From: Cystobasidiomycetes sp. EMM_F5
Lineage: Eukaryota
Direction: 5' to 3'
Assembly (NCBI GenBank): GCA_051047955.1
Contig: JBPGPT010000015.1
Location: 62,001-126,000 of the forward strand
Length of the DNA stretch: 64,000 nucleotides
Shown here one piece after another: positions 1-64,000 of this stretch. Positions within the stretch are counted from its first letter, which is position 1, and each line of letters starts with the position of its first letter. Made by a program: the position numbers and the translations under genes. Below the pieces are notes generated by a model. The model made no database searches. It was not told the origin of the DNA and saw only the letters and a list, made by a program, of their open reading frames with translations.

Positions 1-528
1 GACATCGCTGGCAACAGCTGATTTCGGTCTCATGTTGCGACAATTCAGTCAGGGATGGAGACAAGAGGCCTAATAGCTAGAGGCATGACAGCGGTGTAAG
101 CAACTCTCTGTATTCATCTGCGTTTGCTTCTCCACTGAGACATTGAGGCAACGAAGCAAAAAGTATCTTGAGACCCAGCGAAGATCGGCTTCAGCGACAG
201 CTACGGGTAGAGTTACTGCGTCGCACTCCGCGCAGACGATAATAGCGGCTTCCGATAATCCCACCGCTGCCAAAACCCCACCGACGGCAAGCAAACGCCT
301 TCCCGGTACCGGGTATTTCACCGCTATAGGAGCGCAGAGAACGCCTGAAGGAGTCTACCGTATTCAAAACCTTAAAACGAAGGCAGCACTCTCAGGTCAA
401 CCTTCCTCAAGAATCCCGTCTGTCACATCTCAGGAGCGCAGCTCGCTTCCACCTCGCCACATACCTCCAGCTCAAACAGGTATTTCGCTGCTTCGAAGCT
501 TTCGCATTCTCGAGAGGACACCAAGGAA

Positions 529-1365
529 GTGGACGAATTAGAAAGCGATTCCGAAGATGACGCAACACAGGAGTCTTGCCCACAGGTAGACAGCGGCTAC
601 ATCGAGGCAAATCCCAGCATTAGTGAAGACTGGCGCAACGTATCAGCGGCATCGAGCACTAGATCAGGCGGACTCACAGAAACGCTCATGGGGAGCAAAA
701 ATGAGCACAATAAGCCAGCATATCCCCTGAAGTCAGCCTTACACAATGGGACTGCAAACACGTCAAGTGCGCTCACATGCACGGCAGTTGAGAAGAGCAA
801 AGAGAAGAGTATCGCCAGCACTACATTTGAGCGTTCCGATGCGTCTACTTCCCGTACCATAACGCCGGACCACAACAACGCTACCATCCTGCACAGTGAG
901 CAGAGCTCTGTTTTCCGATTTACGCGTGCATCTAGTCCGGCTGTTATACACAGCAGGGACTCGAATAGACATCCGCCGTCTAGATCACTCTCGGCAGCAG
1001 CAGAGACCTCATATAAGCTCGACGGAAAGCGAAGAACGCCAGAAAGTGACGATGAAGACGGTGAAGTGGTACCACAGAAGAAACAGAAGAAGGATCGAGA
1101 CGACGAAGACTTTACTATCAAAGTCATGGGAGTCCTCCGTTCGGCAGGACTGCACATCGGATTCCTCAAGCGCCTCTGTGACGCTGCCGCAACACCCGAT
1201 CCGCGCCTTGATGGGTCAGGTAATCAGAATGTTGTGACTTACGATGACGTTAGAAGTGACAAAGACACGGTGGACCTCTACAAAGCATCATCGGTAAGCA
1301 GATCGAGACGGCACATTCGATATCACGAACAGGTGAGACTGTCAGCGGAAGCAGGACGGAACTGA
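529..1365 (+). CDS. Hypothetical low-complexity Ser/Thr/acidic protein (possibly part of a spliced gene extending upstream)
   Basis: 278-aa ORF with disordered composition and an NLS-like stretch (PQKKQKK); no recognisable family. Confidence 0.4.
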   Translation: MDELESDSEDDATQESCPQVDSGYIEANPSISEDWRNVSAASSTRSGGLTETLMGSKNEHNKPAYPLKSALHNGTANTSSALTCTAVEKSKEKSIASTTFERSDASTSRTITPDHNNATILHSEQSSVFRFTRASSPAVIHSRDSNRHPPSRSLSAAAETSYKLDGKRRTPESDDEDGEVVPQKKQKKDRDDEDFTIKVMGVLRSAGLHIGFLKRLCDAAATPDPRLDGSGNQNVVTYDDVRSDKDTVDLYKASSVSRSRRHIRYHEQVRLSAEAGRN

Positions 1366-1663
1366 CAGGCATGTAAGGTAAGGAATGTGAAAGACGTGGA
1401 GACAAAAAGAAAGAAAGAGACGAAATTTTGAAAGGAGACGACCAGACAAAAAGGAACGAAGAGACGAAATGTGAACCTCGTGATGTCAACAACTTGGTGG
1501 CATGTGCTATTGCTTATGTCGAATATTGTAACCCAGAGTTCTTCGTAGTCCTACACCGTTTAGACGTTCCTAAATGCCATTATGCTCCGTTGCACGTAGA
1601 GGTCTTATCGTAAGGCAGCACGGCATGCTAGCTACAGTGACAATGCCACTTGTTTCCTTCAAC

Positions 1664-2414
1664 TTATCTCAATTTGGCAAAGAGTTTTGGCGCGGCCTGT
1701 AAAGTGAAGCATTGGTCAGCATCCTCGCTCCAACAAGTATCGCGAACATGCAGACGTACACATGTGTCCACACAGTGCATCAAGTGGACTGCATTCAGTT
1801 TCGGACAGACATCAGTACAGCTCGAAGTAAGCCGATAGTATCGTGTCCTGCTCACATAGCTCCTCGACGCAATCTTCGTTGTGGTGACCCTTGCCTGCGT
1901 TGACACGCTCGGAGCAGTGCTCAAAGTGATGCTTGATGTTGACACACTCTTTTGAATCGGCGCATTCTGTTTGTTACAGGTTCCCAGAGCGTGAGCGTAG
2001 AAAGTCAGCGTGGTCAGTCGCAAACCTGGCAGGCCAAGTTGAGCGCACTCTCTCTAATGGCCGGGTATTCCTGCAGTGGGATTTCAGTTCAGCTCATGCC
2101 CGTCCAGTACTACACGGTTATATTCTGCCTACATCTTCGGGCTCTTCCTCCTCTTCCTCCTCCTCGGCGGGAGCTTCCTCCTCACCGCCGTCCTCAGTCT
2201 CAGCATCGTCCTTGCTGTCCTTGCTATCAGACGAGTCCTCGCTGTCTGCTGATCCAGCGTCCTTATCCTCGCCCTTGCTGTCCGCGGTCGGTACCGCTAC
2301 TGCCGCTGGGGCATCGTCCTGCTCCTTGGGCTCGTCGGCTCTGGCTGACGGCAGCATCGATGTGAAGAAGCTGCTGAAGCTGTACAGTGCGGATGAGGCG
2401 TCGTCGCCGGCCAT
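1664..2414 (-). CDS. QCR6: Ubiquinol-cytochrome c reductase hinge protein (spliced)
   Basis: Acidic N-terminus (EEEEEEEEPED), then exons reading EYPAIRE / CADSKECVNIKHHFEHCSERVNAGKGHHNEDCVEEL / HLMHCVDTC / AAPKLFAKLR, the UCR_hinge pattern. Confidence 0.92.
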
Positions 2415-2602
2415 GCTTGCTGCTGCTTGAGGGTGTTGGGGGCTTTGAGCAGTCTCGGATAGGCCAAAGTCGAAAACGAGACTGGTCTCCGCCCGAAATC
2501 AGGCAAGTGGCGAACTAGGCAGCAGTATTACATACAGGCGACTGATCACTTCAGGCTGTCTGAGACTGCTACTACGCTGACTAGATGATGGACTCAGGCA
2601 GT

Positions 2603-5600
2603 TCACCCGCTCATGCTGCTGCATACCCCGTTCCTTCGAGACCACGACAGACGATAGCAAATGTTTCGGTCGACTCCCTTAGCTTCTTGAGACTGCGTGC
2701 ACTGTGTACACACATACTTTAAACGTGTGCTTGCTTTTCGCTGCGCGCAACTCACCTCATGATGCTCTTTGCGTAACGATCCTTGACTTCCTGGGAAACT
2801 CGATGCGAAGGGAATCCATTCTGTAGACAAACTCAGCTTGTGCAGCTGTTATGAACAGTATTGCATCATGCCCGTGATTTACCCTTGAAAAGGCTTCTTT
2901 CAGCCATACGCGCGTCTCATTCGGTAGTCTCCGCGAGAATGCTAGAAGCAATTCTGCAAGATAGCCGAGATTGCTGCGAGGTAGTTTGCCTCCAACTCCA
3001 GCCAAGGTCAACTCAAGAGCGACACGGCCATAGCTTTGCATCATGGCCAGAAAGAAGCCGGACGAAACCTTCTCCGATGCCGCCTCATTCGTCAAAGCGG
3101 TCTGCGGTAATGTTTAGCTCGATATTTCTCAGCCCGGAGCGTAAGTGACGAACGAGCAGTTGAATTGACTTCTGAAGGCCGACTCTTTCTTGGACCTCTA
3201 GCGCTTGTATTGCGGTCTTCAAAACGGCTTCCACGGCATCTGGCAGCGTGTACAGGATAGAGGCGAAAGACGTCAAAGCCGACATGGCGAAATCCATGAA
3301 GCACTGCACAACGTCTGGATTATGTTCCATTGCTAAAAGGAACGAGTTCAGTCTTTCAGAATTCGCTTCGCACAGCCTGAGCACGCACCAGCCAGACTCG
3401 GCAATGTGTGAATACCCACACCAAGTCCGCGATTGATCGCATCTCGTACAGCTGCACTGTCCTCCATACTCAGTTCTTGTCTACCTAAGCGGAACAGTAA
3501 CAAGCTAGTAATGCCAAACCATACAGCAGTCGCTTCGCTTTCGAGCAAGCTTGCCAATACAGACAGAAGCGGGACGGGATTGAGCGATAACGGAGTGGCG
3601 AGGTTGGTAGCCGTACAAGCCTTGAGGAAGTCTGAGAGAGCTTGAGATACCTCTGCATCGCCTCGGTATGTGGAAGACAGCACGCTGATGGCTTCTAGCA
3701 GATGGACGCGCAACCGTTCAACACGGGGATCAATTTGCACTTGCTTTGCCTTTGCAACTTCATCTGTCGCATCAGCCAGGCCATCAAGGGAGAGGATCTC
3801 GTCTTCCGGCTCGGAAAGAGACTTTGCGCACGCTGTGAGAGAAGCCAGCTGCAGCATACTGATCTGTCGAGCCTCGTCCTGTAAAGAACGTAAGCGGTGA
3901 CCATGCCAGAATTACTGTGCTCTTACACGTGGCGCGGACGCAAGCGCACTGCCAAGCTTCGAGATAGAGTTTTCGACCAGTGTCTGCATGACGATTGGTA
4001 AGGATTACGTTGCTTCTCCAGTGAGAATGAGCTTACGACTACTGGAGCGACTAGCTCGTCAGCAGGAAGGGCTTGTATGACAGCAGCGACGCTACCGAGC
4101 ACTTTCACGAAATCGGCGTCCTGCCATGTGCGGCGTATTCAGATCGAGCAGCTGAGCAGAACGAGCAGCGCTTCTCACCGGAATCTGACCTTCCAGATTG
4201 CGAACCAGGTCCGCGAAAGAGGCAACATGCCCGGTCAGGTCCTTCCGGCATGCATCACATAGGGCGGACAAAGCTCGGGCGGCATTTTGCGAGGCCGAAG
4301 GATCCGATAAACAGGTTACTGTTGCCTGAACTGCTTGTAGTAGAGATGTTGGGTTAGACTTATACCATGGAGCATACGCGCCTGTGAGACAGTACAATAT
4401 TGGTTTTACAATGACGATCAGCCTTGAGGTTATGGACTCTGCTTGTGACTGATTGCTCACCTATCAAGTGTAGAATCGTGCGACGCAGCTGCACCGTGTC
4501 TGGCGTAGTTGCTCCGGAGAAGACGGAGAATAGATTGCCTTGAAACAAAATCTGCAAGAACTCATCCTCGTCCTCTGGAACAGCCTCATGAATAGTCGCG
4601 ATACAGAAGCAGATGCTCTCCAGATCTTCCGTACTGGATGCTGTATCGTTCTCTAATTGTCTACTGACTTTGGAGACTAGTGTTTCTAGCATGGGATTGC
4701 GTAGAACATAGTAAGAATTGATGAGGGCATCGCCAAGGTCTGTACGGTATTTCTGGAAGGTTTGCTTGATATCTGTGTAGCAACCACGTCAGGCTGGTGC
4801 GATTAACTCTGTTTCTCAGCATACCCTTCGGCCATGTGATGAATTCAGCCCGAGAGGGCAAAGTCGCCTTGCGGCACAACCCTTCGACTAGCGTATCAAA
4901 TACCTCCTTGACAGTCGCCCAACGTGGGTCCCCGAACCCGCTCTGCGTGGCTACAATCCCATTGTCGGTAATTTCCTCTTGCAAGTACGCCCATATAGGA
5001 AGCCCGAGATCACTGATGTTCTCGTCTTGACCATAGTACCCAGGAAAGCATGTGAGCATGTGCAATCGCTGTAGCAGTATAATAGATTGCGGAGAAGTGA
5101 GATTGGCTATGACTTGCGTGTATGAGTGTTCGAGAAGCGCTACGAGTAGCTTGAAAAGGGCTAGCGATATCTCATCCACATCTCCTTCTGTAACCTCACA
5201 AACAAGTTAGGATGGACAACTGCGAATAGTACAATCGATGACCTCCACGCACCCTGACAACTTCGTTCCAATATACTACCGACTTCAGGAGTCGTGCAGA
5301 ATTCAATTAACGGAGACACTCGTGTTTCGGTTGCAAACGCCATATCCATGATGATGTCTTCAGCACAGGAGCAAGCGTTTACACATGTATCTTCGTTTGG
5401 CAACAGCGCAATGACAAGTGGATATAAGTCGCCTAGGAGGCTACGGCAATTAAGCTTACGTCATTTCCCTACGATTTACTAGTCCACTCACTTTCGATTA
5501 AAATCCCTCTTCGCTACCCAACTTTGCAGACATTTCAAAGCAGCGTTGAGCTCGGCTGCCTTCGTAGGACCAGTGGTAGACAGCGATTCGAAGATCGTGC

Positions 5601-6470
5601 GAGCAACAGCTGGTGCAGCGTCAGATATCACCTGATCATACTGCACTCTAAAATGGAAAGCGATGCGTCTGAGGTGGACATTAAGCTCGGAGGAAGGAGG
5701 TCACTCACCGTTTGCCGCCGACTAAATCCGCTCTCCCAACCTCCTCGATAGCCAATGACAAGAATTCGTATATCCCGGTGCGCGAACATCCGCTCGAAGA
5801 CAAGCGGGAAATAGTTTCCAAAAGCCAATTCGGCCAAGTGACTGGAGCTAACCGGAACGAGAGGCTTGTTATCTGGAGAAATGCGGTCATCAACTGGTTT
5901 CTGCACGAGCAATACTCCTTACGGCCACAGCCAGCTTGCGCATAACAATCCGCTCGCCAGATACAGCAACTGCCGCTTCGACAGGATAGGCAGATGCAGC
6001 ACTGGCCGCTAGCCAGCTAAGTAACGCATCTTTTAAAGATAGCCAGTCAGATTCCTGCAATGTCGTCCAGTCTCTCGAGATTTTGACAGTAAGGGTATGC
6101 GCGCCGAAGAAGCGGACGTTAATATCCTGCAATATGTGTAAGAGGATGTCACCTGTATATCAAAAGCGATACTTTGGGCCGCACAGGATCTGCTCCAGAG
6201 AGTAATTGACCACCGAGAGCCCATCCTTCCTGCAGCTGTTGTGATCTGAAGAGCGTCTGCTGCAATTGCCGTTGTTCTTCGAGCTATTGTCAACGAAATA
6301 CGGGTCAGCAGGATGACAATGCGCAAGACCGCGGTAATCAATGCACGAACGCTCGGAGGTGTCGCACTCAGATCATGCAGCCTGTGGATTATCTGGTCGA
6401 GCTGTGCCGTCAGCTGGATGTTTGCGAGGACCAGGCCATTTTACGCGTCAACAAACCTGGGCAACATGGC
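2603..6470 (-). CDS. Importin-beta family karyopherin, importin-13/transportin-SR-like (multi-exon, ends approximate)
   Basis: IBN_N-like DINVRFFGAHTLTVKISRDW; Xpo1-like segment; FPGYYGQDENISDLGLPIWAYLQE; helical repeats across many exons. Confidence 0.8.
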
Positions 6471-6642
6471 CAGCATCCGCCAGATTCGCTTCATTCATGC
6501 TACCGTTCATACTTCAATCCTGGCCCGCATGTTGAAATGTTGTGGTACAAGAAGTAACAAAAGCACTTTATCAAGATTCGTACGTTTGACCAATGTCTAC
6601 TTTTAGCAATTGCTGACTAGCAGGTAGTATTTTTCACCTCAT

Positions 6643-8590
6643 CTACGCACTCCATTGACGGAAGAGATCGACAGCAATACCGGCATCTCTGAAGACTTGT
6701 CTGCCTACCGGACCGAAATCAGCGGCACCTCGTCTAGTAAGCTCCAGCAATATGTCCATTGTCGATACCCTGGCAAGATATACCTGGACCGAGTCTGTCG
6801 AATGGAAGGTTACTCTGGCAAGCGGAAGCGGTGCCTGCTGTTGTTCCCTGACTTGTCCACTGTTGGCAGTTTTGGCTTTCTTTGACGGTCGCGCAACATC
6901 AGGGGACGTGGTAGTTTCCATACGTCGCTTTCCATTTGTAGAGGCGGCAGAGGTTGAAGCGACAGGCTGTGCCGGCCGTTGACTGTTGGTGTTGATCGCA
7001 GCCTTGATTGAAGGAGCCGAGGTGTTTGCAACAGCACGCTTGCCTTTGGCCGCTGTCTCGGCCTCTTCCTCCTCGTCAGCGTTCTCAGCTTCGCTGTCAA
7101 GGACCTCGTCAACCTCCCTCGCCTTGCCCTTGGCAGCCCGTGTTGGAGGAGCACGCGAAATCGTCTGAGATGATGCCGCGGGCACAGCTGCAGCTGTAGT
7201 GGCCCTATTGTCAGCGACTTCCTCCTCCTCCGAGTCATCGGAGTCGGAGTCGTCATCAGAGTCGTCATGCGATTCGCTATCACCAGAGTGCTGGGGGACA
7301 GTCGCAATGTTGCCAGATGTCGTAGCGGAAATGACGTTGGCAGGCGCAGCGGTAGCACCATCGTCCGAATCATCCAAATCGTCATCGGAGTCAGAGTCAG
7401 AATCTGAGTCTGAATCTGAATCTGAATCAGAATGGGGCTGGCTAGCTTGTGCTGCAGGGACAGACGCCTTGGCGGGCGCAGCGGCCGTTTTGGGAGGTTG
7501 AGATTTGGCAGTTGGAGCAGCGGCAGCAGATGGCCGAGAGCTGCTAGTATTGGCTTGTTGCGTTGACGGCCCAACAAGCATTCTAGAGGTATGTGCAGCT
7601 CGATTGGCAGGTCCCCGCAGAGCGTTGGTTTTAGCGGCCGCCATGATCTTGGCTTTCGACATTCCACTAGAGCCGGATGCTGGTTCAGCCACAGAGGCAG
7701 ACTCTTGCGAGTCTGAACTAGGCTTGGTTTTCGCGCGCGTTCGCGAGCTGACGGCAGGAGATTCGCTGCGGCGGGAGTTCGGGGTGACGAGGGCCGAAGG
7801 TGTAAAGACTCTTGTAGCCGGTCGGGGTGGGTACAGTGTGGGGCGCAGGGGGCATCCAGATATATACTCTTTTCTGTAAAAGAGACCACTGACATATTAG
7901 CGTCTCATCGGAGTGAGCAAAAATCTCGTTGCGCACATTGCGGCTACTCCCAGCTGGATAACCTCCTCTGCGTGCTCTTCCGACTGGCTTGTAAAGGTTA
8001 GGTTTGAACAACGAGCGAATCATTCTGCATACCTCGATTTTGCCTCTTGGTCTTATTTTTCTGGTGATCACAACGGCACATCAGCACGCATTAGGCGTAG
8101 ACAGGATGTATTTCGCCAGGACGTACTTTCTCCAGCCACACCGCTTGAGGAAACTGACTGCTTTGTGCGTCTCGTCGAAATTATCGGCCAACACAGTATC
8201 GGTGAATGCGCGGTGGAGGACGTCGTCACACAGTTTGCAGATGGTGATTACTCTACTGGCGCATTCGTCCTCTGACCATCCGCGTATGCTTATGACCCGA
8301 GTCCACTCTGTTCTCGGTATCAGGTTGTGCACTACCAGATGGTTGAGCGGGTCGGAGGTAGCTGTACGGACGTCGACGCGGCAGACGGTGCACGGTTTGA
8401 GCGCAGCGGGACGGCGTGAGTGGGCTGAGGCAGCGTGTGCTAAAAGTGGACTAGAAAGCTGCTCGACCTTGACGCCAGCCGTGGATTAGCTGTTGTCATT
8501 GCAGTTGGCATCGTCCAGTGCGTCGGTGCAGAATGCCGTGCACCCCGTCGAACGCCTGCAGGGGGTCTGTGCACTCGTCGCGACCTTCAT
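6643..8590 (-). CDS. Orphan protein with degenerate HNH-like zinc-finger domain and long disordered Ser/Asp/Ala-rich tail (paralogue B)
   Basis: CTVC...VHNLIPRTEW...ICKLCDDVLHRAFT...GWRK at about 8130-8395; GT-AG introns appear to link it to the 349-aa low-complexity ORF 6643-7692; start uncertain. Confidence 0.55.
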
Positions 8591-8709
8591 GTACGAACGC
8601 AGATTGCATTGTAACATGCGTCGGAAAGACTAGTTGAAGCAGAGGTTGTCGGGAATTAAAGAATGACTAGTAACTGACTGATTACCGGTTCACAATATCT
8701 ACTCATCCT

Positions 8710-10195
8710 TCACAGATCATCCTCACTGCAACTGTCACTGACGTAGTCGTCATCATCACTATCGCTGTCGCCGTCCTCCTCGCTGGGTATAAATTCGCCA
8801 TCTTTGTCCTCTTTGTCCACGTCTCCACCTCGTGCCTTCATTCTCTGCCTGTCTCGGCGCTTGTTCCGCTTCTGACGGAGCTTCTGCTCGTACCGAAACT
8901 GCGCCTTCTTTCCCCTCTCTACAGGAGCAACCACTCGCTGCTGTGGCCTCGGAGGTTTCTCTTCAGCATCAGAGATGTCACGCTCCACTACTTTACGCTT
9001 TTTGGCCACGACTTCCACATCCTCTCCTGCTCGACTTCGCTTTCTGCTCGATGCAAGGTGAGTCTTTGTTTTTGAGGGTGCGACATGCATGCAATCGTCC
9101 TCTTCGCTATCTTCACTGTCTGACACTATAGCTCGACGCTTGTTAGACTGGCTTGTGGTGTATTTCGCTCGAGTGGGTTGCGAAGGAATGTCTTCTTCGC
9201 TCGATGAAATGTCAATAATGACACTCGCTTCAGCCCGCCTTGCTCTCGGAGTGCGAGGGGAGGCGCGTAAGGGTTCTGCTGCCTTTGCCGCGGTTATTGG
9301 CTCTTTTGTAGACTTTGGATCAAGAAGAGTAGTCGCTGCAGCTTTGGCAGACACGGACTCGCCGTCCGGCCTAAAAGTAGACGTAGCCTTCGTGATGGAT
9401 TGCTGGAGTCTTGCCAACTCGGCTTGCAGAAGAGAGTGGGTTTCCATCAAGGTATCAAAGAATTTCCGCTGTGCAATGTCGAGCGAAGTCATGAAGGTAT
9501 CTAGGGTATGCGGAACGTTTTGCTGGTGCTTCGAGGGCTTCGGTCTATACAATCATAGGCATGGAAGGTTAGTCACGTCGACCAAACTTGTGACACAATC
9601 GATACTCACGCTGCCAAGGGATTTTTACTCAGATACTTCTTCCTATATTATTGATCAGCACTGTCCGTTTCCCAGCTTTCCTTGCTCACATCTTCCTTGC
9701 TCCTTCCTGCTTGGCTTGTTTAGCCGGATGAGCGTCCTAAGCGGGGATATAATGTGTTTGCAAGGTTTTGAGCGGAGAAAGTGAATTGAAAGTACCTTCA
9801 AGAACACCTGAGGTCGTATCCTGCTCAGTTTGAATCATTCAGCACTGCTTTTGTCGCTTTTCTCTCGCATAATCTTCTGCTCACGCTTTCCAGCCGATAG
9901 CACCGAGTACCTTGCTCAAAGCACGCGTGGTAAACAAATAGTCTGCAAGCTGTCGATTCGTAAAGAATTGGTGGATAGCATCGTGGCACAAGCGGCACAG
10001 GATGACGAGGTTGTGGTCGCACTGCTTTGCCGTAAACTTGCCAGCCTTGATGACCCGAATGTGTTCGGATTTTGGGATGAGGTGATGGACATCTGCGCGA
10101 TTCAAGTCGGGACCGCCGATACGCTGGGCCAGAACATCGCACAGTGGGCACTCGTGAAAGGTTCCCGGATGCTCTGGTAGCAGCTTTTGCGGCAT
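8710..10195 (-). CDS. HNH endonuclease-like zinc-finger protein with coiled-coil/basic-acidic tail (paralogue A)
   Basis: CPLC...VHHLIPKSEH...HNLVILCRLCHDAIHQFFTNRQLA (9881-10195); four GT-AG introns join it to ORF 8710-9552. Confidence 0.7.
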
Positions 10196-10392
10196 TGCGA
10201 CTGTTGGAGTGTCCGTAGGGAGCCACTTGGTAGCTGCCAGGCGTTTTACGCGAGCTCAAGCCGCTCTATTTACAACCGATTGCGCGGTGAGGCTGGTTAT
10301 GCAATCATGGTTCATGATTTAATGGATCCTGAACGCTCATGACATCCCCATACCCTAAGCAAAATTAGACGTTGACGAACAGCAACCCAGCC

Positions 10393-12762
10393 ATGGTGTT
10401 TTTACGCGAGACGGCCTTCTCGCCACCGCGACCACGTATCCCCAAAGGCAAGGGCAAAGAAGTGCATTCAGATTCAAATGCAAAGGAAGACAGAGGTGGT
10501 TCGCCGCTTCCCGGAATTGCCGCTCCCGTGGCCGGCAAGAAACGCAAGGCTCTCGAACCGCCGCCCGAATCACTGTTACACAGGTTGGCTGGACCAAGCA
10601 CAAATAAAGCGGGATTGAAGCGAGAGTAGGTATTGTACGATTGACTTTAGCTCGACATATCGTTAACTCGCTCGCGATTGCTGCAGTCCGCAAGAAGTCC
10701 GCAACATTATCTATGAATCTGTTCGTATAAAATGCGGTTGTCTCGTCATAAGGATGATAATAAGCCTGACGTACATCTTTGATGCTATCAGAGTCGCGGC
10801 GGTCATTATTTCAACAATGAAGAGCGGAAAGACGAGATTCTTACGGCTCAAATAGGAGTAGCTATGAAGAAACTGGAAGATTCAATCAAGGCAAGAGGTG
10901 GTGACCTGTCCAGTGACGAGCGTAAGGCGGATCGCATCATATCTGAGCAGGAGAGTCGGCGAAACCTCAGCCAGTATATCTGTGTTGTCGATTGTGATGC
11001 TTTTTACGCCTCGGTCGAGGAGCTGGATAATCCAGAGCTCAAGGGCAAGCCCTTTGGAGTGGGGGAAGGGGTACTTACCACTGCTAGCTACGAGGCAAGA
11101 AAATTTGGATGCGTGAGCGATCTCTCACTCCTTCCTGTCTTTTCAAACTGTTTATGGGGTTTTCTGGGACATGCAGCGGTCCGCGATGCCAGGGTACATC
11201 GCCAAGAAGCTTTGTCCGGATCTCATCTTCGTGAAGCTCGATTTTACCAAGTATACAGCGGCTTCGAAGAAGGTCATGGAAGTTTTGGCAAGATACGGTG
11301 AGGCTTGGGTGCGAACCCGGATATTCAGTATAACTGAGCAGCGGCGCACAGACCCAAATTTAGCACCGGCGTCTCTCGATGAAGCATATATGAACCTGAC
11401 GGCCTTCATCAAGCGGACTGGTATGATGGCTGACGCCGCGGTACAACAGATGCGGGAGGAAGTTAAGACCGAGACGGGACTGACTGTCAGTGCCGGAGTC
11501 GGTGCGAACACCATGCTCGCCAAAATTGCTGCAGATTTTAACAAGCCGGACGGGCAATATATCGTTGCCCCGATACCAGAAGCTTGTAGGAGCTTTATGC
11601 AGGATCTCTCTGTTCGCAAAATACCCGGAGTAGGTGACATGTGAGAGGAATGTTGAAGTAATGCTCATCATGCTTATGCAGATTGGTCGTGTCACGGAGC
11701 GCTGGCTCGAAGCGCTGGGCGTCGTACACTGTCGTGACATCTATACACTGCGCGGCAAGCTGGTAATCGCAAAGGGAGAAGCTGGAGCAACGGGGCTACT
11801 AAGAGCGTATCTAGGAATCGGCAACAATGTTGTGGAGCGTGGCAAGAGAGAAGATCGACGCGGTGTCGGGCACGAGACTACATTTTCCACGCTGTACAAG
11901 CCTGCCGACTTGGAAGCAAAACTGCGGGAGATTGCCGATAGCCTAGCAGAGGACCTAGCACGATCCCAGTATTCTGGACGAACTCTGACCCTGTAAGTCA
12001 TGTAACATCGGCGGCGTTCGTATTGTTGACTTGGCATTGACCGTCTAATGCTATAGAAAGCTCAAGCTGGAGACCTACGAAGTATTATCGCGAGCGTATT
12101 CTTTCGACACAGGCCAGACGATATCTTCAGCCGATGATTTATTCAAATATGGCAAACAGCTTTTGGACAATGAAGTGGCTGTACGTGCTCAGCATTTTGA
12201 CGAGGGGAAGCCAATCAAGGGCAAAGGGCGAGATATGAGACTCAGATTGATGGGGCTTAAGGTGTCCAATCTCACCGACGAATCCTCCGAAGCCCAGCAG
12301 AAAAGGCATGGCAAGGGGACTTTACATCAGTGGACGCAAAAAGCCAACAAATCGAGTGGTTCATTGAACAAGGTCAAAGGGGTCGAGGACCTGTCTCCTA
12401 TCGATTTGACTCTCATGGATGATTCTGGCGACGAGTCGGACGGTTTCGAGGAGATTTTCCTGGAGTCGGCGCCCTGCCCGCACTGTCGGAAAACAGTTCC
12501 ATACGCAAATGATGCTTTCAACGACCATGTCACGCAATGCGGTACTTCGGGACGCAGCACGAACACTCCCGGACTGGTCGAAGACCCTGCCGTGATCGAC
12601 CTTTCCATGTCATCGCAGCCTGAAGTACTCACGGTGCAAACTTTCAACAGCAAATCGAATGACGTACCTGGTAAACCGCTCAAAAGGAAAAAAGAGAGTG
12701 GTAAAGCAGCTGGAGATGCCTTTACCAAAATGATGAGGAATAGCAGCAAGGCCAAGGCTTAG
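10393..12762 (+). CDS. POLK: Y-family DNA polymerase kappa (DinB) with C-terminal UBZ-like zinc finger
   Basis: VVDCDAFYASVE, LTTASYEARKFG, ASLDEAY, KIAADFNKPDGQ, VRKIPGVG, LRLMGLKVSNL; CPHC...HVTQC. Confidence 0.95.
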
Positions 12763-13037
12763 GAAGTACCGCGACGCATCGCTTGTGCAGAGAAGCGCTA
12801 GCAGCCGGGAGCGACGCAATCCGCCATGTGCATACGATCAGGCCAGTACAAGCGTGCACCAGTGCTAGCCTTGAAGCTACGCGTGGATTGTTGTGACACA
12901 TGCTAAAGCAGACTAGTACTTGAATCGCGCAAAGCGGACAGCGGAATCGTCTCACTGCTGAATTGGTTCATATCTCGAATGCGACAACGATAGTATAACA
13001 CTAACTGAGCATAACTGATAATTGATGATCTGATGTT

Positions 13038-14745
13038 TTAGTTCTCGATGTCCAAATCTGGCTCATCAGCGGTCGTATTGCCTGCTTCAGAGCAGAGACC
13101 AGAATCAGTTTCGTATACGACCTCTCGCACAGCTTTTCCTTTTGCGTTCTTGTAGAAGACACAAGATCCCTCGTCTTTAACGAACTTGCATTGCGAATTA
13201 CTTCGGTACAGCGCAACGTAAATATTCGTGGGATCGTAATGATAGTGATCGCCAAGGACTTCCTTGAGCGCTTCCGTTGCTTTGTCCGCGTTGTAATGAG
13301 GAATTGCGCTACAGACATGGTGAGCAACGTGCGAGTTGAGAATACCTGTAGACATCGTATGGTTAGCCGGAGGTCAAACAGATAGCTCATCAACAACGAA
13401 TTACCATGGAAGATGTAGTTCCCGAATGCTCCGTAAAGGCTGCGGTCGATTGTGCACAGAGCTCCACGTTGGAAGGACCACTCTCCTTTCCTATAGTGGG
13501 GCAGAACAGGGTCGGTATGCTGGAGATAGGTAAAAGCAACTAAATGATGATTGACGATGAAGTACGGGATGAGGTAGTATCGTGCTACTTCGGCGAAACC
13601 CCTGTTCATCCCCCAGAGGGTGAGCGCTCCGAGAACGATTGCCAGGCCGATATCGCTAATTACGATCTGCATAAAGTGCCTCTTGTTGAAGATTGGCGAC
13701 TCAGGATCGAAGTCTGTCAGAAAAGCGCATCGCGTCAATACCCGACTCTAGGCACAGTGCCGGCGAGCGCACGATTTGTCCATCTTCCGTAGTTCTGTCC
13801 GGAAACATAAAAAATGATGTACAATGGCCATCCAATGCTCTGCTGTATGACCAATTCCAGGAGATTATACAGCGGCGAGTCTTCGAGCAGATCTGCCATT
13901 GCTTCCATTTTTGATCCAGCGGATTCGTGAATTGCCTCCTGCGCGACGGTCTCGTGTGCTGGGGGTAATCCGCGCTCCGAGCGGGTCTTGGGCACGAATG
14001 TCTCGTCTCGCTCCATTGATCCGGTAGCTGCGTGATGGCGAGCGTGCTTAGAATGGGTAAAATGTAAGGTTCGCTGCGAACCCTTTCATGCTCTCACATC
14101 TGAGCTCACGCTTATTCTCCATGAATGATATGGAACTAGAAGAGCAGAATGGAAGATCAAGCCGACGGTATTGTTAATAGTTTTGGACGGAGAGAAGGCT
14201 TGATGACCGCACTCGTGGGCAATAACCCAAACACCCGTTCCAACGGATCCTGCGCACATGGCATAAATCACCCAAGCAGCCACTTCTGCAAGACTGCCTA
14301 ATCTGCCATCAAGAACGGATCCCTTGACACCGAAGATTGTGTCGATGAATGAAGCGAGGTAGACAAATGCACCGAGCATAGCCAAATCTCCAGCCAAGTA
14401 AGCACTAGATTTCAGCGCGGACCTTTCAAAACATTCCTTCGGGATTGCGTCTTCAGAAGGAGGTGAAAACATCAAATGTCAGTATGATCACTCTTGCTTC
14501 GCAACTCCTGTCGTATAGGCATCTTGACGCCGGCATCGGCGGACCGCCCGGGGGCGGATGTACCAGGATACGTCGAGGGATTTGTACATGGGGATTCGCA
14601 GTATTCGAGGCGGCTTACCCAGTAGATCTTTCATTGTGAATGTTGGCGGAGTAAATGTTGCCAGATGCTTTGCGTCATTGGAGTCAGTTGCCAACTTTGT
14701 CGTAGTTGCAGCATTGTTGCTTGTGCGCTGCCTGAGCAAAGACAT
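13038..14745 (-). CDS. Delta-12 (omega-6)-type fatty acid desaturase, copy 1
   Basis: His boxes HECGH, HARHH, HVAHH; YLQHTDP; spliced. Confidence 0.93.
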
Positions 14746-15969
14746 GGTCAAGTGGAATGAAGGATAGACACAGTGGACAGAATCTCATCGACAATGTCCG
14801 CAAAGAGATGAAAAGGGAGAAGACTCAGAGTTGCCTTTCAACACATGGTGACCTCCATTTGCCTGTCCTTTGGCCGTACCGCTCCAGCTCCGCCTCAAAA
14901 ATGCTTGTTTGTTCGGTATTGTGTAAAGGGAAGACTGTTACCGAAGCGGGGATCACGATATGTCTGCACACTTCGATTAGGAGAACTAGCCAAGCTGACA
15001 GCAGAGACTTTGAAGCCTCATCCTGCAAATGCAGCAAAGTTATTCAGTCTTGCCTTTGTCGGGTTCATTTGGATCAGGTTTATCTCCCGCTTGTCAGCCG
15101 GCATCATCGAGTCTGCTGTTCGGAGTGCTCCTCGATAACAGAATGCTGATAAGCTAGCGATTCTCAAGGAAGCGTTCGACAACATCATGGTGCAACCTGC
15201 GTACGATAGCGAGCTTGTAGCCGCTATGCCTTGCCCGAAAGTTGCTAGGCTCGTTGACATCAATTGCGTTGTATCAGGGTCACCAGCATTGACGGGAAGT
15301 GGGAGATTCTGATGGAAGGAATGCGGACGCTCTGGCAGGAAGTCGAGTAAATGCGTCCCCTGCGAGCTGTCATTTGTCCATTGTATCGCTAAGTACGTGG
15401 TTGCGAGCACAGAGAACCGAAAGCAGGCGCAAAGCGTCTTGTAGCAGAAGGTGGACATGCCAGTAATACGGAAATTGACGCTCTGCACCGCTGCGGAGCA
15501 GCGAAGGCAAAGACGATCATGAGTCAACAGGCGGTACTGTACTGCCGAAATGTTGTCAGCGGGGGAGCGTAGTCGCTCATGCAGTATGCAGAGAAGGCAA
15601 ACCAAGAAGCAAGCAGATAATAAACGAATGCTAGCATTTGCATTTATACAAGTCGATTTCGAATACATCGGAAAGCCAGAATACTGTATCGACGATCGCG
15701 AGCGTATTACCGCCAGCGTTAGCATTGGAAGAGAGCATCTTCCAAGGATGGTATAATAGACGAAAGTCAGAAAGATCCGCCTATAGAGAAGAATCCTGCT
15801 TGTGAGCGAGATCCCTATTGCCCGAAAGAAAGACAGTCTAAGCTTGCTCGCTGCCGTGCATATGCTTCCGCAACGGATCGGATCATCTAAATGCTGTCTT
15901 GGGCCAATCTTGAATGCCAAACGAAATCTCTACTTCGATACTGCGGTATGATGTTACTGCTTTGATGTC

Positions 15970-17671
15970 TTAATTCTCGATGTCCAAGTCTGGCTCATCG
16001 GCACTCGAGTTGCCATCTGAAAGGCCAACGCCAGAGTCGGTCTCGTATACGACCTCTCGTAGGGCTTTTCCTTTCGCATTCTTGTAGAAGACACAGGATC
16101 CCTCATCTTCTACGAATTTGCACTGCGAGTAGCTTCGGTACAGCGCTACGTAGATATTTGTAGGGTCGTAATGATAGTTTTCACCAAGGACTTCCTTGAG
16201 CGCTTCCGTCGCTTTATCTGCATTGTAATGGGGAATTGCACTGCAGACGTGGTGAGCAACGTGCGAGTTGAGAATACCTGTAGACATCGTATGGTCAGCC
16301 GGAGACCACGACAACAGCTCATCTACGACGAATTACCATGGAAGATGTAGTTCCCGAATGCTCCGTAAAGGCTGCGGTCGATTGTGCACAGAGCTCCACG
16401 TTGGAAGGACCACTCTCCTTTCCTATAGTGGGGCAGAACAGGGTCGGTATGCTGGAGATAGGTAAAAGCAACTAAATGATGATTGACGATGAAGTACGGG
16501 ATGATGTAGTATCGTGCTACTTCGGCGAAACCCCTGTTCATCCCCCAGAGGGTGAGCGCTCCGAGAACGATTGCCAGGCCGATATCGCTAATTATGATCT
16601 GCATAAAGTGCCTCTTGTTGAAGATTGGCGACTCAGGATCGAAGTCTATTGGAGCAGTCGCGTCAGTAATTGATGCGATCTCCTTTTCTGCACTGAACAT
16701 ACGATTTGTCCATCTTCCGTAGTTTTGGCCAGACGCATTTTTGATGAGGTATAGCGGCCATCCGAGGGTCTGCTGAAGGGTGAGGTTGAGCAGGTTCCAC
16801 AGCGGTGCGTCTTCGAGCAAATCGTCAATCGCCTCAAATGTCGACTGGGCGGGTCCATGGGCGGCAACAGTCTCGTGCGCTGGAGGTAAGCCGACCTGCG
16901 ATCGAGTCTTGGGTACGAAGACCTCGTCTCGCTCCATCGACCCAGTGGCTGCGTGATGACGGGCGTGCTGGGGAAGGGGAAAATATAAGATTGATTGCAG
17001 ATGTTCAATGTTCTTCAAAGCACTTACGCTGATCCTCCATGAATGGTATGGGACTAGGAGAGCTGAATGGAAGATCCAGCCGACAGTGTTGTTGATAGTC
17101 TTGGAGGGAGAGAAGGCTTGATGACCACACTCGTGGGCAATGACCCAAACACCCGTTCCAACAGATCCTGCGCAGATGGCATACACTGCCCAAGCGGCCA
17201 CTCTGGCAATCCTGCCCAATCCACCACCGAGAACGGACCCAGAAGCGCCAAAGATGATGTCGATGAAGGAAGCGAGGTAGGCGAATGCACCGAGCATTGC
17301 CAAATCTCCCGCCAAGTAGGCACCCGATTTCAGCGCCGATCTCTCAAAGCATTCCTTGGGAATTGCGCCTGTAGGACACGAATGCGAATGTCACGTCAGC
17401 GTCTCGGTTCGTCGACTGCACATGAATTTGCCAGAATTGCTCGTGGAAAAGATCGGCGGCCGCCTCAACCCTTCGTGAGGGTGCCTAGATACGTGGCGGC
17501 CTTGGGAATTTCCACATTGCACGACAGTCTAGGCTACTACTCACCTAGCAGGTCCTTGATGGTGAATGATGGCGGTGTGAATGTTGCCAGGTCCTTTGCC
17601 TCGTTGCCTTTGACGGCGGACTTTGACGCGTTCACAGTCGTATTGTTGGTGCGATGCCTGAGCGAGGCCAT
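15970..17671 (-). CDS. Delta-12 (omega-6)-type fatty acid desaturase, copy 2
   Basis: HECGH, HARHH, HVAHH; same exon structure as copy 1. Confidence 0.93.
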
Positions 17672-18096
17672 GTTGCAGAACTTGACGAGGGGTTGTGTGA
17701 GTAGAAGGGTGCCGCAAGTGTGGGATACAACTCTTTTGCAATTCCTTTCGATCCAATAGTCGTGGTTGCAAACTGCAAGACGCCCACCAAAGTGCCGGTC
17801 GCACTCTCCTCTTCAAATTCTCCTCTGCTCCGCTCCGCCGCGCCGCTCGATTATGCGTGCCTAGCCCAAAACGTGCAAAGGGGTCGGAAGACGCGGTCGC
17901 GGTTGGGCCAATCGGTTGAGCCGGTTCTTTCCCGGTGAGCGAGTGGCAAAGGAGAAGAGGAGATGGAAGAACTCGGATAGGTCAAATGAGCCAGAACACG
18001 CAGAGGAAAGAGTGGGAATGGTAGTAGCAACAACAATGGGACTGCCAACATCAACGACAGTGCATAGAGCTATGATGCTGAGGCATTTACGAAATG

Positions 18097-20102
18097 CTAA
18101 GACGGAGTTAGACCGTACCGTCGCAAAACATCGCGAACATCGGGAATACCGTCCAGCTTGCCAGCAGCTAGAATTGTAGGCTCCCCAGATCTGTACTCGC
18201 CAGATTGTAGCGCTTCAGGCGACTGATTGGGCCTGAAGACTCGGCGAGCTACGCGTGTTAGATCCTGTAGGTTGACAGCGTCGATTCTATCGAGCATAAC
18301 CTCAACAGCCACCTTGTGGCCATGTGCTAGAACTTGTCTGCCCAGATCTTCAGCTTGTACCATTCTCGACTCGAGTGCCATGACGAGTGACGACTTGAGC
18401 TGATTCTTGGCACGCTCGAGTTCAGTCGTATTCAGACCACGTCGACTGCCAGGGCCAAGCATGCACGAGTCGAGCATCTCTGCAATGAGAACAGGAGCGC
18501 GGTGGATGAAGTGCGGATTCACCGTCATGCAGATGGCAAACAACCCGCTGTCGATATAACAGTGGTGGAAGGCAGAGCAATGCTCAATATCATGATAACG
18601 ATTAAGTAGGTGTGTGTAGAGTTTGGAAAACATGCCTTTGCCAGGACCGCCAGCAGAAAATGCAGAACCTCCTCCGAGAAGCATCTGCAATGTGGCCAGA
18701 GCGTAAATGTCCGGATCGTGCACAGACAACCCCTCGTAGCCAATGTACAGATGCGAAAACTCCATGTTTGACGCTCGGCTGTCGTCGTACTGGCTACCTC
18801 CGGTATATACCGGTCTAGCCTCAGCCAGCTCTTCGTATGACGGCAAATTAGGGTGCAGTGTCGACGATACGGTGGCATAAGGGGCCCTTCCGCGCTGCTT
18901 GCTGGCACTCGAGCTACTCGATGGTGCATTCGGATGCAGTAAATGACTTAGCACACTCGAGCGAGGGGAATTGGATGAGGTTGTTGTGCTCGACGGTAAA
19001 TTGATCGCTTCTTGTTGCGGGACTTGGATTTGCCCAAAGTGCTTCTCTGCCAGTTCCAGCAATTGTTCATGCGGTACTCCCGCCCCTGCGACCACGATTC
19101 TGTCGGGTCTGAACCACTGTCTCCTGAAGTCTCGGATCGTATCAATGTCGATTGTTTCTAATCGATTACTGCTGATGAGGAGCGGATTGCCTAGTGTATT
19201 CTTGCGGAAGGCCACTTCGTAGAGGAGTTCAGGAAGAATCATATCCGGCTTGTTGTGGATTTCCGTCAACTCCCATTCCGCAGACTGCCGTTGCGCATCC
19301 AGCTCTTCCGGCGTGATGAGGGGGTTCAAGACAGTATCACTCAACAGAGACATGACAGACGGTAAGGAGTGGGTGTAGGACGATGCCTGATACAGGATGA
19401 CTTCGCGAGATGTAGAAGCGATAAATTGACCGCCGAGTGTTTCGATTTCTGTTGTCATCTGTTCGGCTGTACGAAATTTCGTGGACTGTCACAGAAGAAG
19501 CATTTGAAGGGCAATTTATATCAGTTTGGCTGCACTAGCGTCTGGCGAGCCATTCGGTTTCGTTTGTTAGTTCTCACCTTGAAAGCCAATCTGTCGATAA
19601 GGTAGCTGCTTCCAGCATTTCCTTCATGCTCGAATCGCGAGCCAGCACCAACATAGACTCCCGCAGCAACGAAATGCCCAGGTGTTCCATCGCTCGCAAC
19701 TCGTACGCCGTTGGGTAACGTCGAAACTCGTAATAACGAAGCAGTATCTGCCGGTTCTGAAGCTGTAGGCTTTGGATGATGATTTCTATGATGTAGTTCA
19801 GCGTTCACTGATGGTGGTGCTGTTGTAGTCGTAGTTTTGGTCCGATGTGGTTGCGTCCGAAAGATCTTTGCTCTACTCGAAACGCTCGTTACGCCTGACC
19901 TAGAGGCAGCGGATATTGAAGTAGTCGCTTGGGTATATGATGACTGAGTAGGAGCTGTGCCATGGGAAGCATGCTTTGTCGACTCTGCGTCCGTCGACAC
20001 TGACCGACGAGTACCAGCTGATACACGGCCGGCTAAGCTGGTAGACGCTGATGCCGAGGTCGAAGCAGCGGACGTTGCCTTCCGCGCTATTTGCCGAAGC
20101 AT
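18097..20102 (-). CDS. MAS2: Mitochondrial processing peptidase alpha subunit
   Basis: Arg/Ser-rich presequence; STLPNGVRVAS, GSRFE, DRLAFK; glycine-rich loop LLGGGSAFSAGGPGKGMFSKLY. Confidence 0.95.
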
Positions 20103-21851
20103 GCTTGATGTTGTCGCAAACTTGCAGGGTGGGCAGCGCTGTCTCAAGGCAAAGCAGGCTGAGACGCTGCACTTCTGTCAAATACCGCCACACTTCGGCA
20201 TTATTGTTGCTTCGTCACCAACGCATGCGATGATTCTACGACTGTGTGAGGCTAAGATCACTCGACTCATTCGTATTGACCTGTTAGACCTTTCGACCCC
20301 CAATAACCAAGTGCTGCCATCTTCATATCACCGACGAAAGTCTTGACCGTCCTTACTCATCTATTTCTCAATCTGACGAGTCTGAGCTTGACTTGGTCAG
20401 CACGCGTATTGTACACTAATCGAAGCTTATCGCATCAGCATTCAACCCAATGACGCGTTGTGCATGTTGGCATGAACTTTCCGAAACAACTACAAATGCA
20501 ACAGTAGTTACAGAATAACAGTCTACTGATCATGCGCACAGAAGTTATTGACAGACGCTGACCTCATCCTCTGGGCTCGACAGACAGTCCAGTGCTGCCG
20601 CGGACGCTGTCACTAGCTCATCAAGGGTGTTTTGCTTCAGGAAATTGTTCGAAGCCACCGTCCAAATTGCCGGACCGGACCAACCTGCACAAGCCTGTGA
20701 GGTCAGAGGGCAGATACATCAGATCAGTCACCTTGTTTGACTTGTCGCCTGAGAGATGCGAGCGGCCACATCACCGCCCGCCTGTACCGAGAAGGACGCG
20801 ACGTCAGCATTGTTCGGTCAAGCCATAACTTCTCATCGGTAATCAGACGTGGTCATAGTGAAACATATGTTATAACAGTCGTACGCTCTCCTATTTACAG
20901 GCGAATTCAGGTGTTACGATGTATGTGCGGACCAACCAGGCTGCTTGCGTGGCGTTCTTCTCCGTCTTAGACCGAATAATGGTAAGAGATGAAGTAATGC
21001 CATCCTCACGAGTCGTCTATATGAAGATGAAGCAGATGCGTCGTGTTCCTTTGCAAGAGGTCTGTGCGCTGGCTGCCTACAGGAAGAGCTGTCAAAAGAA
21101 AGCCATGTACAAGAGCCCTTCAAAGCGAACTATCACACTCAAAACCGGCATTACCACTGTTGAATCAAGCAACACATGCTCCAGGCTACAGCGCAGGGCC
21201 GCCTGGATTGCTGGGAGGTCGCAATCTTTTCGCCACTGGCAGCGAATGAAGCCATGACCTGTCTAGCCATGCGCGCGAGAAGCTTTGAAAAACGGCAAGA
21301 AGCCTGACATCATTGATGCGATAGCATGCCTGATGCAAATATTGACCGTTCGCGACGTGCCTTGCTTTTTACTGCTTTTCTGAACGCAAATCAAAGCTCG
21401 CTAACGGCACAACCCTCCGCAACACTTTGACATTCCGAAACGCTGTATCGCCAAAGAGATCATTCATGAATGCCGGAGCCTTCATTACTTTTTGAAAGCT
21501 TTCTCCTATTTCTCGCCCAGCGTGCCTCAGCCGGCTGGTGCTCGAGCTCCTGGCGGGTCCAACTGACCTGCCGCTCGGCCAAACGCATCACACCTGACGT
21601 TTGGTATTGTTGTCTCACTGGCGACCAACCTCACTGGCACACATATCTGACTTTATGCAGCTCGCTTAGCTCTTTTGCTAACATCCTCTGCATCTGTACG
21701 CGTTCGGCCGCGTCGGTTGCCTCTGTAAAACAACGGCAGTCTGGAATTTTTGCATCACTCGTTGGATCGTCGAACGCCTGCATACGACTCTCCATCGCAG
21801 CACATCACAGCTCTACCTGCATAACAGAAGCAGTCAAACCGGACTGGAATC

Positions 21852-24800
21852 ATGGCTGGTGCATCTGCCGAATTGGACTCAGTCCAGCAAGTTCAGGCAC
21901 CTGCGCCCGAGGCCGCTCCAACCGTTGATGATATCGAGATCAACGGTAGCAGCAATGCTGTACAAACCAGCAATGCCGTCAACGGTACTGGCGACAACAA
22001 AGGTGCATCGTACTTGGAAGCACCACCATTGAGCGACACGCCAGCTCGCAGTGCTTCAGTGACGCCTACAGCAAGCCGAAAATCTGTGATTATGCGCAGG
22101 TCCGTGGACTTCAGCGCACTTGGACGGCGGCTCTTTCAAACAAGCAGCCAGCACGACATCAGTCAAGATGCTGCGGGTGATGCTGACAGTCGGGACGCGC
22201 AGCCAGCTACATCAACACCCCCACGGCCGTTGAGCGTTGCTCAGCAACATGATGATACTCCTGCATCCGTGACCTTGTCGAACAGCAGGTTCAGCACTAT
22301 ATCTGGGTCAGGTCATCTCGCCAACTTGTCGGGTTCTGCATTGTCCACGTCCCCAAAACGCAACTCCCGAAAGGGAAGCCTGTCATCCCTCAACCTCCTC
22401 GGCAAATCTAGCACCGCGCGTGCCTCAATACTGGGCGATCTCTTCAGCTCGAATGGTTCTGCGAGTGCTGCCCGCAGTGCTGGTAAGTCTCATTATGTGA
22501 CAGGGGCCCTTACAAAGCTCATATCGTCTCTCGCCTTCGATTCAGGATCTGCAGAGCGACTACTTCTTGCTGCATCATCCGCATCAAGCGTAGATGCGGC
22601 AAAGTGGCTTATCGAAGTCCGCCAAGCTACCGATATACCCAGCTTATTCCTTCAGGTTGGCCACGGGCACGGACCTGTTATTGCCAATCGTGCTCCGTCA
22701 CCGTCTTCAAGTCGCAGCGCGCTATTGTCAGCTAGACAAGCGATGTCGAGTGCAGCCGTCAAGCTCTTCTCACCGTTAAAGAAAGCTACAGCGGAGTCAG
22801 CGACACCGGCAGTGAACAGCAGCACACAGCAGAAGGATCCGCAAAGGCTCGTCGCAGAAGCATCCATGGACTCGGTGAATGTTAGTAGTCGTCCCTCGAC
22901 TCCAGCCCGCCTCGTCCGATCTGCTTCCGCCCATAAGAAGGCTAGATACAGTGTCACTGCTACATCGAGTGCGAAGTCTCGCTCGAATGCAGGACCGACA
23001 GTAGCAGCCTCTACACCAGAGATGCCTTTACTCATCATCTACATCACTACGGCAACCATCAGTCTCACTTTGTATCGGACTCTCGACCAGGTCATACAAT
23101 TGGAAAGAGAGGTACATGCCCCGTATCCGTGATATGAATCAATTGAGACTGACTCAGCTCTGTTCATGACTTCCTCTGTGTAGCTGCGGACTCAGTTCCC
23201 TGATATATTCCGGGATCTCCCTAAGCTTACCCTGCTCGAAGTAAGTTTGATCCAACCAGCCGCAATTGGGCTCCAATTGCAGGATGCGACAAACGTGGAA
23301 AAGATGAAAGGGCATTCGAGACGGCCGTCACTTATGCTCACGAAACTCACGAAATCGTTCATTGCGCCAATGCGAAAGACGGTATCACCATCAATGTCAA
23401 CTCCATCTTTGGGTGCATCGTCCCTACTGATAGTACCAGATAGTGGGAACGGCCATTCGCCGATTGAGCCGACATCTCCTTCCGAAAACTCGAATGGCTC
23501 GATGCCTGCCGCTGTCCAGCAGTCACTGCCAGAGCATAGCATATCACGCCAGCAACTTCAGGAGCTGTCCGCATACCTCGGGCACCTATCTCAGCTACCA
23601 TCCGTACGATCCTGTACATCGTGGCAGCGCTTCTATACGCCAAGCAAGGAAGATCATGTCTCTGAACATCTTGAGGCAGCGGTTGCCCTCGAAAGGGAGC
23701 AAGAGAAGTTTAAACGCACCAATATACATGACAGCGGCTTGGCCGACTCTGCGCACTCCCGAAGAGGTACCGGTGCATCTCATACGAATAAAGCACACAT
23801 AAATAGGCTAGGCAGTAGGACTGAACCCTCTTCGCCGAAAAGGCTGTCAGCAAATTTTGTCAGCGCTGCTGATCTCGACACGCACTCAGCCACGAACGGA
23901 TGCAATGGCTTGAACACAGTCAGTGCTATGGCACCAATTCCGCAGAACACTAGCAGAGAAGACCTGCAGGATAGCGCAATTTCCCCTGCTTTTATGCAAT
24001 ATATGCAAACTATCGTTCATTATGAGAGCGCCGAAGAGAATTTCAGTCAATCTGGCAATCCTCTCCCGATATCCTCCATTTCTTCCGGCTTACCGTCAGA
24101 ATTCTACGACGGACGAGATGCGTCTATACATTTGCCGGCAGCAAGTCAAGACAAGAAGCAGCAATCACATAATCCCGACACGGCAATTAACCAGCTCCGG
24201 AATGCGAATTCCGACATCATTGCTGAGACTTCGTCAGATCAGATCATGCAGGATGGTCCCGGCTCAGTAACTACGCTCGTTGGAAGCATCAGCAATGCAA
24301 TGATGTCGCAAGAAATGGCAAACAATGTCCTGATAAGTGCAGTCTCGGACGAATATGCCCATATATCTCCGATTCTTTCGAGGGTCGTTAGTACTGTGTC
24401 GCTGCGGGATGCTAGTGCGCATGAAGCAGAGTTGACCGATGCTCTGACCGAGTTGAGCGCTAGTCTCGTACGGCGCGAGTCAGTACAGCATACATCAGTG
24501 TCACGAATCCCATCTATCGTTTCAAGCGACACAAGCGATAGCCAGAGGCCAGTCCGCGGGAAAAAGCGCTCTCGCAGTCGACGCTCCAGTCAGGCACCTA
24601 GTGCAACCGACTCACATTCGGGAGGAAGTGAAGCTCAAGGTCGTGTAAACATATCTGACTTCGACATCCTACAAGTGCTCGGCAAGGGCTGTGCCGGCAA
24701 GGTGCTCTTAGCAAGGTACAGACAGACAGGCACAGTCTACGCTATTAAAGCCATACACAAGTACCATGTACTGGCGCATCGCGAGCTACAGCACACTTTG

Positions 24801-27478
24801 ACCGAACAGAGTATTCTCAGAAAGATGGCGCTGGCTGCAGACAATCCATTCGTCGTAAATTTGCGATGGTCCTTCCAAGTGAGTGTCTTATGTCTTCTGT
24901 CCACCTGCATGACTGATGGCAGGCTTCCAGGATGATGAGAATCTGTTTCTGGCGTTGGATTTCCATTCTGGCGGAGACCTCGCTACCCAGCTGGCCCGTT
25001 GGGGAAGGCTTGGAAAGGATCGGACCCGATTCTACGCTGCGGAGATTATCGAAGGCCTTGAAGGTCTCCATAAAGCTGGAATTATTTATCGCGATTTGAA
25101 ACCCGAAAACATTCTGCTCGCGCACGATGGCCACGTGGTCTTGACGGACTTTGGTTTGAGCAAGCAGTTCGACAGAACACATACTCACCTGCTTCGCGAC
25201 GCGTCTACTTCTTCGATCACCCCGCACTGGCTTCGACAGATGGGTCGTTCACGCACTAGCCCGTCTGTCGGAAGCAACATTAGCAGCATTATGAGCAAAC
25301 CAGAGGATGACTCCACCGAGCATACCTCTACCTTTTGTGGAACGGCCGAATACTTAGCTCCTGAAGTCCTTCTCGGGAAACCGTATAGCTACCCGGTCGA
25401 CATGTGGGCTTTGGGTACCATGCTACATGAGATGTTGCTTGGGGCGACACCCTTCTACAACGAAGACCACAGTATCATGTATAAGGCAGTACTGCATGAT
25501 TCCCTAAACTTCACCGCTGCGGGCGGGCTCGTCGATAACGATACGCAAGCCCTGCTGCGTGGCGTAAGTATTGATATCCTGATGCATTGTGTGCTTGAAT
25601 GGGATGCTGACCCACATCTGCACAGCTTCTGTCTAAGGATCCATCTTTCCGCATGACGACAAGGCGTGTCAAGCATAGCAGATATTTCGCAGCCATAGAT
25701 TGGGAGTTGTAAGTTATTTCACGTTAGTCCTGTATCTATCTGCTAATATCACGTATTGTCAAAGCGTGTACAACAAGCGCTATATTCCCCCCTTCAGACC
25801 AGACTGCATCGAAGGCGATCCCGAAGATACACAGAACTTCGACGATGTTTTCCTTCAAATGGACAAGACCTTCGTTGATGCTCAAGAAACGCGAGAGATT
25901 GAGGCCAAGGTCCGGGAAGCTGGACATCCAGCTGATCTGCCTTACGACGAGCATGGGCGCGACGTGTTCTCGGACTATTCCTTCGATGCCTCCGCAGGAT
26001 TGCTCACATCCAATGCGGATGAGCTGGGCGACAGCCTGGCTGGCGATGAGGATGCGGAAGAGGTTTCCGATGTCGCCTCGATTATTGATGACGATCATGA
26101 TGCAGCTGCGGGCATACCGGATGAAGCGTCCTTTCGTCAGGATGTACAAGAAGACCAAGATACACAGAGTGAATCATCGCCAACTCTCCAGATTGACAAA
26201 GCGAACAAGGGCGAGCACCATTCGACGGTAGCCCCTGCCGCTACGTGTGATCAAGCACAAGAGCAGACATTATCGATCGCGAATGATTCCCAAGCCATGT
26301 CTCCCAGCTTAACAAACACCACCCAACGGTCTGAAAATGACAAAGATGACAGCGATCAAGGTTGTGACACCGGCATAACATCTGCCTGTGTCACTGACGA
26401 TGGCCACTCCCGAAGTATGAAGGAGGAGGACCGTCATCTGCGCATGTCGTCCTCCGCACTCGAATCGCTTCTCGAAACACTTGAACCGGGATCCGAAGCA
26501 AATAAAGCAGAGCCATTGATAGCTCATGACCTTGACACAGATCCAAGAGCCTCGATAGATCAAAATGGATCCCCATTAGTCAACGCGGCTGTCAATAACC
26601 CTGAAGCAGAGTTGACTTCAGCGACAGACAAACACGACGTAGAGAACAACCAGCCTCCGCGCGTCAATGAAGAAGTGGAAGATTGGCACCTTGTCGAGGC
26701 CAACCCGGAAGAGTCAGCAAACGGAGTACCCAAGACGATACGTCGTCGAGTCATCGCTGGCCCTACTCTGTTTGCCTTAGGCATTATGGATAGGTACCGT
26801 ATGCAAGTGCGGCCACCATCTCGGGCAGGCACTCCCACAAGAATGACGTTACGCCGCGGTATGTCACTTTTGACACCTCAAAGACGTGGTAGCCGCAGCG
26901 ACAATGGTAGCAAAAGTGAAGTTGGGAGTCGCCGAGGTTCTTCCGCCAATCTTGGCCAGCTTTCTCCGTCCCAGTCCTCTATTGCACAGAGTAATAATTC
27001 TGTGCATGAGCTTTCGGAGAGTGCCACCAGTATGATGAAAGCGATAGCCAGCGGTGGTGACCATTCACGTTCGGCATCTCGCAATGGTTCCTCCGAACTT
27101 CTTCCAAGCTCGCTGTCATCCTCTGCATCTCCCAAGTTTCGACTGAAACGGAATAAGAAGCTCGTACTCTCTCCTTTCGGACAATCAGTTGCACCATTGA
27201 AAGAACATCAGCGCTCTGTCACGCCGGGGTCCGCAAGCACCCTACCGCTCGAAGCAACCAACATGCAGCTGGCTCCGCTGACGCGAGCAGACTCTCGCGG
27301 CGATGCCGGATCTGCGGGAGCAGAGCATCCTTCCAAGGACTCGCAAAACGATGTTAGCCTTTCCAATGGTGACAGCATTTCGCGAAACAAACAGAAGCCA
27401 AAAGGCACAGCTTCCGAAGGAAGATCATCCACCCTCTTCTCCGGTCGATCAATCACTCAAACTGCGTCGTCGAAATAG
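21852..27478 (+). CDS. AGC family Ser/Thr kinase with upstream PX-like segment and long disordered regions
   Basis: LGKGCAGKV, YAIK, YRDLKPEN, DFG, STFCGTAEYLAPE; AGC C-tail YIPPFRP...DTQNFD...FSDYSF. Confidence 0.9.
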
Positions 27479-27826
27479 ACAGGTCTCGTGGCAGGCACTG
27501 TCCGACCCTTTTTGACACATAGTTATATACGAATCTAATGATGCGCAGCTACGAAGACACGATGTTGGACGTTTTAAAGTTGACCGATGCAGTCTTAGCA
27601 TCTGTAGGTTTTTTTATATGCGTTCATCTCGGACGTATCCGCGATAGTGAATTGGTCCAAAGTCAAAGGAGCAACCTCGAGTCCATCCGAATACGCGTTT
27701 GCCATCGATTGTGACTGGTCTTCGCCATTGTCTAGAGAGGCTTGTGCTTCAAAATCGGCGAACTAACCGTAGAGGGAAGGGCAACTCCAGCGAATTCTGA
27801 AAGGGAGTCTGTTCACAAGAAAGTCA

Positions 27827-29839
27827 TCACCGATGTCCTGTTCGTATGGTATCGTGCAACTCACATGTCACAACGCCAAGACACCGTTGCAGTATTTTGT
27901 TCGCGGCCATGAGTCTGTTTCTGACGCGGGCTTCGGCGCTAGCATCGGTTTTGGAGCTCGGAGAGCGCATTTTGGCTACACGGGAGCGCAGGACAGACCT
28001 GAAGCTTCCGGTAGGATCGCCTGACCAGGGCTCGAGTGCATCCTCGTTCGTGCCGAGATCCTCCGCAAGAGTCATTGCATATGGCGAAAGCATGCTGCAA
28101 CGGATAATGTTGGTGCTCTTGTCGACGTATGCCATATAGTAGAGATGTGTCTGGTATTCTGTGGACATCGTCATTGAGTCAGTCAAGACAACACACATAG
28201 TCACGGAACGATTGTCTCACGACCAGGGTGTGGTTTCGCTAGACGCTGTATACGAGTGTGATGGATGTAATGGAGCAGGATGTGGTCGCTTTGAGGGTCA
28301 ACTAACAGATCTTCGAGGGGGAGTATTCGAGCCCGCTAACGTTTCGCGTTCTTTGAGCCGCACATCCGGCGCTGCAACGGACACGATGACCAAGCGCATG
28401 ATGTTCAGTATATTCCATGTGTCACAAACACGGCTCAAATTCGCTCACTTGCATATCTTCCTGGAGATCGGAGCCAACTACGTAGCCATCCTGTACCAAA
28501 ATCAAAGGCACCTGAACACCGGGATGTGACAGTATGAATTAGCGTTGTATAGGCAATGGGTAAGCTGTCCGCGTTACGAGATCGTGAGTAGATTGACTTG
28601 TGACTGCTGTTTCGGGAGAAACATCAACATCCGTCGAAGAGGCTACATTTGGACTGGACGCAGATGGGATTTGCTCGAGATTCGTTGTGTCAGCCGATTG
28701 CCGTTCCTCAGATTGCTCGAAAGTAAAGCCCTGCGTGTTCCGGACTATGTCGCTTTGATGAGCTTCGTAAATCGCCACCAAGTCGACTTAGAGCCGACTG
28801 ACGCGCTCATCTTACCAAAGCTGATATACCAATGCCGTGAGTGCTGCGTATTGCTATCGCCTCAGTTTCAGCCGCTTACTCACCCTGTTCCAGTCACCTC
28901 GATGGCAGCATCGGGCAACACGAAATCGGTCAGCGCCGGACAATAGGTGGATGTCTCCAAAAGGAACGTGTACATCAATGCTCGTGCGCACGCTACTGTA
29001 TCTTGCCTGCACCGCAAACACGTCAGAATACGGATGAGTGGAGAGATGAATAAACATCCCACAAACCGGTGGCACTAGTATCGTCGTCGCCTTCCTCGCC
29101 AAGGTCTGCGATCATCTGAGCGACGTTTAGGAGAGTATTAGATATATCTGCCAGTGTTTCGAGATGCTTTACGTAAACGATAAACAAGTGGAAGACAAAA
29201 GCGTCGAAGGGGTCAGTGGTCCTCTATCGCACTCGAGTGACGGACATGCAATATGCTCACAGGTCTGTCGACCTTGTTTACCCTTCGGTATGCTTCATCA
29301 GCTGCTTCTATGTTGGCTTTGATGTTGACGTAGTGAGCATGGATAGAGGCATGGCTGTCACTCAGCCTGAGGTACGTTTGCTCCATCAGTTCCTTGGCGA
29401 CTGCCTCGAGTTCCTGACTCGGAAACAGCTTGTCGAATACTGCTCGCAGGCGCTGTGCGGAATTCTGGTCGTCGACCCAGGCCATCCCCCCTTAGGATCT
29501 TGGAACTTGTAAGATTTTTTGACCTTCGCGAATTCCGATCCGAAGTAGGCCTCAGATTGTTTGACCATTTCTTTTTGCACGGGTTTCTTGTCGTCTATTT
29601 TCATAAAATGGTCCTTGTCCAGTACTGCAGACGTAGTCAGTGCTGTACATGCCGGTCAATCGAACCTGCTAACTGAAATACTCCGCGAGTTTGCGGGGGA
29701 CCTGATGGCCTCGGTACCCCGAGCCGTACACAAAGAATGCTTTGAATTTTTGTAGGGTATCTGCGTCATAAATGCCTTCAAAGAACTGAAGACATTCTTG
29801 GACCGATACCCGTAAATCGTCGACCGCTCCTGGGGGCAT
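27827..29839 (-). CDS. Hypothetical spliced protein with an apparent frameshift (possible pseudogene)
   Basis: Exons MPPGAVDDLRVSVQECLQFFEG..., LDKDHFMKIDDKK..., MAWVDDQNSAQRL...; GT-AG introns; frame change at a G6 run near 29486-29491; 3' end uncertain. Confidence 0.4.
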
Positions 29840-31560
29840 TCTAGGTAGTGTGGCGTTGGTAGGGTACCGAGCAAAGTAATTGGGCTATACTTCACTCGGC
29901 ACCCTCGAGAAGAGAGGAGAAGAGAGCTACGGGAGTTCAGGACGGGCGACTTGGTTTTGCAGCTGATAAGCGAGCAGTTAAAGCGAGGTAGGCTCGAGCG
30001 GGTGTGCAAGCGAACGGTTAGGTAGCGAAGTAGAGATTGTCTGACAATTCGACGCGGGATGCTCCGTGAGCACGCGGATAATTGGATAGCCCCAAAATGA
30101 TGATACACAGGCCTGCTGAGAACAAAGATTTGCGTTATCAAGCAAGTGGAATTAGTACATGATGGTCAGCGTAAGCATTGAAAGCACCAAGCAGCAATGC
30201 GCATTTTCGCGATAACGTGGCCGAAAACTTGTCCGACGCTGTTTGCCTCTGCTCCTGCCAATCCCGTATGACTCCGTCTGCAATTCTTTGGCTACGTCGT
30301 GTCTGTACGAAGCTGTCATGTCAGAGGAGGATGGATGCGTCTGGGTACGTTCTGGATGTCTCACTTCGGAAGCGGATGGGCTAACGGCGGACTGGTCAGT
30401 ACTTTGCGTATGCATCGTTCATGAATGCTGAAGTCTTTAGCCAAGTCATTGGAGAACTCTCTGCGCCCCTAGAGCGACAGTCGGCTTACGCTGAAGGCGC
30501 CTGGCTCGGTACGGCGTCATTTGTCAGTCGAGATACTTTGAGACATGTTCTGAATTCCAATAACACACAGCATTTGATTACTGCGGTATTCCGTATGTCG
30601 AACCAGCCTACGCTTCGTAAGTCGTCTTCTCTCGCGAGAGATTGGGTCGCTGACAGAAACGCAGCCTCATTATTTCTGGATACAATGACGGGTTGTTCAA
30701 ACACCAAGGGCGCGAAAAATCGAATACGGCCGAGTACATGCACTATATCCATGACAGATGTTATCCTGGAATACCCTACGATCAGCATGACGGACGACTG
30801 CCGCCATTTGTTGAGGTGCGATGATAGCAGTCCGCTCTTAAGCCATAACAGCGAAGCTGATGCGAAACATTACTCAGGGAATTCTGTACAAGCTGACTCA
30901 TGAACAGTTTGCGTGTGTTACGGCCCCTACCGGTTTTGACATCGCTCCCATTCGATGCTGTCGGTTTTCGAGTGGAGACAAGTCCAAGCGCCTGGGTGAT
31001 TTTGTGGCTGCTTATACGCTCGTGGCCAAAAACAGCTATAGATCGTCCCACCTGATGCCTAGCGTGAGGTTGGTCGTTATTCTTTGACTTAGAGACTTTC
31101 GAGTCAAAGGCTTATGAGGCACTCCGGGTTACAGAACCTTCTTCCCCATCTATCGCGGAGCGCTCACCATTCCGCTGTCCGTTGACTATTGTCGCTATCT
31201 GGTGCATTTGCGGCCATATAATCCCGCACACGGTAGCAAGTCAGCTCAATGGGGCCAACGCATCTTTATCGCTACAGTTCTCGTTCCGCAATTTCTCGCG
31301 CTGTACCTTCCCATCGCTCTTCTACAAAGCGCTATGCTCGGGAACTTTGCACACAGCCGTATTGAGCGCTGGAAGCTCAATGTCGTTGACTTCATTCGTT
31401 GGTCTGCTTCGAGCATAGAGAAATCACTCTTTCGACCTATCTTTGGCAATAATGCTTATGGTATCGATGAATCTTAGGCAAGTTTTCCACAGTGATGATA
31501 ACTTTAGTTATATCAGCTACATATGAAGTCAGTTTATGCTACAGTAGAGTGATGTTGTTG

Positions 31561-33022
31561 TCAGAGCATGTCCCACTCATCCTCCCCGACCACTACGATC
31601 TGTTCTGGCTTTTCGGTTTTCTTTGCACTAGTCAACACGACATACGTGCCTTCTTGCTTACTCGTGGGCTGGCCAGCCGCGTCGGAAGTCGAATCATGTG
31701 TGTTGCGTCTTAAACGTTTCGAAAACGTCGCAAAGTCCATGCCCGGCCACGACAGATCACGAAGCGAATCGACTGACCCTGTCCAAACGTGACTCATGGA
31801 GCCCACTGTCGGACTGTCGCACACTTTGGCAAGCGTAGCGAGGATATCGTCCGACACATCGTCTTTCCCGCCGTTATCTTCCGGGAAAGGGTTGAGTGGA
31901 GGAGGAGGAGTAGACAGATAGGCGAGGTACGCTGCATCGTAAGCGAGCATAGCCAGACCTATCAACAGTGCTTCCTTGTGTGAAGCTGCAGTGACAGAAC
32001 TGGATGAACCTGGTTTTGAGGTCCCCTTGACTATTTCTTCTCGATGCGCGCCGCCCGTTGTTGAGCTCTGGCTACTTGTCGAACCTGAAGACATGTACAG
32101 TGGACAGACGCCAGAATGCCTGCGTGAGAACCGTGTCAGCCCAGCATGACTACTGCGGAATTATAGCACACGAACTCAGGCAGACATGCTAAGCCTTGCG
32201 CAGGCGATATTAGCGGCCTGACGTTGTCACCCTTGATGACGAAAGGGAGCTTCACACCAAGATAAAAAGTCACAAGACGGAGTAGCTGTACTAGCAGGAG
32301 CACTATAGCATTAAGCTGCTGCTTGGGCAGATCTTGCGACACAGCAATCAGCGGGACCGTACTGCACACTGTTGTAGGCTGTCGGCTCACTCTCGAGTAG
32401 TCCAAGCCTCGGGACTGGCATCCAGCCTATCGAGTACGACACGTCTGGACGACCATTACACGGCACCACTTGTAGAACTTCTTTCAGCTCGCTCAGCAGG
32501 ATCCGCCTGGTTTCTGCCAATTCGGCCTTCGACGAGACGAGTGCGGCTTTTACGCTGTGCTCAGCTTGCGAAAGGTCGGACAGTGGAAGTGAGGCCGTCT
32601 CGTCTACAGATGAAGGAAGTCCATTGGACGATGGTAGAAGTGTTTGAGCCATCACCAGCCGTTCTCGTCGAGCTGTCAGGAGAGCTTTCCTTCGGTCAAG
32701 AACATCGCGTTCTGTCATTTTACAACTTTCAGTAACAGCACGGCCCCAGGCATTCTCCTCTCTTACTGTGTATGGCACTCGTCTTTAATCTAGCCAGTTC
32801 TGTGCGTATCCGAGTGCTGTTTCGGTGACGTTCGCCCAGCTCTGCCTGCACCCTCAGGTAGTCTCTCTGCACGGCTATAGCTGCCTTTGCCTTCTGCTGA
32901 GCTGCTGGAAGCGTAGTCTGCTCGTGCTGCTGCACTTGCTGTTGATACAGGCGTACGAGCCGCTTGAGACAGGCTGGGCAAATGTACGATGACGCGGCGA
33001 CGCTGCACGCTGGACAGGACAT
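31561..33022 (-). CDS. Atg14/UVRAG(Vps38)-like PI3K complex subunit
   Basis: N-terminal CxxC...CxxC (MSCPAC...ICPAC), coiled coil, LVTFYLGVKLPF, LAMLAYDAAYLA. Confidence 0.75.
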
Positions 33023-33169
33023 GATGAGTGTGATGTAGGATGGAACATTACATGGTTTCTGCAGAGGCGTATTGGCTGGAGAAGAAGCGTAAAGCGCATG
33101 TCCGGTCGATTGGGTGACGGGTCTAGAATGCAAACAGCAGTCCGCCTTTTATTTGCATACCACACTATC

Positions 33170-33943
33170 ATGAGCCTATTACAATCTGCATTATTGCGGT
33201 CAACGTCTCTGCTTCAAGCGCCATGCCAGCTGTGTGCCAGGGTTTGTTGTATTCAGGATTGCATGATGCGGGAGAGAATTGCTTGACTGACGGCAGCATT
33301 TACGACAGCGGTACATATCCAAACTACGAACGAAGCGGCATCCAACGCTCGAAATAGAGCTATTGAAGAGAGTGCCCCTGCTGGGACGGGCTGGCGACCG
33401 CGTTCAGGTCGCACCAGGAATGATGCGAAATCACCTTTTTCCAAAACGAATGGCGCTCTACGTCTTACGAGGGCGTACAATGGGTCATGATGGTGTGTTG
33501 AGGGAGCTGCCAATAGTGCCAGAAGCTGTCGTATTAGAGCAGCAAAAGCAAGTGGAACGCATCGATACACTCAGAGAGACGATGGACAGGCTGGTGAAGA
33601 TTGGAGCAGTGCGGATTGAAAAGCGGACAACGACCAGACCGAGAGGAAAGGACAAGGTCGTCGATAAGAACCTATTATACTCGTCGGTATCGCCTGGCGA
33701 AATCGAAGCAGCTCTGCAGGTCAAGGGGGTGCAACTTCCGCCGAATACACCGGGTCTGCTGCAGAGCAAAGGCAAGGGGAGGGATTTGGAACAGGGAAGG
33801 ATCAAGTACCTCGGAGAGTACCTTTGTAAGCTTCAGCGTCTTCATATCGGCAAGCTCTTGGTCTGACATGGTTATTTGCAGACACGGTAACGTTGTCGGA
33901 CCAACAGATTCCCATCATCGTGCACGTTGCAAAGAAGCAGTAG
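33170..33943 (+). CDS. Mitochondrial ribosomal protein bL9m
   Basis: L9 N-terminal motif LLKRVPLLGRAGDRVQVAPGMMRNHLFPKRMA; C-terminal LYSSVS...IKYLGEY. Confidence 0.85.
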
Positions 33944-34052
33944 TTGTGTGTTTCTATTTTGTACTACATGTCTCGAATCGTTTGTGTCAGAAAGCTGCTT
34001 ATGTTGCCACTTGACCGACAGTGGAGACAGCTGACTCCGAAGTGACGGACAT

Positions 34053-35837
<1,785 letters not shown>

Positions 35838-36612
35838 ATTGATGATTTGATGGGTTCAATTGGTTTGGCTGCATCCACGACAGTAGCAGTCACACCGCAG
35901 CGGAGAAGGCGTAGAATGAATGATCGGTTGACGAAGCACGGACCAAACAGCGGGCGAATGTGCAGAGTAGCAAGATGTCAGCCTTGTGTACACTCCGTGT
36001 GCTCGTTTCCACTTGCTGTTTTCGTTATCACTCGACTCTGCCTCAACGAAAGTACGGCAACCAGTGTTCCTGGTCGGAAGAGTCGGGTCGAAGAGGTGCC
36101 AGCGCGAAATTACCATGTTTGGCTACAATGATGATATTCTCGAAAATCGACAAATGCCGCTGATATAACTAGGGTTGCGTGAGTCGTACTAGGCTGTAAA
36201 CACTTATATCACCTTGGTCAGAGGATTGGACACGCTTCAATGCTTCAAATGGCCTGTCAGCCTCCGAGTCCGGCGGCCTTTCCAAGTTTTTCCTGTATCA
36301 GCTGCAGCCCCGCAATCCTGATAGTGGAAGCCATCGAAGGCTTGCACAGGAATTGACCAAGACAGTCTTCGCACACCTTTAACATCTTTAACAACTCACT
36401 ACATCATCTATCTCTCGCCATGCCCATTATCGGTCCCATATAAATCATTCTTCAAGATCCCTCGTATGTCTCTGATGTCTAGGTGCTTTGCAAAATGCTT
36501 GTTGAAGTACGTGAAGTAAGCATTCACTCTTCTGATTCACAACTCCACTAGAAAACGATACAACCCATCTCCACAACAACGCTCGAATGCCGCGCTAAAC
36601 TTTGTTTATCGC

Positions 36613-39600
36613 TCAATAGTACTGAGAAAGAGCCTCCTCAATCTGACCATTGATGAACGCCTTGCGACTCGCCAGATCAACATCGTACATCTGGAGATAG
36701 AGTCATTAGCGAAGAGACTGCTAATCTGCAAGGCACGAGACGAACCTTCTCCAGCTCTTCGCGAACACCCTTCTTGGTGAGGGTTTGCAGATTAGCCTGG
36801 GCAAGTATAGCTTTGACGTCTGCTTCGAGCTGCTCGTCCGTTGGCTGACCGTCCGGTCGAAGAAGAGGCTGCATCATTCCAAAACTTTGCCTACTCTGGT
36901 GTTGTGACATAGAAAGGGACGGCCGAGATGAGAACGGATTGCCTCCCTGCATTTCGTATCCTTCTGGTTGCTGAGTGTAGTAACCGGACTGCTGAGCACC
37001 ATACGGTGACACGCCGACTACCGAGCCCGCGCCAGGTGTAGCATATCCTGGCATGGGCGGCAGGGAGTTCAGAGCCTGATGAAAGCTGCGAGCTCCAAGC
37101 TCGCTCATTGGTGTTCTTGGACGAGACCCGTAGCCGCCCTCGCCAGGGAACCCAAGCATACTCTCATGACCATAAATGCTGCCTTCCCCTCGCTGTGCAC
37201 GAGCGTAGTCAGCCTCCTCCTTCTCTGCCAGCAATTGACCGATGGAAGCATTGCTGCCTTTCTCCCATAGCTCATTCTCGTAATCCTGCCACGATTTTAA
37301 CGGAATCTCTCTCTCGTCGAATTCACCTTCATCGTGTATAACGAGCTTTTTACCCTTCTCTCCAAGTACGACTCGGGTCTGGCCCCATGAGAAGTCATCC
37401 TGCCGCCAAAAGGAGTATAGAGGTAACGCGAATGAAAAGATGGGAATAGCCAGAATATAGATGATCATCCAGACGATCTGAAACATTGCACGAGTACATC
37501 AGTCAGCAACGTTATGCAGGTTTGGGTCCCGAAAACTTGCCATTTCGAACTTGCGGTGTAACAGGAAGACAACCGCCTGAAGTCCGTAGATGGCACCGAG
37601 CATGATAAGTGCAGTTGTTGGAACTTGCTGGCCGCCTGCAGTAACGAGATAGATGAGGTAGACAATGTAGGCCACGGTGACGGGCTGGATAAGTGTAGAG
37701 ACCAGGTCGATCAGGACCACTGCTCGCATGGAACAGCAGCAGAACCCGCAAAGCCGGTCCACCCGTCCAATCAGTTCCGTCAGGTTGTGTATAGTACTGT
37801 TAATCCACCGACGACGCTGGGAGAGCAAGACCTTCCATTCTTCGGGCGCACTAGTTCACAACCGTCAGCATATCGTCCGATAAAACGAAAATACAATACT
37901 CACATCGTCTTGGCGTGAGCATCTCGAGTAAATGTTAATTTGTAGCTTGGAAACGAGCGAAGCAGCAGGGTCGTAAGGTATCGATCTTCACCGAGATGCA
38001 ATAAGTTTTTCATGTGCAGGGTCTGTGCGCAGAGTCAGCATGTACAAGTTATCCAAAGCACTCGCACTTACATCAACACGATTCTCGCCGAACGCTGTCA
38101 CGACTTCATTCGAGATGAACAGAGGCTTGTTCTCAACACTGCGCAAACGATAGAGTGAGAAACAGCCGGGCAGACATGTTACACTACCGAATAGCGACTC
38201 GAAGGATTTGGCGAGGTGATGCGAGATGAAGTACTCATACACCTGAATCATGGAAATTATAGACTTCTTGGCGTTGGCAAGCTCCGTCTCACCGCATGTT
38301 GCCAATACCTTTCTGTCATGCGTCATAGCCGAGATGAAGCGATTCAATGCGAGAGGCTCGACAACTGTGTCGGCATCGATGGCAAGCAGGAATTCGTAGA
38401 AGGTCGGGTTAACGCCAATTACATTCTTGATCTGATGGTACAGTTCGAGTTCGACTGGTGCCATTGGAGCATTGAAGTGGACTCGGTTGAAGAATCGCAT
38501 GAGCAGCATCTGAGAATCTCGCTTTCCACGATTGCCTGGTCGTGACCGCTCGCTTGGCTTGCCAACCTTGGCTAATACGACCCATGGTATTATGCGACCA
38601 GCATGCTCGTATAGACCGGAATACACCTTGCCCATATTGTGCTGCTTATTGCCCTCTCCGAGTGACTGGAAGCTGAGAGGTTCCGGATCGAGGGCAGGGT
38701 CGGCACCTAGTATGTCCAGTACAATGCGTGGCGTCGGTTTGTCATTGCCTGACCCGATGATCATGCCATCACAGATAATGAAGAGCAGCTTGCGCTTATC
38801 GTCGTACTTGAGTGCAGCGAGTGATTCTATGCAATCGCGCAGAGAGTCTTCCCCCTCTGTATAGCAAGGCACCTGTAAGACGACAAAGCGATCATGCTCT
38901 TCTGGCTGACGAGCTCTACTGAACTGCAACGCAGCAATGAATTTGAAGCCAATGATAGAAACCATGACGATGGAGAACGCAAGCAGGATGTAGTTTGAAA
39001 ATTGACACTGTACCGAGTTCCGTGTATCGACCTTTCCGATGAAGAACAGATTACGCAAGCAGACTTTCTGGGCTGCAAGCACATCCTTGCCAATATTGAG
39101 ATTATCAAGCTTGTTCGTAATGTCCTGTCCGGCGAATTGCTGGAACAGAGACACCACTTGATCATGCATAAACTGCCTGTCCGTATCTGTCGGTGCCTGG
39201 AAGCCATCTGGAGCATGGACGCCACCGCCATTGTTTGTGATGTAGCCCGTCATGTCGTATACATAGCCTTTGTACATAACGGTGTTTTTAGTGAGGACGG
39301 TAGATGCACGCTTCGAGACTTGCGAATCGGTGTATCCCATGAAGCCTCTGCGGTAATTGTACCGCATGTAGACCATCTGCTCCCAGTACCAGTCCGACCT
39401 TGAATCATTGGTAAAGGCCCGGAAGTCGTGGTAGACGGCGTTCTCGTCTGTTGTGTTGGACGTATCCAGCGTGATCCAAGGACTGACAGACCCGCTTTTG
39501 CCGTTGCAGAGGGCGCTGACTTGGATCGGGAAGATATTGGAGGCATCCAACCCACCATACCGGAGAACACTGCGTGTAGGTACGACGCTTGGATAATGCA

Positions 39601-42600
39601 CGTTCGCAAACTTGGACAGGTCGAATACCTCGCCTCGAATAGCCACCAATTCGCTGCCCTGATTGTTGGAGTAGCTGTGATCCGCCAGTTCGGCAGTCGA
39701 GAAGACATGCTGTCTTGGACAAATCAAGAGTCCCATTATGGCGATAATGAAGACGGCAGAGGCGCACATTAGCATGATGAGCATGAAGATGGCGACCTTC
39801 TCCCGCCATGCCATGCGGACATCCGGTCGCTTCATTCGGCCAATCCAGGTGAGCATGAAGCTTGGTATCCACCATGTCAGACACCACACGAGGAACTTCC
39901 ATTGTTTTCGAGAAGAAGTTTCCTTATACACCTCGACCGTTTCCTTCTTTTCTGTGGCATCAACTTGAGGCAGGCTCTTTTCGGTTTCACCCATCTCATT
40001 GAACATGCCAGGTGAATGAATCATGGAGCCACCATTTCTGGCGCCATCGATTCCAGGCTGATACTTGTCTAGATCATCATCAGTCAAGAATGATTTACTG
40101 TCCTCTTCGTCACCAAATGGATTTGGTGCCACCAGTGGGAGCATGGCGGTTGATGCACTGGCAGCGTAAGCTGGATGATTGTACGGACGCGGTGCAGGAC
40201 CGAATGGCGACACCTGTGACAATGTAGGCGATGTAGGGCCAAGAGGAGCAGATGGTCGCGAGAATGGAGAATACGGATCGGCTTCCGGAGCCAGCGTTCG
40301 GGAGTGGAACTCTCGCTTGCGCTTCTGCTCATCCTGGTCTGCCGCGCGAAGATAATCTTCCATTTGCCGGAACGTAGCATCACTCAAGAATAACTGATCG
40401 CGCGTGTTAAATCAGGTATCGCTAGGCGCAGCAGATTGTAACCCACCTTCGATTTGCCAATGATGAACTCCTGGTCGTTCCATTCCATCTCCTCCTTGAC
40501 TGCCAGCATTTTGTCAGTCCACATCAATTGCGCAGCGCGCTTAACAAGATCATCCTGCCATCTGTCAACGACACAGTATCTATCCCAGAAATCCTTGAAG
40601 TCGAACTCTTGCACCCAAGTCGGTGCCACAAGGCAGCGATCTCTGACAGTGTGTAGCTGGAACGCCTTGACCTGGCTCTTGAGAAGTCGAGGGTCAATAC
40701 CAGATTGTTCGATAGATATTGTCGGACACAGGCAGTACACGACAAAAACTCGACAAGATTCGCTGATCGTCTCAAAGAGCTCGTTGAGCGCTCGATTGAA
40801 ATTGCCCAACACGCATCGCTGGGAGAGTATCTCTGCTCGGCGTACAGCTACGGTCTTCTTGCGCGACAGACCGCCTGCGGTAGCTCCGCCTTCCGGAGAC
40901 TTTGCACCTTCTTCATCGTCCTTGTTGGCACCCGAGTCGCGCACGGAACCCTTGCGCCGCATCGAAGGTTTACGTGCCATCCGCGAGCCGGGAACAGATA
41001 AGCCCCCGGCTTGATCCTGCTTGGATGACTGTGAAGCCGACATAGTAGCCTTCTCATTTGCGACAATAGCCAATACCTCGTTTGCAAACAGCTCTCGTAT
41101 GAATGGATTGGCCGATCCGCCGATAATACTCGTCTCTGCTGCAGCGGAACCAGCGACATCTGCCGCCTTTTTCCGCCGAGCGGTCGCTGTAGACTTCATT
41201 TGCGGTACAGCCTTTCCGCCCAGCAGCTCGACGATATCGCTAGGCACAAGATTTAAGTTCTTTTCGAGGAAGTCTTCAGTAGAATACGTGATGAGCTCGG
41301 CATCGGACCAGTGCTCGATTGTGAAAGTCCCGGCACGTGAGGAGCCTGCATCCGATTCTTTGCGCCAGGCGAATTGTCGATTCTTGCCCCATCTTTTGCC
41401 CATCGCTTCTAGCATCGTCTTCTCATTTTTGCCTTTACGTACCGACTGATCATCCACAATGTGCGTAATACCACCTGGCTGATGAGTCATTATGCGGATA
41501 GTTTCAAGGACTGTCGATGGCGCAGCCAGCGCCTTCTGAAGACTAGCATTCTTCAAGCCGTCCGCGACTTGCGAATCGAAGGGGGCTTGCGGGAATAACG
41601 AGCTGGTCACGAAAGCTGATAGTCGTTCTGATGCCATATTCGAACACAGCGTAGATAGCGAATTGCCTTCATTTCGATGTCCGGGAGCGTTGTTTAGCGC
41701 AGGAAAGTCAACTAGTGCAATGAATCCTATTTAGCAATTACGCCGTTCAGCTTGACCCTGAAATGCTCCTGAGGAATGCGCCTCACCTGAGAAGTCCTCT
41801 CGGCACAGTTTCTGATTGATGAATTCTCCCAGCCATTCCCAGACTAGACGATAGAGAGCTTTTGCCATCTGCTCTTTGTACTCGTTCGCCTTGTCGACAT
41901 CAAGGACTACCGTACATTTCTCGCCATCAATGTAAGCCGTCTTGTTCGTGAGAGCCTCTGTCAGCTTTGCCAGGTTTGTATTTGCCGACGAAGGGTGGTC
42001 TAGTAAACCTAGAAGGGATGCGATATTGTGTAGAACATCCGGAGTTGCGATGGCGCACCCTTCTAGAGCATCTGCAGACTCTGAGGGATTGAACTGTAGT
42101 GCCGAGAAGTGAAGAATAGCAGCCAATGTTGAGCATAATGATGCCACTGAAAAGACACAGATTAGTACTGGATCGTGTGGAGGGTAATCGACTACGTACC
42201 AGCTTTTTTAGGGAATCCAAACGCCTTGAAGGCCTGCTTGAGCAGGCCGAATCTTTCTTTGTCAAGGACTTCGGCAGCTGTTGTTGGTGTGACTTCTGGT
42301 AATCGCAGATGGTTTCTCTCTTCCTTGCTTGCTCCAGCTACGAGCCATCTCACGACATTGAAGGATCGTTCTCGTGTCTGAACACCATTGACGCCATCGA
42401 TGCTGAAACCGACTCGGCCAGTATCGAGATCAAGACCGTACAGTAGAGTCTTGTACCCGGCAATACGAGCGCGATCGCTGAACTGCAACTCTGTATATCT
42501 CCCAAATCGTGGACTCGACAAGCCAAAAAGGGCGGCGTTATCGTTTGCGGATGATGTCCCTGCAGAATTGACCGGGCCGGATGGAGCTCCGACACACCCA

Positions 42601-43205
42601 AACGCATCTACGATAAACTCTGCCGCTTGAATCTGCTTTGCAATCTTTGTTGCTTTGCCGTTTGGGTCGGATGCGTTGCTCGACAGACTCAGGAGTGCAC
42701 GGGTCGTCAGACGTCGATGCTCCTGCTGTCCTGTGCTAGCTACGCCGCAGGCAGAGTGAAAGAGGATTGCCTGATCCTGTCCGGTTCTGCGGAGGTAGAA
42801 GAATGCTCTAGAGGCTGTTTGATAGACGTGAGGCTGCGCGGGCTCGCTGCCATTTACGCCGGCTGTGTTCTTAGAGTCGTAGTCATAGTAGTCTGCGAGG
42901 TGCGTGTGGAGTACATTCTTCGTCGTGGACGGCTGTTGCGAGTTGTCGTCGTCAAATATTGCTGCCTGGTCGGCATCACTCAGGGTGGGTGCTCGGAGTG
43001 AGACCAGGACAAACGGCGAGTAGGCGATATACTGCGGACCAGTAGGATGAGACAAAACACCAGCTAGTTGGGCTGCAACATTTTCCACAGTACCACCGAT
43101 ACCAGCAGCGCTGCCTCTGCGGACCTGCTGAGGTTGGCTCCGCTGAACTGGCTGTCGGGAAATTGGCGATGATGCTGCCGACGACGATGACGGCGACGAC
43201 GCCAT
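36613..43205 (-). CDS. Chitin synthase with myosin-motor-like domain, cytochrome b5-like domain and C-terminal DEK domain (class V/VII type)
   Basis: [29 protein letters not shown]-terminal myosin-like [11 protein letters not shown]...[13 protein letters not shown]-like [15 protein letters not shown]. Confidence 0.95.
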
Positions 43206-43951
43206 GACTGTCGAAGTTGGTGGGTAGTGGTGTTCTAGGACTCCGCAGGATCCAATACACTACTTTCTGTTTGGGGGGTGCCCCTTTGATGTGTACGAAC
43301 CCCTCGAGATTTCGCAGGTCGCAGCAACGGAGACGTGCGATACCAGCAGGCCTACGAACTAAGCATGCAGTCAGAGTACGGGTCCAAATGGCAGGTGATG
43401 TGAATGTAAGGTCCACTCCAGCCCTGCTCAGCCTGTCAAACCCCCAAACATCCGCTCGAGCCCTGTAAATTCTGGTGCAACAAAGCTTCAGGAACAGGAT
43501 GTTGCCAAACTGTTTGGTCTCTAACGGAGCACATCGGACGGAGACGTGAGGACTGCAATAACATGTATCATAAGTATTCTACGACAGAAAGCAGGGTCTC
43601 TTCGACCGCTTTGCGCTGCTTACCCAAAATGTCATGGTCACCTCTCTACGCGTCAACCTGCAACAATCACGTGTATTTTTCAATTTTTCAAGGCTGAAAT
43701 TTAAAGCTTTCAAGTTGTTGTTTACGCAGTGGATGACCTTCGCACAGAGCATCGATGAGCGTGCGCGCCTTGTGATTCAACGCTGATACAACGCTGATAC
43801 ATTGCTCGTTCACAAGTCTCTCAGAATAGACGACAGGTTCGGCAAACTGTCAAAGTTGCCGAGACGGCATCTCCGATGAAGTCGCGGAAAAGTTAATTAC
43901 GTTCGCAGATACCGAGATGCTCGTCCTTTCCTTCCCAACATCCCAATCTCA

Positions 43952-46017
43952 ATGCTCGAAACCCACCATGACGCGGACAGTGACGCGACTGTCGCAGAGT
44001 CTGCTCCTGCTGGGCACAAGGAAAGTCGGCCTCATGTTTCCCGAAAGAGAACGGATATCTCGCTCGAGGATCAAGCAGTCCGGTTGAGCAACGCAAAGCT
44101 ACTACTGGTCTTTGCGGGCCTGAGCTCGTGTATCATGTTTGCTTTCGCGGATCAAGTCATGGTCGCAACGGCAGAACCCGTCATCGGCAAAGATCTGAAC
44201 GCCGGTGCGTCAATCAGTTGGGTCGGAACAAGTTATTTGTGAGTCGTTGAAAAGCTATGCTTCCAATGAGGTTTGCGGACTGAGATCCACTTTACAGAAT
44301 AGCAAACACGTCTTGCCAGCTTTTATATGGACGGCTGAGCGATATTTGTGAGTCTAGCCTACCACGCCCTGCGATACTTCACTGACTCCTTCAACACGCC
44401 TTCGTTGTGAATTAGTCGGTCGCAAGAACCTTCTCTACATTGCTCTCTTCCTCTTCGGTTGTGGCGATCTCGTGTCTGGCTTTGCTACGTCGCCAGCGAT
44501 GCTTTACATCTTCCGGAGTATCGCCGGGATAGGCGGAGGAGGAATGCTGAATCTATCCATGGTGATTGTTTCGGATGTAGTGTCACTACGAGAACGAGGA
44601 AAATGGCAAGGCATACTCAGTGCCGGCGCAGCCACGGGCTCTGCAGCTGGACCCTTCATCGGTGCTCTTCTAGCAGAGAATGTAGGATGGAAGTGGGTGT
44701 TCTGGATTATGGCACCCTGTGCAGTCGCATGTGCCATATTGGTTGCGTTCATACCGCTCAAACCGGTACATGGTTCCGCCAAGGATAAGCTCAAGAAGAT
44801 TGATTATTACGGCGCCTTTCTCAGTCTCGCTGCAACGATCTTTGTCCTCATCCCTATCAGTGCGGGAGGGACGACCTATGCCTGGAACTCGCCGACGGTC
44901 GTCGCTATGCTAGTCGTCGGTGGCGTGCTCTGGGTTTCTTTTATCCTAGTTGAATGGAAAGTTGCAAGACTGCCGGTGTTTCCTCGTTCGTCACTCTGTG
45001 ACCAGACGCATATCTTGATCAAGCTGAGAGCGATTCAATTCCAGTCCGCCTCTGGACATATCGTACACCAGCACTCGTCCTGGCTAGTACTTTTCTCGTT
45101 GGCATTACGTGTAAGCAAGTGGACTGCGCATAGTCTGTAGCCTTCTGACGAAACTTTTGCAGACTATGGCAACCTCTTTTTCCTGCCCATCTACTTCCAA
45201 GTCGTGCGAGGCTGGACTCCAATAGAGTCCGCGACACTGCTATTATCGCTCTTGATTATTCAAATAGCAAGTTCGCTCCTGGCTGGCGTCTACTCCGCAA
45301 GAAGTGGTGGTCTCATGCCTCAGATTCGTCTAGGATACGCTATTTGGCTTCTTGGATCAGGACTGCAGCTACTGTTTGATCGCACGACTTCCAAGGGCAA
45401 AATTGCGGGCTTGCTTTTACTGCAAGGGACAGGTGTCGGCATGACGTTGCAGACTAGTAAGCTCGACCCTCGTACCAGTGCCCGCACCCGAGTCTATTAC
45501 TCATTGCTCCTGATGCAGCACTGGTAGCGGCACAAGCTGGATCTCCGAATGCCGACAGAGCAGTCGTGACGGGTGCAAGGAATTGTCTACGAAGTATGGG
45601 CGGCGCATTTGGTCTGGCAATGTGCAATGCTATCCTCAACAATGTTCTGCAAGCACGTCTGCCCACATCTCTGTCGCAAGATGTGCGGGACCAGATTGTG
45701 CATGGCTTATCGGCCAATCTGCCCGGTACCATCGATGCAGCGACTCAAAATGCGGTGTTCGAAGCATATTACCAGGCTATCCACTTCATTTTCCTCTCCT
45801 TTGTGCCGATCGTTGGGTTATGTCTCGTAAGACGGCAACGTGTGGAACATGTATGTATGCGCTGACAGCGATGACCCCCTAGATAATGGCAATATGCATG
45901 AAAGAGACTCCGCTCGTCAAGGAGAAGGCAGAAGAACACACGGCACTCGAGGTAAAGGACGAGGAAAAGCGGCCCATCGAGACCGCCGGACTGTCAGCAA
46001 GTCAAGCGACCACGTAA
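43952..46017 (+). CDS. MFS drug:H+ antiporter (DHA2, 14-TMS type)
   Basis: DQVMVATA, WVGTSYL, LYGRLSDI.GRK, RSIAGIGGGG, SDVVSLRERGKWQG. Confidence 0.9.
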
Positions 46018-46740
46018 CAGGATCAGCGATGCGAATTTTCAGCTCCCTGTCTGTACTCGACACATTGGTGACGCAAATTACGATTGTTGAGATGCAGGGA
46101 TCCACAATGCGTGCAATGGCTGCTCCAGTTGTCGTAGCGCTACATTACGCATCTGTCACTGACAGTGGCAGCTTGTCCTCGCTGCGCAATTTGCCGGATC
46201 AAAGCATCATGCACAGGCAGACAGATCTGGGACCGCCCATCTATACCATTAATCTGTCGACAGCAGCCAGAGCACGTCCAGCACACATTCTGAGACAGTC
46301 AGCACGCAAGCTGTCATGGACGGCAAAGCACCAGTTGTGCAGGTATGGAGATTTTGAATTGGTGCTAGGGCACTACGCGTACAACGAGCACATAGGTGCA
46401 TGACAGTAGTATACATCATACAATAGACAGAATCATAGGATCTCGGCTGTTTCAGGAAGCCCAGCCCTCGTAGGTTTATATGCGAGAGTGAGCGCAGATG
46501 CGGCCTGTTTGGAGTGTACCACATGCACGAGTCGGAAAATTTGGTCAACCTACAAATGTGTAGAAATACGTGAGAGGAACAGGGTAACCTTGTAGCAGTA
46601 GGTGTCAGCATCTTTGGACTCTCCAAACCCTCGAAACAAAGTCGTTTCATGGCTACAGGATTTGCAAAATGTTTGGTCTGAAGACAACCTGCACGAACTT
46701 TTCCTTGAATGCTTTGCTCTAGACAAACCTATGATCTGCA

Positions 46741-48959
46741 ATGTCGCTTGTGGACACAGCGTCTGCTGGGTCATGGGACAGCCTGAAGCTGTCGCCTTTC
46801 ATGTATGTGTCCTTCTGGAACGCTGTTGCTCTGCACGCTGATGCTTTGTCGCCACTATTGATGCAGTAATGAGACGCTCCAGCTGATGGGTTTCCAGTCA
46901 ATGACACCCGTGCAGGCCTCTGTCATCCCACTCGTCCTGAGCCGTCACAAAGACGTCGTAGTACAGGCAGTCACCGGATCTGGCAAAACACTGGCTTTTG
47001 TGATACCGCTGTTAGAGAAACTCGCTAGAAGGGAGACGGCCTTGAAGAATGAAGAGATAGGAGGAGTCATCATCTGCCCTACGAGGTATATGAGCGGGCC
47101 TGCCATGTTCGTAGCAAGACTAGCAAGACTGACTATATTCTAGGGAATTGGCAATACAGACCCATAAGATTGTGGAGACGTTTATCGTCGCTCAGAACGC
47201 TGCATCATCAGCGCAAAGCAGCACGAGTGCTCAGACCCTACAAGTTGTCCATCCGCCGCTGCTGTTGGTTGGCGGAAATGCGACTTTGAAGGAAGACGTG
47301 CAGAAGTTCCGCTCATTGCACTCGGATATCCTGATTGGAACGCCGGGACGGCTCGAGGAGTTTCTTCTGGGATCCTCCTCGCTTGGGTCTGGATCAAAAG
47401 CAGGCAAAGGCAAGTCTGCCGCCATGCCATTTCGACAGCTTCGCTCTGCATGCTCGCTGAAGCAATTGGAAATGCTGGTGCTCGACGAAGCCGACAGACT
47501 TTTAGAGCTTGGCTATACACAATGCTTGAATCGTATCCTCAGCATTATGCCAAAACAGCGGAGAACCGGGTGCTTCAGCGCAACAATGTCTGAAGGCATT
47601 GGGGAACTCTGTCGTGTCGGCTTGAGGAATCCTGTCCGCGTAGTCGTCAAGGTGGAGCGGAAGGGTGCAAATACTTCTACACAAGCTGGCGACAATGCTG
47701 CGCCTGTCGAAGCGGAGCGAAATACGCCAACCTCTCTGCAGAACACATACGTAGTGTGCCGGACTATAGACAAGCTCGCAAAGCTGTTACAACTGCTGAC
47801 GGCTGAGATAGCTACCGCCAGCGATTCGAGGAAAGTCATCGTCTACTTTGCGACCTGCGCTTGCGTAGACTATCTATACAAGCTGCTAGCCGGTTTAGGT
47901 CAGCTGTCAAACATTTCTATGTACGGCCTCCATGGCCAACAACCACCAGCAAAGCGAACATCGACATATGAAGCCTTTGTCGGAACGCCAACATTAATCA
48001 GCCGCCCGCATCAGGTTTTGCTGTGTACAGACGTAGCAGCGAGAGGTCTGGATCTGCCAGATGTGGATCTGGTCGTGCAATTCGACCCCCCTCAAGATCC
48101 GAAACAATTCAACCATCGCGCTGGCCGGACAGCTCGAGCCGGCAGATCAGGAAAAGCGACAGTGATCCTGTGCCAGGAAGGACACGAAAGCGAGTACCCT
48201 GAATTCATGAAACGGAGAGGAGTTCCGTTACGAGAGGAGATCTTACCAGAACTGCCAGCCAACGCCGGTGCGACGCTTGAACAGCAATGTAGGAAGCTGG
48301 TTTTGAAAGACCGCGATCTTCACGAGAAGGGTGTCAAGGCCTTTGTTGCGTTTGCCAAGTCGTACAGCAAGCACGAAGCGAAATATATTTTCGACCCGAA
48401 GGAATACGACTTTCTCGGTTTAGCGAAGGCATTCGCTTTGCTGCGCCTGCCAAAGATGCCTGAACTCAAGGCAGCTGACAGATCAACGTGGCTGGACGCC
48501 TCAGTGGACGTGAGTGCAGACGATCAGTCTGTCATAAGCTGAAATTGACGAGTGTTTTTCTGGAAGTGGGATACCTACGCTTTTGCTGACAAGGGACGTG
48601 AGAAGCAGAGACAAGCGGAGATGGCTAAAAAGTCTGCTGAGGCGGCAGCCATGACGTCGAGCGCCGTGCACAAGCGAAAAAGGGGTCCGCCGCCAACTAG
48701 TCAAGCATGGTCCCTCAAGGTCGAGGCGAAAGAGAAGCGGGAAGTCCGTCGGGAGAAGCGAGCCGCAAAGGGCGCATACCTCAAGTCTCAGAGAGCCCTA
48801 CAAGCAGATGTTGTGGAAAGCTCTGGCAACGTGGATAACAAGAATGACACGGATGATGCCGACCATTTGGCAGAGGAGGAGCGGGCCGCGAAGAAGGTCA
48901 GGCGGGGCAAGCTGGCCCAAGAGGATTTTGACAATGCTTTTGGTGGAGATGAGGGGTGA
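46741..48959 (+). CDS. SPB4: DEAD-box RNA helicase Spb4/DDX55
   Basis: [38 protein letters not shown]; Spb4 C-terminal [19 protein letters not shown]. Confidence 0.93.
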
Positions 48960-49102
48960 CTCGGCGGTCGGTGTAGTCCATAGTCCTGAGATATTTCGAC
49001 ACAGCAGGTTGGAGTTGCAGAGTGGCGAATGATCAAAGCTTTACCATTTCTGTCATTACTTTGTCTTTCATTGCGTCCCCACCTCAAGCATATGCAGCTG
49101 AC

Positions 49103-51770
49103 ATGGGCGCAGCACTTTCGCGAGGTGCACCTCCGCCAGGCAATCAGCATATCCCTGAGAATGTTGCCTACGTCTCCGAAGAGGTCGAAGTAATCGGACC
49201 GGCAGCTCAAGCGTCAGAGCAGGATTCGCAGAATGGACAGGATGCGGAAACGCCGACGCTGGCTACTCATCATCAAGTTGACTCGACAACTAACACGCAA
49301 GTCCCTCTGGAGCAAACGGCCATAATGCCTTCGGTCGCACATAATCTGCCTTATGACATCGAATTGATTGTGCAAGCAGGGCTGCACAAGGACGGTACCG
49401 AAAAAGCTACAAGCAACGCATCTGCGGTCGGCGTCGAGAAGTATTTGCGGCAAGATGTCCAAAATGCCGTAGGCCAACTTCGGGAAAAGTTTGGCATCAA
49501 CAAGCCAATGACGCCGGCAGACCAGGAGCAGATATCGGTCCGCAAGGAGCTCAATGCGTACGAAGGATCTCTCAGAGAACGTCTCATGAAGCGCCGGCAA
49601 GCTCAACCGAGTTCAATAACGCAATCAGCGATTGCAAGGGCAGATGCTGCCGAGCAAACGCCGGCGAATCAGAAAGGCAAAGAGAGAAGCGCTTCAATGT
49701 AAGTACGAGACCATTCAATACCGCATGACTCAGTCCGCTGATATGTAAATCTACAGATCATCTGGGTCCTCGGATGACGACGAGGAAGCGGACAATTCGT
49801 CCTCTGAAGGGTCTGCCTCATCCTCGTCCTCCTCGGGATCGTCGCTCAACCTACGACCAAGCAGGAAGCGAAAGATTGAACAGGTCAATGGCAGTAAGGA
49901 AGACGAGAGCGATCAGGGTGATGATGAAGACGACGATGATGACGAAGAGGAACCAAGCAGTAATCGCGCGCTCAAGAGAGCAATCGGCAGCGGGGCTAGC
50001 GTCTTGGTCAATCCGCTTTTCGCGAGCAAAAATGAAATACTGGACCTATCCGCACCCGTCTCTGCCATCGATAAATTACCCCCAGACAGCCTGCTTTACC
50101 CATTTGGTACGATATCAACTGTAATCGACTCCGTCATCGTGATTCGTGCAGGATCAACTGGCGAAGTAGCGCAGATACTAGACGAAGGCAGCCTGGCGTG
50201 TCTAGAAGACGGAACAGTCGTTGGCCCTATATTCGAAACATTTGGGGCCGTGACTGCTCCTATGTATTCTGTCCGCATGCCCTCTTCAACACACCCACTC
50301 ATACATACCAACGTCGAGTCGCAGATCGACAAAACTAAACTTCTAAAGGATGGCTCGCCGAATCAAGAGATGAATAGCGTCTCAGCAGATTCTTCGGAGC
50401 CTAATCAGGGCAAAGTCGCTGCGACAGTCGCGCCACCTCCTGTACGTCCGGGCGTCCAGGTATTCTATTGTCCCAGTGCTGCCTACAGCAAAGTCGTGTA
50501 TACTCGTGATGTACGACTTGCGAGCACAAAAGGTAGCGATGCCTCAAATTTGTACGATGAAGAACCCGCTGCTGCCGAAGTGGAATTCAGCGACGATGAG
50601 CAAGAGCACGAGCAGAAGCAAGCTGCCAAACAACAGCGGCGGCAACGAGCAGTGGAGCGTCGAGAGGCTTTTGAGCACGAATACGGCTCCCACAATCCGG
50701 ACGAAATGACGGCTGAATTTGAGTTCGATGACGATGACGATACCTTTATGGATGACGCAAGACCGCTGGAAGCGGGATTAGAGGAAGACGGAGAAGCTGT
50801 TACAGGCCCTGTCGGCGCAGATCTCAAACGCGACCCGAGCGACACATTCACGCGGCATGCAGCAGACTTGTCAACACCAGTACCACAATTGTTGAATGGG
50901 AATCCCTTGCGAAGCGAGGGTCATTTAGGTAGACAGCATGACAATGCTCAAAGCCACACCCAACGTAGCCGAGGGCGCGGGGACGGGCGCTCACGGGGTC
51001 GAGGTACTTCCGCAGGCAGAAATAATGACGGTCCAGGACGTCCCTCGCGTGGCTTTCCACGCGATGCAAGCTCGAGAGGGCGCAGTGGACAAGCTCGCGG
51101 CTCCCGAGGCCGCGGCAATGACCGACGCCGTGATACTAGCCCGTCTCGAATGCATCAGCGGACGACGAGCTTCCCACTTCCCATGAAGCCCGTGTTTCAA
51201 CACCCCGACGCTCTGCCGTACGACAATGTCTTACCCTACGGTGGGCCTGTTAGTCCACCCGCACAGTTCCGAGTGCCGGTCTCACATACAGCCCCGGTTC
51301 CGCTTGGGCGACCGATACATTCGCTCCCTCCTCGACCTGTCCCGATCGACGAAGCATACAACCCCACCCAGCCATCCTCATCTTTTGATAGACAGGCTTC
51401 TCCGTTCGCTCCACGTATGACAATGCCTCCGACGATGCCGCCGCAGGGATTCACGCCATTCGGTCCGGCTCAAACTGTGAACCCTCTGCTGGGTTACAAT
51501 CCTAGCTACCAATCTAGTTGGAACCAGCCCGGGTATACGCCATTGCATGCGAAGAACCAAAGCCTCCCGTCAACAGCTCGTGCGAGTCCAACACAGTCAA
51601 GTCCTTTCGGAGGAGCTGCGAGCCAATTTGACAATACAGGAATGTCTAATCCCCCATTACCCTCCGTCAAAGGACAGTCGCAGCTGGAGGAGCCTTACTC
51701 CCCAATCCAACCTCACCAAGCACGCTCAGCTCCGTTTCAGAACCAGCACTGGTATCCTGGGCAGAGCTGA
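49103..51770 (+). CDS. NAF1: H/ACA RNP assembly factor Naf1
   Basis: Gar1/Naf1 domain LDEGS...GPIFETFGAVTAPMYSVR; GSDASNLYDEE...VEFSDDE; RG-rich and Pro-rich tail. Confidence 0.88.
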
Positions 51771-52000
51771 AGGTGCTGATCATTTATCATGTCCTTGTTC
51801 CTTCAGTTATGTTGTTGTTTACAATCGGTATGTCCTCATTCTGTATTGGCGTCCAGGGAAGATTGCATTACGCGCTAAGTATAGCTTCTCCGAATTAGGC
51901 GGGTCACTACATCATTGCTATACATGCTCGTGAATAACAGTCGTGTCGTAAATGTCCATCCCAAATCTACGCTCACACAATAGAAATGCTTCCGCTATCG

Positions 52001-54701
52001 TTATGATGCAACATCGGGCAGTTCTCGTAACAGAAGTCTGTGAAATGTGGCCTCCTTCCATTCTGTCTTCTGCATAACTGCAAATATATCATCTTCGTGT
52101 GCGCCCATCAACTCATACACCTCCCATGGCTGGACGTCAACATCCGCCTTGCTGGTATCGCGCGCAACGATGGCCTTTGCTCCACGATCTTCTCCGCGAA
52201 ACAGATCCGCCAGTTCCGTATGATCGGGGTTGAAGAGCCGGGCCTCGAAGATTTGAAGGATAGCCAATGCCAAACGGAACAAGAATTGATCACCTTCCAA
52301 GACGAAAATATCCCAAAGACGGGTTGTAGTCTCGAAGCCAAGAAATGCAGCATAGACAGTGTCAAGCCATGGGCGGAGATACAAGGCGGGGCGGATATCG
52401 TGGGCAACGAAATTTTTATAAACCTGACCAGGCGCACGATTAGCCTTGAATACTTTGATGAACATCATGCCACCAGCTAACCTTTGGCATCTTGTCTGCT
52501 AGCAAGGTACTGAAGACGCGGTAGTACGCTTCAACCTTGAGTGCGAAGTTTGTCAGAACCATCGCTTACCGTATGCGAAAACCATGGTACCTACATCTTC
52601 CTTTGCGCCGAGATAGAAGACCTTCAGCAGGCTTTTATTGATCAAATTGACCAACGAAAAGAAGGCTTCGTTTGCTGGCATGGATATCAGAAGCATGGCA
52701 GCTGGATGACTGGTACCCGTCGTATATGTTGGTGTATTGCCTTTCCAGAAGACTGATTGGGCCAGAAGAACACCCTTCAAATCCGAGTACAGTGGACACC
52801 CTTCTTGGAAAAGCTTGGTCTGGGGTAGGGTTTTGCTGCAAGGTGCAACGTCTTTTGTTCAGCATGTACCGAAATCAGGAGACATCTACCCTACGCGATG
52901 TCAGCTTCAATAGCGTCCAACACTGAAGCGGGTAGTCTCTTGCTCTGCTGAAGTCTCTGCACCAGCGTTGTTGCGCGAGCGTACGAACCTGTCGCGCGCT
53001 GATCAGTACGAACTACCCGTAGCCGAGAGCAATCGTCACCTTTGCCAATCGCCAACCCGTTTCCTATGCAGCCCTGCCACAATTTCGCACGATGCATAGG
53101 CGGCATAGTTCCACTCCACCAGGTTTTTCGCAGCTTGTCGTCCCTCAACACTGCCTTCCAATTGGGCAAGATATCCTTCTGCCAGCTTGACAAGGCATTG
53201 TTTGCCTCCTTTTCTTTCTGCAGCCTCCGCTGATTCGCTGCAGCCCGACGAGCCTTGTCTGCTTCCCTTGCGGCGAGCATCATCTCTTGAAACTGCTTCA
53301 GGTGGTCTCTCTGCAATTTGTGTGAGTCAGCCCATAACCGGCATATACCTGGCAATCCTGGCGGCTTACATCTTCGGCAGGGGGCTTGGGCGGCAAGTCG
53401 TGCTGACGGGTTCTTGACATGACCTTCTCCAAAACGGACGACTTGGGTTTTCTGCTCTTTCTGGGCGATAGTGCTTCTCGTCTGTTCTTTTCGAATATGG
53501 CTGAAGACGGCACGCTGGAAGCACTGACGCTTACTGACAGACGGGGCGATGATGGACGCGAAGTCTGACTCTGGCTAGAAACCGCAGACGCTTCTGTTCC
53601 TGTACTGGCATTGCTCTGCGACGATGACGTGGTTTGCATGTCTGGCGCTGTCGGTGGGGGCGTTGACGCGGTCGGATCAGACGATGTGATGTGAGAGGGA
53701 GCCGAGGAATGCACGGCATCCGAAGGAGCTATACTATTCGTATGACTCGAAGCTGACTGAAGGTTTAAGGCAGGCAAAGGAGCGAAGCTGCTTAATCGCT
53801 TCATGGAGGGAACGACGTCTCCTTGCACCGAAGGCCGTCGAGACGATGTTTTGCTGATAGACTCCGATCTTTGCTCCTCGTAATCAGAATCTGCGGCATC
53901 AGCTGCCGTTCCGGCACTCTCGGCAACAGAGGAAGAGGATGACGAGGTAGACAACCGGGGTTCGCTGTATTTTTTTGCAAATTGAGCTGCATCCTCGGGA
54001 CTCATCTCGCTTCCTCGTCTCCCGTTAGTAGCATTGACTGGTGTCGAGTTAGTCACTTCAAACGAGGAGTGCCTCGTATAATTCCGTCCATCTTGTTCCG
54101 GTGGAGCTGTACTTCTACTGCGCCGCAAGGAACTACTGTTTGCGACGTGCATTGGGTTCATTGCCGATATTTGACCGTTGCGCCCCTGAAGATGACTAAA
54201 GTCTATACTCCGACCTTTGTTCCTGCGACTTGCTCGGTGCTGTGCGGCGCTCCAGTCGAAATGGGACCCCTCTGCGCGGTGTTCGAAGCCATTGAACGCG
54301 CTGGAGAAAGATTCTACTGTAGGCGTAAAAAGACTGACGTTGTGAAACGCCCCGGTTCCGTCGTCCACAGTGACTTGGGTTGGTTCGTCTGGCTGGTACA
54401 TTGACGCCAACTCGTGCAAGCTCGGCGAACGAGAACTAGTCGACAAAACAAAGGATGACCGGCTGCTCGTACTCCCCGTCGTGCGCCTGACGGGTGGCCG
54501 TTCATGCCTTGCAGACGTCCCGAAGCTATTGTCGTCTACGTGCTGCGCGTATCTGGGAAAAGGGAGATTGCCAGTGACGGATGCGGCCGTCGGCGTTGCC
54601 ATGTTGTCTTCGTCGAATCCATCTTGGGGGAGCGTGGGTGTAAGCACCACTGTCGGTAAGGAGTCATTGGCAGGCTCAGCATGAGCATTTTCAGTTGCCA
54701 T
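52001..54701 (-). CDS. TBC-domain Rab GTPase-activating protein (TBC1D12/14-like)
   Basis: LPPKPPAED, HRAKLWQGCIGNGL, IEADI, TTRLWDIFVLEGDQFLFRLALAIL. Confidence 0.88.
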
Positions 54702-54980
54702 CGACACTGCGCATGCTCGGTCGTCAGACTGACTACCAAATTCGCCTGCGCCGTAGTCGCGAATCCGATCGTCCTCGCTTTTTGTGCACGTGAGAAGCAC
54801 GACAAGACACTCCGTTGAGCCATAATCAGGCGAGGAGAGAGCTTTCAGGACTGGAAGAGAGAGATTCTATAGTGCCAAAGATGTCTGCTTGGTTGACGTT
54901 GTTTGTTATCACTTCCATGAGAATGCGGACATTTGCATGGCTTTCGGAGCGGACGATGTTGAACATATAAAATCAGGCTT

Positions 54981-55397
54981 TTGAGGGAAGACTACCCGCT
55001 ATGCTACGATGTCCGTGTCCTGAAGGTATATATGCATCGGTATAGGCAGCACTTGGCCATCTCAATTTGCACTTGCCCGTCGAACCAAATTTCCCCGCTT
55101 TTTTGGGCTGCATCCGACTATTTTTTCTACAACGATATAAGTTGCTAGAATCGATGCGATTTCGTACGGGCAACACCTGCTGTGCGGATCTGTAGCTCTC
55201 GTTTACCGCAATAACGCGGATGATCGTATGGCTTTCAGAGTAAACGATATTTGGTAAACGAATTCCGGTCTTGAAGGCAAGACCGCCCGCTACGATACCA
55301 CTTACGTGTTCTGCAGGTATATACGCATCGGTATAGGCAGCTTGGGCTATCTCACCATACATTTGCCCGTCGAACCAGATTTCCCGCTTTTTTGGGC
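54981..55397 (+). repeat. Two diverged direct copies of a roughly 127-bp unit (54981-55108, 55271-55397)
   Basis: Both copies share GGTATATAYGCATCGGTATAGGCAGC and TTGCCCGTCGAACCARATTTCCC(C)GCTTTTTTGGGC. Confidence 0.85.
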
Positions 55398-55513
55398 CAC
55401 TTTTGGGAATTCGCAAACATAGAATATGGATTGCAAATGTCAATGGGATGACATTGAATCCTCCCATTCCTCATTCGTCTAACGGTTAGGATACGGGTTA
55501 GTCTAAAATGCTA
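55167..55513 (+). repeat. Roughly 347-bp inverted repeat, left copy (upstream flank plus 5' part of tRNA-Glu)
   Basis: Near-identical reverse complement at 59397-59743. Confidence 0.93.
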
Positions 55514-55598
55514 TCCGGAATTACGAGCATTGTCTAACGTTGGCATCACCAACAGCTCTCTCACAGCCGGGGCCAGGGTTCGACTCCCTGATGGGGAA
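55468..55598 (+). tRNA. tRNA-Glu(CTC) interrupted by a 59-nt GT-AG intron (55497-55555) in the anticodon stem
   Basis: Spliced 72-mer: acceptor TCCTCAT/ATGGGGA+A, D arm GTCT-AACGGTTA-GGAT, anticodon arm CGGCT-CT CTC AC-AGCCG, T arm CAGGG-TTCGACT-CCCTG. Confidence 0.92.
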
Positions 55599-55599
55599 A

Positions 55600-55604
55600 T
55601 TTTT
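55600..55604 (+). terminator. Pol III terminator T5 of tRNA-Glu
   Basis: TTTTT starting 2 nt after the discriminator base. Confidence 0.75.
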
Positions 55605-56468
55605 GATGGTCACGACCTCACAGCATTGAGAGGCCTCACAGCCCTTTCAGTGCGACAAGCCTTCCTGAGTTAATTCCTTAAACGCTACGGCGGCTGATCT
55701 CGACAGGCTTTTCGCGACGTTTTCTTTTGTAGAACATGCTTGTATCGTCTTAGCACTGTAGCATAGACCGTCTTCATGGAAATGGCCTTTCTTTGCCCTT
55801 TTGCGCGGTTACATACATGCAAATTGTGGTCCCCGTCTCAGGCTATTCGCGGGATTTCATGGCAAGCCTGGCTTTCGGTAGGGCCGGGGTTTTCCCGATG
55901 TACGATTACAAATTGATCAGATAAAACCTTCGCGGTGCATTGTTTTCTGAATCTTGTCGCGGTACATGCCAGGGTCTTGCTTGCATCTCATTGAAGGCGT
56001 ACCAAAGTAGCGCATCATGCAGTATACAATAGTGACTTTCGTAGCAGGCTTCCAGGATGCCTGGAAGGCTCAGGATTTGTCTTGCTCACCGACAGCATTC
56101 ACGCCACCATATTGCGGGTCGTACATCTGCCCTTCCCTGATTTGCCTTCAAGACAGATGAGGTTAAAAGATAGTCTCTTTCTTATCGCTCGTAAACCAAT
56201 TCATGTAGAAAAGATGCATCCTTAAGCTTTTTCCATTCTGACAAGCATTGTAAACGGGACTTAATTCAGATTAAAATCGCTATCACTGGAGAGGCCAGCT
56301 TTCTATCGACGATTAGTTGATATCCATGAATCAAATGTACAATACTGCTTGATGCAATACAGTCACTATAGCTTGCGATTTATCGCAACAGAAAGTCCTC
56401 CCAAATTGTGTCACGTTTTCAAATTCTGTGGTCACACTTTGCGTTACTGCCAGCACTCATGTCCAACA

Positions 56469-59282
56469 ATGCCCAGAGCTGGTTCTGAACGGAGGAAGCG
56501 CATACGCGCAGCAAGAGTGGATGCAGATCCGTTCACGAGACCGGAGAATGAGACGTCAAATCCCAAGAAGCAGAAAAGTGGGAAACAGGGGTACGCTCGC
56601 GACAAGGAAATTCTTGCATTACTCGACAAGGTCAGTTGCGAGCCTAGCCGTGTGCGGCTTCGCTAATAATATATGCATAGCTACAAGCCTCTTCTGCTGA
56701 AGATCGCATCGACGCCCTTTCCGTCATCAACAATGTCGTCAACAGCTCCGATGTTGCAATGCGACGCGCTTTGCAATCCAAAAACATAGTTGGCCTACTC
56801 ATACAAAAGCTTACGGATGACAATGTTCAAGTCCAAGTCGATGTCTGCGGGGCTCTGAGAAATTTGGCAATAGAAGGCGGATTCGAAATTTGTGCGGAGG
56901 TGGGAAGCGGCTATTTCGAACGAAATCTGCATTAGCTTACATACTGCCTGAATTGCAGATGTTTAACAAGAACATCATTCGGGCGCTTTCAGCGCATTTG
57001 GAGCCTTTGAATTCAGCACTCACACCAATCCTGCAACATTCTATGTCTGGGAAGGTCAAGGCGGATGAATATACCGAATTAGTCTGGACCTGGACTGAGA
57101 ATCTCACTACACTCTTCTGCTGCATAGCGTGAGCTTATATTTTGACCACCCTTAGTCGCGGTCGACGCTGACATTGACTATCTTACAGGGAATCTTCAGA
57201 TAAAGCCTTTCGTGCTATTGCCACGCTTGACAATCTATCTACGTTACTGTACACTATTATTCTTACGCCCTCCAACGCCAAAAGTTGGCCTTATCTACCA
57301 TCTGCCGTGGCCGCCGCTGCTGCACAAACGCTTTATGTTATGACGGATGCGTCCGCATCTTCAGCACCACGGTTCCCACTTCCTCGAGATGTGTCTCGTG
57401 CAGCTGCGTATCGCCAAATACGATCTCAATTGCTGTCCGTACTGGAGCAAGCGAGTTCTATACAGCAAAGCGCAAGCAGTGCAGACGATCGGGAAGACTG
57501 GACCATGTTTACCGTGTTGATCATTGGTATTCTTCAAAATCTTGCTCGCCAGCAACCTTCGTCGTCGTCCAAGCATTCTTCCATCGATTCTGATGCTGAA
57601 CAATCGGTCCAGACATCACTGCAAGTCTTACTAAACGGACTTGCCAACGTTGATTTAGTAGCAGAAGCGAACGCTGTTCGGATCTTGGTTGAACAACCGC
57701 CATCGAGCTCATTGCTCCAAGCCAAAGAGACGAGCAGTGTCGCAGGAGAAGTATCTTCCGGCAGGAGAGTGGCAGCTTTGGTCGAGAAGCGGTGGACCCG
57801 GATACGCCTCAACCTGGAGATTCTTGCGGAGTTGGGGGCCGAGCTTGATGGAATCCTTGACGTTGAACAGGCGCAGCAAGAAGCGTACGAAGAGTGGCAC
57901 GGTATTACAAACGGAAACGGCGACAACGTTGAAATGGATAATGACGAAGTTTATACGTCTGAGTCTCTGCCAGTACCTCAGCAACGACCGACATCGCTGT
58001 CTGCAATGGCTTTTGAACATTTCTCCGGCTTACCATCTATGCTCATGCAACTCGCCCGCCCAACCAGCCTGTCGTATGCAAAGCCCGCTGTGGCCATTGC
58101 TAACACTGATGGACTCCTCGACACCCAACCAAACAGCGATCTCGCGCAATCTGCCGCCACCTATTTGCCGAACTTGACTGAACAAGTCGGTCTCATACAC
58201 GCTCGTGCTCTGGAAGCCCTCAATAATCTTCTCATCACCATCGCTCGATCTGGAGAGGCCGTGGACAGGCAAGAAGGCCCGAATGTGTCATTAGCAGAGG
58301 CAGCCGAGATCGAAGACCACGCTTTAGCTCTCGAAGATGATGGCAACGACATGGACTCCGACCTGCCGGAAGCGCGAGACGCTGGTGACAAGGCCACCGA
58401 CGGCTTATCCAAGTATATCGACGCCAACCTGCAGACTTTCCAGGGCTTGTGGGAGCAATTGTTCCAGTCGCTTCTTACACAGGCCCAGCGAGCGTGGCCT
58501 GGAGTGACGAATAATGCTACGATGCCTGTACAAGATGCCAGGACGTCTGCACTATCCGAACAGGATTTTGGCATTTCAGTTATCTTGGGCTCCATATGGA
58601 CACTAGCGAGGATGCTTTCTGGTAATTTAGTAAGTCAATTCGGTGGCTATTCAACAAGCTGTAATCTTATCGACCCTCAATCAGATCATTGGACGAGATG
58701 AGAGCAAGCTGCTTCTTCGGTTACTGCCAGCGACGGTGTCGCAGCCCAAGGCTGTAGAGTCTGCCACGAGATGCATTGGCGCTCTAGGTCAGCTTGCTAG
58801 CAGAGCCGATGTCACAATCGAGGAGAACATGGTGAGAAAGTTCGTCAGAAGCTAACGGGACGCAAGCGTAACGTCATTGCTATACTTGCTCCAAAGATTG
58901 TTGGAAATGCCATCCTTGCCCAGGCGGTCGAGCAAACAGAAGCCAACGCGAAGGAACCACACCTGGCCGCGGAGTTGACTGCGCAGGCTCTCGATTCCGT
59001 GTTCGACATTTACGGCGACGAGACAAGAGCGTATGACGAAGCTGTATTCGAAGGGGAGCTATTTCTGCAGAAATTAACAGCAATACTGCCCGCTTACCGC
59101 AAACTGGTAAGTCACACCAACTTGATCGACAAGCCAATTCAGCTCATTGGAACTCTGTACGGCAGGTGAAATCTGTGGATCGGAGAAAGCATGCTGGATC
59201 ACGGATGGCAGCTGAAGCATCCTTGGCGAATTTGCTAGAATTCATCAAGTACCGTAAGAATCTTAAGAAGGGGATTTGCTGA
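56469..59282 (+). CDS. SYO1: ARM/HEAT protein, symportin Syo1/HEATR3-like
   Basis: Basic N-terminus; LQSKNIVGLLIQKLTD...CGALRNLAIEGGFEICAEMFNKNI; ALDSVFDIYGDE; C-terminal NLLEFIKYRK. Confidence 0.78.
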
Positions 59283-59396
59283 TGAAAAGTCTGGCTGTAG
59301 ATCATACCGTCAGAATTAGGCTATCGGAAGCAAGGCAAGGTCAGAGGAATGACAGACACAACAGGCGGAATGCGGACTAAACCGTATCCTGACCGT

Positions 59397-59743
59397 TAGC
59401 ATTTTACACTAGCCCGTATCCTGACCGTGAGACGAATGAGGAATGGGAGGATTCAATGTCATCCCATTGATACTTGCAATCCATATTCTATATTTGCGAA
59501 TTCCCAAAAGTGGCCCAAAAAAGCGGGAAATCTGGTTCGACGGGCAAATGTACGGTGAGATAGCCCAAGCTGCCTATACCGATGCGTATATACCTGCAGA
59601 ACACGTAAGTGGTATCGTAGCGGGCGGTCTTGCCTTCAAGACCGGAATTCGTTTACCAAATATCGTTTACTCTGAAAGCCATACGATCATCCGCGTTATT
59701 GCGGTAAACGAGAGCTACAGATCCGCACAGCAGGTGTTTCCCG
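59397..59743 (-). repeat. Inverted repeat, right copy, ending in a truncated and mutated tRNA-Glu 5' exon plus intron start
   Basis: Minus strand reads TCCTCATTCGTCTCACGGTCAGGATACGG-GCTAGTGTAAAATGCTA, then breaks off; no 3' tRNA half follows. Confidence 0.9.
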
Positions 59744-59764
59744 CATTAGCAGTAGATGCGGAAA

Positions 59765-61774
59765 TTACTCATCCTCCTCCTCCTCCTCCACATAAGTCTG
59801 TACTGCGCTTCTGTTGTCGTAGTAATCGTCGTCATCGTCATATCCAGGCAGCGTATTGGTGTAGTTATCTGGCGGTCGCAGCGGCATAGGCGCATCTTGT
59901 TGCGGCCCCGCCTCTTCATCATCATCATCTTCATCGTAGCCAGGCAGAGTGTTTGCAAAGGATTGGCTTGGCCTGCTTGGCCCCACAACGTCCGTCGCGC
60001 CTTCGTACGGCATCATTCCTGCATAATCATCGTCTTCGGCTTCATCGAAGCCTGGCAGCGTGTTGCTGTAAGCCGTACCTGGGGAAAGCGGGCCCACACT
60101 AGCCTCGTCGTCGTCCTTGCCATTCACTACTCCATGATGCAGGCTGATTGTCGGTGCATAAGCTTCTTGCGCATTATCTATAGCTCTGCTTTCAACCGCA
60201 GCCGATTGAGCATTGCTGAAGCCAGGCGGCATGCGCATATCTCGAGCGGCGACGAGCATATTCGGCAACAAACCGGTGGAGGACTGATCCTGAACAAGTT
60301 TCTTGCTCGGAGCAGGTGCTGAAGGCGTGGGCGCCGCCCTCTTTCGCTTCAGTGCTTGAGGCACGAAAGCGGTTGCTTCTTTCTTCAAATCTCGGACCTG
60401 AGGCGCTGCAGATATGACAGCGGCAGCTCTTGCCTGCGCTAACTGCTCGGCCGAGAGTGGCTCAGCTGCCACCTTACTTGCGGCGGAAGCTGGTGAAGCA
60501 GGCGATGCGACTAGGACTGGGGCTGCTGAAAGGACCGCATTGGCAGCACCCGGTCTAGATGGCAACGCGTGCACTTGTCGTGAAACAGGTCGTTGTGGCA
60601 AAGCGTGCGCTGTAGGCGGCAGAGGTAGAGCACCCTGACTATAAGTTACAGGAACGTGAGATGGCATGGAGGATGACAGCTGCACCTGAGGTGTCGGTGC
60701 GTTCGCAAGCCTAATCATAGACTCCGGAGGGAGTGAAGGAGGAAGAAGAGGTACTTTGTCTGCGCGATATAGGTAGAACATCCTTAGCACTCCCGCTGGC
60801 CATAGGCTGCCACCCGTCAACTTACTGCTACGTGGCTGAGGAGGAGGAGGTCCATCGGGCATTGGTATATCGTTATCGTCGTCGCTATCTGAGTCGCTTC
60901 CTTCGTCTGAGCTGTCTGCTCGTGCGTCCGGCTTCGGGTCCTCTGGCATGATTATATCGTCATCCTCCGACCTTTCGGCCACGGCTTGCATGGCTGCCAA
61001 CTCTTCTGGCGTGGGTGCTTCAAGTCGAACGTCAGAATGATGGACACGTAGCTTTCCAAGAATAATCCACATACGCTTTGCTTGGTACGGCATTCCTGGC
61101 GGGGGAACGCCGTATGGGTTGAAGACAGGATCAAAGTAGGCGGACTTCTCCCTGTCCACTGTTGTTAGGGAAGCTTTCCGCTACCAGATGGAAAAATGTG
61201 CCTACGGATTAAGCAGGCGACCCTTCTTGTCGAATCTCAAGCCTTGGGCTTTAGCAGCTCGCAGCTGAGGTTGGGGGATATGTATAGCCAGACCGCCTGC
61301 ATCTTTTCCGTCCGCTTCCTGCTCCGCTCTGCTGGCAGATTGCTTGTCCTGCCCAAAGACAGCGGCCTTGGAATCTGGATTCTTTGCGACATAGTCTTCT
61401 TTGGCTTTACGGATCCTTGCCAGGTCTGCACGCCCCTTCTCCAAGTCGGCCTTTTCAGCTGGGGTCAGTTTGCCAGCGCGTTCTGAGGGTGGTCAGAAGG
61501 CTTTTAAGTGCGATCCTTCTCTATCGTACGCAACAGCACGTTGTATGCACCTTGTTCGGACAAACGCCTGATGTCACGCTCCAGCCCTGATGGACATGCT
61601 CGTTGTCAGCAACTTGGGCTTGCACTATTTATCGTCAAATCTCAACTGACCTCCAGTACTCTGCTTGACATCCCTCAGCTCATTGGCCTGTTTGCGATCC
61701 TCCTTGTTGCGCTTCTTCTCCTTTGCCTTCTGTGCTTTGCGATGAGCATCTGCAGCATTGTGGCCTTTTGCCAT
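59765..61774 (-). CDS. WBP11: WW-domain binding protein 11 (Wbp11/Saf1)-like splicing factor
   Basis: MAKGHNAADAHRKAQKAKEKKRNK; SAYFDPVFNPYGVPPPGMPY; ISAAPQVRDLKKEATAFVP. Confidence 0.85.
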
Positions 61775-62034
61775 TGTGCATAATACAGCTCTGCACTGTT
61801 ACGGCAAAGTACTCTCAGCTGGTGTCATAAAGGCATGCTGTTGGAAGTGCGCAAAGTGACGACAGCAATCAGCTGAGACGCGCAGACCGAGCGAGCAATT
61901 GAACCATTGATTGATCTTTAAACTACAGAGCTACTGGCAACAACATGCGGCATATCTTATTGCTTTTCACTTAAGCGGGCCAAGGCATGAACGAGCGAGG
62001 ACATCGAAACCAAAAATGCTGAAAGATGCCAAAT

Positions 62035-62691
62035 CTATGGCACGGCAGGTGATTGAGGTGAGGCTGACGTCGTCACTCCATGTGATGCTGCTTCCTTCTC
62101 AGCCCCTGCCAGTGTGACCACCTCTTCTGTCGCCGGCACACCTTTGCGGATTCCGCCTACAACTTGCGCTGTCCGCATGATTTCCATTAGTTTGGTTCGC
62201 TTTGCAGCTGACACAGGCTGTGGGATAGATGACAGTGTTGAGTGATATGGAAGGAGCGGGAGTGTGTCGGTCGGGTGCAAGTAACGGGGGATATGTATGG
62301 CGTCAATGCAGAAATTGAGCTGTTGTTATGCGAGTAGGATGAGGTGCAGACCCAACATACCGGGCACGACTGGATTCTTACGGTGTCACCGACATTTGCC
62401 TGGTTCTTCGGGTCATGAGTCAACATCTGGACATGGGATTCAGTTTTTGTCGACAGAGTACCTACATGCACTAGTCTTACCCGCTTTCTCCGCCTGATCA
62501 TCTGTTGTGCATGTGTATCATAGAGCAAGGTAGGAGCCGTCAGCCTACAAGTCTTCGCAGCGTTCTTTCGTATCACATCGCACCTTGCCGACCACAGGAT
62601 GCATGTACTCTCGAGCGACAGTCACAGTGATAGTCTTTGGCATTCTTTTGGCTGCAGTCACAAGGCCGATGAACTGCTGTGGGCCAGACAT
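62035..62691 (-). CDS. Mitochondrial ribosomal protein uS17m
   Basis: FIGLVTAAKRMPKTITVTV...HPVVGK...IRRRK...LTHDPKNQANVGDTVRIQSC...PVSAAKR. Confidence 0.85.
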
Positions 62692-62805
62692 GATGGACAA
62701 GGCAGTAGAGAGAAAGGTCAAATAACGGCCAGCTGGATTTCCGCCTGTCGAGCTACTGATCGCAAATGAGTCTCTGCTTCCGACGACGTTCGCAGGCTCT
62801 GTACG

Positions 62806-64000
62806 ATGAGGCGTTCGGCACTATGCAGATCTATGTGTCTCTGCACGCTGGCATTGCTTGTCTCAGCGCTCTCGCGCGCAGCTGTTATAATGCATGATTC
62901 AGTCGACCGTCGCCAACAACCGACAAAGAATGCCAGCACTTCAGTGGTCATCTGGCATGGTTTTGGTGACCGCTACGATAATCCAGCCTTCACTACAATG
63001 ATACAGGACATCCGAGACGAGCTGGGCAACGATACCTTTGTACACGTGATTAGGCTGAGTGAAGACGGGGCTGCCGACTCCAAGGCGACAGTCTTTGGGC
63101 ACATGGCTAGCCAGGTGGAACAAGTCGCAAATCAGCTCAAAGATCTGCCACAACTTGCCGATGCGCACTTTGATGCAATTGGTTTCAGTCAGGGTGGCGT
63201 ATTCTTCAGAGGATATGTCGAGCTGTTCGGCCAAAACCCTCTGTATGAATATATGATGTTTAGGCTCCTGAGATTATTACGAGCTGATGTTTCGGTTTGA
63301 CCTCACAGTTATCCAAAAGTCCGTAATCTGATAACGCTTGGGTCTCCGTAAGCTCGCATCAGCGTTTAATCGTGATGTAAGTATTCTTACTCCAGGCTAC
63401 AGTCACATGGGTATTGCTGCTGCACCATTGTGCCAGCCTACGGATTACTTGTGCAAAACTGCGGCTTGGGCACTAAAGACGGGTGCATGGACGTCTTATG
63501 CTCAAAACAATAGTCCGTTTCCTCCTTCCCAAATGCCGCTGTGCAGATGCTGACTTGTAACATCAAGTCATCCCTGCTCAGTATTTCAGAAGTCAAGCTA
63601 GAATCAATCAATATCTCGCTCACTTTAACTTCTTGAAAGAGATCAACAACGAGCGCTTAAACGACCTTCAGCCAGCCTTGAGTCATCGCCTCGATCTACT
63701 AGATGAGAGCGATGACCCGCCTCGAAATAAGTCATACTACAAGTCTGTCACGGCCCTGAACAATTTTGTCCTATTCAACTTTGAGTAAGCCAGGCGTCCG
63801 CCAATTTCTACAATGGATCGGGTAGGAATAGCAACGCTGAGAAAAAATAATATATGCGCAGCTTGGAAGCCAATGTTATACCAACGACATCACCGTGGTT
63901 TACACTTCCTGCTGGCGAAGATGATCCGGACAATCCATTGCCGTGGTTGGATCTACCATTGTATCGAGAGGACTATATTGGACTAAGACAGCTGGACGAG
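62806..64000 (+). CDS. PPT1: Palmitoyl-protein thioesterase 1 (runs off the window end)
   Basis: Signal peptide; VVIWHGFGD; AIGFSQGG nucleophile elbow; VRNLITLGSP; LPLYREDYIGLRQLDE. Confidence 0.92.

Follow-up and report, generated by a model that had tools for sequence, protein, structure and literature searches.

A probable spliceosomal-type intron in the anticodon stem of a fungal nuclear tRNA-Glu(CUC) gene

About 1.6 kb of spacer separates two divergent genes, which encode a RabGAP-TBC protein (minus strand) and an ARM-repeat-like protein (plus strand), and the locus described here is part of that spacer. The whole stretch of DNA that was analysed, 64 kb in length and called the window below, also carries a gene for a chitin synthase with a cytochrome b5 domain, which identifies the DNA as fungal. 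In the atlas, Ascomycota is the phylum most often represented in the best cluster, and on this ground only the fungus is taken to be probably an ascomycete. On the plus strand of the spacer there is a tRNA-Glu(CUC) gene in two parts, 55468-55496 and 55556-55598, separated by an insert of 59 nt (55497-55555), the coordinates being read directly off the sequence (Table 1). The probable start codon of the ARM-repeat-like gene is found about 860 nt further downstream. When its open reading frame (503 aa, 57190-58701) was searched against 5.8 billion proteins, the sole match of similar length was the protein itself, which points to a gene that evolves fast or to a lineage with poor sampling. On the other side of the tRNA gene, a minus-strand ORF of 165 aa (54973-55470) spans both units of a tandem repeat. 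It belongs to no Pfam family and its best atlas score, 0.79, is not credible; judged from the sequence, it is probably non-coding repeat and not a gene.

Table 1. Features of the split tRNA-Glu(CUC) gene and of the repeats around it (window coordinates; a dot marks features given without strand)
Feature	Position	Strand	Remarks
Older tandem copy	54870..55160	.	unit of ~290 nt, ~72-85% identical to 55161-55467 just upstream of tRNA-Glu
Inverted repeat, left arm	55167..55513	.	347 nt; ends inside the intron; arms 97% complementary
tRNA-Glu(CUC) exon 1	55468..55496	+	29 nt; acceptor 5' strand, D arm, anticodon-stem bases 1-3 (CGG)
Spliceosomal-type insert (probable intron)	55497..55555	+	59 nt, inside the 5' strand of the anticodon stem
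5' splice site GTTAGT (putative)	55497..55502	+	TTAGTC kept in two of the three copies of this stretch
Intron hairpin 1 (predicted)	55497..55538	+	42 nt; GUUAG (5' splice site) pairs with CUAAC (branch motif); inner AUGCU/AGCAU helix
Branch motif CTAAC (putative)	55534..55538	+	presumed branch A 55537, 18 nt from the end of the insert; 17 nt follow the motif
Intron hairpin 2 (predicted)	55539..55553	+	GUUGG..CCAAC; stops 2 nt before the 3' splice site
3' splice site CAG (putative)	55553..55555	+	read in the sequence
tRNA-Glu(CUC) exon 2	55556..55598	+	43 nt; rest of anticodon stem, CUCUCAC loop, 4-nt variable loop, T arm, acceptor 3' strand, discriminator A
B box GGTTCGACTCC	55577..55587	+	sole match within the 64-kb window
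T5 run, Pol III terminator-like	55600..55604	+	begins two bases after the discriminator, with one A between
Inverted repeat, right arm	59397..59743	-	counterpart of 55167-55513
Truncated, decayed paralogue of the tRNA-Glu gene	59397..59442	-	without exon 2; 3.9 kb away

ARAGORN recognises a tRNA-Glu(ctc) of 72 nt once the bases 55497-55555, and no others, are deleted from the sequence in silico; the junction then reads ...GATACGG-CTCTCTCAC.... The minimum-energy fold of the joined exons is a cloverleaf (-23.3 kcal/mol), with an acceptor stem of 7 bp, a D stem of 4 bp with an 8-nt loop, an anticodon stem of 5 bp (CGGCU/AGCCG) closing the 7-nt loop CUCUCAC, a variable loop of 4 nt, and a T stem of 5 bp. 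No damage is seen in U8, A14, the GG of the D loop, U33, the TTCGA of the T loop, the B box or the terminator. The paired 72-nt cloverleaf expected by the original prediction is thus recovered, as are its B box and T5 terminator. The position that it gave to the insert, between tRNA positions 29 and 30, stands in the frame that yields GT..AG ends, but is not unique. The junction lies in a run of G and can slide by one base, so that cutting out 55496-55554 yields an identical product and the insert is equivalently placed between 28 and 29. Apart from this single ambiguous G, no exact target-site duplication was found at the insert.

The gene is invisible to standard finders as long as the insert is in place, as had been anticipated. 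In the untouched 64-kb window, ARAGORN finds no tRNA gene with its intron mode either on or off, and no tRNA model of Rfam reaches its gathering threshold. Even at E<=10, a search of 55300-55800 against Rfam brings up no tRNA, only two sub-threshold partial matches to T-arm-like models. Such failure is expected if the insert sits outside position 37/38. The Pol III signals that can be read from sequence only, the internal B box and the downstream T run, are both present, and T runs in the insert stay below four, so that it offers no Pol III stop. The B-box motif by itself is not rarer than chance, 3.57 matches being expected in the window, and no other tRNA candidate bearing a B box was found there.

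Outside the window, a metagenome collection was scanned for the same tRNA with an insert of 44-74 nt before the anticodon loop. It returned no locus; the collection holds no close relatives, so this result is uninformative on conservation. A control scan allowing a gap of 0-30 nt returned 51 loci, all of them intronless and most of bacterial type. The mature sequence is identical to that of the tRNA-Glu in none of the 51 (best, 59 of 73 positions), and the D arm is identical in four eukaryote-type tRNA-Glu(CTC) genes of the metagenomes. The single match among prokaryote genomes (L052, 601-715, on a contig labelled Arthrobacter) was rejected as a chance D-arm-like string between two ordinary tRNA genes of a bacterial cluster.

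Direct reading bears out the signals that had been claimed for the insert: GTTAGT at its start, CTAAC at 55534-55538 and CAG at its end. Its likeness in size and signals to the introns of protein-coding genes in the window holds as well. For this comparison, 15 short segments were picked by hand from 155 listed ORF junctions, most of which are spurious. The chosen 15 join long ORFs in frame and carry the pattern GTNNG[TC] plus CTRAY; the set was thus selected on splice signals, and offers independent information only on length, spacing and weakness of structure. The 15 candidates range in length from 48 to 99 nt (median 58), which the 59 nt of the insert fit, and their CTRAY-type motif lies 6-23 nt from the intron end, a spacing that the insert shares. 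All 15 start with GTNNG[TC], by selection, and the GTTAGT of the insert conforms. The tRNA structure fixes the boundaries of the insert independently of any splice signal, so the chance of finding such signals there can be measured directly. All 59-nt segments of the window, on both strands, were examined for GTNNGT and for CTRAY placed 6-28 nt before YAG. Two of 127,882 segments pass these loose criteria, one of them being the insert, and under strict criteria the insert itself is the only one of the 127,882 to pass. For boundaries that the tRNA dictates, intron signals would arise by accident about once in 100,000 cases, and chance is not a plausible explanation of the signals. By its signals and placement, the insert is very probably a genuine spliceosomal-type intron sequence. 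A group I intron is ruled out, since those introns are far longer than 59 nt.

The insert also has a strong predicted structure, which the original prediction had not noticed. Folded alone it reaches -16 kcal/mol (z -3.32), and none of 200 dinucleotide shuffles is as stable. Against mononucleotide shuffles its z is -2.88, with 3 of 300 as stable, the 15 window introns ranging from -0.82 to +1.18. The predicted fold consists of two adjacent hairpins that together span the insert from its first base to two bases short of its end. The GUUAG at the 5' splice site is the exact complement of the CUAAC of the branch motif, and a comparable structure is present in none of the 15 protein-gene intron candidates of the window. 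This pairing could hinder the binding of U1 and U2. A precursor in which the cloverleaf and both hairpins form together is predicted at -32.6 kcal/mol, compared with -38.0 kcal/mol for the unconstrained minimum.

The spacer itself is repeat-rich and recently rearranged, and the duplications in it include a decayed partial copy of the tRNA-Glu gene; this setting had likewise been missed. In addition to the older tandem repeat just upstream of the gene, there is an inverted repeat whose 347-nt block comprises the upstream unit, exon 1 and the first 17 bases of the intron. The two arms bracket the whole ARM-repeat-like gene. In the right arm, exon 1 (59414-59442) has two mismatches, including A14 to C, and the 17 bases of the intron start (59397-59413) have two differences, with GT changed to GC. 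Past this arm, 22 nt from the D arm and the intron start have been duplicated once more, and the sequence beyond them is unrelated. The 59397-59743 copy looks like the product of a template-switch rearrangement, judging from this arrangement. No second full copy of the insert was found within the window; only 15 nt of it recur in the truncated paralogue.

The duplications give some order to these events. The intron start is present in the truncated copy, and hence the intron was already in place when the duplication happened. TTAGTC is still found in the re-duplicated piece, from which it follows that the 5' splice site of the full gene is the older state and that it is the truncated copy which decayed. 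At least three of the paralogue's four changes in 46 nt arose on its own lineage. The arms differ at nine positions in all, two in exon 1, two in the intron start and five in the 301 upstream bases. The differences therefore cluster in the tRNA and intron part (four in 46 nt; 55481-55503 against 59411-59429) and not in the upstream flank. Such clustering at the breakpoint could reflect error-prone repair or a relaxed constraint on the fragment. The flank has diverged by about 1.7% (5/301) since the duplication. At this divergence the 131-nt gene should have accumulated fewer than about 1-2 neutral changes, so that its intactness is weak evidence of selection.

In eukaryotes, tRNA introns and mRNA introns are treated as unrelated systems, with separate position rules and separate enzymes. 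The introns of tRNAs lie at position 37/38, where the endonuclease measures by a ruler mechanism, and the spliceosome normally works on Pol II transcripts. The standard view, as worded in two recent papers, is that tRNA splicing is spliceosome-independent (PMC12530127; PMC13149111). A search of the full-text literature, whose coverage excludes subscription journals and supplements, found no published case of a spliceosomal intron in a tRNA gene, and the exact phrase "spliceosomal introns in tRNA" is absent from the texts searched. The original prediction, which knew of no established tRNA case, agrees with this result; the snRNA and rRNA cases that it named are on record. A review of U6 lists spliceosomal introns in U6, U2, U5 and U1 snRNA genes and in rRNA genes, and describes many of the snRNA insertions as thought to be lineage- or species-specific (PMC5855946).

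Comparison with these systems shows likeness and difference in each case. Like the introns of fungal U6 (Schizosaccharomyces pombe, Rhodotorula), U2, U5 and U1 snRNAs, the insert is a short GT-AG intron with a branch motif in a small structured non-coding RNA, and the U6 genes, in addition, are read by Pol III. Unlike them, the host here is a tRNA, which is no part of the spliceosome. For a tRNA, therefore, reverse splicing near the active site is not a natural explanation. The splicing of S. pombe U6 is documented; for the insert, splicing is predicted from signals in the DNA. The rRNA introns are similar in being of spliceosomal type and in residing in a highly structured, abundant RNA that is not made by Pol II. 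They occur, however, in Pol I genes, at many sites and recurrently across taxa, whereas the present insert occupies one site of one Pol III-type tRNA gene. Bhattacharya et al. are said to have described, in 2000, spliceosomal introns in the rRNA genes of ascomycetes, mostly lichen-forming ones. A further parallel is offered by the introner-like elements (ILEs) of Dothideomycete fungi, which are recent intron gains with canonical signals and stable predicted structure, longer than regular introns and present in protein-coding genes as many near-identical copies (PMC3609843). The insert shares the canonical signals and is a structural outlier (z -3.3). It differs from ILEs in its ordinary length, 59 nt against the window median of 58, and in lacking a second full copy, a comparison that extends over the 64-kb window only.

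We propose, tentatively, that a nuclear tRNA-Glu(CUC) gene of this fungus acquired a U2-type (GT-AG) intron, and that the gene is live and spliced by the spliceosome; taken as a whole, this mechanism is a serious possibility that we place somewhat short of probable. From the features described we infer transcription, splicing by the spliceosome, and function of the tRNA. Pol III, directed by the A and B boxes inside the gene, would transcribe through the intron, which offers no run of four T, and stop at the T5 run. In the precursor the intron would fold as two compact hairpins, so that the acceptor, D and T arms could form from the exons unhindered. The spliceosome would then recognise GUUAGU, CUAAC and CAG, and the 59 nt would leave as a lariat. 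Joining of the exons would re-form the CGGCU/AGCCG stem, and RNase P, RNase Z, CCA addition and modification would finish the molecule. The intron was probably gained recently, possibly through an introner-like element or through reverse splicing followed by retro-insertion. The case for a live gene draws on the spliceosomal introns that fungal Pol III (U6) genes and rRNA genes carry, as reported in the U6 review (PMC5855946). Counted against it is the locus itself, a rearrangement-prone spacer with tandem and inverted duplication.

The same locus can also be read as a young pseudogene, in which one gene of a multi-copy tRNA-Glu family received a spliceosomal-type intron, by retro-insertion or as an introner-like element, and either the transcript stays unspliced or the gene is silent. 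tRNA genes are multi-copy and redundant, and a broken copy can persist. The time elapsed, as gauged by the 5 differences in 301 flanking bases, is short, and exons and signals would be expected to be intact without any selection. The tandem and inverted duplications around the locus and the decayed half-copy 3.9 kb away fit the reading, as does the absence of a tRNA precedent from the literature searched. The predicted hairpin would lock the 5' splice site together with the branch motif, and stable folds of this kind resemble those of ILEs, which spread as mobile introns (PMC3609843). Against a dead copy stand exons (72 nt), B box, terminator and three splice signals in which no defect is visible, and an intron free of internal T4 runs. 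The truncated copy, in contrast, has decayed over the same 46 nt (four changes, at least three on its own lineage). The U6 review, moreover, reports spliceosomal introns from fungal transcripts of both Pol III (U6) and Pol I (rRNA) (PMC5855946). With evidence thus on both sides, a young pseudogene is a credible reading to which we assign, as to the live gene, a little less than an even balance of belief.

The tRNA might instead be released from a longer transcript. In that case a non-coding or UTR transcript made by Pol II would cross the spacer and be spliced co-transcriptionally, and RNase P and RNase Z would free the tRNA from it. The usual substrates of the spliceosome are indeed Pol II transcripts, and a spacer of 1.6 kb between divergent genes, with the tRNA some 860 nt upstream of the ARM-repeat-like start codon on the same strand (plus), is in keeping with one. 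The gene, however, is equipped with a B box, a T5 run comes directly behind the discriminator, and no plus-strand ORF or other exon signal crosses the tRNA-Glu. A Pol II host transcript is therefore very unlikely.

Removal by proteins alone would require that the SEN endonuclease and a ligase act at an ectopic site, or that some other nuclease and ligase pair read the two-hairpin structure. Ectopic tRNA introns of the bulge-helix-bulge (BHB) kind occur in archaea, red algae (Cyanidioschyzon) and nucleomorphs, with the anticodon stem among their sites. The insert resembles them as an intervening sequence within a tRNA gene, in a stem that ectopic introns are known to use, and its predicted fold makes it a compact structured module that would draw its two ends together. 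The BHB route had been named beforehand by the original prediction as the outcome that would speak against it. Both junction frames were scanned for bulges of 2-4 nt flanking at least three central pairs, and no match was found in either frame. The scanner is very permissive: it recovered all 500 planted motifs, and 284 of 500 random sequences also gave a match. As far as the sequence goes, the BHB route is without structural basis at this insert. The site, at 29/30 or 28/29, is not the canonical eukaryotic 37/38, so that the ruler mechanism would not apply either. A perfect set of GT, CTAAC and CAG, which introns cut by SEN have no need of, would furthermore be left as an unexplained coincidence of about 1 in 100,000. 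We regard protein-only removal as highly improbable. With the BHB route excluded, it follows that, if a tRNA is made from this gene at all, only GT-AG excision can restore it.

An artefact or coincidence, that is, a mis-assembly at a repeat or a random filler insertion resembling an intron, is scarcely credible: the left arm of the 97% inverted repeat does stop within the insert, at 55513, a place prone to assembler error, but a mis-join would not yield two exons that fit together perfectly as a single tRNA, and signals at tRNA-fixed boundaries arise by chance only about once in 100,000.

The consequences differ according to whether the tRNA-Glu gene is live and spliced or dead. If it is dead, the locus offers a datable, complete spliceosomal-type intron in a gene where selection for mRNA function is not possible, and would bear on how introns are gained, whether as mobile introner-like elements or through reverse splicing of introns into abundant RNAs. 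If the proposal of a live gene spliced by the spliceosome is true, a tRNA would for the first time join the snRNAs and rRNA among non-coding RNAs with spliceosomal introns. The spliceosome would then be able to act on a Pol III pre-tRNA, and the separation of the two splicing systems would be broken. Counts of tRNA genes made with standard finders could be wrong in some fungi, and the split tRNA-Glu could be the visible tip of a class of genes in this lineage that such finders do not see.
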